From IMG/VR virus record IMGVR_UViG_3300033475_000686, positions 1 through 41,272 of that record: a stretch of 41,272 nt of DNA. One strand, written 5' to 3'. The DNA comes from a virus (Duplodnaviria; Caudoviricetes). Made by a program: the position numbers and the translations under genes. This document shows, in pieces, positions 1 to 41,272 of this stretch; the first letter of the stretch is position 1; every line of letters begins with the position of its first letter. The notes under the pieces are model-generated. The model was given only the letters and a program-made list of their open reading frames with translations, was not told the origin of the DNA and did not search any database.

Positions 1-546
1 GAGGAACTCGGCCTTGGCGGTACGGCTGTGATCGCCGAACACACCACGCATGCTCGCCGTTCTCGTCTTGGTGCCGGGAACCTGTACTCCCCTGATCGTC
101 ATGCACAGGTGCTCGGCTTCCATCAGAACGGCGAGGCCCTTCGGGTTGAGCTGCTCCTCGAGGAAGTCGGCGATCTCGACGGTCAGCTCCTCCTGGACGT
201 GAAGGCTCGCCGCGCAGTACTTGACGGCGCGTGCGAACTTGCTGAGGCCTGCGACGAGCTGGTCGGGCACGTAGCCGACGTGCGCGTAGCCGTAGAACGG
301 AACGACATGGTGGTTGCAGAGGCTCACGAACGGGATGTCCCGAACGATCACCATCTCGTCCAGGGCCTTCTCGTTCGGGAAGGTGGTGAACTTGAACTCC
401 GTCGGCGTCGTCAGCTCCTTGAGCATGTCGACAAACCTCTCCGCAGTCCTCGCGCCGTGTGGAGTGGTGTAGTCCAGGTCGGCCGCGTAGGACAGGACGC
501 GCTCGGCATCCTGAACGACTGACGGGTGGTCTTCAGCGAAGGTCAT
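1..546 (-). CDS. folE: GTP cyclohydrolase I (runs off the left edge)
   Basis: Not in the ORF track. Manual translation from ATG 546 gives ...DEMVIVRDIPFVSLCNHHVVPFYGYAHVGYVP...GLSKFAR...VQEELT...EAEHLCMTIRGV...AKAEFL, which are classic FolE motifs. Adjacent to queD and queC. Confidence 0.95.
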   Translation of the reverse strand, partial: MTFAEDHPSVVQDAERVLSYAADLDYTTPHGARTAERFVDMLKELTTPTEFKFTTFPNEKALDEMVIVRDIPFVSLCNHHVVPFYGYAHVGYVPDQLVAGLSKFARAVKYCAASLHVQEELTVEIADFLEEQLNPKGLAVLMEAEHLCMTIRGVQVPGTKTRTASMRGVFGDHSRTAKAEFL

Positions 547-617
547 TTCTTGTCCTTGTCGTTCGGGTCGCCGAGGGCCCAGTTCCATAGCAGAGCCAGG
601 CCCACGACGACAACCAC
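543..617 (-). CDS. tiny membrane peptide (24 aa)
   Basis: GTG overlaps the queD stop and TGA overlaps the folE ATG; MVVVVGLALLWNWALGDPNDKDKK. Confidence 0.45.
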   Translation of the reverse strand: MVVVVGLALLWNWALGDPNDKDKK

Positions 618-1099
618 TAGCGCTGCAACGTGCAAGTCGCCGAGTTAACGTGCGTCTCGTCGACGGTCATGACTACCTGGTAGACATTGAACGGGTACTT
701 CTCGAGTGCCCAGTGCGCCAACCAGCTGGCGATGTTCTCGGTGGTGGGATCTCCCGGAGTCGGGACGAGCCCCGGGAGCTGGTGGGGGCCGTCGGGCAGG
801 GCGTTCTCTTGCGGATTGCTGCTCGGCAAGTAGATGTCACCTGCCCAGGGGTCGTCCTGGTTCAGGAGAAGGTGGTGGTCGAGCTCGGTGTCGAGGTGGC
901 TCCGGAAGATCTTCTTGACATCTCCAAAGTCCAGCCCTTCCAGCATCCCGTGCTGGTTGACCTCGCCGAACAACTCCATGGTCACCCACATGCTGTGACC
1001 GTGGATGTTCTCACACTTGCCCGGCGTCTCGAAGAGCCTGTGGGCTACTTCGATGTTATGCCGGACCTTGATCGTCGCCGTCTCGATCACTGCGTGCAC
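617..1099 (-). CDS. queD: 6-carboxy-5,6,7,8-tetrahydropterin synthase
   Basis: AHRL...KCENIHGHS, LDFG, LDH, PTTENIA and ET motifs. Confidence 0.93.
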   Translation of the reverse strand: MHAVIETATIKVRHNIEVAHRLFETPGKCENIHGHSMWVTMELFGEVNQHGMLEGLDFGDVKKIFRSHLDTELDHHLLLNQDDPWAGDIYLPSSNPQENALPDGPHQLPGLVPTPGDPTTENIASWLAHWALEKYPFNVYQVVMTVDETHVNSATCTLQR

Positions 1100-1208
1100 T
1101 CTCCTTGACGTGTTCGATGATGCCGGCCACAGCAGCCGCGACGATGAAGAGGAACAGGGCGAAGATGGCGAGCTGTGCCAGGATCGTCCAGAAGTGATCC
1201 CACTTCAC
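1056..1208 (-). CDS. small membrane protein
   Basis: GTGA coupling to the queC stop; hydrophobic stretch FWTILAQLAIFALFLFIVAAAVAGII. Confidence 0.5.
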   Translation of the reverse strand: MKWDHFWTILAQLAIFALFLFIVAAAVAGIIEHVKESARSDRDGDDQGPA

Positions 1209-1996
1209 CTCGTAACCGTCTTCCAGTACTCCTTGTCCGAGTACATGGTCGCGTCGACCGGAGACTTGACGTGGCTGTCGTGCAGACGATCCCACCGAGC
1301 CATCGCGCCGTCGATCGCCTCGAGCCGCTCCACGCACGTGCCGCACTTGCCGCAGTGCCACTTCTCGCCCTTGTAGCAGGACCAGGTCTCGTGTAGCGGA
1401 ACGCCGAGCTCGAGGGCCCGGAAGGCGATGTCCTCCTTCGTCTTCCGGACGTACGGGGCGTTGATCTCGAACTGCGGGTCGATGAAGCCCTCGTTGCCCA
1501 CGAGGACGGCGTGCTCGACGGAACGGATGAACGCCGGCCTGCAGTCGGGGTAGATGAAGTGGTCTCCCGCGTGAACGCCCACCATGACGGTGTGGGCCTT
1601 CTGGGCGACCGCGACTCCGCACGCCATCGACATCATGATCATGTTGCGGTTCGGGACGACCGTCGCCGCCATGTTGTCGGCGGCGTAGTGGCCCTCGGGG
1701 ACAGGCAGGTCGGGGAGGGTGATGTTGCCGTCGTTCTTGTCGTTGGCGACGACCCTGCCGGTGGCCGTGAGACTCGACGTGGCGATGAGCTCGGTCAGCC
1801 CGCTGACGGCGACGTTGATCGTCCTGTGCTCGACACCCAGCTTGCGGCAGGTGTTCTTCGCGTACTGGATCTCCTTCGAGTGTCGCTGTCCGTAGTTGAA
1901 CGACAGCGCGAAGCACTCGTACCCTCCGTCGAGTGCGTCGTACAGAAGGGTCGTACTGTCCAGGCCGCCGCTGATGACGACGATGGCTTTACTCAC
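1205..1996 (-). CDS. queC: 7-cyano-7-deazaguanine synthase
   Basis: SGGLDS PP-loop, YGQRHSKE, VPNRN, YPDCRP and the TWSCY...CGKCGTC zinc site. Confidence 0.96.
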   Translation of the reverse strand: MSKAIVVISGGLDSTTLLYDALDGGYECFALSFNYGQRHSKEIQYAKNTCRKLGVEHRTINVAVSGLTELIATSSLTATGRVVANDKNDGNITLPDLPVPEGHYAADNMAATVVPNRNMIMMSMACGVAVAQKAHTVMVGVHAGDHFIYPDCRPAFIRSVEHAVLVGNEGFIDPQFEINAPYVRKTKEDIAFRALELGVPLHETWSCYKGEKWHCGKCGTCVERLEAIDGAMARWDRLHDSHVKSPVDATMYSDKEYWKTVTR

Positions 1997-4194
1997 GATG
2001 CTGCTCCAACTTCCTTAGTGTTCGGATAGAGCATTTCTGCCTTGCCCACCTTGACGCGGTTGACGTGGCCACGCTGCTCGAGTGTGTCCAAGATGGCACT
2101 CATGTCACGTGCCGTGAGGTGGTAGTTCTGCATCAGGCCGGAACGAGAGATCCCACCGGAGCGGTAGATGGCTCGTGTGATGGTCTGCAACTTCTTCTCG
2201 TCCTTGGAGACACCGACGTTGACGATAATCTCCTTGGCATATCCTCGCCATCCCTCCCCGTAGTAGATGGCGTGAATCATGTCCGACTCTTCTACGGTGA
2301 CGAGTTCTCCTCTCTGCTTCGAAGCCGCCAGCAGGCATGCGGCCTTGAGGATGGACTTTCCCAGGCGGTCATAGACTGGAGTGTACACCTCAGGCACGTC
2401 CGACTTAACGCCGGCTTGCATCAGTGCGGACTCCAATGTATTGTACCGCTCCCAGGCTTGGGGTGTCAGGTGCGCTTCACGGATCTTCTTGACGGGCGAA
2501 CCGATCAGCTTGCCGTTGACAGTGACTTGGTCGTACTCGTCGTAGTGTCCCAGGATCTCTGCCAGCTCGCCCTTGATCTCCGAACGCGCACCCCAGTCTC
2601 GGGTTGTCGGAGGACCGAGTGGCTGGATCTTGTCGACGTCCGACTCAGCCGTGATAAAAATGAACCGAGGCAAAAAGCCTGAGGCGACCTGTTCGGTAGT
2701 GAGGATCTCCTGCGTCTTCGACTTGATACCGCCAGTGAACAGGATTAGGCACGGGTTCTTGACGCTGATGGTCTCCTTGCGGAGCAGGCGCTTCTGCTCC
2801 TTGCCGTCGTACAGTTTGGTGAGCATCTCCGGCATGCCCGCCATGTAGTCCCGCTTGACCATCTGCTCCAGGAGTCCGCTGAACTCGTCTCGAAGGAAGA
2901 TGCTCGGACGTCCTGGCCTCGTCGACAAAGCCGTAAACAAACCCTCGAGAGAACCGTCCGTCGCTAGGAGCAACTCCTCGTCCAGTTCTCCCAGCATGTC
3001 CATCGCGATGTCCATACTGGTCGTCTTGCGTGTCAGCGTCGTGTCTGCTAGAATCATGAACCATAGGTTAGGCACCATGACCCCGAACGAGGTCGGCAGC
3101 CTGACGCTACCGGCCAGAACGGATGAGAGGGCAACGAAGGCTCCGGCTTGGTGATACTGTTCAGCAGCATCTCCAAGTCCCGATGCCCAGCGGATATAGC
3201 GCTCGACCCAGCTATCCTGCGCCTCAGCCAGGACTCTCTCATCATCCGTGAGTAGAGGTCCTTCAGGCTCGGGTCGGGCTTTGACGATCTTGCTATTGTT
3301 CTGATGGCGGAAGTAAGCCCGGCAGACGTCCTGCCATAGGTACTTGGCTGCACGGTTACTGTCACCAAAATCTCTGGCAAACTTGTTACACCGGGCTGCC
3401 TTGCTGATGACATAGACGTCCTCTCTGGAAAGGCCACCCTCGAAGAGGATCATCATCAGTGACCAGAGCCGACCTGACCACTGCTTCTCCTGAGGCACCG
3501 AGTCGAACAGGTCGAGCCCGGCCTTGTTGATGAGGAACCGCTTCTGCCGAAGAAGGTCCTCGCCACTGATGTCCGGGAGCTCCTCGGGGAACGGGATCTC
3601 CAGATGCTCGAAGCCGGTGACCTTATCGTAGTGTGCGAATTCCTCAGGTCGGAACTTGCCAGCACCAGTCCGAACGACTCGCACTGTTGCTGGAGGACTG
3701 TACTTCATGTTCGCCGTGTAGGGAACACGAAGCAGCTGAGTCAAGTCCCAGCCAGAGGTGTCCGCACCCTTGTCCTTGAAGTGGTATGCGAGGCGTCGTG
3801 AGATGTCTTCGCCGACGTCCGGGTCCTGGGGGTATTCAAAGCTCCACACGGCTTGGTATCTACCGGGCGAGCTCTCAACGGTGACGGAAGGCTGTACGTC
3901 CAGGTTATCCGGGCTGCACGAGTCGAGGTCCGCCCAGGCACACGTGGCAACCTCGGCGAGTTCCTTTCGTCGCTTGGGCTCTTCAAAGAGCTGCGGACAG
4001 TAGTACGCGTTTCGGTTGATCGGCACATGGTCTAGTACATCAAGCATCTCCTCTTCCTGCTCGGGCCACTGGAAGAAGCGTTCCGTCATCTTCCGTTCAG
4101 TCAGATCAAGGAACGCTAGGCAGGCGTAGCCCCGGCCGCTACCATATACCAACCGAAAGAATGTGCGTCGCACACCTCTAAAGTCCTCGGTCAA
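1993..4194 (-). CDS. DNA primase (RepB-type AEP domain) fused to a DUF3987-like helicase domain
   Basis: N-terminal WADLD, VESSPGRYQAVW and LLRVPYTANMKY; C-terminal RKTT, DGSLEGL, DEF and SGFLPRF. Confidence 0.8.
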   Translation of the reverse strand: MTEDFRGVRRTFFRLVYGSGRGYACLAFLDLTERKMTERFFQWPEQEEEMLDVLDHVPINRNAYYCPQLFEEPKRRKELAEVATCAWADLDSCSPDNLDVQPSVTVESSPGRYQAVWSFEYPQDPDVGEDISRRLAYHFKDKGADTSGWDLTQLLRVPYTANMKYSPPATVRVVRTGAGKFRPEEFAHYDKVTGFEHLEIPFPEELPDISGEDLLRQKRFLINKAGLDLFDSVPQEKQWSGRLWSLMMILFEGGLSREDVYVISKAARCNKFARDFGDSNRAAKYLWQDVCRAYFRHQNNSKIVKARPEPEGPLLTDDERVLAEAQDSWVERYIRWASGLGDAAEQYHQAGAFVALSSVLAGSVRLPTSFGVMVPNLWFMILADTTLTRKTTSMDIAMDMLGELDEELLLATDGSLEGLFTALSTRPGRPSIFLRDEFSGLLEQMVKRDYMAGMPEMLTKLYDGKEQKRLLRKETISVKNPCLILFTGGIKSKTQEILTTEQVASGFLPRFIFITAESDVDKIQPLGPPTTRDWGARSEIKGELAEILGHYDEYDQVTVNGKLIGSPVKKIREAHLTPQAWERYNTLESALMQAGVKSDVPEVYTPVYDRLGKSILKAACLLAASKQRGELVTVEESDMIHAIYYGEGWRGYAKEIIVNVGVSKDEKKLQTITRAIYRSGGISRSGLMQNYHLTARDMSAILDTLEQRGHVNRVKVGKAEMLYPNTKEVGAAS

Positions 4195-4212
4195 CGTACA
4201 CCCGCTTTCTAC

Positions 4213-4332
4213 GAAGGGGAGAGAAGGCCTCCGACTCTGGGTTGTGACGTGCCCAGGTGCCTCGGTGTCGGAGACCTTCTCTCCTTCAGTAACCGCCTCC
4301 GCTTCCCCGCTCTATGAGCCGGAGGCGATTAC
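4213..4332 (-). other. two long intergenic hairpins upstream of the primase gene
   Basis: Stems at 4213-4287 and 4289-4332; their mismatches read as G-U pairs on the minus strand. Confidence 0.6.
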
Positions 4333-4335
4333 GTT

Positions 4336-4872
4336 CTACGGCAGGAGGCTGTCGCTCCCGCTCGACGCGACGGCCGTACCGCCCGGGACACCCTTCCAGG
4401 TGCTGGCCGGGTAGAACTGGCCGATCTGGTTCCGCGCGTCGTACTCCTTCGTCGGGTCGTTCGGGTCCTTGCGGGCCGGCTGGATCTTGACCTTGGCGAC
4501 GATGAGCCGGGACTCGTAGTCGCGCTGCATGATCTCGTCCGGGTTGAAGTTCAGAGCACCCGAGACGTCGTCGCCGAGCGCCTCCATGAAGCCCTTCAGG
4601 TTCCAGAGCGTCTTGGGGTTGGTCGGGAAGAAGGAGTTCCAGAGCTTGCGCTCCGCCACCTTCATCTGCCCGATCATCTCCGGCTGCTGGATGGTGAACT
4701 CGAACTGGACGTTCGGCTGGCCCTTGTTCTCCCCGGACTGGATCTCCTTGACCTCGTAGTCGGTGACGGCGAGCAGGTACTTGCCCGTCGGCACCGGGTC
4801 GAAGTTCTTGGTCTCGACGTTGGTGAAATCGACGCGGAAGCCGGTGGAGCCGTTGTCGCTGAAGTCGCTCAT
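4336..4872 (-). CDS. DUF669-like single-stranded DNA-binding protein
   Basis: VDFTNVE..FDPVPTGKY pattern; sits next to the Sak4-like ATPase; acidic/Pro C-terminal tail. Confidence 0.7.
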   Translation of the reverse strand: MSDFSDNGSTGFRVDFTNVETKNFDPVPTGKYLLAVTDYEVKEIQSGENKGQPNVQFEFTIQQPEMIGQMKVAERKLWNSFFPTNPKTLWNLKGFMEALGDDVSGALNFNPDEIMQRDYESRLIVAKVKIQPARKDPNDPTKEYDARNQIGQFYPASTWKGVPGGTAVASSGSDSLLP

Positions 4873-5675
4873 TCCTCGTTACCTTTTCCCAGGATCGTGT
4901 ACTCGTATATCGTTTGCATCGTTGGCGCCTCCAGAATCATCGGGAGCTTGCCCGACCGGTCCTTCGCCACCGTGTTGTCTGTTGCCGCGGTGAGAAGAAG
5001 GCGCTTCTGAACCGTCTTGTCGTCCTCCTTGACATTCTTGACGTAGTAGTAGACCACTACGTCGAGGAACGCAGCCACCTCGTCGGAGAGCTTTCCCGAG
5101 AGGTAAGGCTTCTTGGAGATCGTCCCTGTTCGCGTGTCCTTGTCAGACTTCGCGAGCGCCGTGAAGATCGAGTTCATCGGCAGGTCTCGGAAGGCACGAA
5201 CGAGCTTCCGGATCTGTTCGATGTTCTTGCCCCACTCGCGCATGGACGGGATGTCGGGATCCCTTCCCGGGTCGGCGGCGACCACTCTCTGCATGATGTT
5301 GTACATGCTGAACTTCTGGATCTCCGTGAGGCTATCCAGAACCACCGTCCGATACTCGGTTCGGCCGGAGTGCAGCTCGTCGTAGACGGCCTGCATCTGA
5401 TCCCAGTTCTCGACGCGAACGACGTTCACATCAGGATGCGTGTTCGCCAGGCTAAGAGTACCTCCTTCGATGTCGATGTGGAGTACTGGCCTCATCTCCG
5501 GCACGGCGTCGGCTGATCCGGAAAGGATCGTCTTGCCGACGCCACTCTCGCCGTAGACGAGGAGGTTCATGGTGGCGAGTCGGTCCTTGACGGGTGCGAC
5601 TCGAAGGCCAGCCAGACTTCCTGGCCGCAGCTTCTCTTTCTCGTTCGGCGGCAGAACGACTGGTGCTGATGTCAA
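4869..5675 (-). CDS. AAA_24 / Sak4-like recombination ATPase
   Basis: Walker A YGESGVGKT, IDIEGG, VVLDSLTE and AKDRSGKLP. Confidence 0.85.
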   Translation of the reverse strand: MTSAPVVLPPNEKEKLRPGSLAGLRVAPVKDRLATMNLLVYGESGVGKTILSGSADAVPEMRPVLHIDIEGGTLSLANTHPDVNVVRVENWDQMQAVYDELHSGRTEYRTVVLDSLTEIQKFSMYNIMQRVVAADPGRDPDIPSMREWGKNIEQIRKLVRAFRDLPMNSIFTALAKSDKDTRTGTISKKPYLSGKLSDEVAAFLDVVVYYYVKNVKEDDKTVQKRLLLTAATDNTVAKDRSGKLPMILEAPTMQTIYEYTILGKGNEE

Positions 5676-6001
5676 GATGCGCTTCCTTCGCCCGTGTGGT
5701 TTTTTGCCTCTTCAGGGGGCCGAATGGACAGCTTCGTCCGTGACGCTTCCATGCTGTGATCGTACAGCACGGTGCCGTGCACAGACATCAGTTCCTCGTC
5801 AGTGAGAACCACCTCTCCCCCGAGCTTCTGGATCAAGGCGGCCATCAGCGGAAGCTCCAAGGCTGACAGCTGCTGGGCTTGTACCTGGGTGAGCAGCTGG
5901 TACGCACTACAGGTGAGGCAGTCGAAGACTTCCGCCACGAAGCACTGACGTCTGTGCTGTCGCAGCTTGTTCATGATCTCTTCGAAGTCTTTCACCTTCA
6001 T
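5672..6001 (-). CDS. hypothetical protein
   Basis: Translationally coupled to both neighbours. Confidence 0.6.
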   Translation of the reverse strand: MKVKDFEEIMNKLRQHRRQCFVAEVFDCLTCSAYQLLTQVQAQQLSALELPLMAALIQKLGGEVVLTDEELMSVHGTVLYDHSMEASRTKLSIRPPEEAKNHTGEGSAS

Positions 6002-6834
6002 GCGCTCAGCATCCAGGTGCTCGGGTCCTGGTAGAGGATCTTGGAAGCCATCTGTGCGGAGGCTTTGGCGTCTGATCCGGACCCTGGCGTAGCAAGCACA
6101 GTTCCCACGGTGTTGTCGAACCAGCAGAACATCTCGGCGTCGTTCTGAAGGCAGTACTGGACCTGGTCGGACATCCAGGTGCCGGTGACCGTTCCGCTCT
6201 TGACGCCGGACTCAGCGACGCCCCACGGAACGTTCTTCAGCTGGGAGTAGTTGATGGCGTAGTCCCAGACAGCGCCCTTAGTCCCCAGGTCGGAGTAGCC
6301 GTCGACGAGGAACAGATCGATCAGCTCCTGTGAGTACCAGGAGTCGAGGATCATGTTGGCGAAGTCGGTTCCGCTGTGCGGCTGGTAGGCCTCCAGGATA
6401 ACGCTGGAGTAGATGTTGAGGCCACCGAAGGACCGGACGAGCTTGAGGAACCGCTCGGTCGCCTTCTGCCACTGGGCGAGCGTGAACGTACCCTGCCTGA
6501 CCTTGCCGTCACCCTCGTGCCACATACCGAGGATGCACCGGTGGTTGGTCGGGATGCTCTGCAGGAAGGACATGAACGCCGAATCGAGTACGCACGTGCC
6601 CATCTTGTCGATGTCAGGCTTGAAGCTGTAGATGCTGACGTAGTTCGACTTGGCGTTGGTCGTGTCGTAGTCGATGTGAGCGTTGCTGGCCGCGAACGTG
6701 GTTGGCACGCCGTAGGTGGACGGGAAGTCGGCCGCGCCCTGGTATGAACGACGAACCGCGAGCGGACCGTAGTTCGTGTTGGCAGTACCGAAGTCACTGC
6801 CTCCCAGGTTCGGCGTGCTAGTTCCCATGAGCAT
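5998..6834 (-). CDS. putative glycoside hydrolase (GH26-like TIM barrel)
   Basis: WHEGD (acid/base-like), VDGY, WGVAESG (nucleophile-like) and CWFD pattern; aromatic-rich. Confidence 0.5.
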   Translation of the reverse strand: MLMGTSTPNLGGSDFGTANTNYGPLAVRRSYQGAADFPSTYGVPTTFAASNAHIDYDTTNAKSNYVSIYSFKPDIDKMGTCVLDSAFMSFLQSIPTNHRCILGMWHEGDGKVRQGTFTLAQWQKATERFLKLVRSFGGLNIYSSVILEAYQPHSGTDFANMILDSWYSQELIDLFLVDGYSDLGTKGAVWDYAINYSQLKNVPWGVAESGVKSGTVTGTWMSDQVQYCLQNDAEMFCWFDNTVGTVLATPGSGSDAKASAQMASKILYQDPSTWMLSA

Positions 6835-7051
6835 TAGGCGCCTCCTTGACTAGTGCTTGGACTCTTACCAGGTTGCCCTGGATGCCCTCGTCCCATCTGA
6901 CGGTGGGCGGATGGTAGTAGATCACCCGGCAGTTACCCTCGACGGCGGTCTTCTTGCACATAGCCCGGAGGCGGCGGTAGACGGCGTTCTCGAAGTCTTC
7001 GTCGAACCACGCTTGCGGGTCCACCCATGTCTGCGCGAACGTTGCCCTCAT
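6818..7051 (-). CDS. hypothetical protein
   Basis: Coupled ORF within the operon. Confidence 0.55.
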   Translation of the reverse strand: MRATFAQTWVDPQAWFDEDFENAVYRRLRAMCKKTAVEGNCRVIYYHPPTVRWDEGIQGNLVRVQALVKEAPNAHGN

Positions 7052-7260
7052 GCGTGTCGACGCTTTGCCTCGTTGTGACAGCCCGAGTTCGGTCTACCGA
7101 AGACTACCTGCTTGCAACCCTCCCCATCGGTGTGCACGTCGACGATGATGTACTCGTGCTCTTCGCCGTTGAAGGTAGCCTTGACTCGTTCTCCTTCATC
7201 GAGCCGGCCCAGCACCTTGACGTCACCGCTCATTGTTGCCCCTGTAGTCTCCGTACTCAC
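7048..7260 (-). CDS. hypothetical protein
   Basis: Coupled ORF; start uncertain. Confidence 0.5.
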   Translation of the reverse strand: MSTETTGATMSGDVKVLGRLDEGERVKATFNGEEHEYIIVDVHTDGEGCKQVVFGRPNSGCHNEAKRRHA

Positions 7261-7314
7261 CCTTGATGTCCCACCCGATGTTGATCCAGATCCATCGGCG
7301 GATACGGAACCAGA

Positions 7315-7491
7315 TCATTCGCCATCCCTTGCGTACCTGTACGCAGCGTCAGCCACTTCCTGAAAAGTCCCCCGGAAGGTTTTCGCCTTGTCTCCTAGCG
7401 AGACATGGAGCGTATAGCTGCCTAGGACAAAGTCTGTAGTAGGGTCCCATCCATTGTCGGTCAGCCACTGCATCTTTTCGCCGGGACCCAT
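7315..7491 (-). CDS. hypothetical protein
   Basis: TAATG coupling to the nuclease stop; begins MGPGEKMQW. Confidence 0.55.
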   Translation of the reverse strand: MGPGEKMQWLTDNGWDPTTDFVLGSYTLHVSLGDKAKTFRGTFQEVADAAYRYARDGE

Positions 7492-8705
7492 TACTCGCCA
7501 CCCTTGCTTTCCGTGCTTGCGCCTCGCACCTGCCTGTACCAGTACGGAGGCTCCTGCTTGAACAGGGTCTTCAACGTGTAGGTGTAGTCCTCGCCTCTGT
7601 TCTTCCCGAGACACGGCTGACGGAAGCCGCAGAACTTACATCCGAAGCGTCCCGAGTTCCGGTAGATGCGAAGGTTGGGATCGATCATGTCAAGGGCTTC
7701 GTTGCCGATGTCGATCCCGATGTTGTCGAGCTGCGTGTCGGTCTTCATGATCTGGAACCGCTGGAAGAACTTCGGACCGTCGTCGCGGAGCCAGGTCAGG
7801 AACTCGTCGTAGTGGCGTCGCCGAAGAGCCTCTGGATCGTTCTCCCGAATGAACGCCAAGTACGTCTGGAAGTCCGTGTCCTGATTCTTGCTGACGCTGT
7901 AGCGACAGCCCTTTCGAATGTTGGCGTTCTCCTTGGGGGCCTGGGGGAAGCCCTTCTTCTGTTCGTGGTAGATGAATCCACGTACAGGAAGACCGAGCAC
8001 CTTCCGTAGGGCCCAGACGTAGGATCCGATCTGATCATCCAGCTCCAGGAACTCCTCGTCGGACGAAAGTTGCCTGGCGGTCTTCCAATCGATGATCCAG
8101 TAGTCACCGGCGGAGTCCTCTCCGAGCGCGTCGATTCGACCGGCATAGGTGACGGGTAGGCCGGGCCAATCGATCTCGTCCTTGAAGGTCAGCTCCGTGC
8201 CCTTCGTGCGGGCATTGAGATTGAACAGGTCCCAGCATCGCCGGCACTTGCACATGAGCGGCTGGCCGGTGTCCGGGTGGAGGATCGGTACCTCGAAGGG
8301 GATCTCGACCTTGATCGGCTTGAACTGCTCGGGATGCTTCGGAAGCTGTTCGCGGTAGTAGTACCGCAGCATGCCCTTGCCGAGCTCTACACGTTCGTCG
8401 TACTCGTCCTGAATCGCGGGCTCAAGGCTGGGCTGGTCGACGTTCTGCAGGTACGTCGCCCTCTGCTTGTTGCACTCGTCGACGAAGGTCTTGACCGCCA
8501 GCTCGCCGACGACCTCCTTGTCGAGATGCCACGTCGTCGGTTCGTACAGTGTCTCCATGCCCTTGTGATAGGCAATGCCGAACTCGAGCGGCGGAGCCAT
8601 CCCTTGGGGAGTCCATCCCTCTTGAAAGTGCCACTGCCATCGGAGGCGGCATCCTTTGAAGGACTTCCTCTCCGATGTGTGAATCTCGTGGCTAAGCTGA
8701 GTCAC
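7491..8705 (-). CDS. PD-(D/E)XK (RecB/Cas4-like) exonuclease
   Basis: SERKSFKGC, GIAYH, GRIDAL, IIDWKT, QxxxY and C-terminal CxxCxxxxxC. Confidence 0.88.
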   Translation of the reverse strand: MTQLSHEIHTSERKSFKGCRLRWQWHFQEGWTPQGMAPPLEFGIAYHKGMETLYEPTTWHLDKEVVGELAVKTFVDECNKQRATYLQNVDQPSLEPAIQDEYDERVELGKGMLRYYYREQLPKHPEQFKPIKVEIPFEVPILHPDTGQPLMCKCRRCWDLFNLNARTKGTELTFKDEIDWPGLPVTYAGRIDALGEDSAGDYWIIDWKTARQLSSDEEFLELDDQIGSYVWALRKVLGLPVRGFIYHEQKKGFPQAPKENANIRKGCRYSVSKNQDTDFQTYLAFIRENDPEALRRRHYDEFLTWLRDDGPKFFQRFQIMKTDTQLDNIGIDIGNEALDMIDPNLRIYRNSGRFGCKFCGFRQPCLGKNRGEDYTYTLKTLFKQEPPYWYRQVRGASTESKGGE

Positions 8706-8741
8706 GTACGCTCCTCTTTGATTTCTTGGGCGTCTTCGTCT

Positions 8742-8771
8742 ATTATATCACGGACGATGAGGACCTCTCAA
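8742..8771 (-). promoter_or_regulatory. sigma70-type promoter P1
   Basis: TTGAGA-18bp-TATAAT upstream of the exonuclease operon. Confidence 0.8.
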
Positions 8772-8958
8772 GAGTCCAACGCGAATTTTCCCTGAGGAAG
8801 TTTTTGGCATCACCTCCAACGCTTGGGACTCTTCCTGACAGGCCAGAAGACCCTCAGGTGCTCGTTGCAGTGGGTGCTGGTGTAGCTGTTGTGGCCGGCC
8901 CGCCACGTACAGCGTACGGGCCGATACCACTTCCACCGCCACGAACGGCAGCGCTTCC

Positions 8959-9321
8959 TCATCCGTGTTCTCCTCGGGCCTTGAGCTTCATGCACTTCGG
9001 CGGTGAGTCGGGCTGCCGCCAGTGAACACACTGACCGACGCAGCAGGGGCACTGGTCCTGGTTGGCCATCGACATCTGGTCGGTGAAGGAGAGCTCGCGC
9101 GTCGGCATCGTGATGTTGTACACACCCTGACCGAAGCAGGTCTCACACTTCCATGCCTTGAGCCCCTTGCCGAGCTTCGGAAGCGGCTCGTTGTATGCGC
9201 GCCACTCCAAGGAGAGGGGACGCTGCCTGTGCAGAAGCTTGCGCAGGGCTACGGCAACGCCTACGGTCCCCGTGCCCATGAAGATCCATCCCCAAACGAC
9301 GTACTCTTGCATTGCGGCCAC
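8959..9321 (-). CDS. membrane-anchored protein with CxxCxG motifs
   Basis: N-terminal TM segment; CETCFGQG and CPCCVG. Confidence 0.55.
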   Translation of the reverse strand: MAAMQEYVVWGWIFMGTGTVGVAVALRKLLHRQRPLSLEWRAYNEPLPKLGKGLKAWKCETCFGQGVYNITMPTRELSFTDQMSMANQDQCPCCVGQCVHWRQPDSPPKCMKLKARGEHG

Positions 9322-9340
9322 CCTTTCTTGTTTCTGCCAC

Positions 9341-9473
9341 TAGGGCACATGCTGACATCCTGTTACCTGTGCGACACGGGGCACAACCGTGTTCCACATT
9401 GAAGTGAGCCCAGGGCTGACCAGGACATTACTGCCTCACGGTGCCAGCATGCACCCTAACCGCAGAAGCGGTT
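9341..9473 (-). ncRNA. candidate structured cis-element or small RNA
   Basis: 17-bp closing helix 9341-9357/9442-9458 with 3 G-U pairs on the minus strand, enclosing sub-helices. Confidence 0.5.
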
Positions 9474-9478
9474 GGTCA

Positions 9479-9949
9479 TCAGCCGGAGTTGCGGACGTGG
9501 TAGAAGACGGGCGAACCGTAGAGCGACTCGCGGCTCAGCCTAGTGCCGGAGTGGTGCGCGCCGTAGCGGTAGACCTTCGAGCCGACGCGGTCCACCATCT
9601 CGACGTGGCCGTAGCCCCAGAAGATCAGGTCGCCGTCCTTGGCCTGCGACTTGGTGATCCTGTACACCTTCGAGCTCCGGCGCTGACTGTCAGCCGCCCG
9701 CGGCAGGCTGATGCCCGCGTGCAGGTAGGCCGTGTAGATGAGGCCGGAGCAGTCGTAGCAGGAGGCCGACTTCGTCTTGCTGCCCTCGCCGCCGTAGCAG
9801 TAGGGCTTCCCGGCCTGCGACTTGGCGAAGTTGAACGCGACCACTCGCTTGGCGGTCGCCGCGTCAGCGGACACGGGGAGAACGAAGCCGAGCACGAGTC
9901 CGATGAAAGTCGCGGACAGGAGAACGGCCAGTACCTTCTTCTTCTTCAT
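9479..9949 (-). CDS. secreted NlpC/P60 peptidoglycan hydrolase
   Basis: Signal peptide MKKKKVLAVLL; GKPYxYGG, YDCSGL, GDLIFW and GHV. Confidence 0.9.
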   Translation of the reverse strand: MKKKKVLAVLLSATFIGLVLGFVLPVSADAATAKRVVAFNFAKSQAGKPYCYGGEGSKTKSASCYDCSGLIYTAYLHAGISLPRAADSQRRSSKVYRITKSQAKDGDLIFWGYGHVEMVDRVGSKVYRYGAHHSGTRLSRESLYGSPVFYHVRNSG

Positions 9950-10119
9950 TACGAACCTTTCAGCATCTGGTACATGTTGTAGAGCAGGATCGCCAGTACG
10001 ATCACGCCTGCCCCCTCGAACACACACGCTGCAATGAACCACCCCCTTCCAAGCTTCCAGCACCCGCAGTCGCAGGCTAGTCCGTCGTCTTCCTCAGCGA
10101 CCACTTCCACGTTAGCCAT
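9949..10119 (-). CDS. small membrane protein
   Basis: MANVEVV... with a C-terminal TM segment; coupled. Confidence 0.55.
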   Translation of the reverse strand: MANVEVVAEEDDGLACDCGCWKLGRGWFIAACVFEGAGVIVLAILLYNMYQMLKGS

Positions 10120-10540
10120 AGCGCCGCTTCCTGCATTCCTTTCCGAGGTACTTTCCGGACCGCTGATCCTTGCGTGCGGTGTGTCCCGTGCATGCGCACT
10201 GCTTGCAGTCGGCACACTGCTTGTGCTTCTTCGGGCACGGCTTGGCCTTGACCAGACCGCCAAGCAGTTCTCGTGTGTCGGCATCCAGCTCGTGTGGTGT
10301 TTCTTCCGCCACCTTGGCCATCTCGCCGGCGTCAAACCGGAGCCCGCACATGTCAAACACCACACGGATTGGATCCATCACCTCCTTCGGTGGGTGCTTG
10401 CGGCTCTTGCGGGTCCCGGCGTCGACACCTTCCTCACGAACGAACCAGGCGGCCAGACGCATCTGGATGTCCAGGACCTGCGCAGGGTCGTCGATCTCGA
10501 TCCGGGGGTTGGCTCTGCCGACCAGGCCGGGGTTCCCCAC
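10112..10540 (-). CDS. hypothetical protein with a Cys-rich C-terminus
   Basis: CPKKHKQCADCKQCAC. Confidence 0.55.
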   Translation of the reverse strand: MGNPGLVGRANPRIEIDDPAQVLDIQMRLAAWFVREEGVDAGTRKSRKHPPKEVMDPIRVVFDMCGLRFDAGEMAKVAEETPHELDADTRELLGGLVKAKPCPKKHKQCADCKQCACTGHTARKDQRSGKYLGKECRKRRYG

Positions 10541-10956
10541 TAGTCCTCCTCGTTGTCCAGGATCTCGGCGAGCAGGTCACGTGCCGAGTGGGCGACCGTC
10601 TGCCATCCGTTGACGGCGCCTCTGTTGTTGGCCTTCTTGTATCCGGCCAGCCAGTAGGTGGTGGGCTTGCCGCACTTGGCGTGGACCATCCAGCCGTACT
10701 TCTTGCCGAAGGTGATGTTGCCGTGGTGGCTCTCACCGTTGTCGCAGGTGCACGTCTTGGTCGGGAAGGCGAAGACCCGTTCGAGCCGTGCCTTGCTGCC
10801 GAGCAGTGCACCGAGGGCCATCGTTTCCTTCGGCCAGTTGGTCTGTACCTCCTCGGCACCTTCCGGCTCGACGTCGGGCTCGAGGAGGCTGGCCAGCTTG
10901 CGGACGAACTCCTCTGCGGCTTCGTTGTCCTCGAAGGACAGAACTACATGTCTCAT
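10540..10956 (-). CDS. hypothetical protein with a putative Zn ribbon
   Basis: MRHVVLSFEDNE...; CTC...HAKC; similar layout to 32240-32599. Confidence 0.6.
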   Translation of the reverse strand: MRHVVLSFEDNEAAEEFVRKLASLLEPDVEPEGAEEVQTNWPKETMALGALLGSKARLERVFAFPTKTCTCDNGESHHGNITFGKKYGWMVHAKCGKPTTYWLAGYKKANNRGAVNGWQTVAHSARDLLAEILDNEED

Positions 10957-11153
10957 CGTACCTCCGGGACGAAGCACTCGGTCAGGATGATCACACCGCA
11001 GCGCAGGCACTTCTCGGCCTCGCAGTGACAGTAGCCGAGACCGGATCCGCAGTAGTGCGAAGGCAGCTCGGTCTCCCGCAGGTCGTGAGGCTCAGTCCAG
11101 CCGGTCTCGGGACAGAGCCTCTTCTTCCTGAACTGCCACCACTTGGGCTTCAC
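10953..11153 (-). CDS. hypothetical Cys-rich protein
   Basis: Coupled ORF. Confidence 0.5.
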   Translation of the reverse strand: MKPKWWQFRKKRLCPETGWTEPHDLRETELPSHYCGSGLGYCHCEAEKCLRCGVIILTECFVPEVR

Positions 11154-11464
11154 TCCAGCTCCTCGTGTGAGAGGTTCAGCGGAGTGCGTCCCATGATGGA
11201 GTCGACCTGCTCCTGCAGTGCGTCACCGTCGATGTGCTCGACACGCATCTTGTTGGCGAACCGCTCGACGATGGATCGGATCTCCTTGCACGCGTTGTCG
11301 TACCGCGTCTGGGCGGAACGTCGCTGCTCGTCGGCCCGGATCTCTTCCAGCAGCGTCGGCTGCCAGATGGGTGCGCGGGCGTCCAGCATCGCTCGAGCGT
11401 TCCGCAGGTTGAAGAGTGGACGCATGAGAGCGGCGTCCAGTTCGTCAACCAGGTCATTGCGCAT
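11150..11464 (-). CDS. hypothetical protein
   Basis: Coupled ORF. Confidence 0.55.
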   Translation of the reverse strand: MRNDLVDELDAALMRPLFNLRNARAMLDARAPIWQPTLLEEIRADEQRRSAQTRYDNACKEIRSIVERFANKMRVEHIDGDALQEQVDSIMGRTPLNLSHEELE

Positions 11465-11608
11465 TAGAACCCCGTCTCCAGAACGCAGACGTCCTCACCG
11501 TTGCGCTCTTCCATGTCAGCCCCGAGGACGGGGGACTCCTCGTCGGTGAGGACTTGGAGACCCCCGTCCAAGGACTGGAGCTGTTCGATAAGCTCCTGGA
11601 CGGTCATG

Positions 11609-12214
11609 TCAGTTGCCGGAGCCGTCGGCGTTGTGCGCGTGGACCTTGGACCGGTCGACCTTCGTGACCTTGACCTTGGTCTGCGAGCCCGGCGGGATGG
11701 TGCAGTGGCCCTTGTCGTCGCACTTGACGTCGAAGCCGAAGGTGGTGAGGTCGGGCTCGGAGTAGAAGATGCCGATCTGCCCGTTCGGCAGGACGCAGTT
11801 AGCGTAGGTGGCCGCGACGTCCGCCGGCGGGTAGATCCCGTACGGCTCCTGCTGCGGAGTGGTCAGGTCGTTGGTGGCGTCCACCTTCACGGGGTTGGTG
11901 ATCTGCGAGCCGAAGGGGATCGGGAAGCCGACGCTGGGGCACTGGAAGGTGATGCCGACGTTCGGGACGGTCTGCACGGTCCAGGTGTCCGCGCCCTCGG
12001 CCATCGCGTCCTGGGCGGCCAGCAGGTTGTTGCGGGCCTGCGAGGCGTCGTAGGCGTGCGGCGGCTGGGCCTCGTCGAAGTGCTTCTGGGAGCGGGCGGT
12101 GAACTTCTTCTCCTGCTTGTCGCCGGAGCCACTGCCGTCACAGGTGCTGGCCATCGTGCCGATCATGGCGAGCGGGAGGGCTCCCGCGAGGAGGTACTTC
12201 TTCCAGTTCTGCAT
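11609..12214 (-). CDS. putative lipoprotein / secreted protein
   Basis: Signal peptide ending MASTC-DG; very high GC3; RBS present. Confidence 0.65.
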   Translation of the reverse strand: MQNWKKYLLAGALPLAMIGTMASTCDGSGSGDKQEKKFTARSQKHFDEAQPPHAYDASQARNNLLAAQDAMAEGADTWTVQTVPNVGITFQCPSVGFPIPFGSQITNPVKVDATNDLTTPQQEPYGIYPPADVAATYANCVLPNGQIGIFYSEPDLTTFGFDVKCDDKGHCTIPPGSQTKVKVTKVDRSKVHAHNADGSGN

Positions 12215-12236
12215 GCTGTTGCTGCCCTTTCAGTTG

Positions 12237-12656
12237 TCAGTGCTGGTTGAGGAAGGACTTGACGTCCGGCGGAACGGAGTCGCTCGGGATGAGCTGCACG
12301 CGTTCCTTCATCTCGGCGACGAAGGCGTTGAGCTGGGCCTTCTTGCCGGCGATCAGGTTGTCGTTGGTGGGGTCGTTCTGGGCCTCGAGCTCCTGGATGT
12401 CGGCCTCGAGCTTGGTGGCGGCCGTCCACTTCTGGATGAGGAACGTCCGCTGCGACTCGACGTACTGCTGCGAGTGCGTGTTCTGCTTACGTTCGGCGTC
12501 CAGCATCGCGGGACGGATGATGAACGCGCCGACGAGGCTGAGGATGATGACGACGCCGGCGATGATGGCGAACCACTTCACGGCGAGGTTGCCGAAGAAG
12601 TTGGTGTCGCTGGTGATGCCCTTCTTCTCCTCGTCGGAGAGGCCGTAGTTACTCAT
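12237..12656 (-). CDS. single-pass membrane protein with coiled coil
   Basis: TM segment WFAIIAGVVIILSLVGAFII; RBS AAAGGAG. Confidence 0.7.
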   Translation of the reverse strand: MSNYGLSDEEKKGITSDTNFFGNLAVKWFAIIAGVVIILSLVGAFIIRPAMLDAERKQNTHSQQYVESQRTFLIQKWTAATKLEADIQELEAQNDPTNDNLIAGKKAQLNAFVAEMKERVQLIPSDSVPPDVKSFLNQH

Positions 12657-12804
12657 GCTGCTCCTTTGTTAGCTGACGATGCAGATGGCTTCTTCGTCAC
12701 CATCCGACTCGATGTCGACGCGCTCGATCTCGTAGCCGTCGACGAACACGACGTGCTCGGCCCCCAGCTCGTTGATGCGGTCGATCAGTTCCTTTCCGGT
12801 CATG

Positions 12805-13434
12805 TCACTCCTCCTCCGCGTTGGCTAGGTTGCGAATGCAGGTCATGCAGAGACCGAAGCCGTAGTCCTCGGGATCGTCGATCATGATGCCCGTGAAGCG
12901 AAACTCGAGGACACCGTTGTGCAGCCAGGTGTCGGTCATCTTGTAGAACTGGCACCAGGTGTGCACCGAGGCACGGTAGTGCGGCTCGGGGTACAGGCAC
13001 CACTGGAAGGCCGACTTGCTCGCCCGGATGATGTGCGCGTTCTTGGCCTGCTTCGAAGCGCCCACCAGGTAACGCTTGTTCCAGTGATGCTTGAGTTGCA
13101 CCATGGCCTTGCGCGCGGGCACCGGAGGATCAGGAACCACACGGAGGTGATCCCGTCTGCGCGGAGCCAGGTCATTCGTTTCCACGCGGGAGTACGCCTC
13201 GAGCAGATCCGAGCCGTGCGAGTCGCCCCTCATGCAGTTCAGGATCGTGCGGATCATGACGACCGTGATCGTCTTGCCAGCCGCTAGATGTCTGCGGATC
13301 TTGACGAGCGGCTCGAACTCGCCCGAGTAGTAGCAGTCGAGCCAGTGCAGCGCAACGTCGCGAAGCTCCTCACCTCCTTCGCGGACGTCCGCATCGGTCC
13401 ATTTGTAGCCTTGGACGAACTCCCCTGCGGACAC
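12805..13434 (-). CDS. hypothetical protein
   Basis: 209 aa; RBS GGAGG. Confidence 0.65.
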   Translation of the reverse strand: MSAGEFVQGYKWTDADVREGGEELRDVALHWLDCYYSGEFEPLVKIRRHLAAGKTITVVMIRTILNCMRGDSHGSDLLEAYSRVETNDLAPRRRDHLRVVPDPPVPARKAMVQLKHHWNKRYLVGASKQAKNAHIIRASKSAFQWCLYPEPHYRASVHTWCQFYKMTDTWLHNGVLEFRFTGIMIDDPEDYGFGLCMTCIRNLANAEEE

Positions 13435-13514
13435 AGTTTCACCTCCACGCAGTTGCCTTGGGAATTGCTCCGGTCACTCTTGGCGAAACCGGAGCCGTCG
13501 GGATTGAGTATCAT
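13284..13514 (-). CDS. DUF397-like fragment (possibly degenerate)
   Basis: FAKSDRSNSQGNCVEV matches the DUF397 N-terminal motif; the C-terminal VRDSK half is absent. Confidence 0.45.
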   Translation of the reverse strand: MILNPDGSGFAKSDRSNSQGNCVEVKLCPQGSSSKATNGPMRTSAKEVRSFATLRCTGSTATTRASSSRSSRSADI

Positions 13515-13708
13515 TCGTCGATTCGATTCACGTCTCTCAAGTACGCCGTGCGGACACCGAAGTCCGTCAGGCGCACCTTCTTCGGGTCTTTCTCACTGCG
13601 CCTCGCGACGGTGAGCTTCCGCCCCATCTCCGGAAGGTCGTGAATGTGCTCCAGGAACCGGAGAGCTTCATCATCGGAGTTGAAGCCCACCATCACGTAG
13701 CGTGCCAT
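13511..13708 (-). CDS. hypothetical protein
   Basis: Coupled ORF. Confidence 0.55.
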   Translation of the reverse strand: MARYVMVGFNSDDEALRFLEHIHDLPEMGRKLTVARRSEKDPKKVRLTDFGVRTAYLRDVNRIDE

Positions 13709-13714
13709 GTTCGG

Positions 13715-13924
13715 TTACCTTCTCAGCTCGAGTTCCAGGTCGTGAAAGATTTCGTTGACGATGCCCTGACGCTCACCGTCCAGGAGTGACTGCCCGTCGG
13801 GGAGCCGCTCTCCGGCCATGCGTGACGCCATGTCGTAGAAGGCCTGAAGCGCTCGGGCCTCAGTCTCGTCCAGGCGAAGGTGGAAGGTCTTCTTGACCTT
13901 CACCGTCAGCCGCTCTCTGGCCAC
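13715..13924 (-). CDS. hypothetical protein
   Basis: GTG start giving VARERLTVKVKK. Confidence 0.5.
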   Translation of the reverse strand: MARERLTVKVKKTFHLRLDETEARALQAFYDMASRMAGERLPDGQSLLDGERQGIVNEIFHDLELELRR

Positions 13925-14156
13925 GGAGCCGCCTTTCTTCCATCTCAGTCCGCAGGTACACGCAGAGGTCGAGGGCCTCCTCATACGCATCCTTCAGGTT
14001 GTCTCGCCCGTTGTTGGGCTGGAGCAGGGAGCCGTAGCGCTTGAGTCCCAGCTGCTTCCGGGCCTCCAGATCCGCCACCACCATGTCATGGATGGACGGA
14101 TGATCGTTTGGCACCGGAAGCGGCTGGTCCTCAGGCCTCTGTCGGAGGTCACTCAC
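13860..14156 (-). CDS. conserved phage protein, possible all-alpha NTP-pyrophosphatase (MazG-like) fold
   Basis: R..LGLKRYG..L...NGRD.L.DAYEEALDLCVYL acidic helix pattern. Confidence 0.5.
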   Translation of the reverse strand: MSDLRQRPEDQPLPVPNDHPSIHDMVVADLEARKQLGLKRYGSLLQPNNGRDNLKDAYEEALDLCVYLRTEMEERRLRGQRAADGEGQEDLPPSPGRD

Positions 14157-14382
14157 CGGGCGTGTTGCTCTCGCTCGCCGGCTGGATCGGAACCACCTTC
14201 GTCGGCGGCTTGGCCTGGTCCAGAGCGACGACGTACTTCATGACGAGCACGCTCACCTTCTCCGGGTGCCAGTAGCAGGCGACGACCTTCATCGGGTACT
14301 CGGTCCCGTCGGTCTTCAGGTCGCGGGCGTCGAGCGGCTCACCCTTGTCGTCGACCAGGATGTGCTCGGTGACGTAGCTCAC
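14149..14382 (-). CDS. hypothetical protein
   Basis: Coupled ORF. Confidence 0.55.
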   Translation of the reverse strand: MSYVTEHILVDDKGEPLDARDLKTDGTEYPMKVVACYWHPEKVSVLVMKYVVALDQAKPPTKVVPIQPASESNTPGE

Positions 14383-15344
14383 TCAGTGTCCCTTCTGTTC
14401 TCGGGCGACCAGTACACGCCGGTCTGGCCGTCCTTCGGGTTCAGCTCGTAGATGGTCGGCCACGGGCCGGTGGACTCGATCCAGTCCATGAGCTCGTCCC
14501 AGGTCTTCTTCTGCGGGGCGTGCGGACCGGTGCCGTACCAGTAGCCGTTGCCGGCCTTGATGAAGGCGTAGTCGTACCGCTTACCGGTCTGCCAGCTGGT
14601 GTCAGTGAACATCTTCTTCATGTACACCACCGGCGGCAGGTACTCGCCCTCCGAGAAGCGGAGACCGTCGGTCGGCTCCGGCGGACGGTTCTCCAGGTCC
14701 GCGATCCTGGTGAGGATCGCATTGAGCTGCTTCTTCAGCTCGGTCAGCTGTGACACCTTGGGCTTGCTCCTTCTCTTCTTGGCGGTCTCCCAGCGGACGT
14801 GCTGAGACACCGGCGGAGGGTCGTCGCTGGAGAAACGACCCGTGACGGTTCCCTGGAGCCTCATGGCCTCCGGACGCGGCCGACCATCCGGCCTCAGGAA
14901 GCGCTGGAACCCAGGCGGTAGCCCTTCGACGTCATCGTATACGCCCCCGATGAGCATACCGTTGCCGTCGTCGTGGGCGCGATCGAGATCCTGCCACGCG
15001 TCGGAAACCTCGTCGTAGGCCCCGAGCGCTGCAGCGTGCTCGTCGAAGTTGGCGCTGCCGTAGAAGGCCTTCCACTGCCGGGCCTTCCACTGCTTGTACT
15101 GCTGCTTCTTGTGGAAGTCCCACTGCTGGGGGAGAACCCGCTTCAGGTTCCCGCTCTTGACGAACGCGACGTCGTACCAGCGGTTGAAGTCGTCCGGGTA
15201 GAGTCCGCCGTTCGGCATCATCTTACCCTCGTTCTCCGACCACCTGTCCCGCTCGTACGCGTCACACTCTTCGAGGGCCGCCTGCTGCTCGGCCCAGCTC
15301 ATCGACTCGGCTGCGTCCCGAGCCCTATCGGCTTCCCATCCCAC
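14379..15344 (-). CDS. hypothetical protein (possible internal start near 14756)
   Basis: 321 aa with RBS; C-terminal YDYAFIK...WYGTG...TWDELMDW domain. Confidence 0.65.
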   Translation of the reverse strand: MGWEADRARDAAESMSWAEQQAALEECDAYERDRWSENEGKMMPNGGLYPDDFNRWYDVAFVKSGNLKRVLPQQWDFHKKQQYKQWKARQWKAFYGSANFDEHAAALGAYDEVSDAWQDLDRAHDDGNGMLIGGVYDDVEGLPPGFQRFLRPDGRPRPEAMRLQGTVTGRFSSDDPPPVSQHVRWETAKKRRSKPKVSQLTELKKQLNAILTRIADLENRPPEPTDGLRFSEGEYLPPVVYMKKMFTDTSWQTGKRYDYAFIKAGNGYWYGTGPHAPQKKTWDELMDWIESTGPWPTIYELNPKDGQTGVYWSPENRRDTE

Positions 15345-15386
15345 TTGACACCTCCCTTTCGTTTGTCTGGGTGTCGTGGATTGTTG

Positions 15387-15677
15387 TCAGCCGCTACTGG
15401 TCTTGAACCAGTTGTCCGACATCGCGGGCGACTTTTCCACCGGGGAAGTCTTGTACTCCTCCGGCAGATCGATGCCCACCTCGTACACGGCGCACTGGCC
15501 GATCAGGTGATCGTACACCCTGTGCTCGACCGTGCCGTCGCATACCTCATGGGCGGCGTGGTAGTGAACGATCGTCGACTCCGGCTGACGTGCGTCGAAC
15601 ATTCGCCGCTGGGCGTCGTCGAGCTGCGCCTGCATGTTCGTGCGCTCGCCCGTGAACGAGTGCCTGGGCTTGTCCAC
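15387..15677 (-). CDS. hypothetical protein
   Basis: RBS GGAGG with GTG start. Confidence 0.55.
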   Translation of the reverse strand: MDKPRHSFTGERTNMQAQLDDAQRRMFDARQPESTIVHYHAAHEVCDGTVEHRVYDHLIGQCAVYEVGIDLPEEYKTSPVEKSPAMSDNWFKTSSG

Positions 15678-15997
15678 TATTCCTCCTTCTGCGGCAAGTA
15701 CTTCTTGCCGAGCAGGTCCATCCAGTTGGTGATCTTGGACCACTCCGCGTCGGCGTCACGGCTCTCCCACTGACCGTTGGGGTGCCGACGCTGAACCGTC
15801 AGGTAGGTCGGGTAGATGACCTCGACGAACAGCTTCGCACGAAGCGCTTCGTCCTCATCGTTGGAGGCGGCACCGTTGATCAGTGGCTCCGTCTGCAGGG
15901 CGATCGTGCTCACGATGCCGCTGTCGAAGATGCTGACCCGACGCTTGTAGGCCTGGTGGTTCAGGTATCCCATCATGTCCTCCAGTCGCATGGGCAT
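15677..15997 (-). CDS. hypothetical protein
   Basis: Coupled ORF. Confidence 0.6.
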   Translation of the reverse strand: MPMRLEDMMGYLNHQAYKRRVSIFDSGIVSTIALQTEPLINGAASNDEDEALRAKLFVEVIYPTYLTVQRRHPNGQWESRDADAEWSKITNWMDLLGKKYLPQKEE

Positions 15998-16410
15998 CAG
16001 TCCTTGTGGCGGGGCTCGTAGCTGATGCCCCAGTGCTCGTACAGGTAGTTGCGGATCTTGTTCGCCTGCTTCTGCCGCCAGCCGGCCCTGCGGAGCTTGC
16101 GTCCCACGCGCTTGGCCTTCCGGATCGCCTTGCGCTCCTCCCGCTCGGAGGGCACGACCTCGATCTCGTCGACCGTGGTGACGTCGGTCGCCGGGAGCAC
16201 CAGGATCTCGTCCTCGATCGGGTTGAAGGTCTGCGTGTCGTCGAGCGCTACCTCCGGGAACCGCTGCTTGCGGAACTCGGTCAGTTCGTCGACCAGCGCC
16301 TTGTGCTTGCCCCGGAGCTCCGCCATCATCTGATCGAAGATGGACGGGCCCGTATCGGAGGTGGGAACGGTGGTCTTGGTGTCGAGGTAGATCGCGGACA
16401 TGCTGCTCAT
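15997..16410 (-). CDS. hypothetical protein
   Basis: RBS AAGGAG; coupled. Confidence 0.6.
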   Translation of the reverse strand: MSSMSAIYLDTKTTVPTSDTGPSIFDQMMAELRGKHKALVDELTEFRKQRFPEVALDDTQTFNPIEDEILVLPATDVTTVDEIEVVPSEREERKAIRKAKRVGRKLRRAGWRQKQANKIRNYLYEHWGISYEPRHKD

Positions 16411-16925
16411 GGTGACTCCTTGGGGGTTACCGGCGGCGTAGGCGCCGGACTAGAGACTGGCGGTTCTGAAGGCTTCGTCCTAGTGGGTGTTGGCTTGGGC
16501 TTCTTGGTAGGGCGCGAGTGAGTAGGTGACGGTGAATACGAGGGCCGTGTGGAGCTTGGTGTCTCCGTGGGCCGCGGTGGACGGGTGTAGTGAGGGACGC
16601 TGTGATGCGTCGGGTGGTAGGTGGGTGTAGGAGACGCCGTGCTCACAGTAGGAGAAGGCGTCGCTACGGGTGGCGGGACCGGAGTCCCCTGGTCGCTGCT
16701 GGGAAGAAGCATCACCGCGACTACGGCGACGGGTCCCCAGACAGCGAGCCAGGAGACCCAGCCCTTGCCCTTCTTCAGGTCGAACCAGTCGACCCAGCTA
16801 CCAGCGAGGACCGGGAACCTCTTTCCAGAACTCCCGGTCTCCGTCGGTGGACTCGAGTCCTCGGCTACCGGAAGCTCCGCTGTCGTTCCCGACTGTGCGA
16901 GGAGCGGATTCGGTTCTGTCGCCAT
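16407..16925 (-). CDS. membrane protein with a Pro/Thr/Ser-rich tail
   Basis: TM segment WLAVWGPVAVVAVMLL followed by low-complexity PT/PS repeats; start uncertain. Confidence 0.55.
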   Translation of the reverse strand: MATEPNPLLAQSGTTAELPVAEDSSPPTETGSSGKRFPVLAGSWVDWFDLKKGKGWVSWLAVWGPVAVVAVMLLPSSDQGTPVPPPVATPSPTVSTASPTPTYHPTHHSVPHYTRPPRPTETPSSTRPSYSPSPTHSRPTKKPKPTPTRTKPSEPPVSSPAPTPPVTPKESP

Positions 16926-17134
16926 CTCCCACAGGGGCAATGGTGACGGTACGGTGGGCGTCCTCTCCACAGAACTGATCCATTCCCCCGGCGTTGGTGA
17001 GTCCAAGGTCGAAGATCTCCTGCACAGCCGTCTTGGCATCGGCGTCCGTGATGGACACGTAGTCACCCTCGAAGTACTCCGCGATGAGTTCGTCGGAGAC
17101 CTCGACTGTCACCTTGCGCGTCTTCTCGGGGCCG

Positions 17135-17476
17135 CTACCCAACCTGGCCACCGCCCCCGATGTGCGGGCCCTTGCCGTTGCTGATCGCACCGGACTTGGC
17201 CTTCGCCTCACGCAGACCGTTGAAGGAGTCCGTGAGGACCTTGATGATCTCTTCCTGGTCGGAGTCGAGGTCGCCGATCATCGCGACGCCCGTCAGCTTC
17301 TCGCCGAGGATCATCGACGGCGTACGGAGCACGACGGCGTACACGGGCTGCGGTCCCACCGGAGTGGGCATGACTACGAGGCTGCAGTCCCACTCGATGT
17401 TGGTCAGCCCGAGCTTCGGAGCCTTCTCGACCGCGTGCGCGACCTTGCTCCGCATCGCCTTGCCTAGATCAACCAT
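17135..17476 (-). CDS. hypothetical protein
   Basis: RBS present; high GC3. Confidence 0.6.
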   Translation of the reverse strand: MVDLGKAMRSKVAHAVEKAPKLGLTNIEWDCSLVVMPTPVGPQPVYAVVLRTPSMILGEKLTGVAMIGDLDSDQEEIIKVLTDSFNGLREAKAKSGAISNGKGPHIGGGGQVG

Positions 17477-17874
17477 GAAGGCATCTTTCCTTCCTTCTTC
17501 AGGTGGTCCACGACCTTCGCGAAGGAGGTCATGTCCTCGATGGTGGGCTGCCCTGCACGCTCAGGCGTCTGGCCCATGTACAACTTCTTGAGGTCGTCGA
17601 ACTCCTTGGCGACCTTGGCGACGGACTCGTCCATCTCCCTGCGGATGGTCTTCGTCATCGTCTCGATGGCCTGGTCGGCAGCTCTGACACACTGCCCCTT
17701 GGTCTCCAGCTCGATGAAGTCGACCAGGCCCTTGCGCGTCTGGTTCAGGTCTTTGAGAACCCCCCGACCGTCCTCAATGGCCTTCTCCAGCCGCTCGACG
17801 AGCTTCCGGAGCTCTGCGATGTCGTCGCCACCGATCTTGATGTCGACTTCCATCTCTCCTCGAGCCCGCGCCAT
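17464..17874 (-). CDS. coiled-coil hypothetical protein
   Basis: TGATG coupling; helical pattern. Confidence 0.6.
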   Translation of the reverse strand: MARARGEMEVDIKIGGDDIAELRKLVERLEKAIEDGRGVLKDLNQTRKGLVDFIELETKGQCVRAADQAIETMTKTIRREMDESVAKVAKEFDDLKKLYMGQTPERAGQPTIEDMTSFAKVVDHLKKEGKMPSWLI

Positions 17875-18059
17875 CAGCTCGGCCTCTTCGGAGGGCAAGG
17901 GTTGCCGTGCTCGTCGACACACACCTCGACCTGATGCGTGTGTCCGTTCTTGTCCTTGACCGTGCCTCCGTCGTTGCCACAGGCGTTGGCGAACGCACCA
18001 GTCACGATCAGCGACCCGACGAGGGCCAAGCCGCTGGCGAAGATGTTGCTACGCTTCAC
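17874..18059 (-). CDS. small lipoprotein
   Basis: Signal peptide plus lipobox-like ANAC-G. Confidence 0.55.
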   Translation of the reverse strand: MKRSNIFASGLALVGSLIVTGAFANACGNDGGTVKDKNGHTHQVEVCVDEHGNPCPPKRPS

Positions 18060-18334
18060 GTAGCGCCCACCTCTTTTCGGCGTAGAAAGTGTAGTCCAGA
18101 TAGGCACTATAGCCCCATCCGGTCTCGGCGATAAGGTCCTTGTACTCTCTGTTGACGGCACACCGTTCGTACATCATATACGGTGTCACTACGATGAGGT
18201 TCCAGGGCATTTAGAACACTCCGTGGATGTGCATCACGGCCGCGATCGTGAGGAAGCAGGCGGTCAAGACTCCGATGACGATCGCAAGGACGATCTGCAA
18301 CCAAAAACGCATGAGGAGAAGGGGCTCCGTCGTT

Positions 18335-18547
18335 CTAGTTTCCGCCGCCGTACACCATGATACGGCATTCCGATGGTGACTTGCCCGCAGCGATGCAGGC
18401 CTTCAAGCTCTCTCGGTGGTTGTTCGAAGCTTCGACAGCGCCGAACACAATGCCGCCCACCACGGCCAAGATGCCGAGAACGATCGCCACGCCGAGGAAG
18501 AACCCCGCCCACGTGATGTCGCCCTCTCTGTCGATCAGGTCGCTCAC
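18335..18547 (-). CDS. small membrane protein
   Basis: GTGA coupling to the helicase stop; long TM segment. Confidence 0.55.
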   Translation of the reverse strand: MSDLIDREGDITWAGFFLGVAIVLGILAVVGGIVFGAVEASNNHRESLKACIAAGKSPSECRIMVYGGGN

Positions 18548-20037
18548 TCGATGTCTCCCAACATCTTCTGGATGTATTCCCATTTCTGTTCGATGCGCTG
18601 ACGCCTTCCCATGTCGACGGTGTTCCGTGCCATGATGTCAGTGATCTGGACAGCGTTCTTCTGACCGACTCGGTGCGCACGGTCTTCGGCCTGCTTGTTC
18701 GCTACAGGCTTCCAACTGCGGTCGAGGAAGATGACGTGGCTGGCGGCCGTCAGGGTGATCGACTCTCCACCGGTTGCGATCGTGGAGGCGAAGACCTGGA
18801 TGTTACCCTTCTGGAAGTCAGTGACGTACTTGCCTCGGTCGGCCTGGTTGATGTCGCCGGTGAACGGTACGAAGGAGATGTTCCTCTGCTTCAACCGTTC
18901 GCCCACCATGTGGACGGCATCCTGGAACTGGCTGAAGACGATGAGCTGGTCGTTCGGAGCCTCGTCGACGATGTCCATCAGTGCGTCAATCTTCGACGAC
19001 GGATCGACAATGCGCCACTTCAACTCTTCGAACCAGATCGGCTCGCCCGTTACCTTGTCGCGGATCCAGTCCGTCTTGTCCTTGTTCCGACGACGGTGCT
19101 TCTCGATGTACGACTCCATGTACCCCATGGCGAACTGCTGGAGTCGGGTCAGCTGAGCGATGACTGCAGGGGCGGCAAGAGGAGCACTCTCCGTCTCCTT
19201 CTTCATTTCCACCCAGGCAATCATCTCCTTCTTCATCTCGTCGTACGCCTTGCGCTGCTGCGGAAGGAGATCCACCCAGACGGTGTTATAGTACTTGTCC
19301 GGGAGGTCCTCCATCACGTCCGCCTTCTTCCGACGGACGAACCAAGGCTCCATCTCCTTGTGCAGGCTGGCGACGTTCTTGACGCCGACGAACTTCTTGT
19401 ACTGCGCCCCTGTTCCCCAGTTGGTCTCGGTGTCGTAGAGGCAGTAGTGGTTGACGAACCGGTGGTAGCTGGTGTAGCCCTTGTAGTTCGGCCAGAGCCA
19501 GTTCAAGACTGACCAGAGGTCTTCCGGCTTGTCATCGGCAGGTGTTCCGCTGATGCCCGTCTTGTACTTGACGTTGCGGATCTGCTTCAGGGCCTTGGTC
19601 GTCTTGGCGTTCCGGTTCTTGATCTTGTGCACCTCGTCGGCGATGATGTGGAACCAAGCGACACGCTTCAGCTCCTCGATCAACCGAACACCGTCCCAGT
19701 GGATGATGTAGAAGTGCACATGCGGATCCTTAAGCGCTCGGATGAACGCTGGCCTGTTCTTCGGGTTGATGACCACTACCTTGGCTCGCGGAGCGAACTT
19801 GTAGATGGTCTCTTCCCAGTGATCGAAGGCCGATCCTCGGGCGATGATCAACGTCTTCAACGCCGTCGTGGGTATGCCTGACTTGTCGTAGATGTCCTTC
19901 CTGTGCTTCACATCGATGGCAAGGGACTCGAACGTCTTGCCGAGACCCATCTCGTCACCGATCAGGCGCGACGTTATCTTGGGTCGCGTCAGCTTGTCGA
20001 CTGCTTCCTGCTGGAAGCTGAACAGCGTTACGCTCAA
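18544..20037 (-). CDS. SNF2-family superfamily 2 DNA helicase
   Basis: DEMGLGKT, IIADEVH, SGTP, IVFSQF, GESITLTAA and QAEDRAHRVGQ. Confidence 0.93.
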   Translation of the reverse strand: MSVTLFSFQQEAVDKLTRPKITSRLIGDEMGLGKTFESLAIDVKHRKDIYDKSGIPTTALKTLIIARGSAFDHWEETIYKFAPRAKVVVINPKNRPAFIRALKDPHVHFYIIHWDGVRLIEELKRVAWFHIIADEVHKIKNRNAKTTKALKQIRNVKYKTGISGTPADDKPEDLWSVLNWLWPNYKGYTSYHRFVNHYCLYDTETNWGTGAQYKKFVGVKNVASLHKEMEPWFVRRKKADVMEDLPDKYYNTVWVDLLPQQRKAYDEMKKEMIAWVEMKKETESAPLAAPAVIAQLTRLQQFAMGYMESYIEKHRRRNKDKTDWIRDKVTGEPIWFEELKWRIVDPSSKIDALMDIVDEAPNDQLIVFSQFQDAVHMVGERLKQRNISFVPFTGDINQADRGKYVTDFQKGNIQVFASTIATGGESITLTAASHVIFLDRSWKPVANKQAEDRAHRVGQKNAVQITDIMARNTVDMGRRQRIEQKWEYIQKMLGDIE

Positions 20038-20288
20038 CTGCCCACCGCCATTATGATCCTGGCCGTGATGATGACTACAGCCGCGACGAGAATGGCCCAG
20101 CGAAGACCAGACGGAACGAGACTACCGCAGCGAACCAGCGCCTTCCTCGGAAGGGTGTTCTGCGCGAGCACCTTCCGGGCTTCAGCTAGCTCAGCCAGCT
20201 CCCTGCAGTAGTTGCAGAGTGAGTCCGCATCCGTGGCAACGAACTCTGCCCTGCAGCCTTTGCATGACACTAGAGACTCGTGCGCCAC
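20034..20288 (-). CDS. small Zn-finger membrane protein
   Basis: CKGC...CNYC plus C-terminal TM segment; first gene after P2. Confidence 0.5.
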   Translation of the reverse strand: MAHESLVSCKGCRAEFVATDADSLCNYCRELAELAEARKVLAQNTLPRKALVRCGSLVPSGLRWAILVAAVVIITARIIMAVGS

Positions 20289-20321
20289 AAGATCACCTAC
20301 TCTCCTTTGCCATCTTCTACT

Positions 20322-20351
20322 ATTCTATAGCGAACCCTAGGGACCAATCAA
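20322..20351 (-). promoter_or_regulatory. sigma70-type promoter P2
   Basis: TTGATT-18bp-TAGAAT; flanks closely similar to P4. Confidence 0.8.
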
Positions 20352-20379
20352 GAGGCCCAAGCGATGATCTTTTTGTCAA

Positions 20380-21117
20380 TCATCGTCTACGCTCGTTCTC
20401 CCAGATCAGGGTGTGTGACCTGAAGCTCAGGCCGTATCCCTTCTCGATGACGGATGCAGCGACCCGCTTGGCGACCGCGATGTTACGTGCGGCGCTCGTG
20501 CCCTCCGGCATACAGTAGACACGGCTCGGGTGGATCGCGTGCGCCTCGACCATCTGGTCAACCTCGTCGAGGTCGGTGATGCCGGAGACCACGAACTTGA
20601 ACGTCGCCTTCGGTGTGCCGGCGAACCAGTCGATCACGTCGGGCTTGTACCTCTTCTTCAAGAGGTTGCCCGAGTTCTCCAGCTTGGGTGAGACGGTGTA
20701 GGCCTCGATGAACGGGTGCAGACTGTTCGTCGGCTTGATCGTTCCAGCCGTCTCGATGTGCACCTCGTTGGCCCACTCGGTGACCGACTCGGCGAGCTCG
20801 GTCAGTCCGTGCATCTGCAGCAGCGGCTCGCCGCCGGAGACCACGATGATGGTCGGCTTCTGACGGATGGGCCAGTAGCTGTCGAGGTCCCAGAGGACGT
20901 CCAGCGTCCGCTTCTCCTGGAAGTTTTCCTCCTTGGGAAAGAGCACCAGGTCTCTGTGCGCCGCCGCCCTGGCGTTGGTGTTCGCCCACGTGTACGGGGT
21001 GTCGCACCAGCTGCACTGGAGGTTGCAGTCGTACAGCCGAACGAACATACAGTGCCGTCCGGCGTACTTGCCCTCACCCTGAATGGTGGGGCCGAAGATC
21101 TCGTTGACGCGCAGCAT
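20380..21117 (-). CDS. queE: 7-carboxy-7-deazaguanine synthase (radical SAM)
   Basis: EIFGPTIQGEG, FVRLYDCNLQCSWCDT, SGGEPLLQ, IETAG and VSPK. Confidence 0.95.
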   Translation of the reverse strand: MLRVNEIFGPTIQGEGKYAGRHCMFVRLYDCNLQCSWCDTPYTWANTNARAAAHRDLVLFPKEENFQEKRTLDVLWDLDSYWPIRQKPTIIVVSGGEPLLQMHGLTELAESVTEWANEVHIETAGTIKPTNSLHPFIEAYTVSPKLENSGNLLKKRYKPDVIDWFAGTPKATFKFVVSGITDLDEVDQMVEAHAIHPSRVYCMPEGTSAARNIAVAKRVAASVIEKGYGLSFRSHTLIWENERRR

Positions 21118-21473
21118 CAGTTCCACCGAGGGTCGACGGGGCGAGTCGGGCCGTGTGGATCTTCGTACGGGTTCCGGTGGGGCTCCGGGCACTCGGTCAG
21201 CGCCTCTCCGCCCTTCGCGAACTTGTACCCCCACCAGAAGACCTGCTCGATGACCTGGGTGTAGAGACCCATCAGGAGGGCCGGGTCGGGCGGGTTCCCA
21301 CTCATGACCCCCTCCATGGCCTTCTGGGCGATCTCCTCCTGGGAGGTTTCCGCGATCGCGTCCAGCATGGGCCAGTGCGTGTGCAGGTCCCGCTCCTCAC
21401 GGAACTTCTCCACGTGCGCCTTGAAGAGGTCCAGCTCACGCTCGAGCCGAGCTCGGATCTCGTCGTCATACAT
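21117..21473 (-). CDS. hypothetical protein
   Basis: Coupled ORF beginning MYDDEIRARL. Confidence 0.6.
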   Translation of the reverse strand: MYDDEIRARLERELDLFKAHVEKFREERDLHTHWPMLDAIAETSQEEIAQKAMEGVMSGNPPDPALLMGLYTQVIEQVFWWGYKFAKGGEALTECPEPHRNPYEDPHGPTRPVDPRWN

Positions 21474-21726
21474 TCGGCGTGCCTTTCTTCTTGAGCGTTT
21501 CCCAGAACGCCTTAGCCTCTTCCACATTGATGACGGTCCTTCCACATACACACCGGGTCTTCTTGATGTGCTTCTGTCGGATGTGGTAGTAGACCAGCTG
21601 CGGGCTGTCTCCGACCATCTTGGCGAAGTCCCGCGGAGTCAGGTACGGTGCTCCTTCGAGCTCGTCCGCCTCCATCTTGGCGATGAGCTCGTCCATGTTC
21701 CCATGGAAGACCTCTTCATCCTCCAT
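21466..21726 (-). CDS. Xis/MerR-like winged-helix DNA-binding protein
   Basis: YLTPRDFAKMVGDSPQLVYYHIR...GRTVINVEEAKAFW. Confidence 0.7.
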   Translation of the reverse strand: MEDEEVFHGNMDELIAKMEADELEGAPYLTPRDFAKMVGDSPQLVYYHIRQKHIKKTRCVCGRTVINVEEAKAFWETLKKKGTPNV

Positions 21727-21731
21727 GAGGC

Positions 21732-22244
21732 CTACGCGTCCTGGTCGATCGTGGGCTCATCCTCGATCCCGTCCGCCGCGATGCCGTTCTCCAACAACAC
21801 CACACGGGCGTCTATCCCAGCGAGGGCCTTGACCTGGTTCTCGATGTGCTCCCGGAGCAGCTTGCCGATGTCGACAACACTCGACCGCATGAGGTCGTAG
21901 TTCTTGTCGGTCTCCTTGCTCCAGGTGATCTGCTCGGTCATCCAGGCGGCGATCCGTTCGACCTGCTGGGCGAGCCTGAGCTGCGCCCTCATCCACTGGT
22001 CGATGACGGCGTCGGTCGTCTTGAAGCGCTCCTGCATGATCGCCTCGCGCCGCTCGAGTCCTTCGATGCGCTCCAGGGTGGCCTTGGCTACCTCCTGCGC
22101 GAGCCCGTCGGCCTCCTCGAGGACCTCGATCCGCGCCAGCAGATCGTCCAGCCTCTTGCCGTTGCCGTCGATCTCCGTCTGTACGCCGTTGAGTGTTCTG
22201 TGCTCGACGTACCTGTCGTCGTGGTCGTGGTAATTGTCTTCCAT
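21732..22244 (-). CDS. coiled-coil protein
   Basis: Heptad repeats (LLARIEVLEE, LERIEGLER). Confidence 0.65.
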   Translation of the reverse strand: MEDNYHDHDDRYVEHRTLNGVQTEIDGNGKRLDDLLARIEVLEEADGLAQEVAKATLERIEGLERREAIMQERFKTTDAVIDQWMRAQLRLAQQVERIAAWMTEQITWSKETDKNYDLMRSSVVDIGKLLREHIENQVKALAGIDARVVLLENGIAADGIEDEPTIDQDA

Positions 22245-22290
22245 TTTTCGCCCCGCTTCCTTTCGTTTTTTCTAGCGAGGGTGAGCTTAT

Positions 22291-22405
22291 TTAGAACAAG
22301 CTCTCTAAGGAGTTCTAAACGCGTTTGAGAGCAGGAACGTAGCTCCTGAATCCCTTAAGTACACCGTTTAGAACTTCGCGTTTAGAACTCCTTAGAACTC
22401 TTGTT
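22291..22405. repeat. 20-bp perfect inverted repeat with TTAGAAC iterons
   Basis: TCTAAGGAGTTCTAAACGCG at 22304-22323 is the reverse complement of 22377-22396; TTAGAAC occurs 4 times directly and once inverted. Confidence 0.85.
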
Positions 22406-22412
22406 GCGAGAA

Positions 22413-22751
22413 CTACACCTGCCGCCCGCCCTGGAGGCCTTGCTGCTCGAGCATGGCCATGTAGTCGCGAGCGCGCTGGCGGTCTTGTGCGGTGGTGTGC
22501 GCGTCGATGTCCCACTGCTTCGGCCCAGTGGCACCGGACCCCTTCGGAGGGATCGTCCCGTCGCGGTTGATCTGGACCTGCCACCGCTCTTCGAACTGTT
22601 CGCAGCGTTCGTTGGCGCACATCCAGGTCTCGACCTTGGTGCCTCGAGGCACCCGGAGCTGCGCGCTGGTGACGAACTTGCCTGGCTGCGCACACCCGAA
22701 CGGGCACCGCGTGGCTTCCTCGTACGTCGTCAGGTCCCTCGGCTCAGACAT
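22413..22751 (-). CDS. putative Zn-ribbon protein
   Basis: CPFGC...CANERC. Confidence 0.6.
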   Translation of the reverse strand: MSEPRDLTTYEEATRCPFGCAQPGKFVTSAQLRVPRGTKVETWMCANERCEQFEERWQVQINRDGTIPPKGSGATGPKQWDIDAHTTAQDRQRARDYMAMLEQQGLQGGRQV

Positions 22752-23076
22752 CGTCCTGTTCCTCCTCGACGTCACTGGCGGCCTTGACAGCCAGGTGGTC
22801 CTGGTAGATGTACTGGAAGAAGAAGTCGGCCTGCTGCGTCAGATACGACCTGTCGACCTCGGACAGCGTGCCGTCGGTGCCCGCGGCCATGATGGCCAGC
22901 TTCAGAGCTTCCGCCCTCGCGTGGGCGATCCCCCACTCGGGCTCGACACCGTCGTGCACGACACTCAGCTCGCCGGTGACCGAGTGCTTGAGCGTGGACT
23001 GTTTCGGGTCGACGCTGTGCTGGACCCGAACGGGATTGGTGTTGTAGGCGTCGCCGGCGATCCGGATGTCGGGCAT
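22744..23076 (-). CDS. hypothetical protein
   Basis: Coupled; RAEALKLA...QADFFFQYI motif resembles the next ORF. Confidence 0.6.
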   Translation of the reverse strand: MPDIRIAGDAYNTNPVRVQHSVDPKQSTLKHSVTGELSVVHDGVEPEWGIAHARAEALKLAIMAAGTDGTLSEVDRSYLTQQADFFFQYIYQDHLAVKAASDVEEEQDDV

Positions 23077-23330
23077 CAGTCCGTCTCCGTCTCACCGGTC
23101 TTGATGAACCGCTCGTACGCCTTGGCGTGCCGCAGCACCATGGTGTTGTCGTGGAGCTTCGACCCGGCGAAGGTGCGACTGGCGGCGTCGAGCGCCCAGG
23201 ACCTGATCTGCTCCTCCCGGGACATCTCCGTGGAGACGAGCTCAGCCTCGAAGAAGTCCTTACCGAGGGGCTCGTGATACTGCCTAGCCACTTCGTCCTT
23301 CATCTGGCGGTCGTACTGGCCCTCGTTCAT
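23076..23330 (-). CDS. hypothetical protein
   Basis: Coupled; IRSWALDAA...AKAYERFIKTG. Confidence 0.6.
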   Translation of the reverse strand: MNEGQYDRQMKDEVARQYHEPLGKDFFEAELVSTEMSREEQIRSWALDAASRTFAGSKLHDNTMVLRHAKAYERFIKTGETETD

Positions 23331-23521
23331 TCGACGATCTCCGCTTCGGTCTCGACGGTCGCGTTGCCGTCCTGTAGGGCGAAGACGACGGCCTCGATCT
23401 GGTCGCCTTCATCGAGCTCACGCTCGTACTGGGCGGCCTGCTCGACACTCATGCCGGGGTAGCTACCCTCGTCCACGTAGCTCACCGCGGTGACCTTCCT
23501 GGTCACCTTGACTCTGGCCAC
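23327..23521 (-). CDS. hypothetical protein
   Basis: RBS GAGGAGG. Confidence 0.6.
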   Translation of the reverse strand: MARVKVTRKVTAVSYVDEGSYPGMSVEQAAQYERELDEGDQIEAVVFALQDGNATVETEAEIVE

Positions 23522-23522
23522 G

Positions 23523-23741
23523 TTAACCTCCTCTGCTACTTAGGATCGTTGCACCCTCTTCACGCGTGGTCGAGTCGACCCGCATGATCGCGTACTCGTA
23601 CTCCACGTCGGTCGCCCGATGCACTTGCCATCGGGCGACCTTCTTCAGTGCCCCACGGTAGGTCCAGAAGCGAGGACCTGCGACGATCTCGTAGCCGTCG
23701 CGATAGGTCCTGTACTCCTTGATCCACCAGCGCTTCTTCAT
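23523..23741 (-). CDS. hypothetical protein
   Basis: Tightly packed ORF. Confidence 0.55.
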   Translation of the reverse strand: MKKRWWIKEYRTYRDGYEIVAGPRFWTYRGALKKVARWQVHRATDVEYEYAIMRVDSTTREEGATILSSRGG

Positions 23742-23742
23742 G

Positions 23743-24189
23743 TCAGCCGTTCTTGTCCTGAAGGGCTTCGAGGAGCTCGGCGACGGTGCTCTCCAGGAGC
23801 GCGATGCGGCCCTCGTGGTCCTGCATCTGGCCCTGGAGCACCGCGGTCTTGGAGGTGGACACCTGCGACGGCGCCTTCTCCTTGTGCTGCTCCCAGAGGA
23901 GGTACTCCTCCAGCGTGGGGGGCTTCTTCAGGAGCCACCGGCTGGGGGCGCTGCCGCCTCCACGGGTGAGCTGCTGGGCACAGCCCATGCCCTTGAGCGC
24001 CTGGGTGGTGGCCGTGTAGTAGGGGATGGCCAGCTTGAGCTTGTTCAGCACCAGCTTGGTCATGTACCCCTCCCAGATCCGGCCGTCGGGGGTGTCCTTG
24101 GCTTCCTCGGTCATCACCCCCCAGACACTCATGATGTGCCCGAACGTCGCCGGAGGGGCGCTGTTCTCTTCCATCTGCGCCATGGTCAT
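23743..24189 (-). CDS. hypothetical protein, possible winged helix plus coiled coil
   Basis: YYTATTQALKGMGCAQQLTRGGGSAPSRWLL helix-wing-like segment; C-terminal RIALLE. Confidence 0.6.
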   Translation of the reverse strand: MTMAQMEENSAPPATFGHIMSVWGVMTEEAKDTPDGRIWEGYMTKLVLNKLKLAIPYYTATTQALKGMGCAQQLTRGGGSAPSRWLLKKPPTLEEYLLWEQHKEKAPSQVSTSKTAVLQGQMQDHEGRIALLESTVAELLEALQDKNG

Positions 24190-24449
24190 GTTAGCTGCTT
24201 CTCCATTTCTGCCAGGTCGGAAAGCGCGTTCGCGTATCCGCCCGTGAGCGATAGTAGGTCGTCGATGTCCTCGAGCGAGGTGTCCTCAGTCGTGGCCGTG
24301 ATGGCCTCTTGGACACCCTCGCTGTAGTGTTCGATCATCTGCCTGAGTAGACGCTTCTGCCTTCCTGTCAACTGCAGTGTGACAGGGGCTTCGTCGCCGT
24401 CCACCGCACTGGGGTCATTTGTCTGACTACCACCCGATCCACTTGTCAA
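24186..24449 (-). CDS. hypothetical protein
   Basis: TTG start with GAAAGGG RBS immediately downstream of the structured RNA. Confidence 0.55.
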   Translation of the reverse strand: MTSGSGGSQTNDPSAVDGDEAPVTLQLTGRQKRLLRQMIEHYSEGVQEAITATTEDTSLEDIDDLLSLTGGYANALSDLAEMEKQLT

Positions 24450-24474
24450 CGTTGTTATCCCTTTCCAGCGTGAA

Positions 24475-25522
24475 GGAATGGGGGCCCCTCTCTCGAGAGG
24501 CCCCCAATCCTCCGCCCCTTACAACCCCATCGGAGGTGATGGGCTAGGCGGCGGGACGTTCACTTAGCACTCTCATCCCAGGGCTGCTCGTAACAGCCCT
24601 GAGTCGCGTCACGTCCTCTGAGCACCGGTGGGTAAGTGCTCCCAACCCGCTCCGCTCCTTGCCAGTTCGACAGCGGGTCAGATCTAGTGCTAGGCCTGCT
24701 TGAAGGAGGGGACATGAGGCAGCGTTTGTAGCCAACCGACGGTACGACAACCTCTGTCTTTCGACGAGGCAGGCAATTTCCCCTGTCCCCAACTACTGAA
24801 CCTGGGGTGAATTCTAGGTCGCCGCGGAAGGCCTCCGACACGCACAGCGTCATGTCCCCTCCAGCTTTTACCCTGCATGGGCCGAACACCCATGCAGGGC
24901 CCGAGCGGTCCCGCAGTGCACCGCGCCGCTCGGCGTCTGTGACGGGGGAGCCATCGGTTGCGGTACTCGCACGGACTTGGTAGTCGCGTGTAGTCCGATG
25001 ACTCCCCCGCTCGAGAGTGGCTTTCCCTCGTCCCGCCACTACGGGCCCACCAGAGTGTATCCGCGAGCTAGGCATAGCCTTCGCCCCCTCTGGATCGTTC
25101 GGGTGCCTGTCCACCACTCTCAAGTCTTGACGGGAAAAGGGTGCGCGAGTTGGCACACCGGACGTCCAAAGAAAGGTACTCGAAGGGACATCGGTCTCAG
25201 CGCACCCCCTCCCCGCGTCATGGTTGAGGAGGAGGTAGCCCCGCTCGCCTCGGTACAAGACTACCTCCTCCCCACCTGTTCGCCGTAGTGTTTCATGGCG
25301 CACAATCCGGACGCGTTCGGAGATCTCCTCCGACACCATGCTACGGCTCCACCTAAGCTTACCAGGACCTGCCCGTACGTCCCAGGGCGTCTGTTAGTTT
25401 GAAGCAGGTCCTGTAGAGGGTGACCCCTCTGGCCAGGAGATCAGGAACTCTTCGAGTGCTCACCAGCTCGTTCCTGGATAGCGCACTGCCTGATCTCCCA
25501 GCCACAGCGGTCATCTCCGCTG
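24475..25522 (-). ncRNA. candidate large (~1.05 kb) highly structured non-coding RNA of unknown class
   Basis: About 15 consecutive helical domains; most wobbles read G-U on the minus strand; GAGA and GAAA tetraloops on the minus strand. Confidence 0.75.
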
Positions 25523-25525
25523 AAG

Positions 25526-26089
25526 TTACTCGGCCTCTTCGACCTCGGCCAGCTCGTTGGGCGCGGGCTCCGCCGGCTCGGCGTCCTCGGTCTTCGCGGA
25601 CGCCTTGGCCTTCTTGTCGGCCGCCTTCTTGGCCGCGTTGGCCTGGCGGGTCTTGACGCGCTCCTCCTTGCGGAGCCACCACGCGAAGGCCTCCGCGAAC
25701 TGGTCGTGCGTCTCGTCGCCGGCGAGCCGCAGCGCGGGGCGGGTCTCGTCGTCGTCCTCGGCCCGCTCCTCGCCGGCCTCGGTCACGAAGACCACCGGAA
25801 AGGGGTCCTCCTTCGACCGGTTCTTGATGTAGCTGTAGATGACCTGCGGCCGGTGGTCGTCCCACTCGGACACGTCCTCGCCGGCGGCCTCCGCCTGCGC
25901 CTTCAGCCACTCGTTCAGCTTGTTGTTGAACTGGATCGGGGTCCCGTAGCCGTCGGGCAGCTTCGCGCGCTTGCCCTTCTTCTCCTCCTTGGCCGGCTTG
26001 GTCTCGGTGGACTCGGCCGCGGGGGTCTCCGTGGTCTCGTCGACGGTGTCCTCCGCCTCGGGAACCTCGACTTCCTGCATCTCGGTCAT
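25526..26089 (-). CDS. Xis-like winged-helix protein with acidic N-terminus and AK-rich tail
   Basis: TPIQF...RPQVIYSYIK...EAFAWW; extreme GC3; first gene after P3. Confidence 0.75.
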   Translation of the reverse strand: MTEMQEVEVPEAEDTVDETTETPAAESTETKPAKEEKKGKRAKLPDGYGTPIQFNNKLNEWLKAQAEAAGEDVSEWDDHRPQVIYSYIKNRSKEDPFPVVFVTEAGEERAEDDDETRPALRLAGDETHDQFAEAFAWWLRKEERVKTRQANAAKKAADKKAKASAKTEDAEPAEPAPNELAEVEEAE

Positions 26090-26146
26090 ACTGCGTCCCT
26101 CCATAGGATTGGGATTGTGGTCTCGCTTGGCTTGCTTCTACGATTA

Positions 26147-26176
26147 ATTATACAGTAGTCATAGAGGCCCAAGCAA
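26147..26176 (-). promoter_or_regulatory. sigma70-type promoter P3
   Basis: TTGCTT-18bp-TATAAT. Confidence 0.8.
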
Positions 26177-26412
26177 GGGGGTCGATTGAAGAAATCTCAA
26201 GAACTTTTGGGCCGCCTGTGTGACGGTTAGGAAGTGTCTCGATTTCCCCCTAGGGCGATTAGATGTAGTGACGTGCGAGCAGGATGATGATCGTCACCAG
26301 GCACGCGGTGGCCACGATGTCGATCATCCACTGCGCGGGCCGACGGGGGCCACCAGCCATCTGGCCCATCCCCAGGATGACCAGAATGCCGATGGCCACC
26401 CATCGGACCGTC

Positions 26413-26631
26413 TCAGGATTCAGATGCACTGTGCTCCTTCACCGGGATGAACCCGCTCTTGCTGACTGTTACCAGTTTACGTCCGAGCAGGTCGATGTCG
26501 TCGCACCGTACATCCCACATACGAAGACCGAAGATCCGTCGCTTCCGCTCGAGAACACCTACGCGTCCACGAAACGGTATCGCACGAACCTCGACTCGGT
26601 CTCCGACCTGGGGCTTGTACTTCCTCAGCAT
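26413..26631 (-). CDS. small SH3/KOW-like hypothetical protein
   Basis: QVGDRVEV...GRVGVL. Confidence 0.5.
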   Translation of the reverse strand: MLRKYKPQVGDRVEVRAIPFRGRVGVLERKRRIFGLRMWDVRCDDIDLLGRKLVTVSKSGFIPVKEHSASES

Positions 26632-26641
26632 GCTTCACCTC

Positions 26642-26845
26642 CTAGTGCCATCCGTAGTGATCGTACAGTACCTTGTCCATCGACCTGCTGCCCACGGCCA
26701 TGACTACGTTCTCTCGAACGTGTACCATCTGGCAGGCTACCCTCTCAGCTTCAAGCCTGCCATCGGCATCGATCACGAAGTACACCGTTGCGTCGACGCG
26801 GGGTGGCCGACGCAGAGCAACGTCCACCTCCACGACGAACAACAT
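26642..26845 (-). CDS. hypothetical protein
   Basis: RBS AAGGAGG. Confidence 0.6.
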   Translation of the reverse strand: MLFVVEVDVALRRPPRVDATVYFVIDADGRLEAERVACQMVHVRENVVMAVGSRSMDKVLYDHYGWH

Positions 26846-26870
26846 GCTACCTCCTTAGTCTAGGTAACAC

Positions 26871-26911
26871 ACGCCCAGAGCCGTATGCAGACTCCACACG
26901 GCTCTCGGCGT
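26871..26911 (-). repeat. purine-G mismatch hairpin (family member)
   Basis: ACGCC-G-AGAGCCGUGUG / CAUACGGCUCU-G-GGCGU. Confidence 0.6.
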
Positions 26912-27054
26912 CAATCACCTGGACCTGCTGTGCGCCCCCGTGCTGGCGAAGCGCGTGGTGATGACGAGGAGAGACACCAGGACGAGAGCGATGCCGAGGA
27001 GTGCGAACTCGAACATCTTGACCTGCTGCCAGAGTAGGTGTAGGAGGGCGAGGA

Positions 27055-27195
27055 TCACTTACGTTCCTTCCTCTTCTTGCGAAGGTATCGGCGGACCTTG
27101 TAGTCCTGGATCTCGTCAGGGATGCCGGCAATGACCATCAGGAGCAGGATGCCGACGATGATGTAGGCGGTGGCGGGGTAGTTGCTGTAGTCCAT
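27055..27195 (-). CDS. small membrane protein
   Basis: MDYSNYPATAYIIVGILLLMVIAG; flanked by similar small TM ORFs at 26915-27058 and 27195-27356. Confidence 0.55.
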   Translation of the reverse strand: MDYSNYPATAYIIVGILLLMVIAGIPDEIQDYKVRRYLRKKRKERK

Positions 27196-27352
27196 TACTC
27201 GTCGCGGCCAGTGCTTCGCCGTAGACGCCAGCGCCGAAGCACCTGAGCGGCCCGCTCCCTCCACTTCTTCCAGTGGATGATGGCGTGCCCCAGAAGGGAC
27301 CCGAAGACGCCGCCACCCGCAGCAGCGGCGCCCAGCTCGATCGGAAACCAGT

Positions 27353-27643
27353 TCATGCCGGCAGCTCTCCCGGCGTGACCTGGTAGTCATAGTTACCCAC
27401 CGTGCGTCCGATCTGGCCCTTCTTCCACTTCGCCACGGGCTGGTCGAACACGTTCGGAACGCCTTCGATGACCTTTCTCCAGGTGTCGTACACCTTGGGG
27501 TTCTGGATCACCGTCTCCGTCCACGAGCAGCTACGCTCGTCCCATTCGAGCATGTAGCTGGCCGTGTCGCCCAGGAGCTTGATGTCAAGAACCAAGCTCC
27601 TGTACGCGTTCAGCGTTACCGTCGACAGAATTCGGATCGCCAT
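27353..27643 (-). CDS. hypothetical protein
   Basis: ORF within the operon. Confidence 0.5.
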   Translation of the reverse strand: MAIRILSTVTLNAYRSLVLDIKLLGDTASYMLEWDERSCSWTETVIQNPKVYDTWRKVIEGVPNVFDQPVAKWKKGQIGRTVGNYDYQVTPGELPA

Positions 27644-27965
27644 CGATCGTCGCCTCCATCTTGATCTCGATGCCGAGCTTGTACAGCGCGACCTTCCATC
27701 CCGGAGGAGGCGTCTGCGCCGCGGACACGCCGCAGTTCATGCAGCAAAACGTCCGTACCTTCGAGCCGGTGCCCGCCTGCGTTGCGTAGAGCACGGCGGC
27801 TACCTTTGCCTGGCTACAGGCTTCGCAGTCGATCTTGGTGCTGTCGTAGTCCAGTCCCAAGAGCCGGCGTGCAAAGGCGTCCAGCGTAGGGTCGTCGGTG
27901 TCCATCAGGTACCGAGTCTCCTCCGTCAGGACCTTCAGCTGAAAGTCTGCCTTGTTCATGTTCAC
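27585..27965 (-). CDS. hypothetical protein with CxxC motifs
   Basis: CEAC...CMNC; RBS GGAGG. Confidence 0.55.
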   Translation of the reverse strand: MNMNKADFQLKVLTEETRYLMDTDDPTLDAFARRLLGLDYDSTKIDCEACSQAKVAAVLYATQAGTGSKVRTFCCMNCGVSAAQTPPPGWKVALYKLGIEIKMEATIDGDPNSVDGNAERVQELGS

Positions 27966-28210
27966 CTCCTCCCCCTCATGCGGACGATAGCTTGCCGGAA
28001 TGTTTCATCCGGGTTGCTCGGACGTGGTTTGCTCAGGAAGGTCAACACGCAAAGGCCACAGAGTGCCTTCTCGATGTGGACCTTCTTTCCTACACGGAAG
28101 ACGTTACCGTTCTTCCGCAGCTTGTGACGGTACATCTCGAGTGCGATCTCGTCATCGGCTTCGATGGGCCACTCCTCAACCTCGTGGCCACAGTTGCCGC
28201 ACTCGATCAT
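27962..28210 (-). CDS. hypothetical protein with CxxC motifs
   Basis: CGNC...CGLC; coupled. Confidence 0.55.
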   Translation of the reverse strand: MIECGNCGHEVEEWPIEADDEIALEMYRHKLRKNGNVFRVGKKVHIEKALCGLCVLTFLSKPRPSNPDETFRQAIVRMRGRR

Positions 28211-28422
28211 CAGCAGGTCTCGATCCGGGTGATGTGGTACTTGCCCTCCCACTTCTTCCTGGCCGTCTCTGCGTCAGCCACCTCCAGGAACGAGTGGTGC
28301 GCGCCTGTGATGTCTGTGCAGAACTGACCATTTACCGGGCACGATCCCGATATCTTGTTGGCAGGATCGTGCTCCGGGTTTCGAGGTAGCTTGACGGTCA
28401 CGATACAAACTCTCATGTTCAC
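28210..28422 (-). CDS. hypothetical protein
   Basis: RBS AGGAGG. Confidence 0.55.
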   Translation of the reverse strand: MNMRVCIVTVKLPRNPEHDPANKISGSCPVNGQFCTDITGAHHSFLEVADAETARKKWEGKYHITRIETC

Positions 28423-28680
28423 CTCCTAACGGATTCCGGGTAGGATCGAAGGCCGTGTGGATCTTCGATCCTCCCGGGACCGGTTAGGCCGTGGCGTGCT
28501 TCTTCAGGACACCGGGGCAGTCTCGGTGCTCCATCTTGTCCTCGTCGAGCCAGCGGTGCGGCTCGTGCTCCACGAGGTTGTCGGAGTCGAACGCCGCCTG
28601 GCTGCACGGCCACGTTCGGCCGTTCTTGAGGAGTGCCTTGATCACTCGCCAGCGGTGACCGACACCCTTGAAGTAGTTCC

Positions 28681-28971
28681 TCACTCCACCCCTCCTGCGT
28701 AGCGGATCTTGATCTTGACTCGGCCGTCGTGATCGACGACCTCGAATGCGAAGTACTTCCGGGATGATGCCATGAAGATCTTCCGCACCGAGGTCGTCCG
28801 ACCACGCCGTTCGCCCTGCTGCCACCCTTGGTCCTCGCGGAGTCCGATCATGAACTCCGTCGGGTTGTTGGCGTTGCCCACCTGCTTGATCAGGTCGTCG
28901 ACCCCGTCGCGGAGTGCCTCGAGATGGAAGAGGCTTCCCATGTCGAGGACGAGCTCGGCTTCGACAGGCAT
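28681..28971 (-). CDS. hypothetical protein
   Basis: TGATG coupling; begins MPVEAEL. Confidence 0.55.
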   Translation of the reverse strand: MPVEAELVLDMGSLFHLEALRDGVDDLIKQVGNANNPTEFMIGLREDQGWQQGERRGRTTSVRKIFMASSRKYFAFEVVDHDGRVKIKIRYAGGVE

Positions 28972-29342
28972 CAGACGTCGTGGAAGGTCGCGGCGTCGTC
29001 CTCGATCTCCAGGTCGGACTGGTTCTTGTAGACGTCGAAGATGTCGTCCAGCATGTTCTTGACGAACTCCGGGCCGCTCATCTTCCGGCGGTCGGCCTCG
29101 ACCATGATCGCGTGCTGGTTGTACGTCAGCCACTCACGCGCCCCGTCGAGCATGGCGTTGCGCCGCTCGATCTCGTCCTGGTTGTTCTCGGTGAACAGGA
29201 TGAACTCGGCCAGCGCGCGGATGGGGTTCTCGTCGGCCAGCTTGATCAGCCGGTCGAGTTCGCTCCGCAGCGGGTCGGTCTCCGGCAGGGCCTTCTCGAG
29301 GTCCACTCCCAGCATCTCCGAGATCTTGTCGGTCAGACTCAT
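28971..29342 (-). CDS. hypothetical protein
   Basis: Begins MSLTDKISEML; high GC3. Confidence 0.65.
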   Translation of the reverse strand: MSLTDKISEMLGVDLEKALPETDPLRSELDRLIKLADENPIRALAEFILFTENNQDEIERRNAMLDGAREWLTYNQHAIMVEADRRKMSGPEFVKNMLDDIFDVYKNQSDLEIEDDAATFHDV

Positions 29343-29569
29343 TCCCACGGCCTTTCTACTCCGTTGTCGTCCAGCGGACGATCTTCCAATTTGGCCTTCA
29401 AGGCCAATCTGTCCACCACATACAGTGGTGTGCCGCCCATCAGGATCAGTATCAACCCTGCGGGAGTGAATGGGGGAATCAGCAACACGATTCCCGCTAG
29501 TGCGAATGGGGCACCTATGACAAATGCCAGTAGGTACCACCCGGGACCAGGCTTCTTGGTTGTTGTCAT
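29339..29569 (-). CDS. two-TM membrane protein
   Basis: Hydrophobic hairpin; lower GC. Confidence 0.6.
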   Translation of the reverse strand: MTTTKKPGPGWYLLAFVIGAPFALAGIVLLIPPFTPAGLILILMGGTPLYVVDRLALKAKLEDRPLDDNGVERPWE

Positions 29570-29759
29570 CTGCCCTCCCATCGGGTGGCCGTACGAGACG
29601 GCCACCCTCCTGCGAGTTCAGCTTGGTACTTCGCCCCTTTCACCCACCGGCTTTCCTGCTGGGACGAAGTTGTGTAGTAGGTTGGCGTGCTCGCTCATCC
29701 GCCGCGGGCAGAGGTTGCAGGCTTCGTCCTTGGGATCGAAGCCGTACAGTTCCTCGAAG

Positions 29760-29984
29760 TTATGCCCCTGGGGGTAGACTCCATACCCCCGACCCGACGG
29801 TGTCATCGCCTGTGCTGGTGTCATCGAAAGGCCCCTTTGCCTCGATACCGTTGGCAGCACATGCCTGCAGAAAGATCTCTGCATGGCCTTTGGGACCCAG
29901 TGTCGAGACTGGGCTCCCGTCGTCGAGGTACTGGCGAGTGCGGTCACTGAACGTGACCGCGTACTCACCCACCTTGACGATCAC
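29760..29984 (-). CDS. hypothetical protein
   Basis: GTGA coupling. Confidence 0.5.
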   Translation of the reverse strand: MIVKVGEYAVTFSDRTRQYLDDGSPVSTLGPKGHAEIFLQACAANGIEAKGPFDDTSTGDDTVGSGVWSLPPGA

Positions 29985-30139
29985 TGCAGTGCCTTCTTCA
30001 GCACCTGGTTGAACTCGGCGGCCTTGTCCGAGCCGTTGTTGTTCTCGGTCAACGCGTCCAGTTCCGTGGTCAGCTTCTGCGCGTCGTCCTCGTCGAGCGT
30101 GAGGTACACCTTGCGCGTGCTCCTGGCGGTCATCGCCAT
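29981..30139 (-). CDS. hypothetical protein
   Basis: First gene after P4; RBS GAGGAGG. Confidence 0.6.
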   Translation of the reverse strand: MAMTARSTRKVYLTLDEDDAQKLTTELDALTENNNGSDKAAEFNQVLKKALQ

Positions 30140-30171
30140 TGGGATCCCTCCTCTCTTTGCCATCTATGCTT

Positions 30172-30201
30172 ATTATATAGCGAACCCAGCGACCCCTTCA
30201 A
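30172..30201 (-). promoter_or_regulatory. sigma70-type promoter P4
   Basis: TTGAAG-18bp-TATAAT. Confidence 0.8.
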
Positions 30202-30206
30202 GAGGC

Positions 30207-30482
30207 CTAAAGATGGATCCGCTTGTAGTACCCCTTGAAGTCCTCGTCGCTCATCGACTCGAGCGCCGACACCATCTCCCGGCGGAGCTTGTCCATCACG
30301 AGCTGCTCGATGACGTCGAACGGGACCTGAACGTTGACCCTGTTCGTCCGGTGCTCGAGTGCCATCTCGCACTCGTCGCTCGGCATCACGATGGTCACAA
30401 AGCCACTGTAGTCACCGTTGTGGTGAAACGTGACCTCACCATACTCAGGGTCGGACTTGCTCGTGTAGTCGCTGCTGTGCAT
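30207..30482 (-). CDS. hypothetical protein
   Basis: RBS AGGAGG. Confidence 0.6.
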   Translation of the reverse strand: MHSSDYTSKSDPEYGEVTFHHNGDYSGFVTIVMPSDECEMALEHRTNRVNVQVPFDVIEQLVMDKLRREMVSALESMSDEDFKGYYKRIHL

Positions 30483-30483
30483 G

Positions 30484-30837
30484 TCACCTCCTGACCTTGA
30501 TCTTGTCCTTCTTCTCGCCGTTCAGGTACTGGGCCAACTCGTCGTACTCCCAGTTCTGCTTCGGCAGAGGCTCGATCTGTCCCCCACGGGAAAGCGCGTT
30601 GAGGTAGTTCAAGATCTGAACCCGCGCCTGCTCCGGTCCTGGTGGCGTTCCGTACTTCCGCTGCCACCTCGTCTTGTAGACCGAGTTGACCGTGTCGCGA
30701 TGATGCTCCACGGCGTCGCAGTAGTCGTTCAACGCCTCCAGCTTGTAGACGGTTGACGTACCCTTCAGGTCCTTCCTGAAGCTCTGCCAGCCATTGTGGT
30801 TGATGGCAAAGGCAATCTGCTCCTGTGTCAGACCCAT
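30484..30837 (-). CDS. hypothetical protein
   Basis: WQSFRKDLKGTST...QILNYLNALSRGGQI; coupled. Confidence 0.65.
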   Translation of the reverse strand: MGLTQEQIAFAINHNGWQSFRKDLKGTSTVYKLEALNDYCDAVEHHRDTVNSVYKTRWQRKYGTPPGPEQARVQILNYLNALSRGGQIEPLPKQNWEYDELAQYLNGEKKDKIKVRR

Positions 30838-31010
30838 CAGTCCGCCAGTGCGTCGTCGAGCGTCTCGTAGAGGTCGACGAGGATGGGACATGCTTCCTTC
30901 TCGTCGTGCGTCAACCGCTTCATCGCGATGTCCTTCATCTCGTTGAAGAGGTCGACCGCCTCACCGATCGGCATCCGAATGTTGACGATCTTCTCCACCT
31001 GATGCTGCAT
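30837..31010 (-). CDS. hypothetical protein
   Basis: RBS GGGAGG. Confidence 0.55.
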   Translation of the reverse strand: MQHQVEKIVNIRMPIGEAVDLFNEMKDIAMKRLTHDEKEACPILVDLYETLDDALAD

Positions 31011-31024
31011 TGTACACCTCCCTT

Positions 31025-31066
31025 CCGCCGGGCCCGAGTGCCTGCGCACTCGGACCCTACGCACGG
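31025..31066 (-). repeat. purine-G mismatch hairpin (family member)
   Basis: GU-A-GGGUCCGAGUGC / GCACUCGGGCCC-G-GC. Confidence 0.7.
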
Positions 31067-31073
31067 TCAGGTG

Positions 31074-31379
31074 TCACGCTCTGGCGTTGTGCTTGTTGAC
31101 GTAGTTCGGGCAGCCCATCATCGCGCAGTGGCGACCGCTGTAGACGTCGTGCCCGCAGTCGCAGTGACGACTCTCCTCGCCGAGGGCCAGCAGCGCTCGG
31201 TGCACGGACTGGTGCACGTTGTCGCCGGAGGTGACCAGCGCCCCCGACTTGTCGTTGAACCTGACGTGCGTCGCCCACCGTACGCCCAGGTCGTCGAGGG
31301 TGACGTGCACCGTACTGACGTCGCTCCTGGCAAGGAGTCGCGCGACGTCCTCTTTCGCCTGGACGTTCTCATTGCTCAC
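31074..31379 (-). CDS. hypothetical protein
   Basis: Coupled; Cys-rich tail. Confidence 0.55.
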   Translation of the reverse strand: MSNENVQAKEDVARLLARSDVSTVHVTLDDLGVRWATHVRFNDKSGALVTSGDNVHQSVHRALLALGEESRHCDCGHDVYSGRHCAMMGCPNYVNKHNARA

Positions 31380-31687
31380 TTGACATCCATCCCTTCCCAG
31401 ATGTCACGGCCCTCTTCGAAGGCCTCGTTGGTGATCTCGACGTCAGGCGAGTCGTCGGGCTCTTCGTCGAGCGGCCGAAAGGCTTCCACCTGACATTTGT
31501 TGCACCACCCGGAGATCGCGTACTCGGACCTCTCCGTCTCGGACCACGTGTTGAAGTCCTGCTGGCTGATAGTGCGACCGCATCCCACGGGTACTGGAAC
31601 GCACTGGCTGTTCTGGTGCGCCGTCGCGGTCCCCATCAGGCTCTCCTGGAGCCTCTGCATCGCCGGGCTCTTGTCCTTGAACGACAT
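31376..31687 (-). CDS. hypothetical protein
   Basis: C..C...EYAISGWCNKCQ motif. Confidence 0.6.
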   Translation of the reverse strand: MSFKDKSPAMQRLQESLMGTATAHQNSQCVPVPVGCGRTISQQDFNTWSETERSEYAISGWCNKCQVEAFRPLDEEPDDSPDVEITNEAFEEGRDIWEGMDVK

Positions 31688-32239
31688 CGAGCGTCGCCCC
31701 TTCCTCTCTCCCGAACTTGGATTGCCATTCTGTGTACTCCCGACGCCACCTGCACTTGTCGCTACAGGTGACGTGCAGGAGCAACAGGTTGAGAGGTGTC
31801 ACTCTTTCGTCCTCAGACGCAGAAGTGCCATCTCGAGGTGCTTCCCGAAGCCGCAGAGACCTACGACCTGGACCGCACGGTACCGACGAACCACCCACCG
31901 CCCCTGTCGCGTCGACGAGAGGCGGCCGGAGGCCATCCAGCAGTCGGCACACTCCTGGCGATGCATTGCTCGAGTCCACTTGAGTCGGAACTCTTCGTCG
32001 TCCTCGAGCAGGACGCCCGTCTCAGTGAGTGTGGCGGACACGGCTGGCCTTGCGCCGCGCCTTCTTGGCCGCGCGCGACTCCGGCGACCTCATCATCCGG
32101 CCGCTCTTCTTCTTGGTCCCACCGGCCCAGATCTTCTGGGCGCCCCGCCGACGCTGCCGCGGGGACCTGTTGTCGCCGGCCTGCTGGAACTTCTTCCGCA
32201 GGATCTCCAGCATCGTGTTGCCGTTCTCCGGTGCCACGA

Positions 32240-32599
32240 TCAGTCCTTCCACTTGTCGCCATACCGGTCCTGAGTGATCACTCGGACCTTTCCGTCTTCC
32301 ATCTTGAACGCCACACTGACCCAGACGTCGCGTCGGATCGGCCTGATGTCCTTCAGTCGAAGATCGGACAAGTACTGTCCACTGTTCGACTTTACCTTGC
32401 GGCAGTTCGGACAAGCCCAGAGCCCGAACTTGGCGCCTCTGAACGAGTCCTCACTTCGTGGACTGCACTCGCAGAGCGATGCCGGCTTGATGAACACGCC
32501 GACAACGTTGAACTCGAACAGCTGAGGCAAGTCGGAAGCCTTCAGAAAGGCTTCGGCCATTTCGTTGTCATCGAACTCGATGAGGACTAGTCGCCCCAT
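32240..32599 (-). CDS. hypothetical protein with a putative Zn ribbon
   Basis: MGRLVLIEFDDNE...CEC...CPNC; paralog-like to 10540-10956. Confidence 0.6.
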   Translation of the reverse strand: MGRLVLIEFDDNEMAEAFLKASDLPQLFEFNVVGVFIKPASLCECSPRSEDSFRGAKFGLWACPNCRKVKSNSGQYLSDLRLKDIRPIRRDVWVSVAFKMEDGKVRVITQDRYGDKWKD

Positions 32600-32611
32600 T
32601 GATTACCTCCC

Positions 32612-32885
32612 TCCAGCAACGTAGCCGTGCCGCCTAGGGCGGACTGTGCGTAGTCTCCCCGTGGAGGTTGCAGTGCACCTCACGGCTACGAAGCTGGACG
32701 TAGGTCCTCAGGACGTGGTGAGCCCAACGTTGACCAGTGTGAGTGAATCGCCTGAGATGGTCAGGCCTTCGGACCTCATGACTCCTCCTCCCCTGCGGAA
32801 GCAGTGACATCAGATTCAACGGACCGTTCCTGAGCGGCCCACGCACACCACAGAACCACACGGCCCTGTGATGCACGTCGGTTGT
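32612..32885 (-). ncRNA. candidate ~275 nt structured RNA or cis-regulatory leader
   Basis: Multibranch domain closed by 32612-32629/32681-32698; 13-bp stem 32845-32874 with 4 G-U pairs on the minus strand. Confidence 0.5.
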
Positions 32886-33068
32886 TCAGGTCAATCCCAA
32901 CCGCTTTGCCTCGGCCTTGATGATCCTCTCGGCGTCGGTCTCGGCCATCATGCCTTCGACGAACCGCCGAGCAGCCTTGTACTCTTCGAAGGAAGGCCTT
33001 TCACCTTCGAGGTGGCTGGTCATGTCGATGTAGTTCTGGTACAGCCTTCTGAGCTCGGCTTCGTCCAT
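32886..33068 (-). CDS. hypothetical protein
   Basis: TGATG coupling; begins MDEAELRRLY. Confidence 0.55.
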   Translation of the reverse strand: MDEAELRRLYQNYIDMTSHLEGERPSFEEYKAARRFVEGMMAETDAERIIKAEAKRLGLT

Positions 33069-33535
33069 CAGACGAACCGAGCGTTGACCTCGAACATGTC
33101 CCAGAAGTGCTCCGGGATCGCGCTCTGGCACCAGAGGTTGTTCGTCTGCACCTCGCGGCCGTCCTTGAACTGGATCGTCCACATCGCGCCGCCGAAGCCC
33201 CTGCACGAGGCCGGCGACTTGGAGATCGGCATGCCCGCGTCGAACGAGTACCGCACGCGCTCGCCGTTCTTCTCGACGATGACCACCCCGTCGTGCATGT
33301 CCTTGGCCCTGTCGAACCAGAACGCGCAGCCGAAGCAGTACTCCTCGGTCTCCTTCGAGTGGCTTCCCTCCCGGTAGTTCAGCGCCTTCCACTGGCGCCC
33401 CGGGTAGGTGATGTCGGTGCCGTCGACCGTGATCTCCTGGCAGCCTTCGCGCTTGCACGCGGGCAGCTCCAGGTGCTTGTCGAACTGCTCCTTGGTCGGA
33501 AACACCCGACCGCCCTCGTGTCCGTAGGATTTCAT
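33068..33535 (-). CDS. conserved phage hypothetical protein
   Basis: CFGCAFW...RGFGG...TNNLWCQSAIPEHF. Confidence 0.65.
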   Translation of the reverse strand: MKSYGHEGGRVFPTKEQFDKHLELPACKREGCQEITVDGTDITYPGRQWKALNYREGSHSKETEEYCFGCAFWFDRAKDMHDGVVIVEKNGERVRYSFDAGMPISKSPASCRGFGGAMWTIQFKDGREVQTNNLWCQSAIPEHFWDMFEVNARFV

Positions 33536-33614
33536 TCTCCCACCTTTCCTTGTCGGACAACGCACACCAGAGCTCGTGTGGAGCTCTGATGCACGTTCAC
33601 CGGCCGGCCAGGTG

Positions 33615-33980
33615 TCAGGCCTTGGTGCGTCGGGCGAACTCGCGGTCCTCGTTGTCGAGCTCCTGCGACAGCTTGGTGTGCGCGTCGGCGATCCGCTTGC
33701 TGTCGATGCGGTCCAGATCCTCCGGGTTGGGGGCGTGGATGTGTGAGTGGTCCAGGTCGTCGTTGTCCTCGACCAGGTAGCTGGAACCGACGATGCCGGC
33801 AGGCGTGTCGAGCCCGTGCCAGTTGTTCGGGTTCAGCGACAGAAGCCACTCGTGCATGGCCTGCTCGTCCTTGAAGCGGACCTGGATGGTCTGCATCCCG
33901 ATGTGGACGACGCCGTCACCCTCCTCGACGTGCGTGGGGACCGTGATGGTCACCTCGTGGAGGTTGATGGGGACTGTCAT
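33615..33980 (-). CDS. hypothetical protein
   Basis: RBS GGAAGGAG. Confidence 0.6.
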   Translation of the reverse strand: MTVPINLHEVTITVPTHVEEGDGVVHIGMQTIQVRFKDEQAMHEWLLSLNPNNWHGLDTPAGIVGSSYLVEDNDDLDHSHIHAPNPEDLDRIDSKRIADAHTKLSQELDNEDREFARRTKA

Positions 33981-33996
33981 GGTTGCTCCTTCCTGT

Positions 33997-34052
33997 TGAT
34001 GCAACCAGGCGGCACAGGGGGCGAGGCGTCCCTGCACCACCTTACTGCATCA
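33997..34052 (-). repeat. purine-G mismatch hairpin (family member)
   Basis: UGAUGCAGU-A-AGGUGGUGCAGGG / CCCUGUGCCGCCU-G-GUUGCAUCA. Confidence 0.75.
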
Positions 34053-34310
34053 GCCGAGCGGGGGGTTCATGTCGTCGTAGTGCGCCTGCGCTTCGCGGGC
34101 CTCGACAGTGGGCTCGTCGTGCACCCAGTGGTCGGGAAGGATCACGAGCCGGTCGATCTCCGGGTCGTCGTCGTTCGGCATCACGTAGACCGACTTGTAC
34201 TGGATGTTGCTGTACGACGAGTCGCCGTCGGGCACCATGACCTCGAGCTCAGGGTTGGTCCCCTGGTTCATCATCTGCCCGAGGTACTGGTGCAGCTCTC
34301 GGATCTTCAT
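34050..34310 (-). CDS. hypothetical protein
   Basis: Coupled ORF. Confidence 0.6.
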   Translation of the reverse strand: MKIRELHQYLGQMMNQGTNPELEVMVPDGDSSYSNIQYKSVYVMPNDDDPEIDRLVILPDHWVHDEPTVEAREAQAHYDDMNPPLG

Positions 34311-34516
34311 TCGTGCTTCATCGCCTTTCCGTTGTTCTCCCAGTCACGCTCGAGCGGCGACACGTCCAGCACCATCTCGCTGGTCATCGCCGACGAGTCG
34401 GTGTGCATGTCCAGGAGGTTGAGGTTGGCTTCGGGGATCTGGATGACGACCTCGTCACCGGACGACCGCACGCGCATGGTCAGTCCGCTTTCGAGTTCGA
34501 TGTCGAAGTGCTTCAC
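34307..34516 (-). CDS. hypothetical protein
   Basis: Coupled ORF. Confidence 0.55.
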   Translation of the reverse strand: MKHFDIELESGLTMRVRSSGDEVVIQIPEANLNLLDMHTDSSAMTSEMVLDVSPLERDWENNGKAMKHE

Positions 34517-34836
34517 GGACCTTCCCCTTCGAGGACGGTGTTGATCAGGGCACGAAGCGTCTCCGAGTACAGGGCGTAGTACAGGGTGTAGCGGGGGTAG
34601 TGCTGTTCGTTACCCCCGAGCACCAGGTTGCCCTCCTCGTCGAACTGGCTCTGGTCGCCCTGGTAGGCGGCCTCCAGCGCGTACATGTGGCAGTAGAACC
34701 GTACCACGTCACCGCGGTTAGGCTCCGTGCCACTGAACAGGAACTCGGACAGTTCTGTGTGCGCGTTGCGTCGGAGGTTGATCAGGCCAGCTCTGATGGA
34801 GGCATCGTCGCGGGCGTAGACGTGCGGATCTTTCAT
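34513..34836 (-). CDS. hypothetical protein
   Basis: First gene after P5; RBS AAGGAGG. Confidence 0.65.
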   Translation of the reverse strand: MKDPHVYARDDASIRAGLINLRRNAHTELSEFLFSGTEPNRGDVVRFYCHMYALEAAYQGDQSQFDEEGNLVLGGNEQHYPRYTLYYALYSETLRALINTVLEGEGP

Positions 34837-34852
34837 TTACCCTCCTTATTCG

Positions 34853-34882
34853 ATTATACCGCAGGCACCAGTGACCCTTCAC
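34853..34882 (-). promoter_or_regulatory. sigma70-type promoter P5
   Basis: GTGAAG-18bp-TATAAT. Confidence 0.7.
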
Positions 34883-34889
34883 GGGTGCC

Positions 34890-35159
34890 CTACGAGTTTT
34901 CCCTCTCGATCAGACGGTGCAGAGCATCGTCGGTCACCGTGATCGGCTTCCAAGGGTCGCCGAGCCGCTCACGCAACTCGTCGGCCTTGTCCTGCCAGCG
35001 GAGGACATCCTCGTACAGCTTGCGGTCTTCGGGTCCGAGGTCCGTCCCTGCGAGGTCGGTCTCGGTCTCAGCCCACATGTCCTGCTGGTTGTGGAGTACC
35101 CAGATCAGGAACTCCTTGTCCTTCTTGGACAGCCAGTACTTCTTGAACAGGTTCTTCAT
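34890..35159 (-). CDS. hypothetical protein
   Basis: RBS AAGGAGG. Confidence 0.6.
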   Translation of the reverse strand: MKNLFKKYWLSKKDKEFLIWVLHNQQDMWAETETDLAGTDLGPEDRKLYEDVLRWQDKADELRERLGDPWKPITVTDDALHRLIERENS

Positions 35160-35173
35160 AGACACCTCCTTCT

Positions 35174-35223
35174 GAAGTAACCAGACAGCGCTCGGCCGGA
35201 GCCGAGCACCATCCTACCACTTC
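35174..35223 (-). repeat. purine-G mismatch hairpin (family member)
   Basis: GAAGUGGU-A-GGAUGGUGCUCGGC / GCCGAGCGCUGUCU-G-GUUACUUC. Confidence 0.8.
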
Positions 35224-35648
35224 AGCGGGGACACCTTCAGGTACTTCCCGTCCGGCGTCTTGACCAGCATCGAGCCGTCCTCGCGGCTCTCCAGGATCTC
35301 GGCGGTGAACTGATCGCCGACACCCTCCGCGGAGACGGGCACGAGCTCGTAGGCCGTCGCGCGACCCTCGCCGTGCTTCCTCAGTCGGTGCCCTTCGAAG
35401 ATGTTGCCGTTGTTGGCCCACGTCTGAAGAGCGGCACCGATGTGCGACGTCGTCCACTCGATCTGGTCGGCATCGCCATGGTTCAGCACGTCCTTGGACT
35501 GAAACCTGCCCACGCCGCTGAAGTTCGTCGCTACGAACCTTCTGATAGCGTCGGCCTTTTTGTGACTGCTGCCCATATTTTCCTGCCACCTTCCTGATCC
35601 GACTGCCGGATCCAGCGACACTTGAGCCTCCGCAGGCTCAAGCATCAC
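35214..35648 (-). CDS. hypothetical protein
   Basis: ORF fills the gap; start uncertain. Confidence 0.55.
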   Translation of the reverse strand: MMLEPAEAQVSLDPAVGSGRWQENMGSSHKKADAIRRFVATNFSGVGRFQSKDVLNHGDADQIEWTTSHIGAALQTWANNGNIFEGHRLRKHGEGRATAYELVPVSAEGVGDQFTAEILESREDGSMLVKTPDGKYLKVSPLKW

Positions 35649-35656
35649 TGCACTCG

Positions 35657-36073
35657 TCAGTCTTCCGGGTCGCTGTGGAGGTTCAGTCCACCGCGCTGTG
35701 AGACGTCCTCGATGTACTCCTTGGCGTCCTCGACGGTCTCGATCACCGTCTCGTCGTCCACCTTGGCACGGCGCGCCATCTCGATGGCCTTCTTGGACGC
35801 CTCCTCCTCACGCAGGTAGTTGTTGTACATGACCAGTTGGCCGTCGCTGTCCTCGCCCGGCCTGGTGTCGAGCACCCTGGACACCCAGATGCTCACCACG
35901 GGCCTGACTTCCTCGATCGCCTCCAGCACCGTCGTGACGGGCTTGTCGGCACCGAGCAGCATGCCCTTGATCTGGTCGTCCTCGTAGCACTCGACGATGA
36001 CATCCCAGCCCGCTTCGTAGTTCTCCTGCGCGTGGGCCTTGACGCCGTCGATCAGTTCCTGCATGTCGGTCAT
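35657..36073 (-). CDS. hypothetical protein
   Basis: MTDMQELIDGVKAHAQENYEAGWDVIVEC; coupled. Confidence 0.65.
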   Translation of the reverse strand: MTDMQELIDGVKAHAQENYEAGWDVIVECYEDDQIKGMLLGADKPVTTVLEAIEEVRPVVSIWVSRVLDTRPGEDSDGQLVMYNNYLREEEASKKAIEMARRAKVDDETVIETVEDAKEYIEDVSQRGGLNLHSDPED

Positions 36074-36462
36074 GCCAGTCCGTCCTTGAAGGGGTCCGAG
36101 AACCCGGTCGTCCGTTCCATCTCGGCCGCCACGTCCTTGAGGCCCAGGCCCTTGCTGTGGTCGGTACCGTTCTCCGGGTCCTCCCACGACAGGTTCTGCG
36201 CCTTGCGGCCCATGGCCTCGTCGACCTGAGCGGTCAGATCCTGCAGGTTGTAGGCCTGCGTCTCCTTCAGCTCGACCACGTCGTCGTAGTGGCCCAGCGT
36301 GTACCGCCACATCATGAGCTCGGCGAGTTCCTCGTTGGTCGGCTTCTTCTCCGACCGCAGAATCGGATCGTCATCGTGCCAGTCCCGCTCGACGTAAAGG
36401 CGTGCGTCCGTTCCCTCTTCGGGGACGTCCACCTCGTGAGTCGTGACCACGATGTATTTCAT
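36070..36462 (-). CDS. hypothetical protein
   Basis: RBS AAGGAGG. Confidence 0.65.
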   Translation of the reverse strand: MKYIVVTTHEVDVPEEGTDARLYVERDWHDDDPILRSEKKPTNEELAELMMWRYTLGHYDDVVELKETQAYNLQDLTAQVDEAMGRKAQNLSWEDPENGTDHSKGLGLKDVAAEMERTTGFSDPFKDGLA

Positions 36463-36476
36463 TGTACTGCCTCCTT

Positions 36477-36533
36477 CGGTCTGAGTTGACCAGACAGTGC
36501 CCCGTAGGGCACCATCCTACCGACTCAGAGCCG
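36477..36533 (-). repeat. purine-G mismatch hairpin (family member) with cUACGg loop
   Basis: GGU-A-GGAUGGUGCCC-UACG-GGGCACUGUCU-G-GUC. Confidence 0.8.
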
Positions 36534-36655
36534 GTCCTTCCACTTCAGGATCCCGAGCACAACGTAGCCGCCTGCCAGAGCGGAAACGATGATCAGGATC
36601 ACGATCCGTACGCCCAGCGGTATGTGCCCGCAACCGGCGGCACAGTTAGCCAGGA

Positions 36656-36868
36656 TCACAGGTCACTCCGCTCCGGGTACGGCTTCACGTCGACCTCGAA
36701 GCCGGCGGCCTTACAGGCCTCAGAGATGATGTTGACCAGGTTGTTCGCCCGGCCAGCCTCCTTGCCGTCCTGCTCTTCCATGTGCTCCCAGTCACTCTTG
36801 GCCCACCAGTCTTCGGGCGTGGGCACCTCGATGCCGCTCTCGTGCGTGACGAGGATCTGGATCTGCAT
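36656..36868 (-). CDS. hypothetical protein
   Basis: RBS GAGGAGGAG. Confidence 0.6.
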   Translation of the reverse strand: MQIQILVTHESGIEVPTPEDWWAKSDWEHMEEQDGKEAGRANNLVNIISEACKAAGFEVDVKPYPERSDL

Positions 36869-36877
36869 GTCTCCTCC

Positions 36878-37093
36878 TCAGACCAGGTCGTTCCACCACT
36901 CGCAGGTCTGGCACCCTACGCGAACGAATGCCGTACCTGCCATGTGCTCGTTGATGACGAGCTGCACCGTCACCAGGTGACCCGGATTCCGGATCGCGTG
37001 GTTCGGCGCGTCATCACCCTGTTCGGGATCGTAGTAGAGCGGCACCTGTCGTCCGGTGCTGTCCTCTACGGTCTTCGGCATCTCTTGCTGCAT
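36878..37093 (-). CDS. hypothetical protein
   Basis: RBS AGGAGG. Confidence 0.55.
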   Translation of the reverse strand: MQQEMPKTVEDSTGRQVPLYYDPEQGDDAPNHAIRNPGHLVTVQLVINEHMAGTAFVRVGCQTCEWWNDLV

Positions 37094-37111
37094 GCCTGCC
37101 TCCTACTAGGA

Positions 37112-37173
37112 CTGAGTGTCCTTGGCCAGCCTGGGAACGCCTTGCGGCGCCCCAGGCTCACCAGATGGACTCA
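37112..37173 (-). repeat. purine-G mismatch hairpin variant with GCAA loop
   Basis: UGGU-G-AGCCUGGG..CGCC-GCAA-GGCG..CCCAGGCU-G-GCCA. Confidence 0.6.
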
Positions 37174-37725
37174 GGCCTCGACGAGCTCGTTCACGGGCTC
37201 GCTGTCGGTCTTGCCCTCGGTCTCGCCGGCCAGCTCCTTCGCGAGCTGCTCGGCCTTCTTCGCGGCGCGGTTCGCCTCCCGGCTGATGTAGTTCTCGGCC
37301 CAGGCGGTGATGACCGCGACGCTGACCTGCCACTTGCCCTCGTCGTTCTTGAAGGCGCCCTTCCGCTCACCCTCGGGCTTGCCGTCGTGCAGCAGGCCCT
37401 TGCCGGCGTACTGGTACAGCATCTGCGCCGGCAGGACGCGCGGCTTGGTGGCGTCCTTCTTGTCCTTGAGGCCCGCCTCGGCCAGGAGGGTGTTGACCAG
37501 CTCGGTCGCCTTGAAGGGCGACAGGTAGGTCTTCTCCGGGTCGGCCTCGGCGATCTCGGGCTCGGTGCCGTCCTCCTCCTCGGTCTCGACGGTCTCCTCC
37601 TCGACGCCCTCGTCCTCGCGAACGGGGTCGGTCTCGGGAGCCGCCTCGGCCTCGGTGGCGTCCACGACGTCGTCGATGGAGACGTCGTCGGTGGTGGCGA
37701 GCTCGGACTGCGTGGTCTCGGACAT
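37171..37725 (-). CDS. Xis-like winged-helix protein with acidic N-terminus (paralog of 25526-26089)
   Basis: YLSPFKA...PAQMLYQY...ITAW...RAAKKAE; extreme GC3; RBS AGGAG. Confidence 0.7.
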   Translation of the reverse strand: MSETTQSELATTDDVSIDDVVDATEAEAAPETDPVREDEGVEEETVETEEEDGTEPEIAEADPEKTYLSPFKATELVNTLLAEAGLKDKKDATKPRVLPAQMLYQYAGKGLLHDGKPEGERKGAFKNDEGKWQVSVAVITAWAENYISREANRAAKKAEQLAKELAGETEGKTDSEPVNELVEA

Positions 37726-37835
37726 GACTAACTCCTGTTCTGACCGCGTACTCTGTTTGTTTTGTCCGACGCGGCCGGGCACCAGATGGTCGGACACCAT
37801 CTAGCACCCTACTGAGTCGGACTAGGAGTTAAGTC
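37726..37835 (-). promoter_or_regulatory. structured 5' leader with anti-SD pairing and potential kissing loops
   Basis: GACUUAACUCCU (37824-37835) pairs with AGGAGUUAGUC (37726-37736); the two inner hairpins carry complementary loops GUCCG and CGGAC. Confidence 0.65.
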
Positions 37836-37873
37836 CCACTGTTCAGTTGTCAATCTTGCTCCTGTATACTTCT

Positions 37874-37904
37874 ATTATACAGGAGGCCCTAGCGCCCTAA
37901 TCAA
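37874..37904 (-). promoter_or_regulatory. sigma70-type promoter P6
   Basis: TTGATT-19bp-TATAAT with an upstream A-tract. Confidence 0.75.
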
Positions 37905-37910
37905 GGGGCG

Positions 37911-38213
37911 CTAGTCAAGATCTTTTACAATTTTTGCTACCTGCCCCAACAGCGTCGACATCGGGTGGACGCCCTCGCCCCAGTAGGCTTCCCACGAAGG
38001 CGAACCCACTGACATCATGCCCCAGCAGGTCACGTCTTCAGGCTCTTTCAGTGACCCATCCCTGAGGCGGTTCACCGTTTCCAGATGTTCGTCCACCACA
38101 TCGAAGATTCCGATGATGTGGCAACCATCACACTGCCAGAGGCCACTCTTCTCTTCTTCAGTCCAGGGCTCCAAGCCCACGGACCGCATGAGGTTGTCGT
38201 GTCTGTCACTCAT
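37911..38213 (-). CDS. hypothetical protein
   Basis: RBS GGGAGG. Confidence 0.6.
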   Translation of the reverse strand: MSDRHDNLMRSVGLEPWTEEEKSGLWQCDGCHIIGIFDVVDEHLETVNRLRDGSLKEPEDVTCWGMMSVGSPSWEAYWGEGVHPMSTLLGQVAKIVKDLD

Positions 38214-38224
38214 TGTAACACCTC

Positions 38225-38296
38225 CCCTCAGCCGGATGCACAACACCACACGGCTTTTGGAGCCCGTGGCGACGGTGTTGTGCATCCTGCTCAGGG
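38225..38296 (-). repeat. purine-G mismatch hairpin (family member)
   Basis: GC-A-GGAUGCACAACACC / GGUGUUGUGCAUCC-G-GC. Confidence 0.7.
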
Positions 38297-38665
38297 TCAG
38301 GCGCGGTGGCGGTCCTTGCCGAGGAAGTTCTTGCAGGTCGGCTCGTCACAGTACCGAGCGTCGGTGGCGTCCTCGACGTGCCCGCAGCTCTTCCAACGCG
38401 GCCCCTCGTTCAGGGACTGCGACGCGAGGAGGCGGTCCTCGTTCGACGTGTCCAGCCACTCGGAGAGCGCCTCGGGCGTGTCGAACTCGAGTCGGTGCAC
38501 CTGCGTGACCGGGTAGGTCACCGTGTCACCGTGCTCGTCGATGTGCGACTCCGAGCCGACGATGGTCACGATCGCCTCAGTGGCGTTCATGGCCACGACA
38601 GGGTCTACGAACTCGCGGTCCCTTTCGCCGGACTGCTCGTAGTCGTACGCGTCCAGATCCTTCAT
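38297..38665 (-). CDS. hypothetical protein
   Basis: RBS GAAAGGG; first gene after P7. Confidence 0.65.
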   Translation of the reverse strand: MKDLDAYDYEQSGERDREFVDPVVAMNATEAIVTIVGSESHIDEHGDTVTYPVTQVHRLEFDTPEALSEWLDTSNEDRLLASQSLNEGPRWKSCGHVEDATDARYCDEPTCKNFLGKDRHRA

Positions 38666-38693
38666 GATCGTCCCTTTCGACGATGTTTGTTGG

Positions 38694-38746
38694 CCGAACA
38701 GGCCAGACAGTTTATGGCTGAGCCATAGGCCATCCTACGTGTTCGG
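38694..38746 (-). repeat. purine-G mismatch hairpin (family member)
   Basis: CCGAACACGU-A-GGAUGG.. / ..CUGUCU-G-GCCUGUUCGG. Confidence 0.8.
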
Positions 38747-38836
38747 ACATATTGTTAGGCAGATGATTGGAATGTTAGTTGGTGTGCGGCTGTTGTTGTA
38801 GTTGTAGTCGGATTGAATTTTTGATTGTTTCTTTTT

Positions 38837-38867
38837 ATTATATATGGTGTCCTAGGGTCCGCCGCTA
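38837..38867 (-). promoter_or_regulatory. promoter P7 (perfect -10, atypical -35)
   Basis: TATAAT at 38837-38842; upstream flank AGGGGCGCT..TCAAGATCTTTT (plus-strand reading) is shared with P6. Confidence 0.6.
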
Positions 38868-38937
38868 GGGGCGCTCTTCAAGATCTTTTAAAAATTTTGT
38901 TGCCGTTCTTTTCCTGAAGGAAGTTTCGTTGGCAGGC

Positions 38938-38967
38938 TTGATTGGTCCTACATGATTGCTGTATAAT
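38938..38967 (+). promoter_or_regulatory. rightward promoter P8
   Basis: TTGATT-18bp-TATAAT, divergent from P7. Confidence 0.8.
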
Positions 38968-38992
38968 TGATACTAGAAACCAAGGAGGACTC

Positions 38993-39439
38993 ATGGGACG
39001 ACCGCGCCAACCCTTTTGCCCCGACTGCATCAAGGCAGGAGTGGAAGGGGTGCCCAAGGCATCTAACCGAGGCTACTGCAGGGAACACCACAATCTTCGG
39101 CAACTAGCGTACCACGAGGCAAACCAGTCGGGAACAGCTCCCGAAGAAAGCATGGTCGTTGTCCTCACGACCAAGCTAGTCCAGGCACGCGAACGCGCCA
39201 AGGAGCTAGAGGCCGCCCTTCTTTTCCTGAAGGAGAAGGGTGTCGACATTCAGCAACAGGAAGAGATGCTGAAGATTCAGGCCGAGAACCTCGAGCTCCG
39301 GCAGTGGAAGGAACGTGCCCTTAGGCACATCGAGAACCCTCGCGAACCCCATCCTGACGACAAGGACGCAAAGAGCCTGTTCCAACAGCAACTCGATGCC
39401 CTCAACGCGACTCTCGAACCCCCTTCCGGCAATGATTAA
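38993..39439 (+). CDS. Zn-finger / coiled-coil protein, the only convincing plus-strand gene
   Basis: RBS AAGGAGG; MGRPRQPFCPDC...YCREHH followed by a coiled coil. Confidence 0.75.
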   Translation: MGRPRQPFCPDCIKAGVEGVPKASNRGYCREHHNLRQLAYHEANQSGTAPEESMVVVLTTKLVQARERAKELEAALLFLKEKGVDIQQQEEMLKIQAENLELRQWKERALRHIENPREPHPDDKDAKSLFQQQLDALNATLEPPSGND

Positions 39440-39671
39440 TAGATGAATAGAAGTTTGTATCACCAGATTCTCACACACTTACTTCTTTACTACGTAACAT
39501 ACAGCTCCTCTCTCCCGTCCTCTACTACTCTCTAGTCATTACTATTTATAGGATAGTAACAAATAGATATATAGCACCCCGAGGACGTGGGGAGTTAGAG
39601 TTAGAGTCTTACGTAGTAGAGGTTTGAGTGTGTGAAAACTTAGTGATACAAACTTCCTTCCTTCTATTAAT
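39435..39671 (+). repeat. ~237 nt imperfect inverted repeat (rod-like hairpin), AT-rich
   Basis: Nested arms ATTAATAGA, GAAGTTTGTATCAC, TCACACACT, TACTACGTAA, GTCCTC and TTACTAT all have reverse-complement partners. Confidence 0.85.
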
Positions 39672-39729
39672 GTTTCAGCAGTTGTCACTGCCTGCAACAG
39701 CCTCAGACCACCACTGCAAAAGTCACAGA

Positions 39730-39753
39730 AGAAGTCCCAAAAGAAGTCCCAAA
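39730..39753. repeat. 12-bp tandem direct repeat
   Basis: AGAAGTCCCAAA x2. Confidence 0.7.
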
Positions 39754-39975
39754 AAGGCCTGAGTACGCTGCGGACCTGACACGTATGTTGTATGAATCAG
39801 TTTGAGGCGCGATGCTGTGTTGCTCTAGGTATAGGTCCGATGCGATAGTGCCGGCTCGTGACCTTCCCCCTTAGGAAGTGGTGCTCCTGTCCCATATGGG
39901 AAACAGTGACGTGGGAACGGAACACACCGCCCGTGTGGTTCTTTGCCTCCTTCTAGGGTCGGGGTTGGCCGTGGT

Positions 39976-40029
39976 CCTGAACTGACCAGGCAACGCTCCC
40001 CGAAGGGAGCGCCACCTTACCGGTTCAGG
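39976..40029 (-). repeat. purine-G mismatch hairpin (family member) with cUUCGg loop
   Basis: GGU-A-AGGUGGCGCUCCC-UUCG-GGGAGCGUUGCCU-G-GUC. Confidence 0.75.
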
Positions 40030-40105
40030 CTGCGGTCAGGAACACCAGCATGACGCAGTCGTAGTTGTGTGTACCGTCGTCGTGGTAGCAGTGTTCACAC
40101 ATGAC

Positions 40106-40495
40106 TCAGCCCTCGTTGCAGGTCGCGTCGTTCTTGGGGTCGGGCGTCGGGTCGTTGTAGTGCTCAGGGTTCAGCGACAGGACATCCTGCTCGTCGAACC
40201 CGCACACCATGACCCGCTTGCCCTGGTCGTCGACGGTCCAGGCCTTGAGGTACTCGACCTTCCCGTTCTTCAGGACCCGGAACGACTTGCCCTTGCCGTT
40301 ACCCCTGTGCTGGGCGTCCCAGTAGCACGGTCCGTCGGAGTCCTCCGTCTTGCACGGGGAACTCGAGGGCGTGCTCGTGACGCTCAGCGTCGGGACCGTC
40401 TGGACCTCGTTCGATCGCCACTCGTTGGCGAGGGCGAGCGAGGTCGTCAGCGTGGCGATCCCGGCCAGGGCGGTCGCGGCAACCAGCTTTCGCAT
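40106..40495 (-). CDS. secreted hypothetical protein
   Basis: Signal peptide; PCKTEDSDGPCYWDAQHRGNGKGKSF; RBS AGGAGGAG. Confidence 0.7.
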   Translation of the reverse strand: MRKLVAATALAGIATLTTSLALANEWRSNEVQTVPTLSVTSTPSSSPCKTEDSDGPCYWDAQHRGNGKGKSFRVLKNGKVEYLKAWTVDDQGKRVMVCGFDEQDVLSLNPEHYNDPTPDPKNDATCNEG

Positions 40496-40525
40496 GGCTC
40501 CTCCTATGAACTTGTTTCCATTGGC

Positions 40526-40582
40526 CTAGGCAGGCCACACCGTGTACGGCCTGCAGTTCCGTACACGATGCTACCGGTCTAG
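40526..40582 (-). repeat. purine-G mismatch hairpin (family member)
   Basis: GGU-A-GCAUCGUGUACGG / CCGUACACGGUGU-G-GCC. Confidence 0.7.
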
Positions 40583-40682
40583 TTCTACTTGTCCTTCGGA
40601 GGTTCGTAGATGGTCAGCTTCTCGTCATCGGCCTCGAGTACCTCGTAGCCGAGGTCCTCGAGCAGCTCCTTTTCCGGATCTT

Positions 40683-41075
40683 TCATCGTTCTGGCTTCCC
40701 CCACCTGATTCCGGTGAACCCGGTCTCCTTGCCGTGGCAGTAGTTCGAACCCATGTCGTTCGGTCCGACGTTCCGAGTCATGATCGACTCGTCTCCAGCC
40801 GCTACGCCCCTCCAATCCTGTTCCGCCTTGTCCGCGTCCCGCCACAGCGCCCTCGGGCCCTGCGGTTGGGCGAACGCGGCCCGCTGACGCGGACTGGCCA
40901 GCCTGGCCGTCTTCGGCTGATGATGCTTAACCGGGAACTCGAGTTCCTTCTGACGACGCGAGGCCTGAGCGAAGAACTCGAGGGCCAGGTTCGTCTGGAA
41001 ATCCTTCTCCCGCTTCAGCATCTCGGCCGGACTCAGCTGAACGGGACGACGCGCCCCGTACCTACGTCCGGTCAT
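40683..41075 (-). CDS. hypothetical basic protein
   Basis: RBS GGAGG; coupled to a small ORF at 40585-40686. Confidence 0.55.
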   Translation of the reverse strand: MTGRRYGARRPVQLSPAEMLKREKDFQTNLALEFFAQASRRQKELEFPVKHHQPKTARLASPRQRAAFAQPQGPRALWRDADKAEQDWRGVAAGDESIMTRNVGPNDMGSNYCHGKETGFTGIRWGKPER

Positions 41076-41272
41076 CCGAACCTCCGTATTTTGTTGTTCT
41101 CGGACGGAGCTGTCCGATTGGACGCGAGATCGATCGGACGGACCGATCTCGCATCCGAACTACAGCTCCTTGATCGTTCTCCAACCCTTCTTGACACTGA
41201 CCACGATGAGTGGTAGTCCGATGGGTAGTCCGAACAGTGTCGCTCCGACGAACACACCTACTAGGAGTAGTA

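Follow-up and report, generated by a model that had tools for sequence, protein, structure and literature searches.

The roughly 1-kb region at positions 24475 to 25522 of the window (the whole stretch of 41,272 nt analyzed here, taken from the 41-kb virus record IMGVR_UViG_3300033475_000686) consists of about a dozen RNA modules strung together, each of which closes on its own stem. These modules are a real set of RNAs that is not catalogued, and the region as a whole is probably a cassette of autonomous modules. In its complete form, the account that we favor, to which we give an even chance, is that this string of modules is a source of separate small RNAs, possibly decoys, and that an open reading frame running through them lets ribosomes escort transcription across the array. 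Taken together, the self-closure of the modules, the lack of any Rfam match, the module-wise differences between phages (the cassette has homologues at two further loci, L027 and L028) and the long ORF that crosses the region make a small-RNA cassette likelier than one giant RNA. By analogy, the region would best be read as a tRNA-free phage RNA island, like that of the T4 RNAs RNAC and RNAD.

The strong folding of the region is real and is strongest on the minus strand. In a check that the sequence-only reading had called for, the region folds far better than its shuffles, with z-scores of −9.54 on the minus strand and −7.38 on the plus strand (0/20 shuffles as good in each case), and it is an outlier in its own genome: when 38 tiles of 1050 nt were folded with a pair span of at most 180 nt and eight shuffles each, tile 24475-25524 was 112 kcal/mol better than its own shuffles, the values for the other 37 tiles ranging from −68 to +2. 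The assignment to a structured minus-strand RNA of no Rfam class, directly behind the gene at 25526-26089, is likewise borne out. Within the window, no Rfam family scored as high as its gathering cutoff, nor did any appear at E<=10 in 24300-25700, including the models for self-cleaving ribozymes and those for CRISPR-repeat and tracrRNA families. ARAGORN detected neither tRNA nor tmRNA in the window, and the covariance models gave no match to tRNA, tmRNA, RNase P, SRP or group I or II introns. The features of GOLLD and ROOL had not been seen in the sequence either, and the covariance models of GOLLD, ROOL and OLE produced no match, whether at the gathering score or with E<=10 as the limit, and none in L027 and L028. 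The T-loop motif is absent from all three cassettes. The literature searched yielded no description of the element or of its modules, although one of them may figure in the motif tables of PMC5737381 without having entered Rfam.

The features of the region and its flanks are, in order of transcription:

26147..26176, minus strand: candidate promoter, with a consensus -10 at 26147-26152, a weak -35 candidate at 26171-26176 and an 18-nt spacer
25526..26089, minus strand: conserved upstream marker gene (187 aa), directly upstream of the cassette
25422..25520, minus strand: Module A, a long hairpin, variable at its head, whose lower stem contains a conserved G-G mismatch
25356..25418, minus strand: Module B, by its fold a closing stem enclosing a conserved loop and a small inner hairpin
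25278..25350, minus strand: Module C1, a three-way junction by fold
24560..25339, minus strand: embedded ORF of 259 codons, which traverses modules C1 to H
25222..25276, minus strand: Module C2, a 21-22-bp hairpin
25130..25216, minus strand: Module D, a long closing stem with an invariant 7-nt internal-loop strand and a variable apex
25010..25124, minus strand: Module E, by fold a multibranch domain with a 12-bp closure
24943..25009, minus strand: Module F', a 15-bp stem with a nested hairpin, specific to the window and distinct from the module F shared by L027 and L028
24870..24933, minus strand: two abutting hairpins (24901-24933 and 24870-24900), by fold
24698..24865, minus strand: Module G, a conserved 10-bp closing stem with an invariant internal loop and a variable head
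24545..24697, minus strand: Module H, a candidate pseudoknot of ~150 nt with three variable hairpins attached
24479..24506, minus strand: end hairpin of 12 bp with a GNRA loop and a short pyrimidine tail
24186..24449, minus strand: downstream 87-aa ORF, a marker gene syntenic across relatives
23743..24189, minus strand: downstream 148-aa winged-helix/coiled-coil protein, a marker gene syntenic across relatives

The -10 hexamer at 26147-26152 and the lack of an intervening terminator suggest that the cassette is co-transcribed with the upstream gene from the candidate promoter. This promoter was not picked up by a consensus promoter scan of the window; its -10 hexamer precedes the profile start by 61, 55 and 76 nt in the window, L027 and L028, respectively. 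For the upstream protein, 232 representatives were recovered at E<=0.001. It matches no Pfam or PHROG family and gave no usable match in the ESM Atlas or in PDB sequence searches, and its structural model (pLDDT 83.5) retrieved nothing with Foldseek at E<=0.001. The best VIA-align hit of the model (Z 5.6, rmsd 3.1, 71 aligned) weakly suggests a MerR/excisionase-like DNA-binding winged helix followed by a long C-terminal helix. The winged-helix label given earlier to this gene corresponds to a weak likeness of the model; a winged helix is recognized more clearly in the downstream protein at 23743-24189, which has a Foldseek match of probability 0.98 and E 0.012. None of the ORFs flanking the cassette matches Pfam, and both upstream and downstream marker proteins persist in relatives that lack the cassette. 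No observation made here ties either of these proteins to the RNA, with which the upstream one had been suggested to form an RNP.

The gene set of the virus record includes a primase, an exonuclease and a Sak4-like annealase, together with an SNF2-type helicase and QueC/D/E-like genes. The best cultured-phage matches of the primase (27-30% identity) are to Arthrobacter, Curtobacterium and Streptomyces phages, from which we infer an actinobacterial host. Related records are mostly 50-60 kb long, several with direct terminal repeats. Scans with the upstream protein returned 24 and 42 viral loci, on contigs that partly overlap between the two sets, and six metagenome loci, one of which is the window itself. 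Neither the RNA nor the upstream or downstream protein has a match among 50,697 cultured-phage records; the upstream protein has no relative in genome_contigs, and queries of viral_contigs with the upstream protein alone or with the 72-aa protein returned no close relative.

Homologous elements occupy the same place in L027 and L028 (nhmmer E 6e-36 and 1e-13), behind upstream proteins that are 44% and 41% identical to that of the window, and their folding z-scores are −4.9 and −4.2. All three DNA copies share modules A, B, D, G and H and the end hairpin, arranged in one and the same order, and the loop letters of D, G and H are invariant across the three cassettes. Between these shared modules, L027 and L028 carry other modules than the window, and a 75-nt module of L027 is missing from L028. 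No match to C1, C2, E, F' or the two hairpins at 24870..24933 was detected in L027 or L028; the place of the latter is empty in L028 and taken by a different module in L027. Comparison of homologues, which the sequence-only reading had put forward as a check, gave a divided answer: the two homologues keep the helices, and covariation is not significant with three sequences, two of them close. The pattern of pair changes in the three copies is nevertheless consistent with an RNA structure under selection. No further copy was recovered from 55 sources with covariance models built for D, G and H, the Module H model found nothing in 41 whole records beyond one fragment at E 0.027, and pattern scans gave no instance of D or H in viral_contigs or of G in genome_contigs. 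In these searches A, B, D, G and H were found at no locus besides the three cassettes. Five matches to the Module H motif (L031-L035) were discarded, since only the motif matched and, by eye, each consisted of a gene end and an opposite-strand terminator.

The individual helices described earlier were recovered at their places in the window. All pairs are Watson-Crick in the helices 24705-24717/24850-24862 (13/13), 24871-24881/24889-24899 (11/11), 25363-25372/25404-25413 and 25436-25445/25489-25498 (10/10 each), whereas 24943-24957/24995-25009 has 14 Watson-Crick pairs and one wobble, 25132-25146/25200-25214 has 12 and three wobbles, and the end hairpin (24479-24490/24495-24506) has 11 and one wobble, all of them wobbles on the minus strand only. 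The stem at 25222-25276 is present, with 22 pairs on its best diagonal, and its quoted ends were off by one base. In correctly registered helices the sole wobbles are those that work on the minus strand.

Among the shared modules, Module A is common to L027 (E 5e-12) and L028, with 6/34 consensus pairs changed on both sides and 11/34 broken or gapped in one sequence. The letters of Module B are conserved across the three sequences; none of the eight pairs of its closing stem changes on both sides in an alignment that is out of register there, MAFFT misaligning both this stem and the inner hairpins of Module H. Module D keeps all of its 22 pairs in the three sequences, nine of them through one-side changes and none through changes on both sides, and since all nine one-side changes involve G-U, they point to a minus-strand RNA. 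A single 154-nt contig (run X4) aligns to 25066-25211, and the substitutions listed for it all fall within 25161-25181, in the variable apex of this module. In Module G, the closing stem has 9/10 invariant pairs and one changed on one side, the invariant internal loop sets 24834-24841 opposite about 24724-24730, and the head holds three hairpins in the window and one in L027 and L028; over the whole consensus, 1/24 pairs is changed on both sides and 6/24 are broken in one sequence. The putative pseudoknot of Module H arises from helix 24686-24692/24565-24571, which crosses helix 24606-24616/24554-24563. All 16 pairs of these crossing helices form in each of the three sequences, compared with 17-52% pairing in slid controls; the two both-side and two one-side changes of the crossing helix were equalled by 51/500 shuffles and are thus not significant. 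The combination of invariant internal loops with stems whose sequence is free to vary suggests surfaces for protein binding. The end hairpin, likely a weak terminator, was not picked up by a terminator scan of the window, and its equivalents in L027 and L028 agree with it in place and differ from it in sequence.

The view of the region as one ornate, fully folded RNA is not supported by these comparisons: long-range pairing falls below that of shuffles, shared long-range helices are at chance level, and modules are swapped between homologues. The energy gained from pairs that reach over more than 180 nt is 12.5, 7.6 and 12.5 kcal/mol in the window, L027 and L028, and is larger in shuffles (27.1, 22.4 and 19.5 kcal/mol). 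Long-range helices that can pair in all three copies number 8, 2 and 1 at minimum lengths of 6, 7 and 8 bp, counts that 33, 27 and 16 of 60 column shuffles also attain. No conserved long-range multistem scaffold was found over the element, in a comparison of three sequences to which tertiary contacts are invisible. Two individual long-range pairings can be singled out, an 11-bp helix between E and H (25029-25039 with 24548-24558, probability 0.98) seen only in the window, and an 8-bp helix between D and G that is possible in all three cassettes and shows no compensatory change. A precursor cut into several small RNAs, which the sequence-only reading had listed as a minor alternative, is the best fit among its readings.

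Module F, a 67-nt three-way junction of L027 and L028 that is not present in the window, recurs behind a tRNA-like RNA in L001 and stands alone between two tRNA genes in L077, a 98.6-kb contig of an unrelated phage. Its closing stem is new each time, with 13/25 pairs changed on both sides, around an invariant core. Direct proof of module independence comes in this way from the homologues and not from the window's own modules. Two of the four module F matches (L078 and L080) were rejected, as they lie inside an ORF and lack the fold. We take the module to bear some resemblance to the SRP Alu domain, and an SRP Alu-like identity was set aside after 0/2 records matched at E<=10.

The place between the two marker genes behaves as a slot of changing content in relatives, which hold there tRNAs, tRNA look-alikes or just a terminator. 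Rfam tRNAs lie between the marker genes in 9/37 loci scanned, six of them 89-140 nt long, and 19/40 loci show a T-loop motif after the upstream gene. On a tree of the upstream protein with 36 rows, which left out four of the 40 loci, 17 loci have neither T-loop nor cassette, 16 have a T-loop and three have the cassette; the slot has undergone at least nine changes among these three states. The family of the marker gene is without any cassette in 17/36 loci, and L026, sister to the window's protein with support 98/89, has a gap of only ~200 nt and no cassette. In the window's own cassette there is no match to a tRNA or a T-loop, so that processing signals of the tRNA type are not evident.

The picture of a gap between two genes needs one correction, in that the region has coding potential: the 259-codon ORF at 24560-25339 sits within a 277-codon stop-free run. 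A length of 259 codons was reached by 0/500 shuffles, and the stop-free sense-strand runs of the window, L027 and L028 (277, 228 and 173 codons) were reached by 0, 1 and 5 of 300 shuffles. The ORF does not include modules A and B or the end hairpin, and its AUG lies in Module C1 together with a Shine-Dalgarno-like tetramer (25347-25350). Gene callers report the frame in three contigs. Conservation of this frame was mixed with respect to the codon-type conservation against which the RNA proposal had been set: the frame is conserved as open, without protein-like codon use. Its GC content by codon position is flat (0.65/0.58/0.63), unlike that of five ordinary genes of the genome (GC3 0.71-0.97, GC2 0.36-0.44), it has no Pfam or PHROG match, and tblastn of the window's peptide against L027 and L028 gave no match at E<=0.001. 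A homologue known as protein only, P0163 (38% identity, E 3e-20), which was found only because its frame is open, keeps the window's start, including the start peptide of C1, and the codons of G and H. The codons of Module D are missing from it, from which D appears to have been deleted in frame at that locus. In the peptide alignment 13/303 columns are invariant, and the start site differs between homologues. At three of seven anchors (D core, G core and G 3' side) the three copies agree in codon phase, and at the other four they do not. Between L027 and L028, the shared open stretch contains five indels, each with a length divisible by three; two more near its end are not divisible by three, and outside the stretch 4/6 are. 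Over 162 codons the embedded frame has a dN/dS of 0.69, for which the controls disagree (0.12 in the neighboring 72-aa gene and 0.71 in the upstream gene), and its first 81 codons give 0.39 on 10 differences; by codon position the differences number 32/26/39 in the embedded frame and 11/10/32 in the 72-aa gene.

The open frame may be related to how the downstream genes are transcribed. Ten islands were tested. An open frame is present in four of them (window, L027, L028 and L073), all of which lack a -10 box before the next gene, the search in L028 covering the 1000 nt of sequence after its end hairpin. L073, on the longest branch of the tree, is open with 2/300 shuffles reaching its run. Among the six islands with no open frame, five have a -10 box at the island end and one, L024, has neither. 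Counted by lineage (2/3 against 0/4), the association of the open frame with an absent -10 box is a hint. We consider it fairly probable that the frame is kept for translation and not for its product.

Four other explanations have to be weighed against the cassette. The region could encode one large ornate RNA of the GOLLD/ROOL kind, in which A, B, D, G and H would form a core through tertiary or intermolecular contacts, with the variable modules inserted in its linkers. The constant company and order of the five modules, the invariant loop letters of D, G and H, the pseudoknot candidate of Module H and the D-G helix available in all three copies speak for it, as does the location of GOLLD and ROOL near tRNA islands, with tRNAs in GOLLD linkers, in the available parts of PMC12286853 and PMC5737381. 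Since GOLLD linkers can hold tRNAs, as the former source has it, swappable inserts are compatible with a single large RNA. Yet long-range pairing is no better than chance, each module is self-closed with no enclosing multistem junction, D is apparently missing at the P0163 locus, as judged from the peptide, and module F is autonomous elsewhere, all of which leads us to regard a single large RNA as unlikely. We find it somewhat less likely still that the region is a cis-acting translated leader or attenuator, in which the modules would bind signals or proteins and translation of the ORF would set read-through of the end hairpin into the winged-helix operon. Such a device would explain a frame that begins inside a stem, behind a Shine-Dalgarno-like site, the weak U tail of the end hairpin and the lack of a -10 box after it in the three cassettes, and it would have a parallel in orf45, whose nucleotide sequence is conserved while its peptide varies (PMC4825925, from the portion available). 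The frame, however, ends ~110 nt short of the next gene, which excludes stop-start coupling, its start site is not constant among homologues, relatives without the cassette retain the same downstream genes, and module F stands alone between tRNAs.

That the ORF at 24560-25339 is an ordinary, fast-evolving protein gene whose mRNA is structured by chance seems very improbable: in three copies the frame stays open longer than expected by chance, gene callers report it, and it has dN/dS values below 1 (0.69 and 0.39), the former close to the 0.71 of the upstream gene, but its flat GC by codon position, its even spread of differences over the codon compared with the 72-aa gene, the lack of tblastn, Pfam and PHROG matches, the few invariant columns and the position of A, B and the end hairpin beyond the ORF all count against it. 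We give marginally less credit to the idea of functionless remains, be they of a decaying tRNA island or of accumulated mobile hairpins. Repeated gain and loss of the slot contents on the protein tree, and a sister phage (L026) without cassette, would fit with decay, but pairing survives substitutions, the frame is still open, and the loop letters are invariant although the marker proteins are just 41-44% identical.

Under the cassette reading, the promoter would give rise to one transcript comprising the marker gene and the cassette, followed by partial read-through into the winged-helix operon. Those transcript copies that escape translation would fold and then be trimmed by host RNases at the short linkers into stable small RNAs, and the odds that the modules are indeed released as separate RNAs seem to us slightly better than even. 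Phage tRNA operons are processed by RNase P, RNase E/J and 3' exonucleases, and it is by analogy with them that we propose processing at the linkers. The small RNAs might then act as decoys or binders of host proteins for RNA-targeting defence or translation. Fast module turnover suggests a conflict with the host, and a phage tRNA has been described as counteracting a tRNA-cleaving defence in the part of PMC13096335 that was available; on these two grounds, the turnover and the published anti-defence roles of phage tRNA loci, we propose a decoy or counter-defence role, which we hold to be possible and, on balance, rather doubtful. The open frame would serve the downstream genes. Rho-type polarity is established for untranslated bacterial RNA, and ribosome transit across the modules would prevent it, allowing transcription to reach these genes.

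A bolder joint reading, which we put forward as speculative and improbable as a whole, is that phages swap independently folding RNA effectors in one slot, with a sequence-free frame under selection. It would comprise at least five undescribed RNA families, one of them predicted to be pseudoknotted and possibly catalytic, and ribosome transit would decide whether the modules fold and are released. If this were true, RNA-only counter-defence would constitute a modular arsenal comparable to the anti-CRISPR protein loci. The slot in any case offers a natural series within one phage family, from a bare terminator, by way of tRNAs and of enlarged look-alikes of tRNAs, up to the tRNA-free cassette, with the marker genes on both sides fixed across the series. 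The modules, at 30-170 nt, are self-closed and cheap to express, and the decoy idea is thus testable module by module. The open frame, in turn, raises the question of whether phages maintain a peptide-free translation as a means of carrying transcription through long arrays of RNA.

Several known systems bear comparison with the cassette. HDV-like, pistol and hammerhead ribozymes were discarded after Rfam models gave no hit at E<=10 and after a by-eye comparison with the catalytic core elements (P1.1, P3 and L3 in the HDV-like class, P1 and the A-minor linker in pistol, and the hammerhead core); judged by eye against the consensus, Module H appears to share the HDV-like order of crossing helices, without P3, L3 and P1.1. 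The Y RNAs YrlA and YrlB are also stem-closed and measure about 100-150 nt, and tRNA-like RNAs share the slot in relatives of the cassette. A Y RNA identity was rejected, as none of 16 related records (14 of them at least 90% complete) has a same-strand Ro60/TROVE gene at a distance of up to about 4 kb and the window modules have no D/T arms; the invariant strand of Module G differs by one mismatch, by eye, from the Ro-binding motif (PMC4201824). The small phage decoy RNAs known as Racr and viral sgRNAs, in the available parts of PMC10651486 and bioRxiv 10.64898/2026.06.01.729453, provide the functional model assumed for the cassette, in which the Rfam scan matched no CRISPR-repeat or tracrRNA family at E<=10.

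An RNA element overlapping an ORF with a drifting peptide is found in the isrK-orf45-anrP region of the phage Gifsy-1, as far as the portion of PMC4825925 available to us goes. Unlike such elements, among them that of phage P4, the cassette shows no stop-start coupling, no antisense pairing was identified in it, and it has many more modules. The P4 case is the CI RNA inside eta/kil, which likewise overlaps an ORF with a drifting peptide. GOLLD and ROOL resemble the cassette in size range, phage origin, tRNA-island context and a pseudoknot candidate (PMC12286853 and PMC5737381, in the sections available); the context applies to the slot, which holds tRNAs in 9/37 related loci and none in the window. 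The cassette differs from them in having no Rfam match and no conserved multistem scaffold spanning the element.

The closest parallel in setting is found in the T4 RNAs RNAC and RNAD, which are processed by RNase P. They are non-tRNA structured RNAs at a phage tRNA locus, as is module F of the homologues; they derive from the tRNA region, and the role of these and other non-tRNA RNAs of phage tRNA regions is still described as unknown in the available parts of PMC3014915 and PMC9697503. This module lies between tRNAs, in the same setting as RNAC and RNAD, and the window's own modules were found in the three cassettes only. The likeness drawn here is one of setting. The cassette has about a dozen modules and, in the window copy, no tRNA, and it is further set apart from the T4 RNAs by the wholesale exchange of modules and by an open frame that runs through the array.

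Module F, a three-way-junction RNA of 67 nt present in both loci that carry a homologous cassette (L027 and L028), recurs in the related locus L001 and in a 98.6-kb contig (L077) of a phage unrelated to the window's, where it is flanked by tRNA genes:

L077 about 2976-3042, minus strand: module F copy
L001 6550-6632: module F copy
L027 8976-9042: module F copy
L028 1752-1818: module F copy

Across these copies a core of ~40 nt is invariant and the closing stem has been fully exchanged, and two of the loops could pair with each other. No Rfam family was matched by module F at E<=5, and it is probably an undescribed and widespread RNA family.

The homologous cassettes also differ from the window in the arrangement of modules A and B, two self-closed RNA modules common to all three. 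In L027 and L028, the 3' strand of the module A lower stem doubles as the 5' strand of the module B stem:

L027 8653-8667: strand common to module A and module B stems
L028 1432-1446: strand common to module A and module B stems

Because one strand serves both, the two stems are mutually exclusive there, and the shared strand is a possible switch; in the window, unlike in L027 and L028, the stems use separate strands.

The slot occupied by the window cassette holds module arrays in five further relatives, their modules being unrelated to those of the window:

L005 2724-3790: module array
L011 6472-7130: module array
L015 2464-3380: module array
L061 5722-6740: module array
L073 6362-6880: module array
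L073 6381-6872: 163-codon ORF across the array

Several modules are common to L011 and L015, including a multibranch RNA of ~130 nt with a T-loop-like motif. The L073 ORF starts within the first tRNA-like module, 3' of a Shine-Dalgarno-like site, and L073 is a second lineage with a frame threaded through an RNA array. A distant relative has a match to the manA RNA family, scoring over the gathering threshold, on the downstream side of the winged-helix gene (L076 5568-5748).

Elsewhere in the window, two features concern its genes:

26413-26631: 72-aa gene
617-1996 and 20380-21234: QueD-, QueC- and QueE-like genes

The former shows 83-90% identity to its L027 and L028 homologues, far above its neighbours, with a dN/dS of 0.12 (L027 vs L028), and a PHROG search returned no match to it; genes like the latter are characteristic of pathways for 7-deazaguanine modification of DNA. 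Among the window's tiles, 37075-38124 ranks second for folding in excess of its shuffles (−68 kcal/mol). It adjoins an A+T-rich, gene-poor stretch (38700-40050, GC 0.41-0.44), and a promoter, origin or terminal-repeat region may lie here.

Six relatives encode tRNA-like RNAs of 97-140 nt:

L011 6523-6620: tRNA-like RNA
L015 2513-2625: tRNA-like RNA
L016 7951-8047: tRNA-like RNA
L020 4991-5093: tRNA-like RNA
L024 7415-7525: tRNA-like RNA
L064 5660-5799: tRNA-like RNA

In each, the anticodon arm appears to have grown into an additional domain, and they are candidate natural tRNA scaffolds or anticodon-nuclease decoys.
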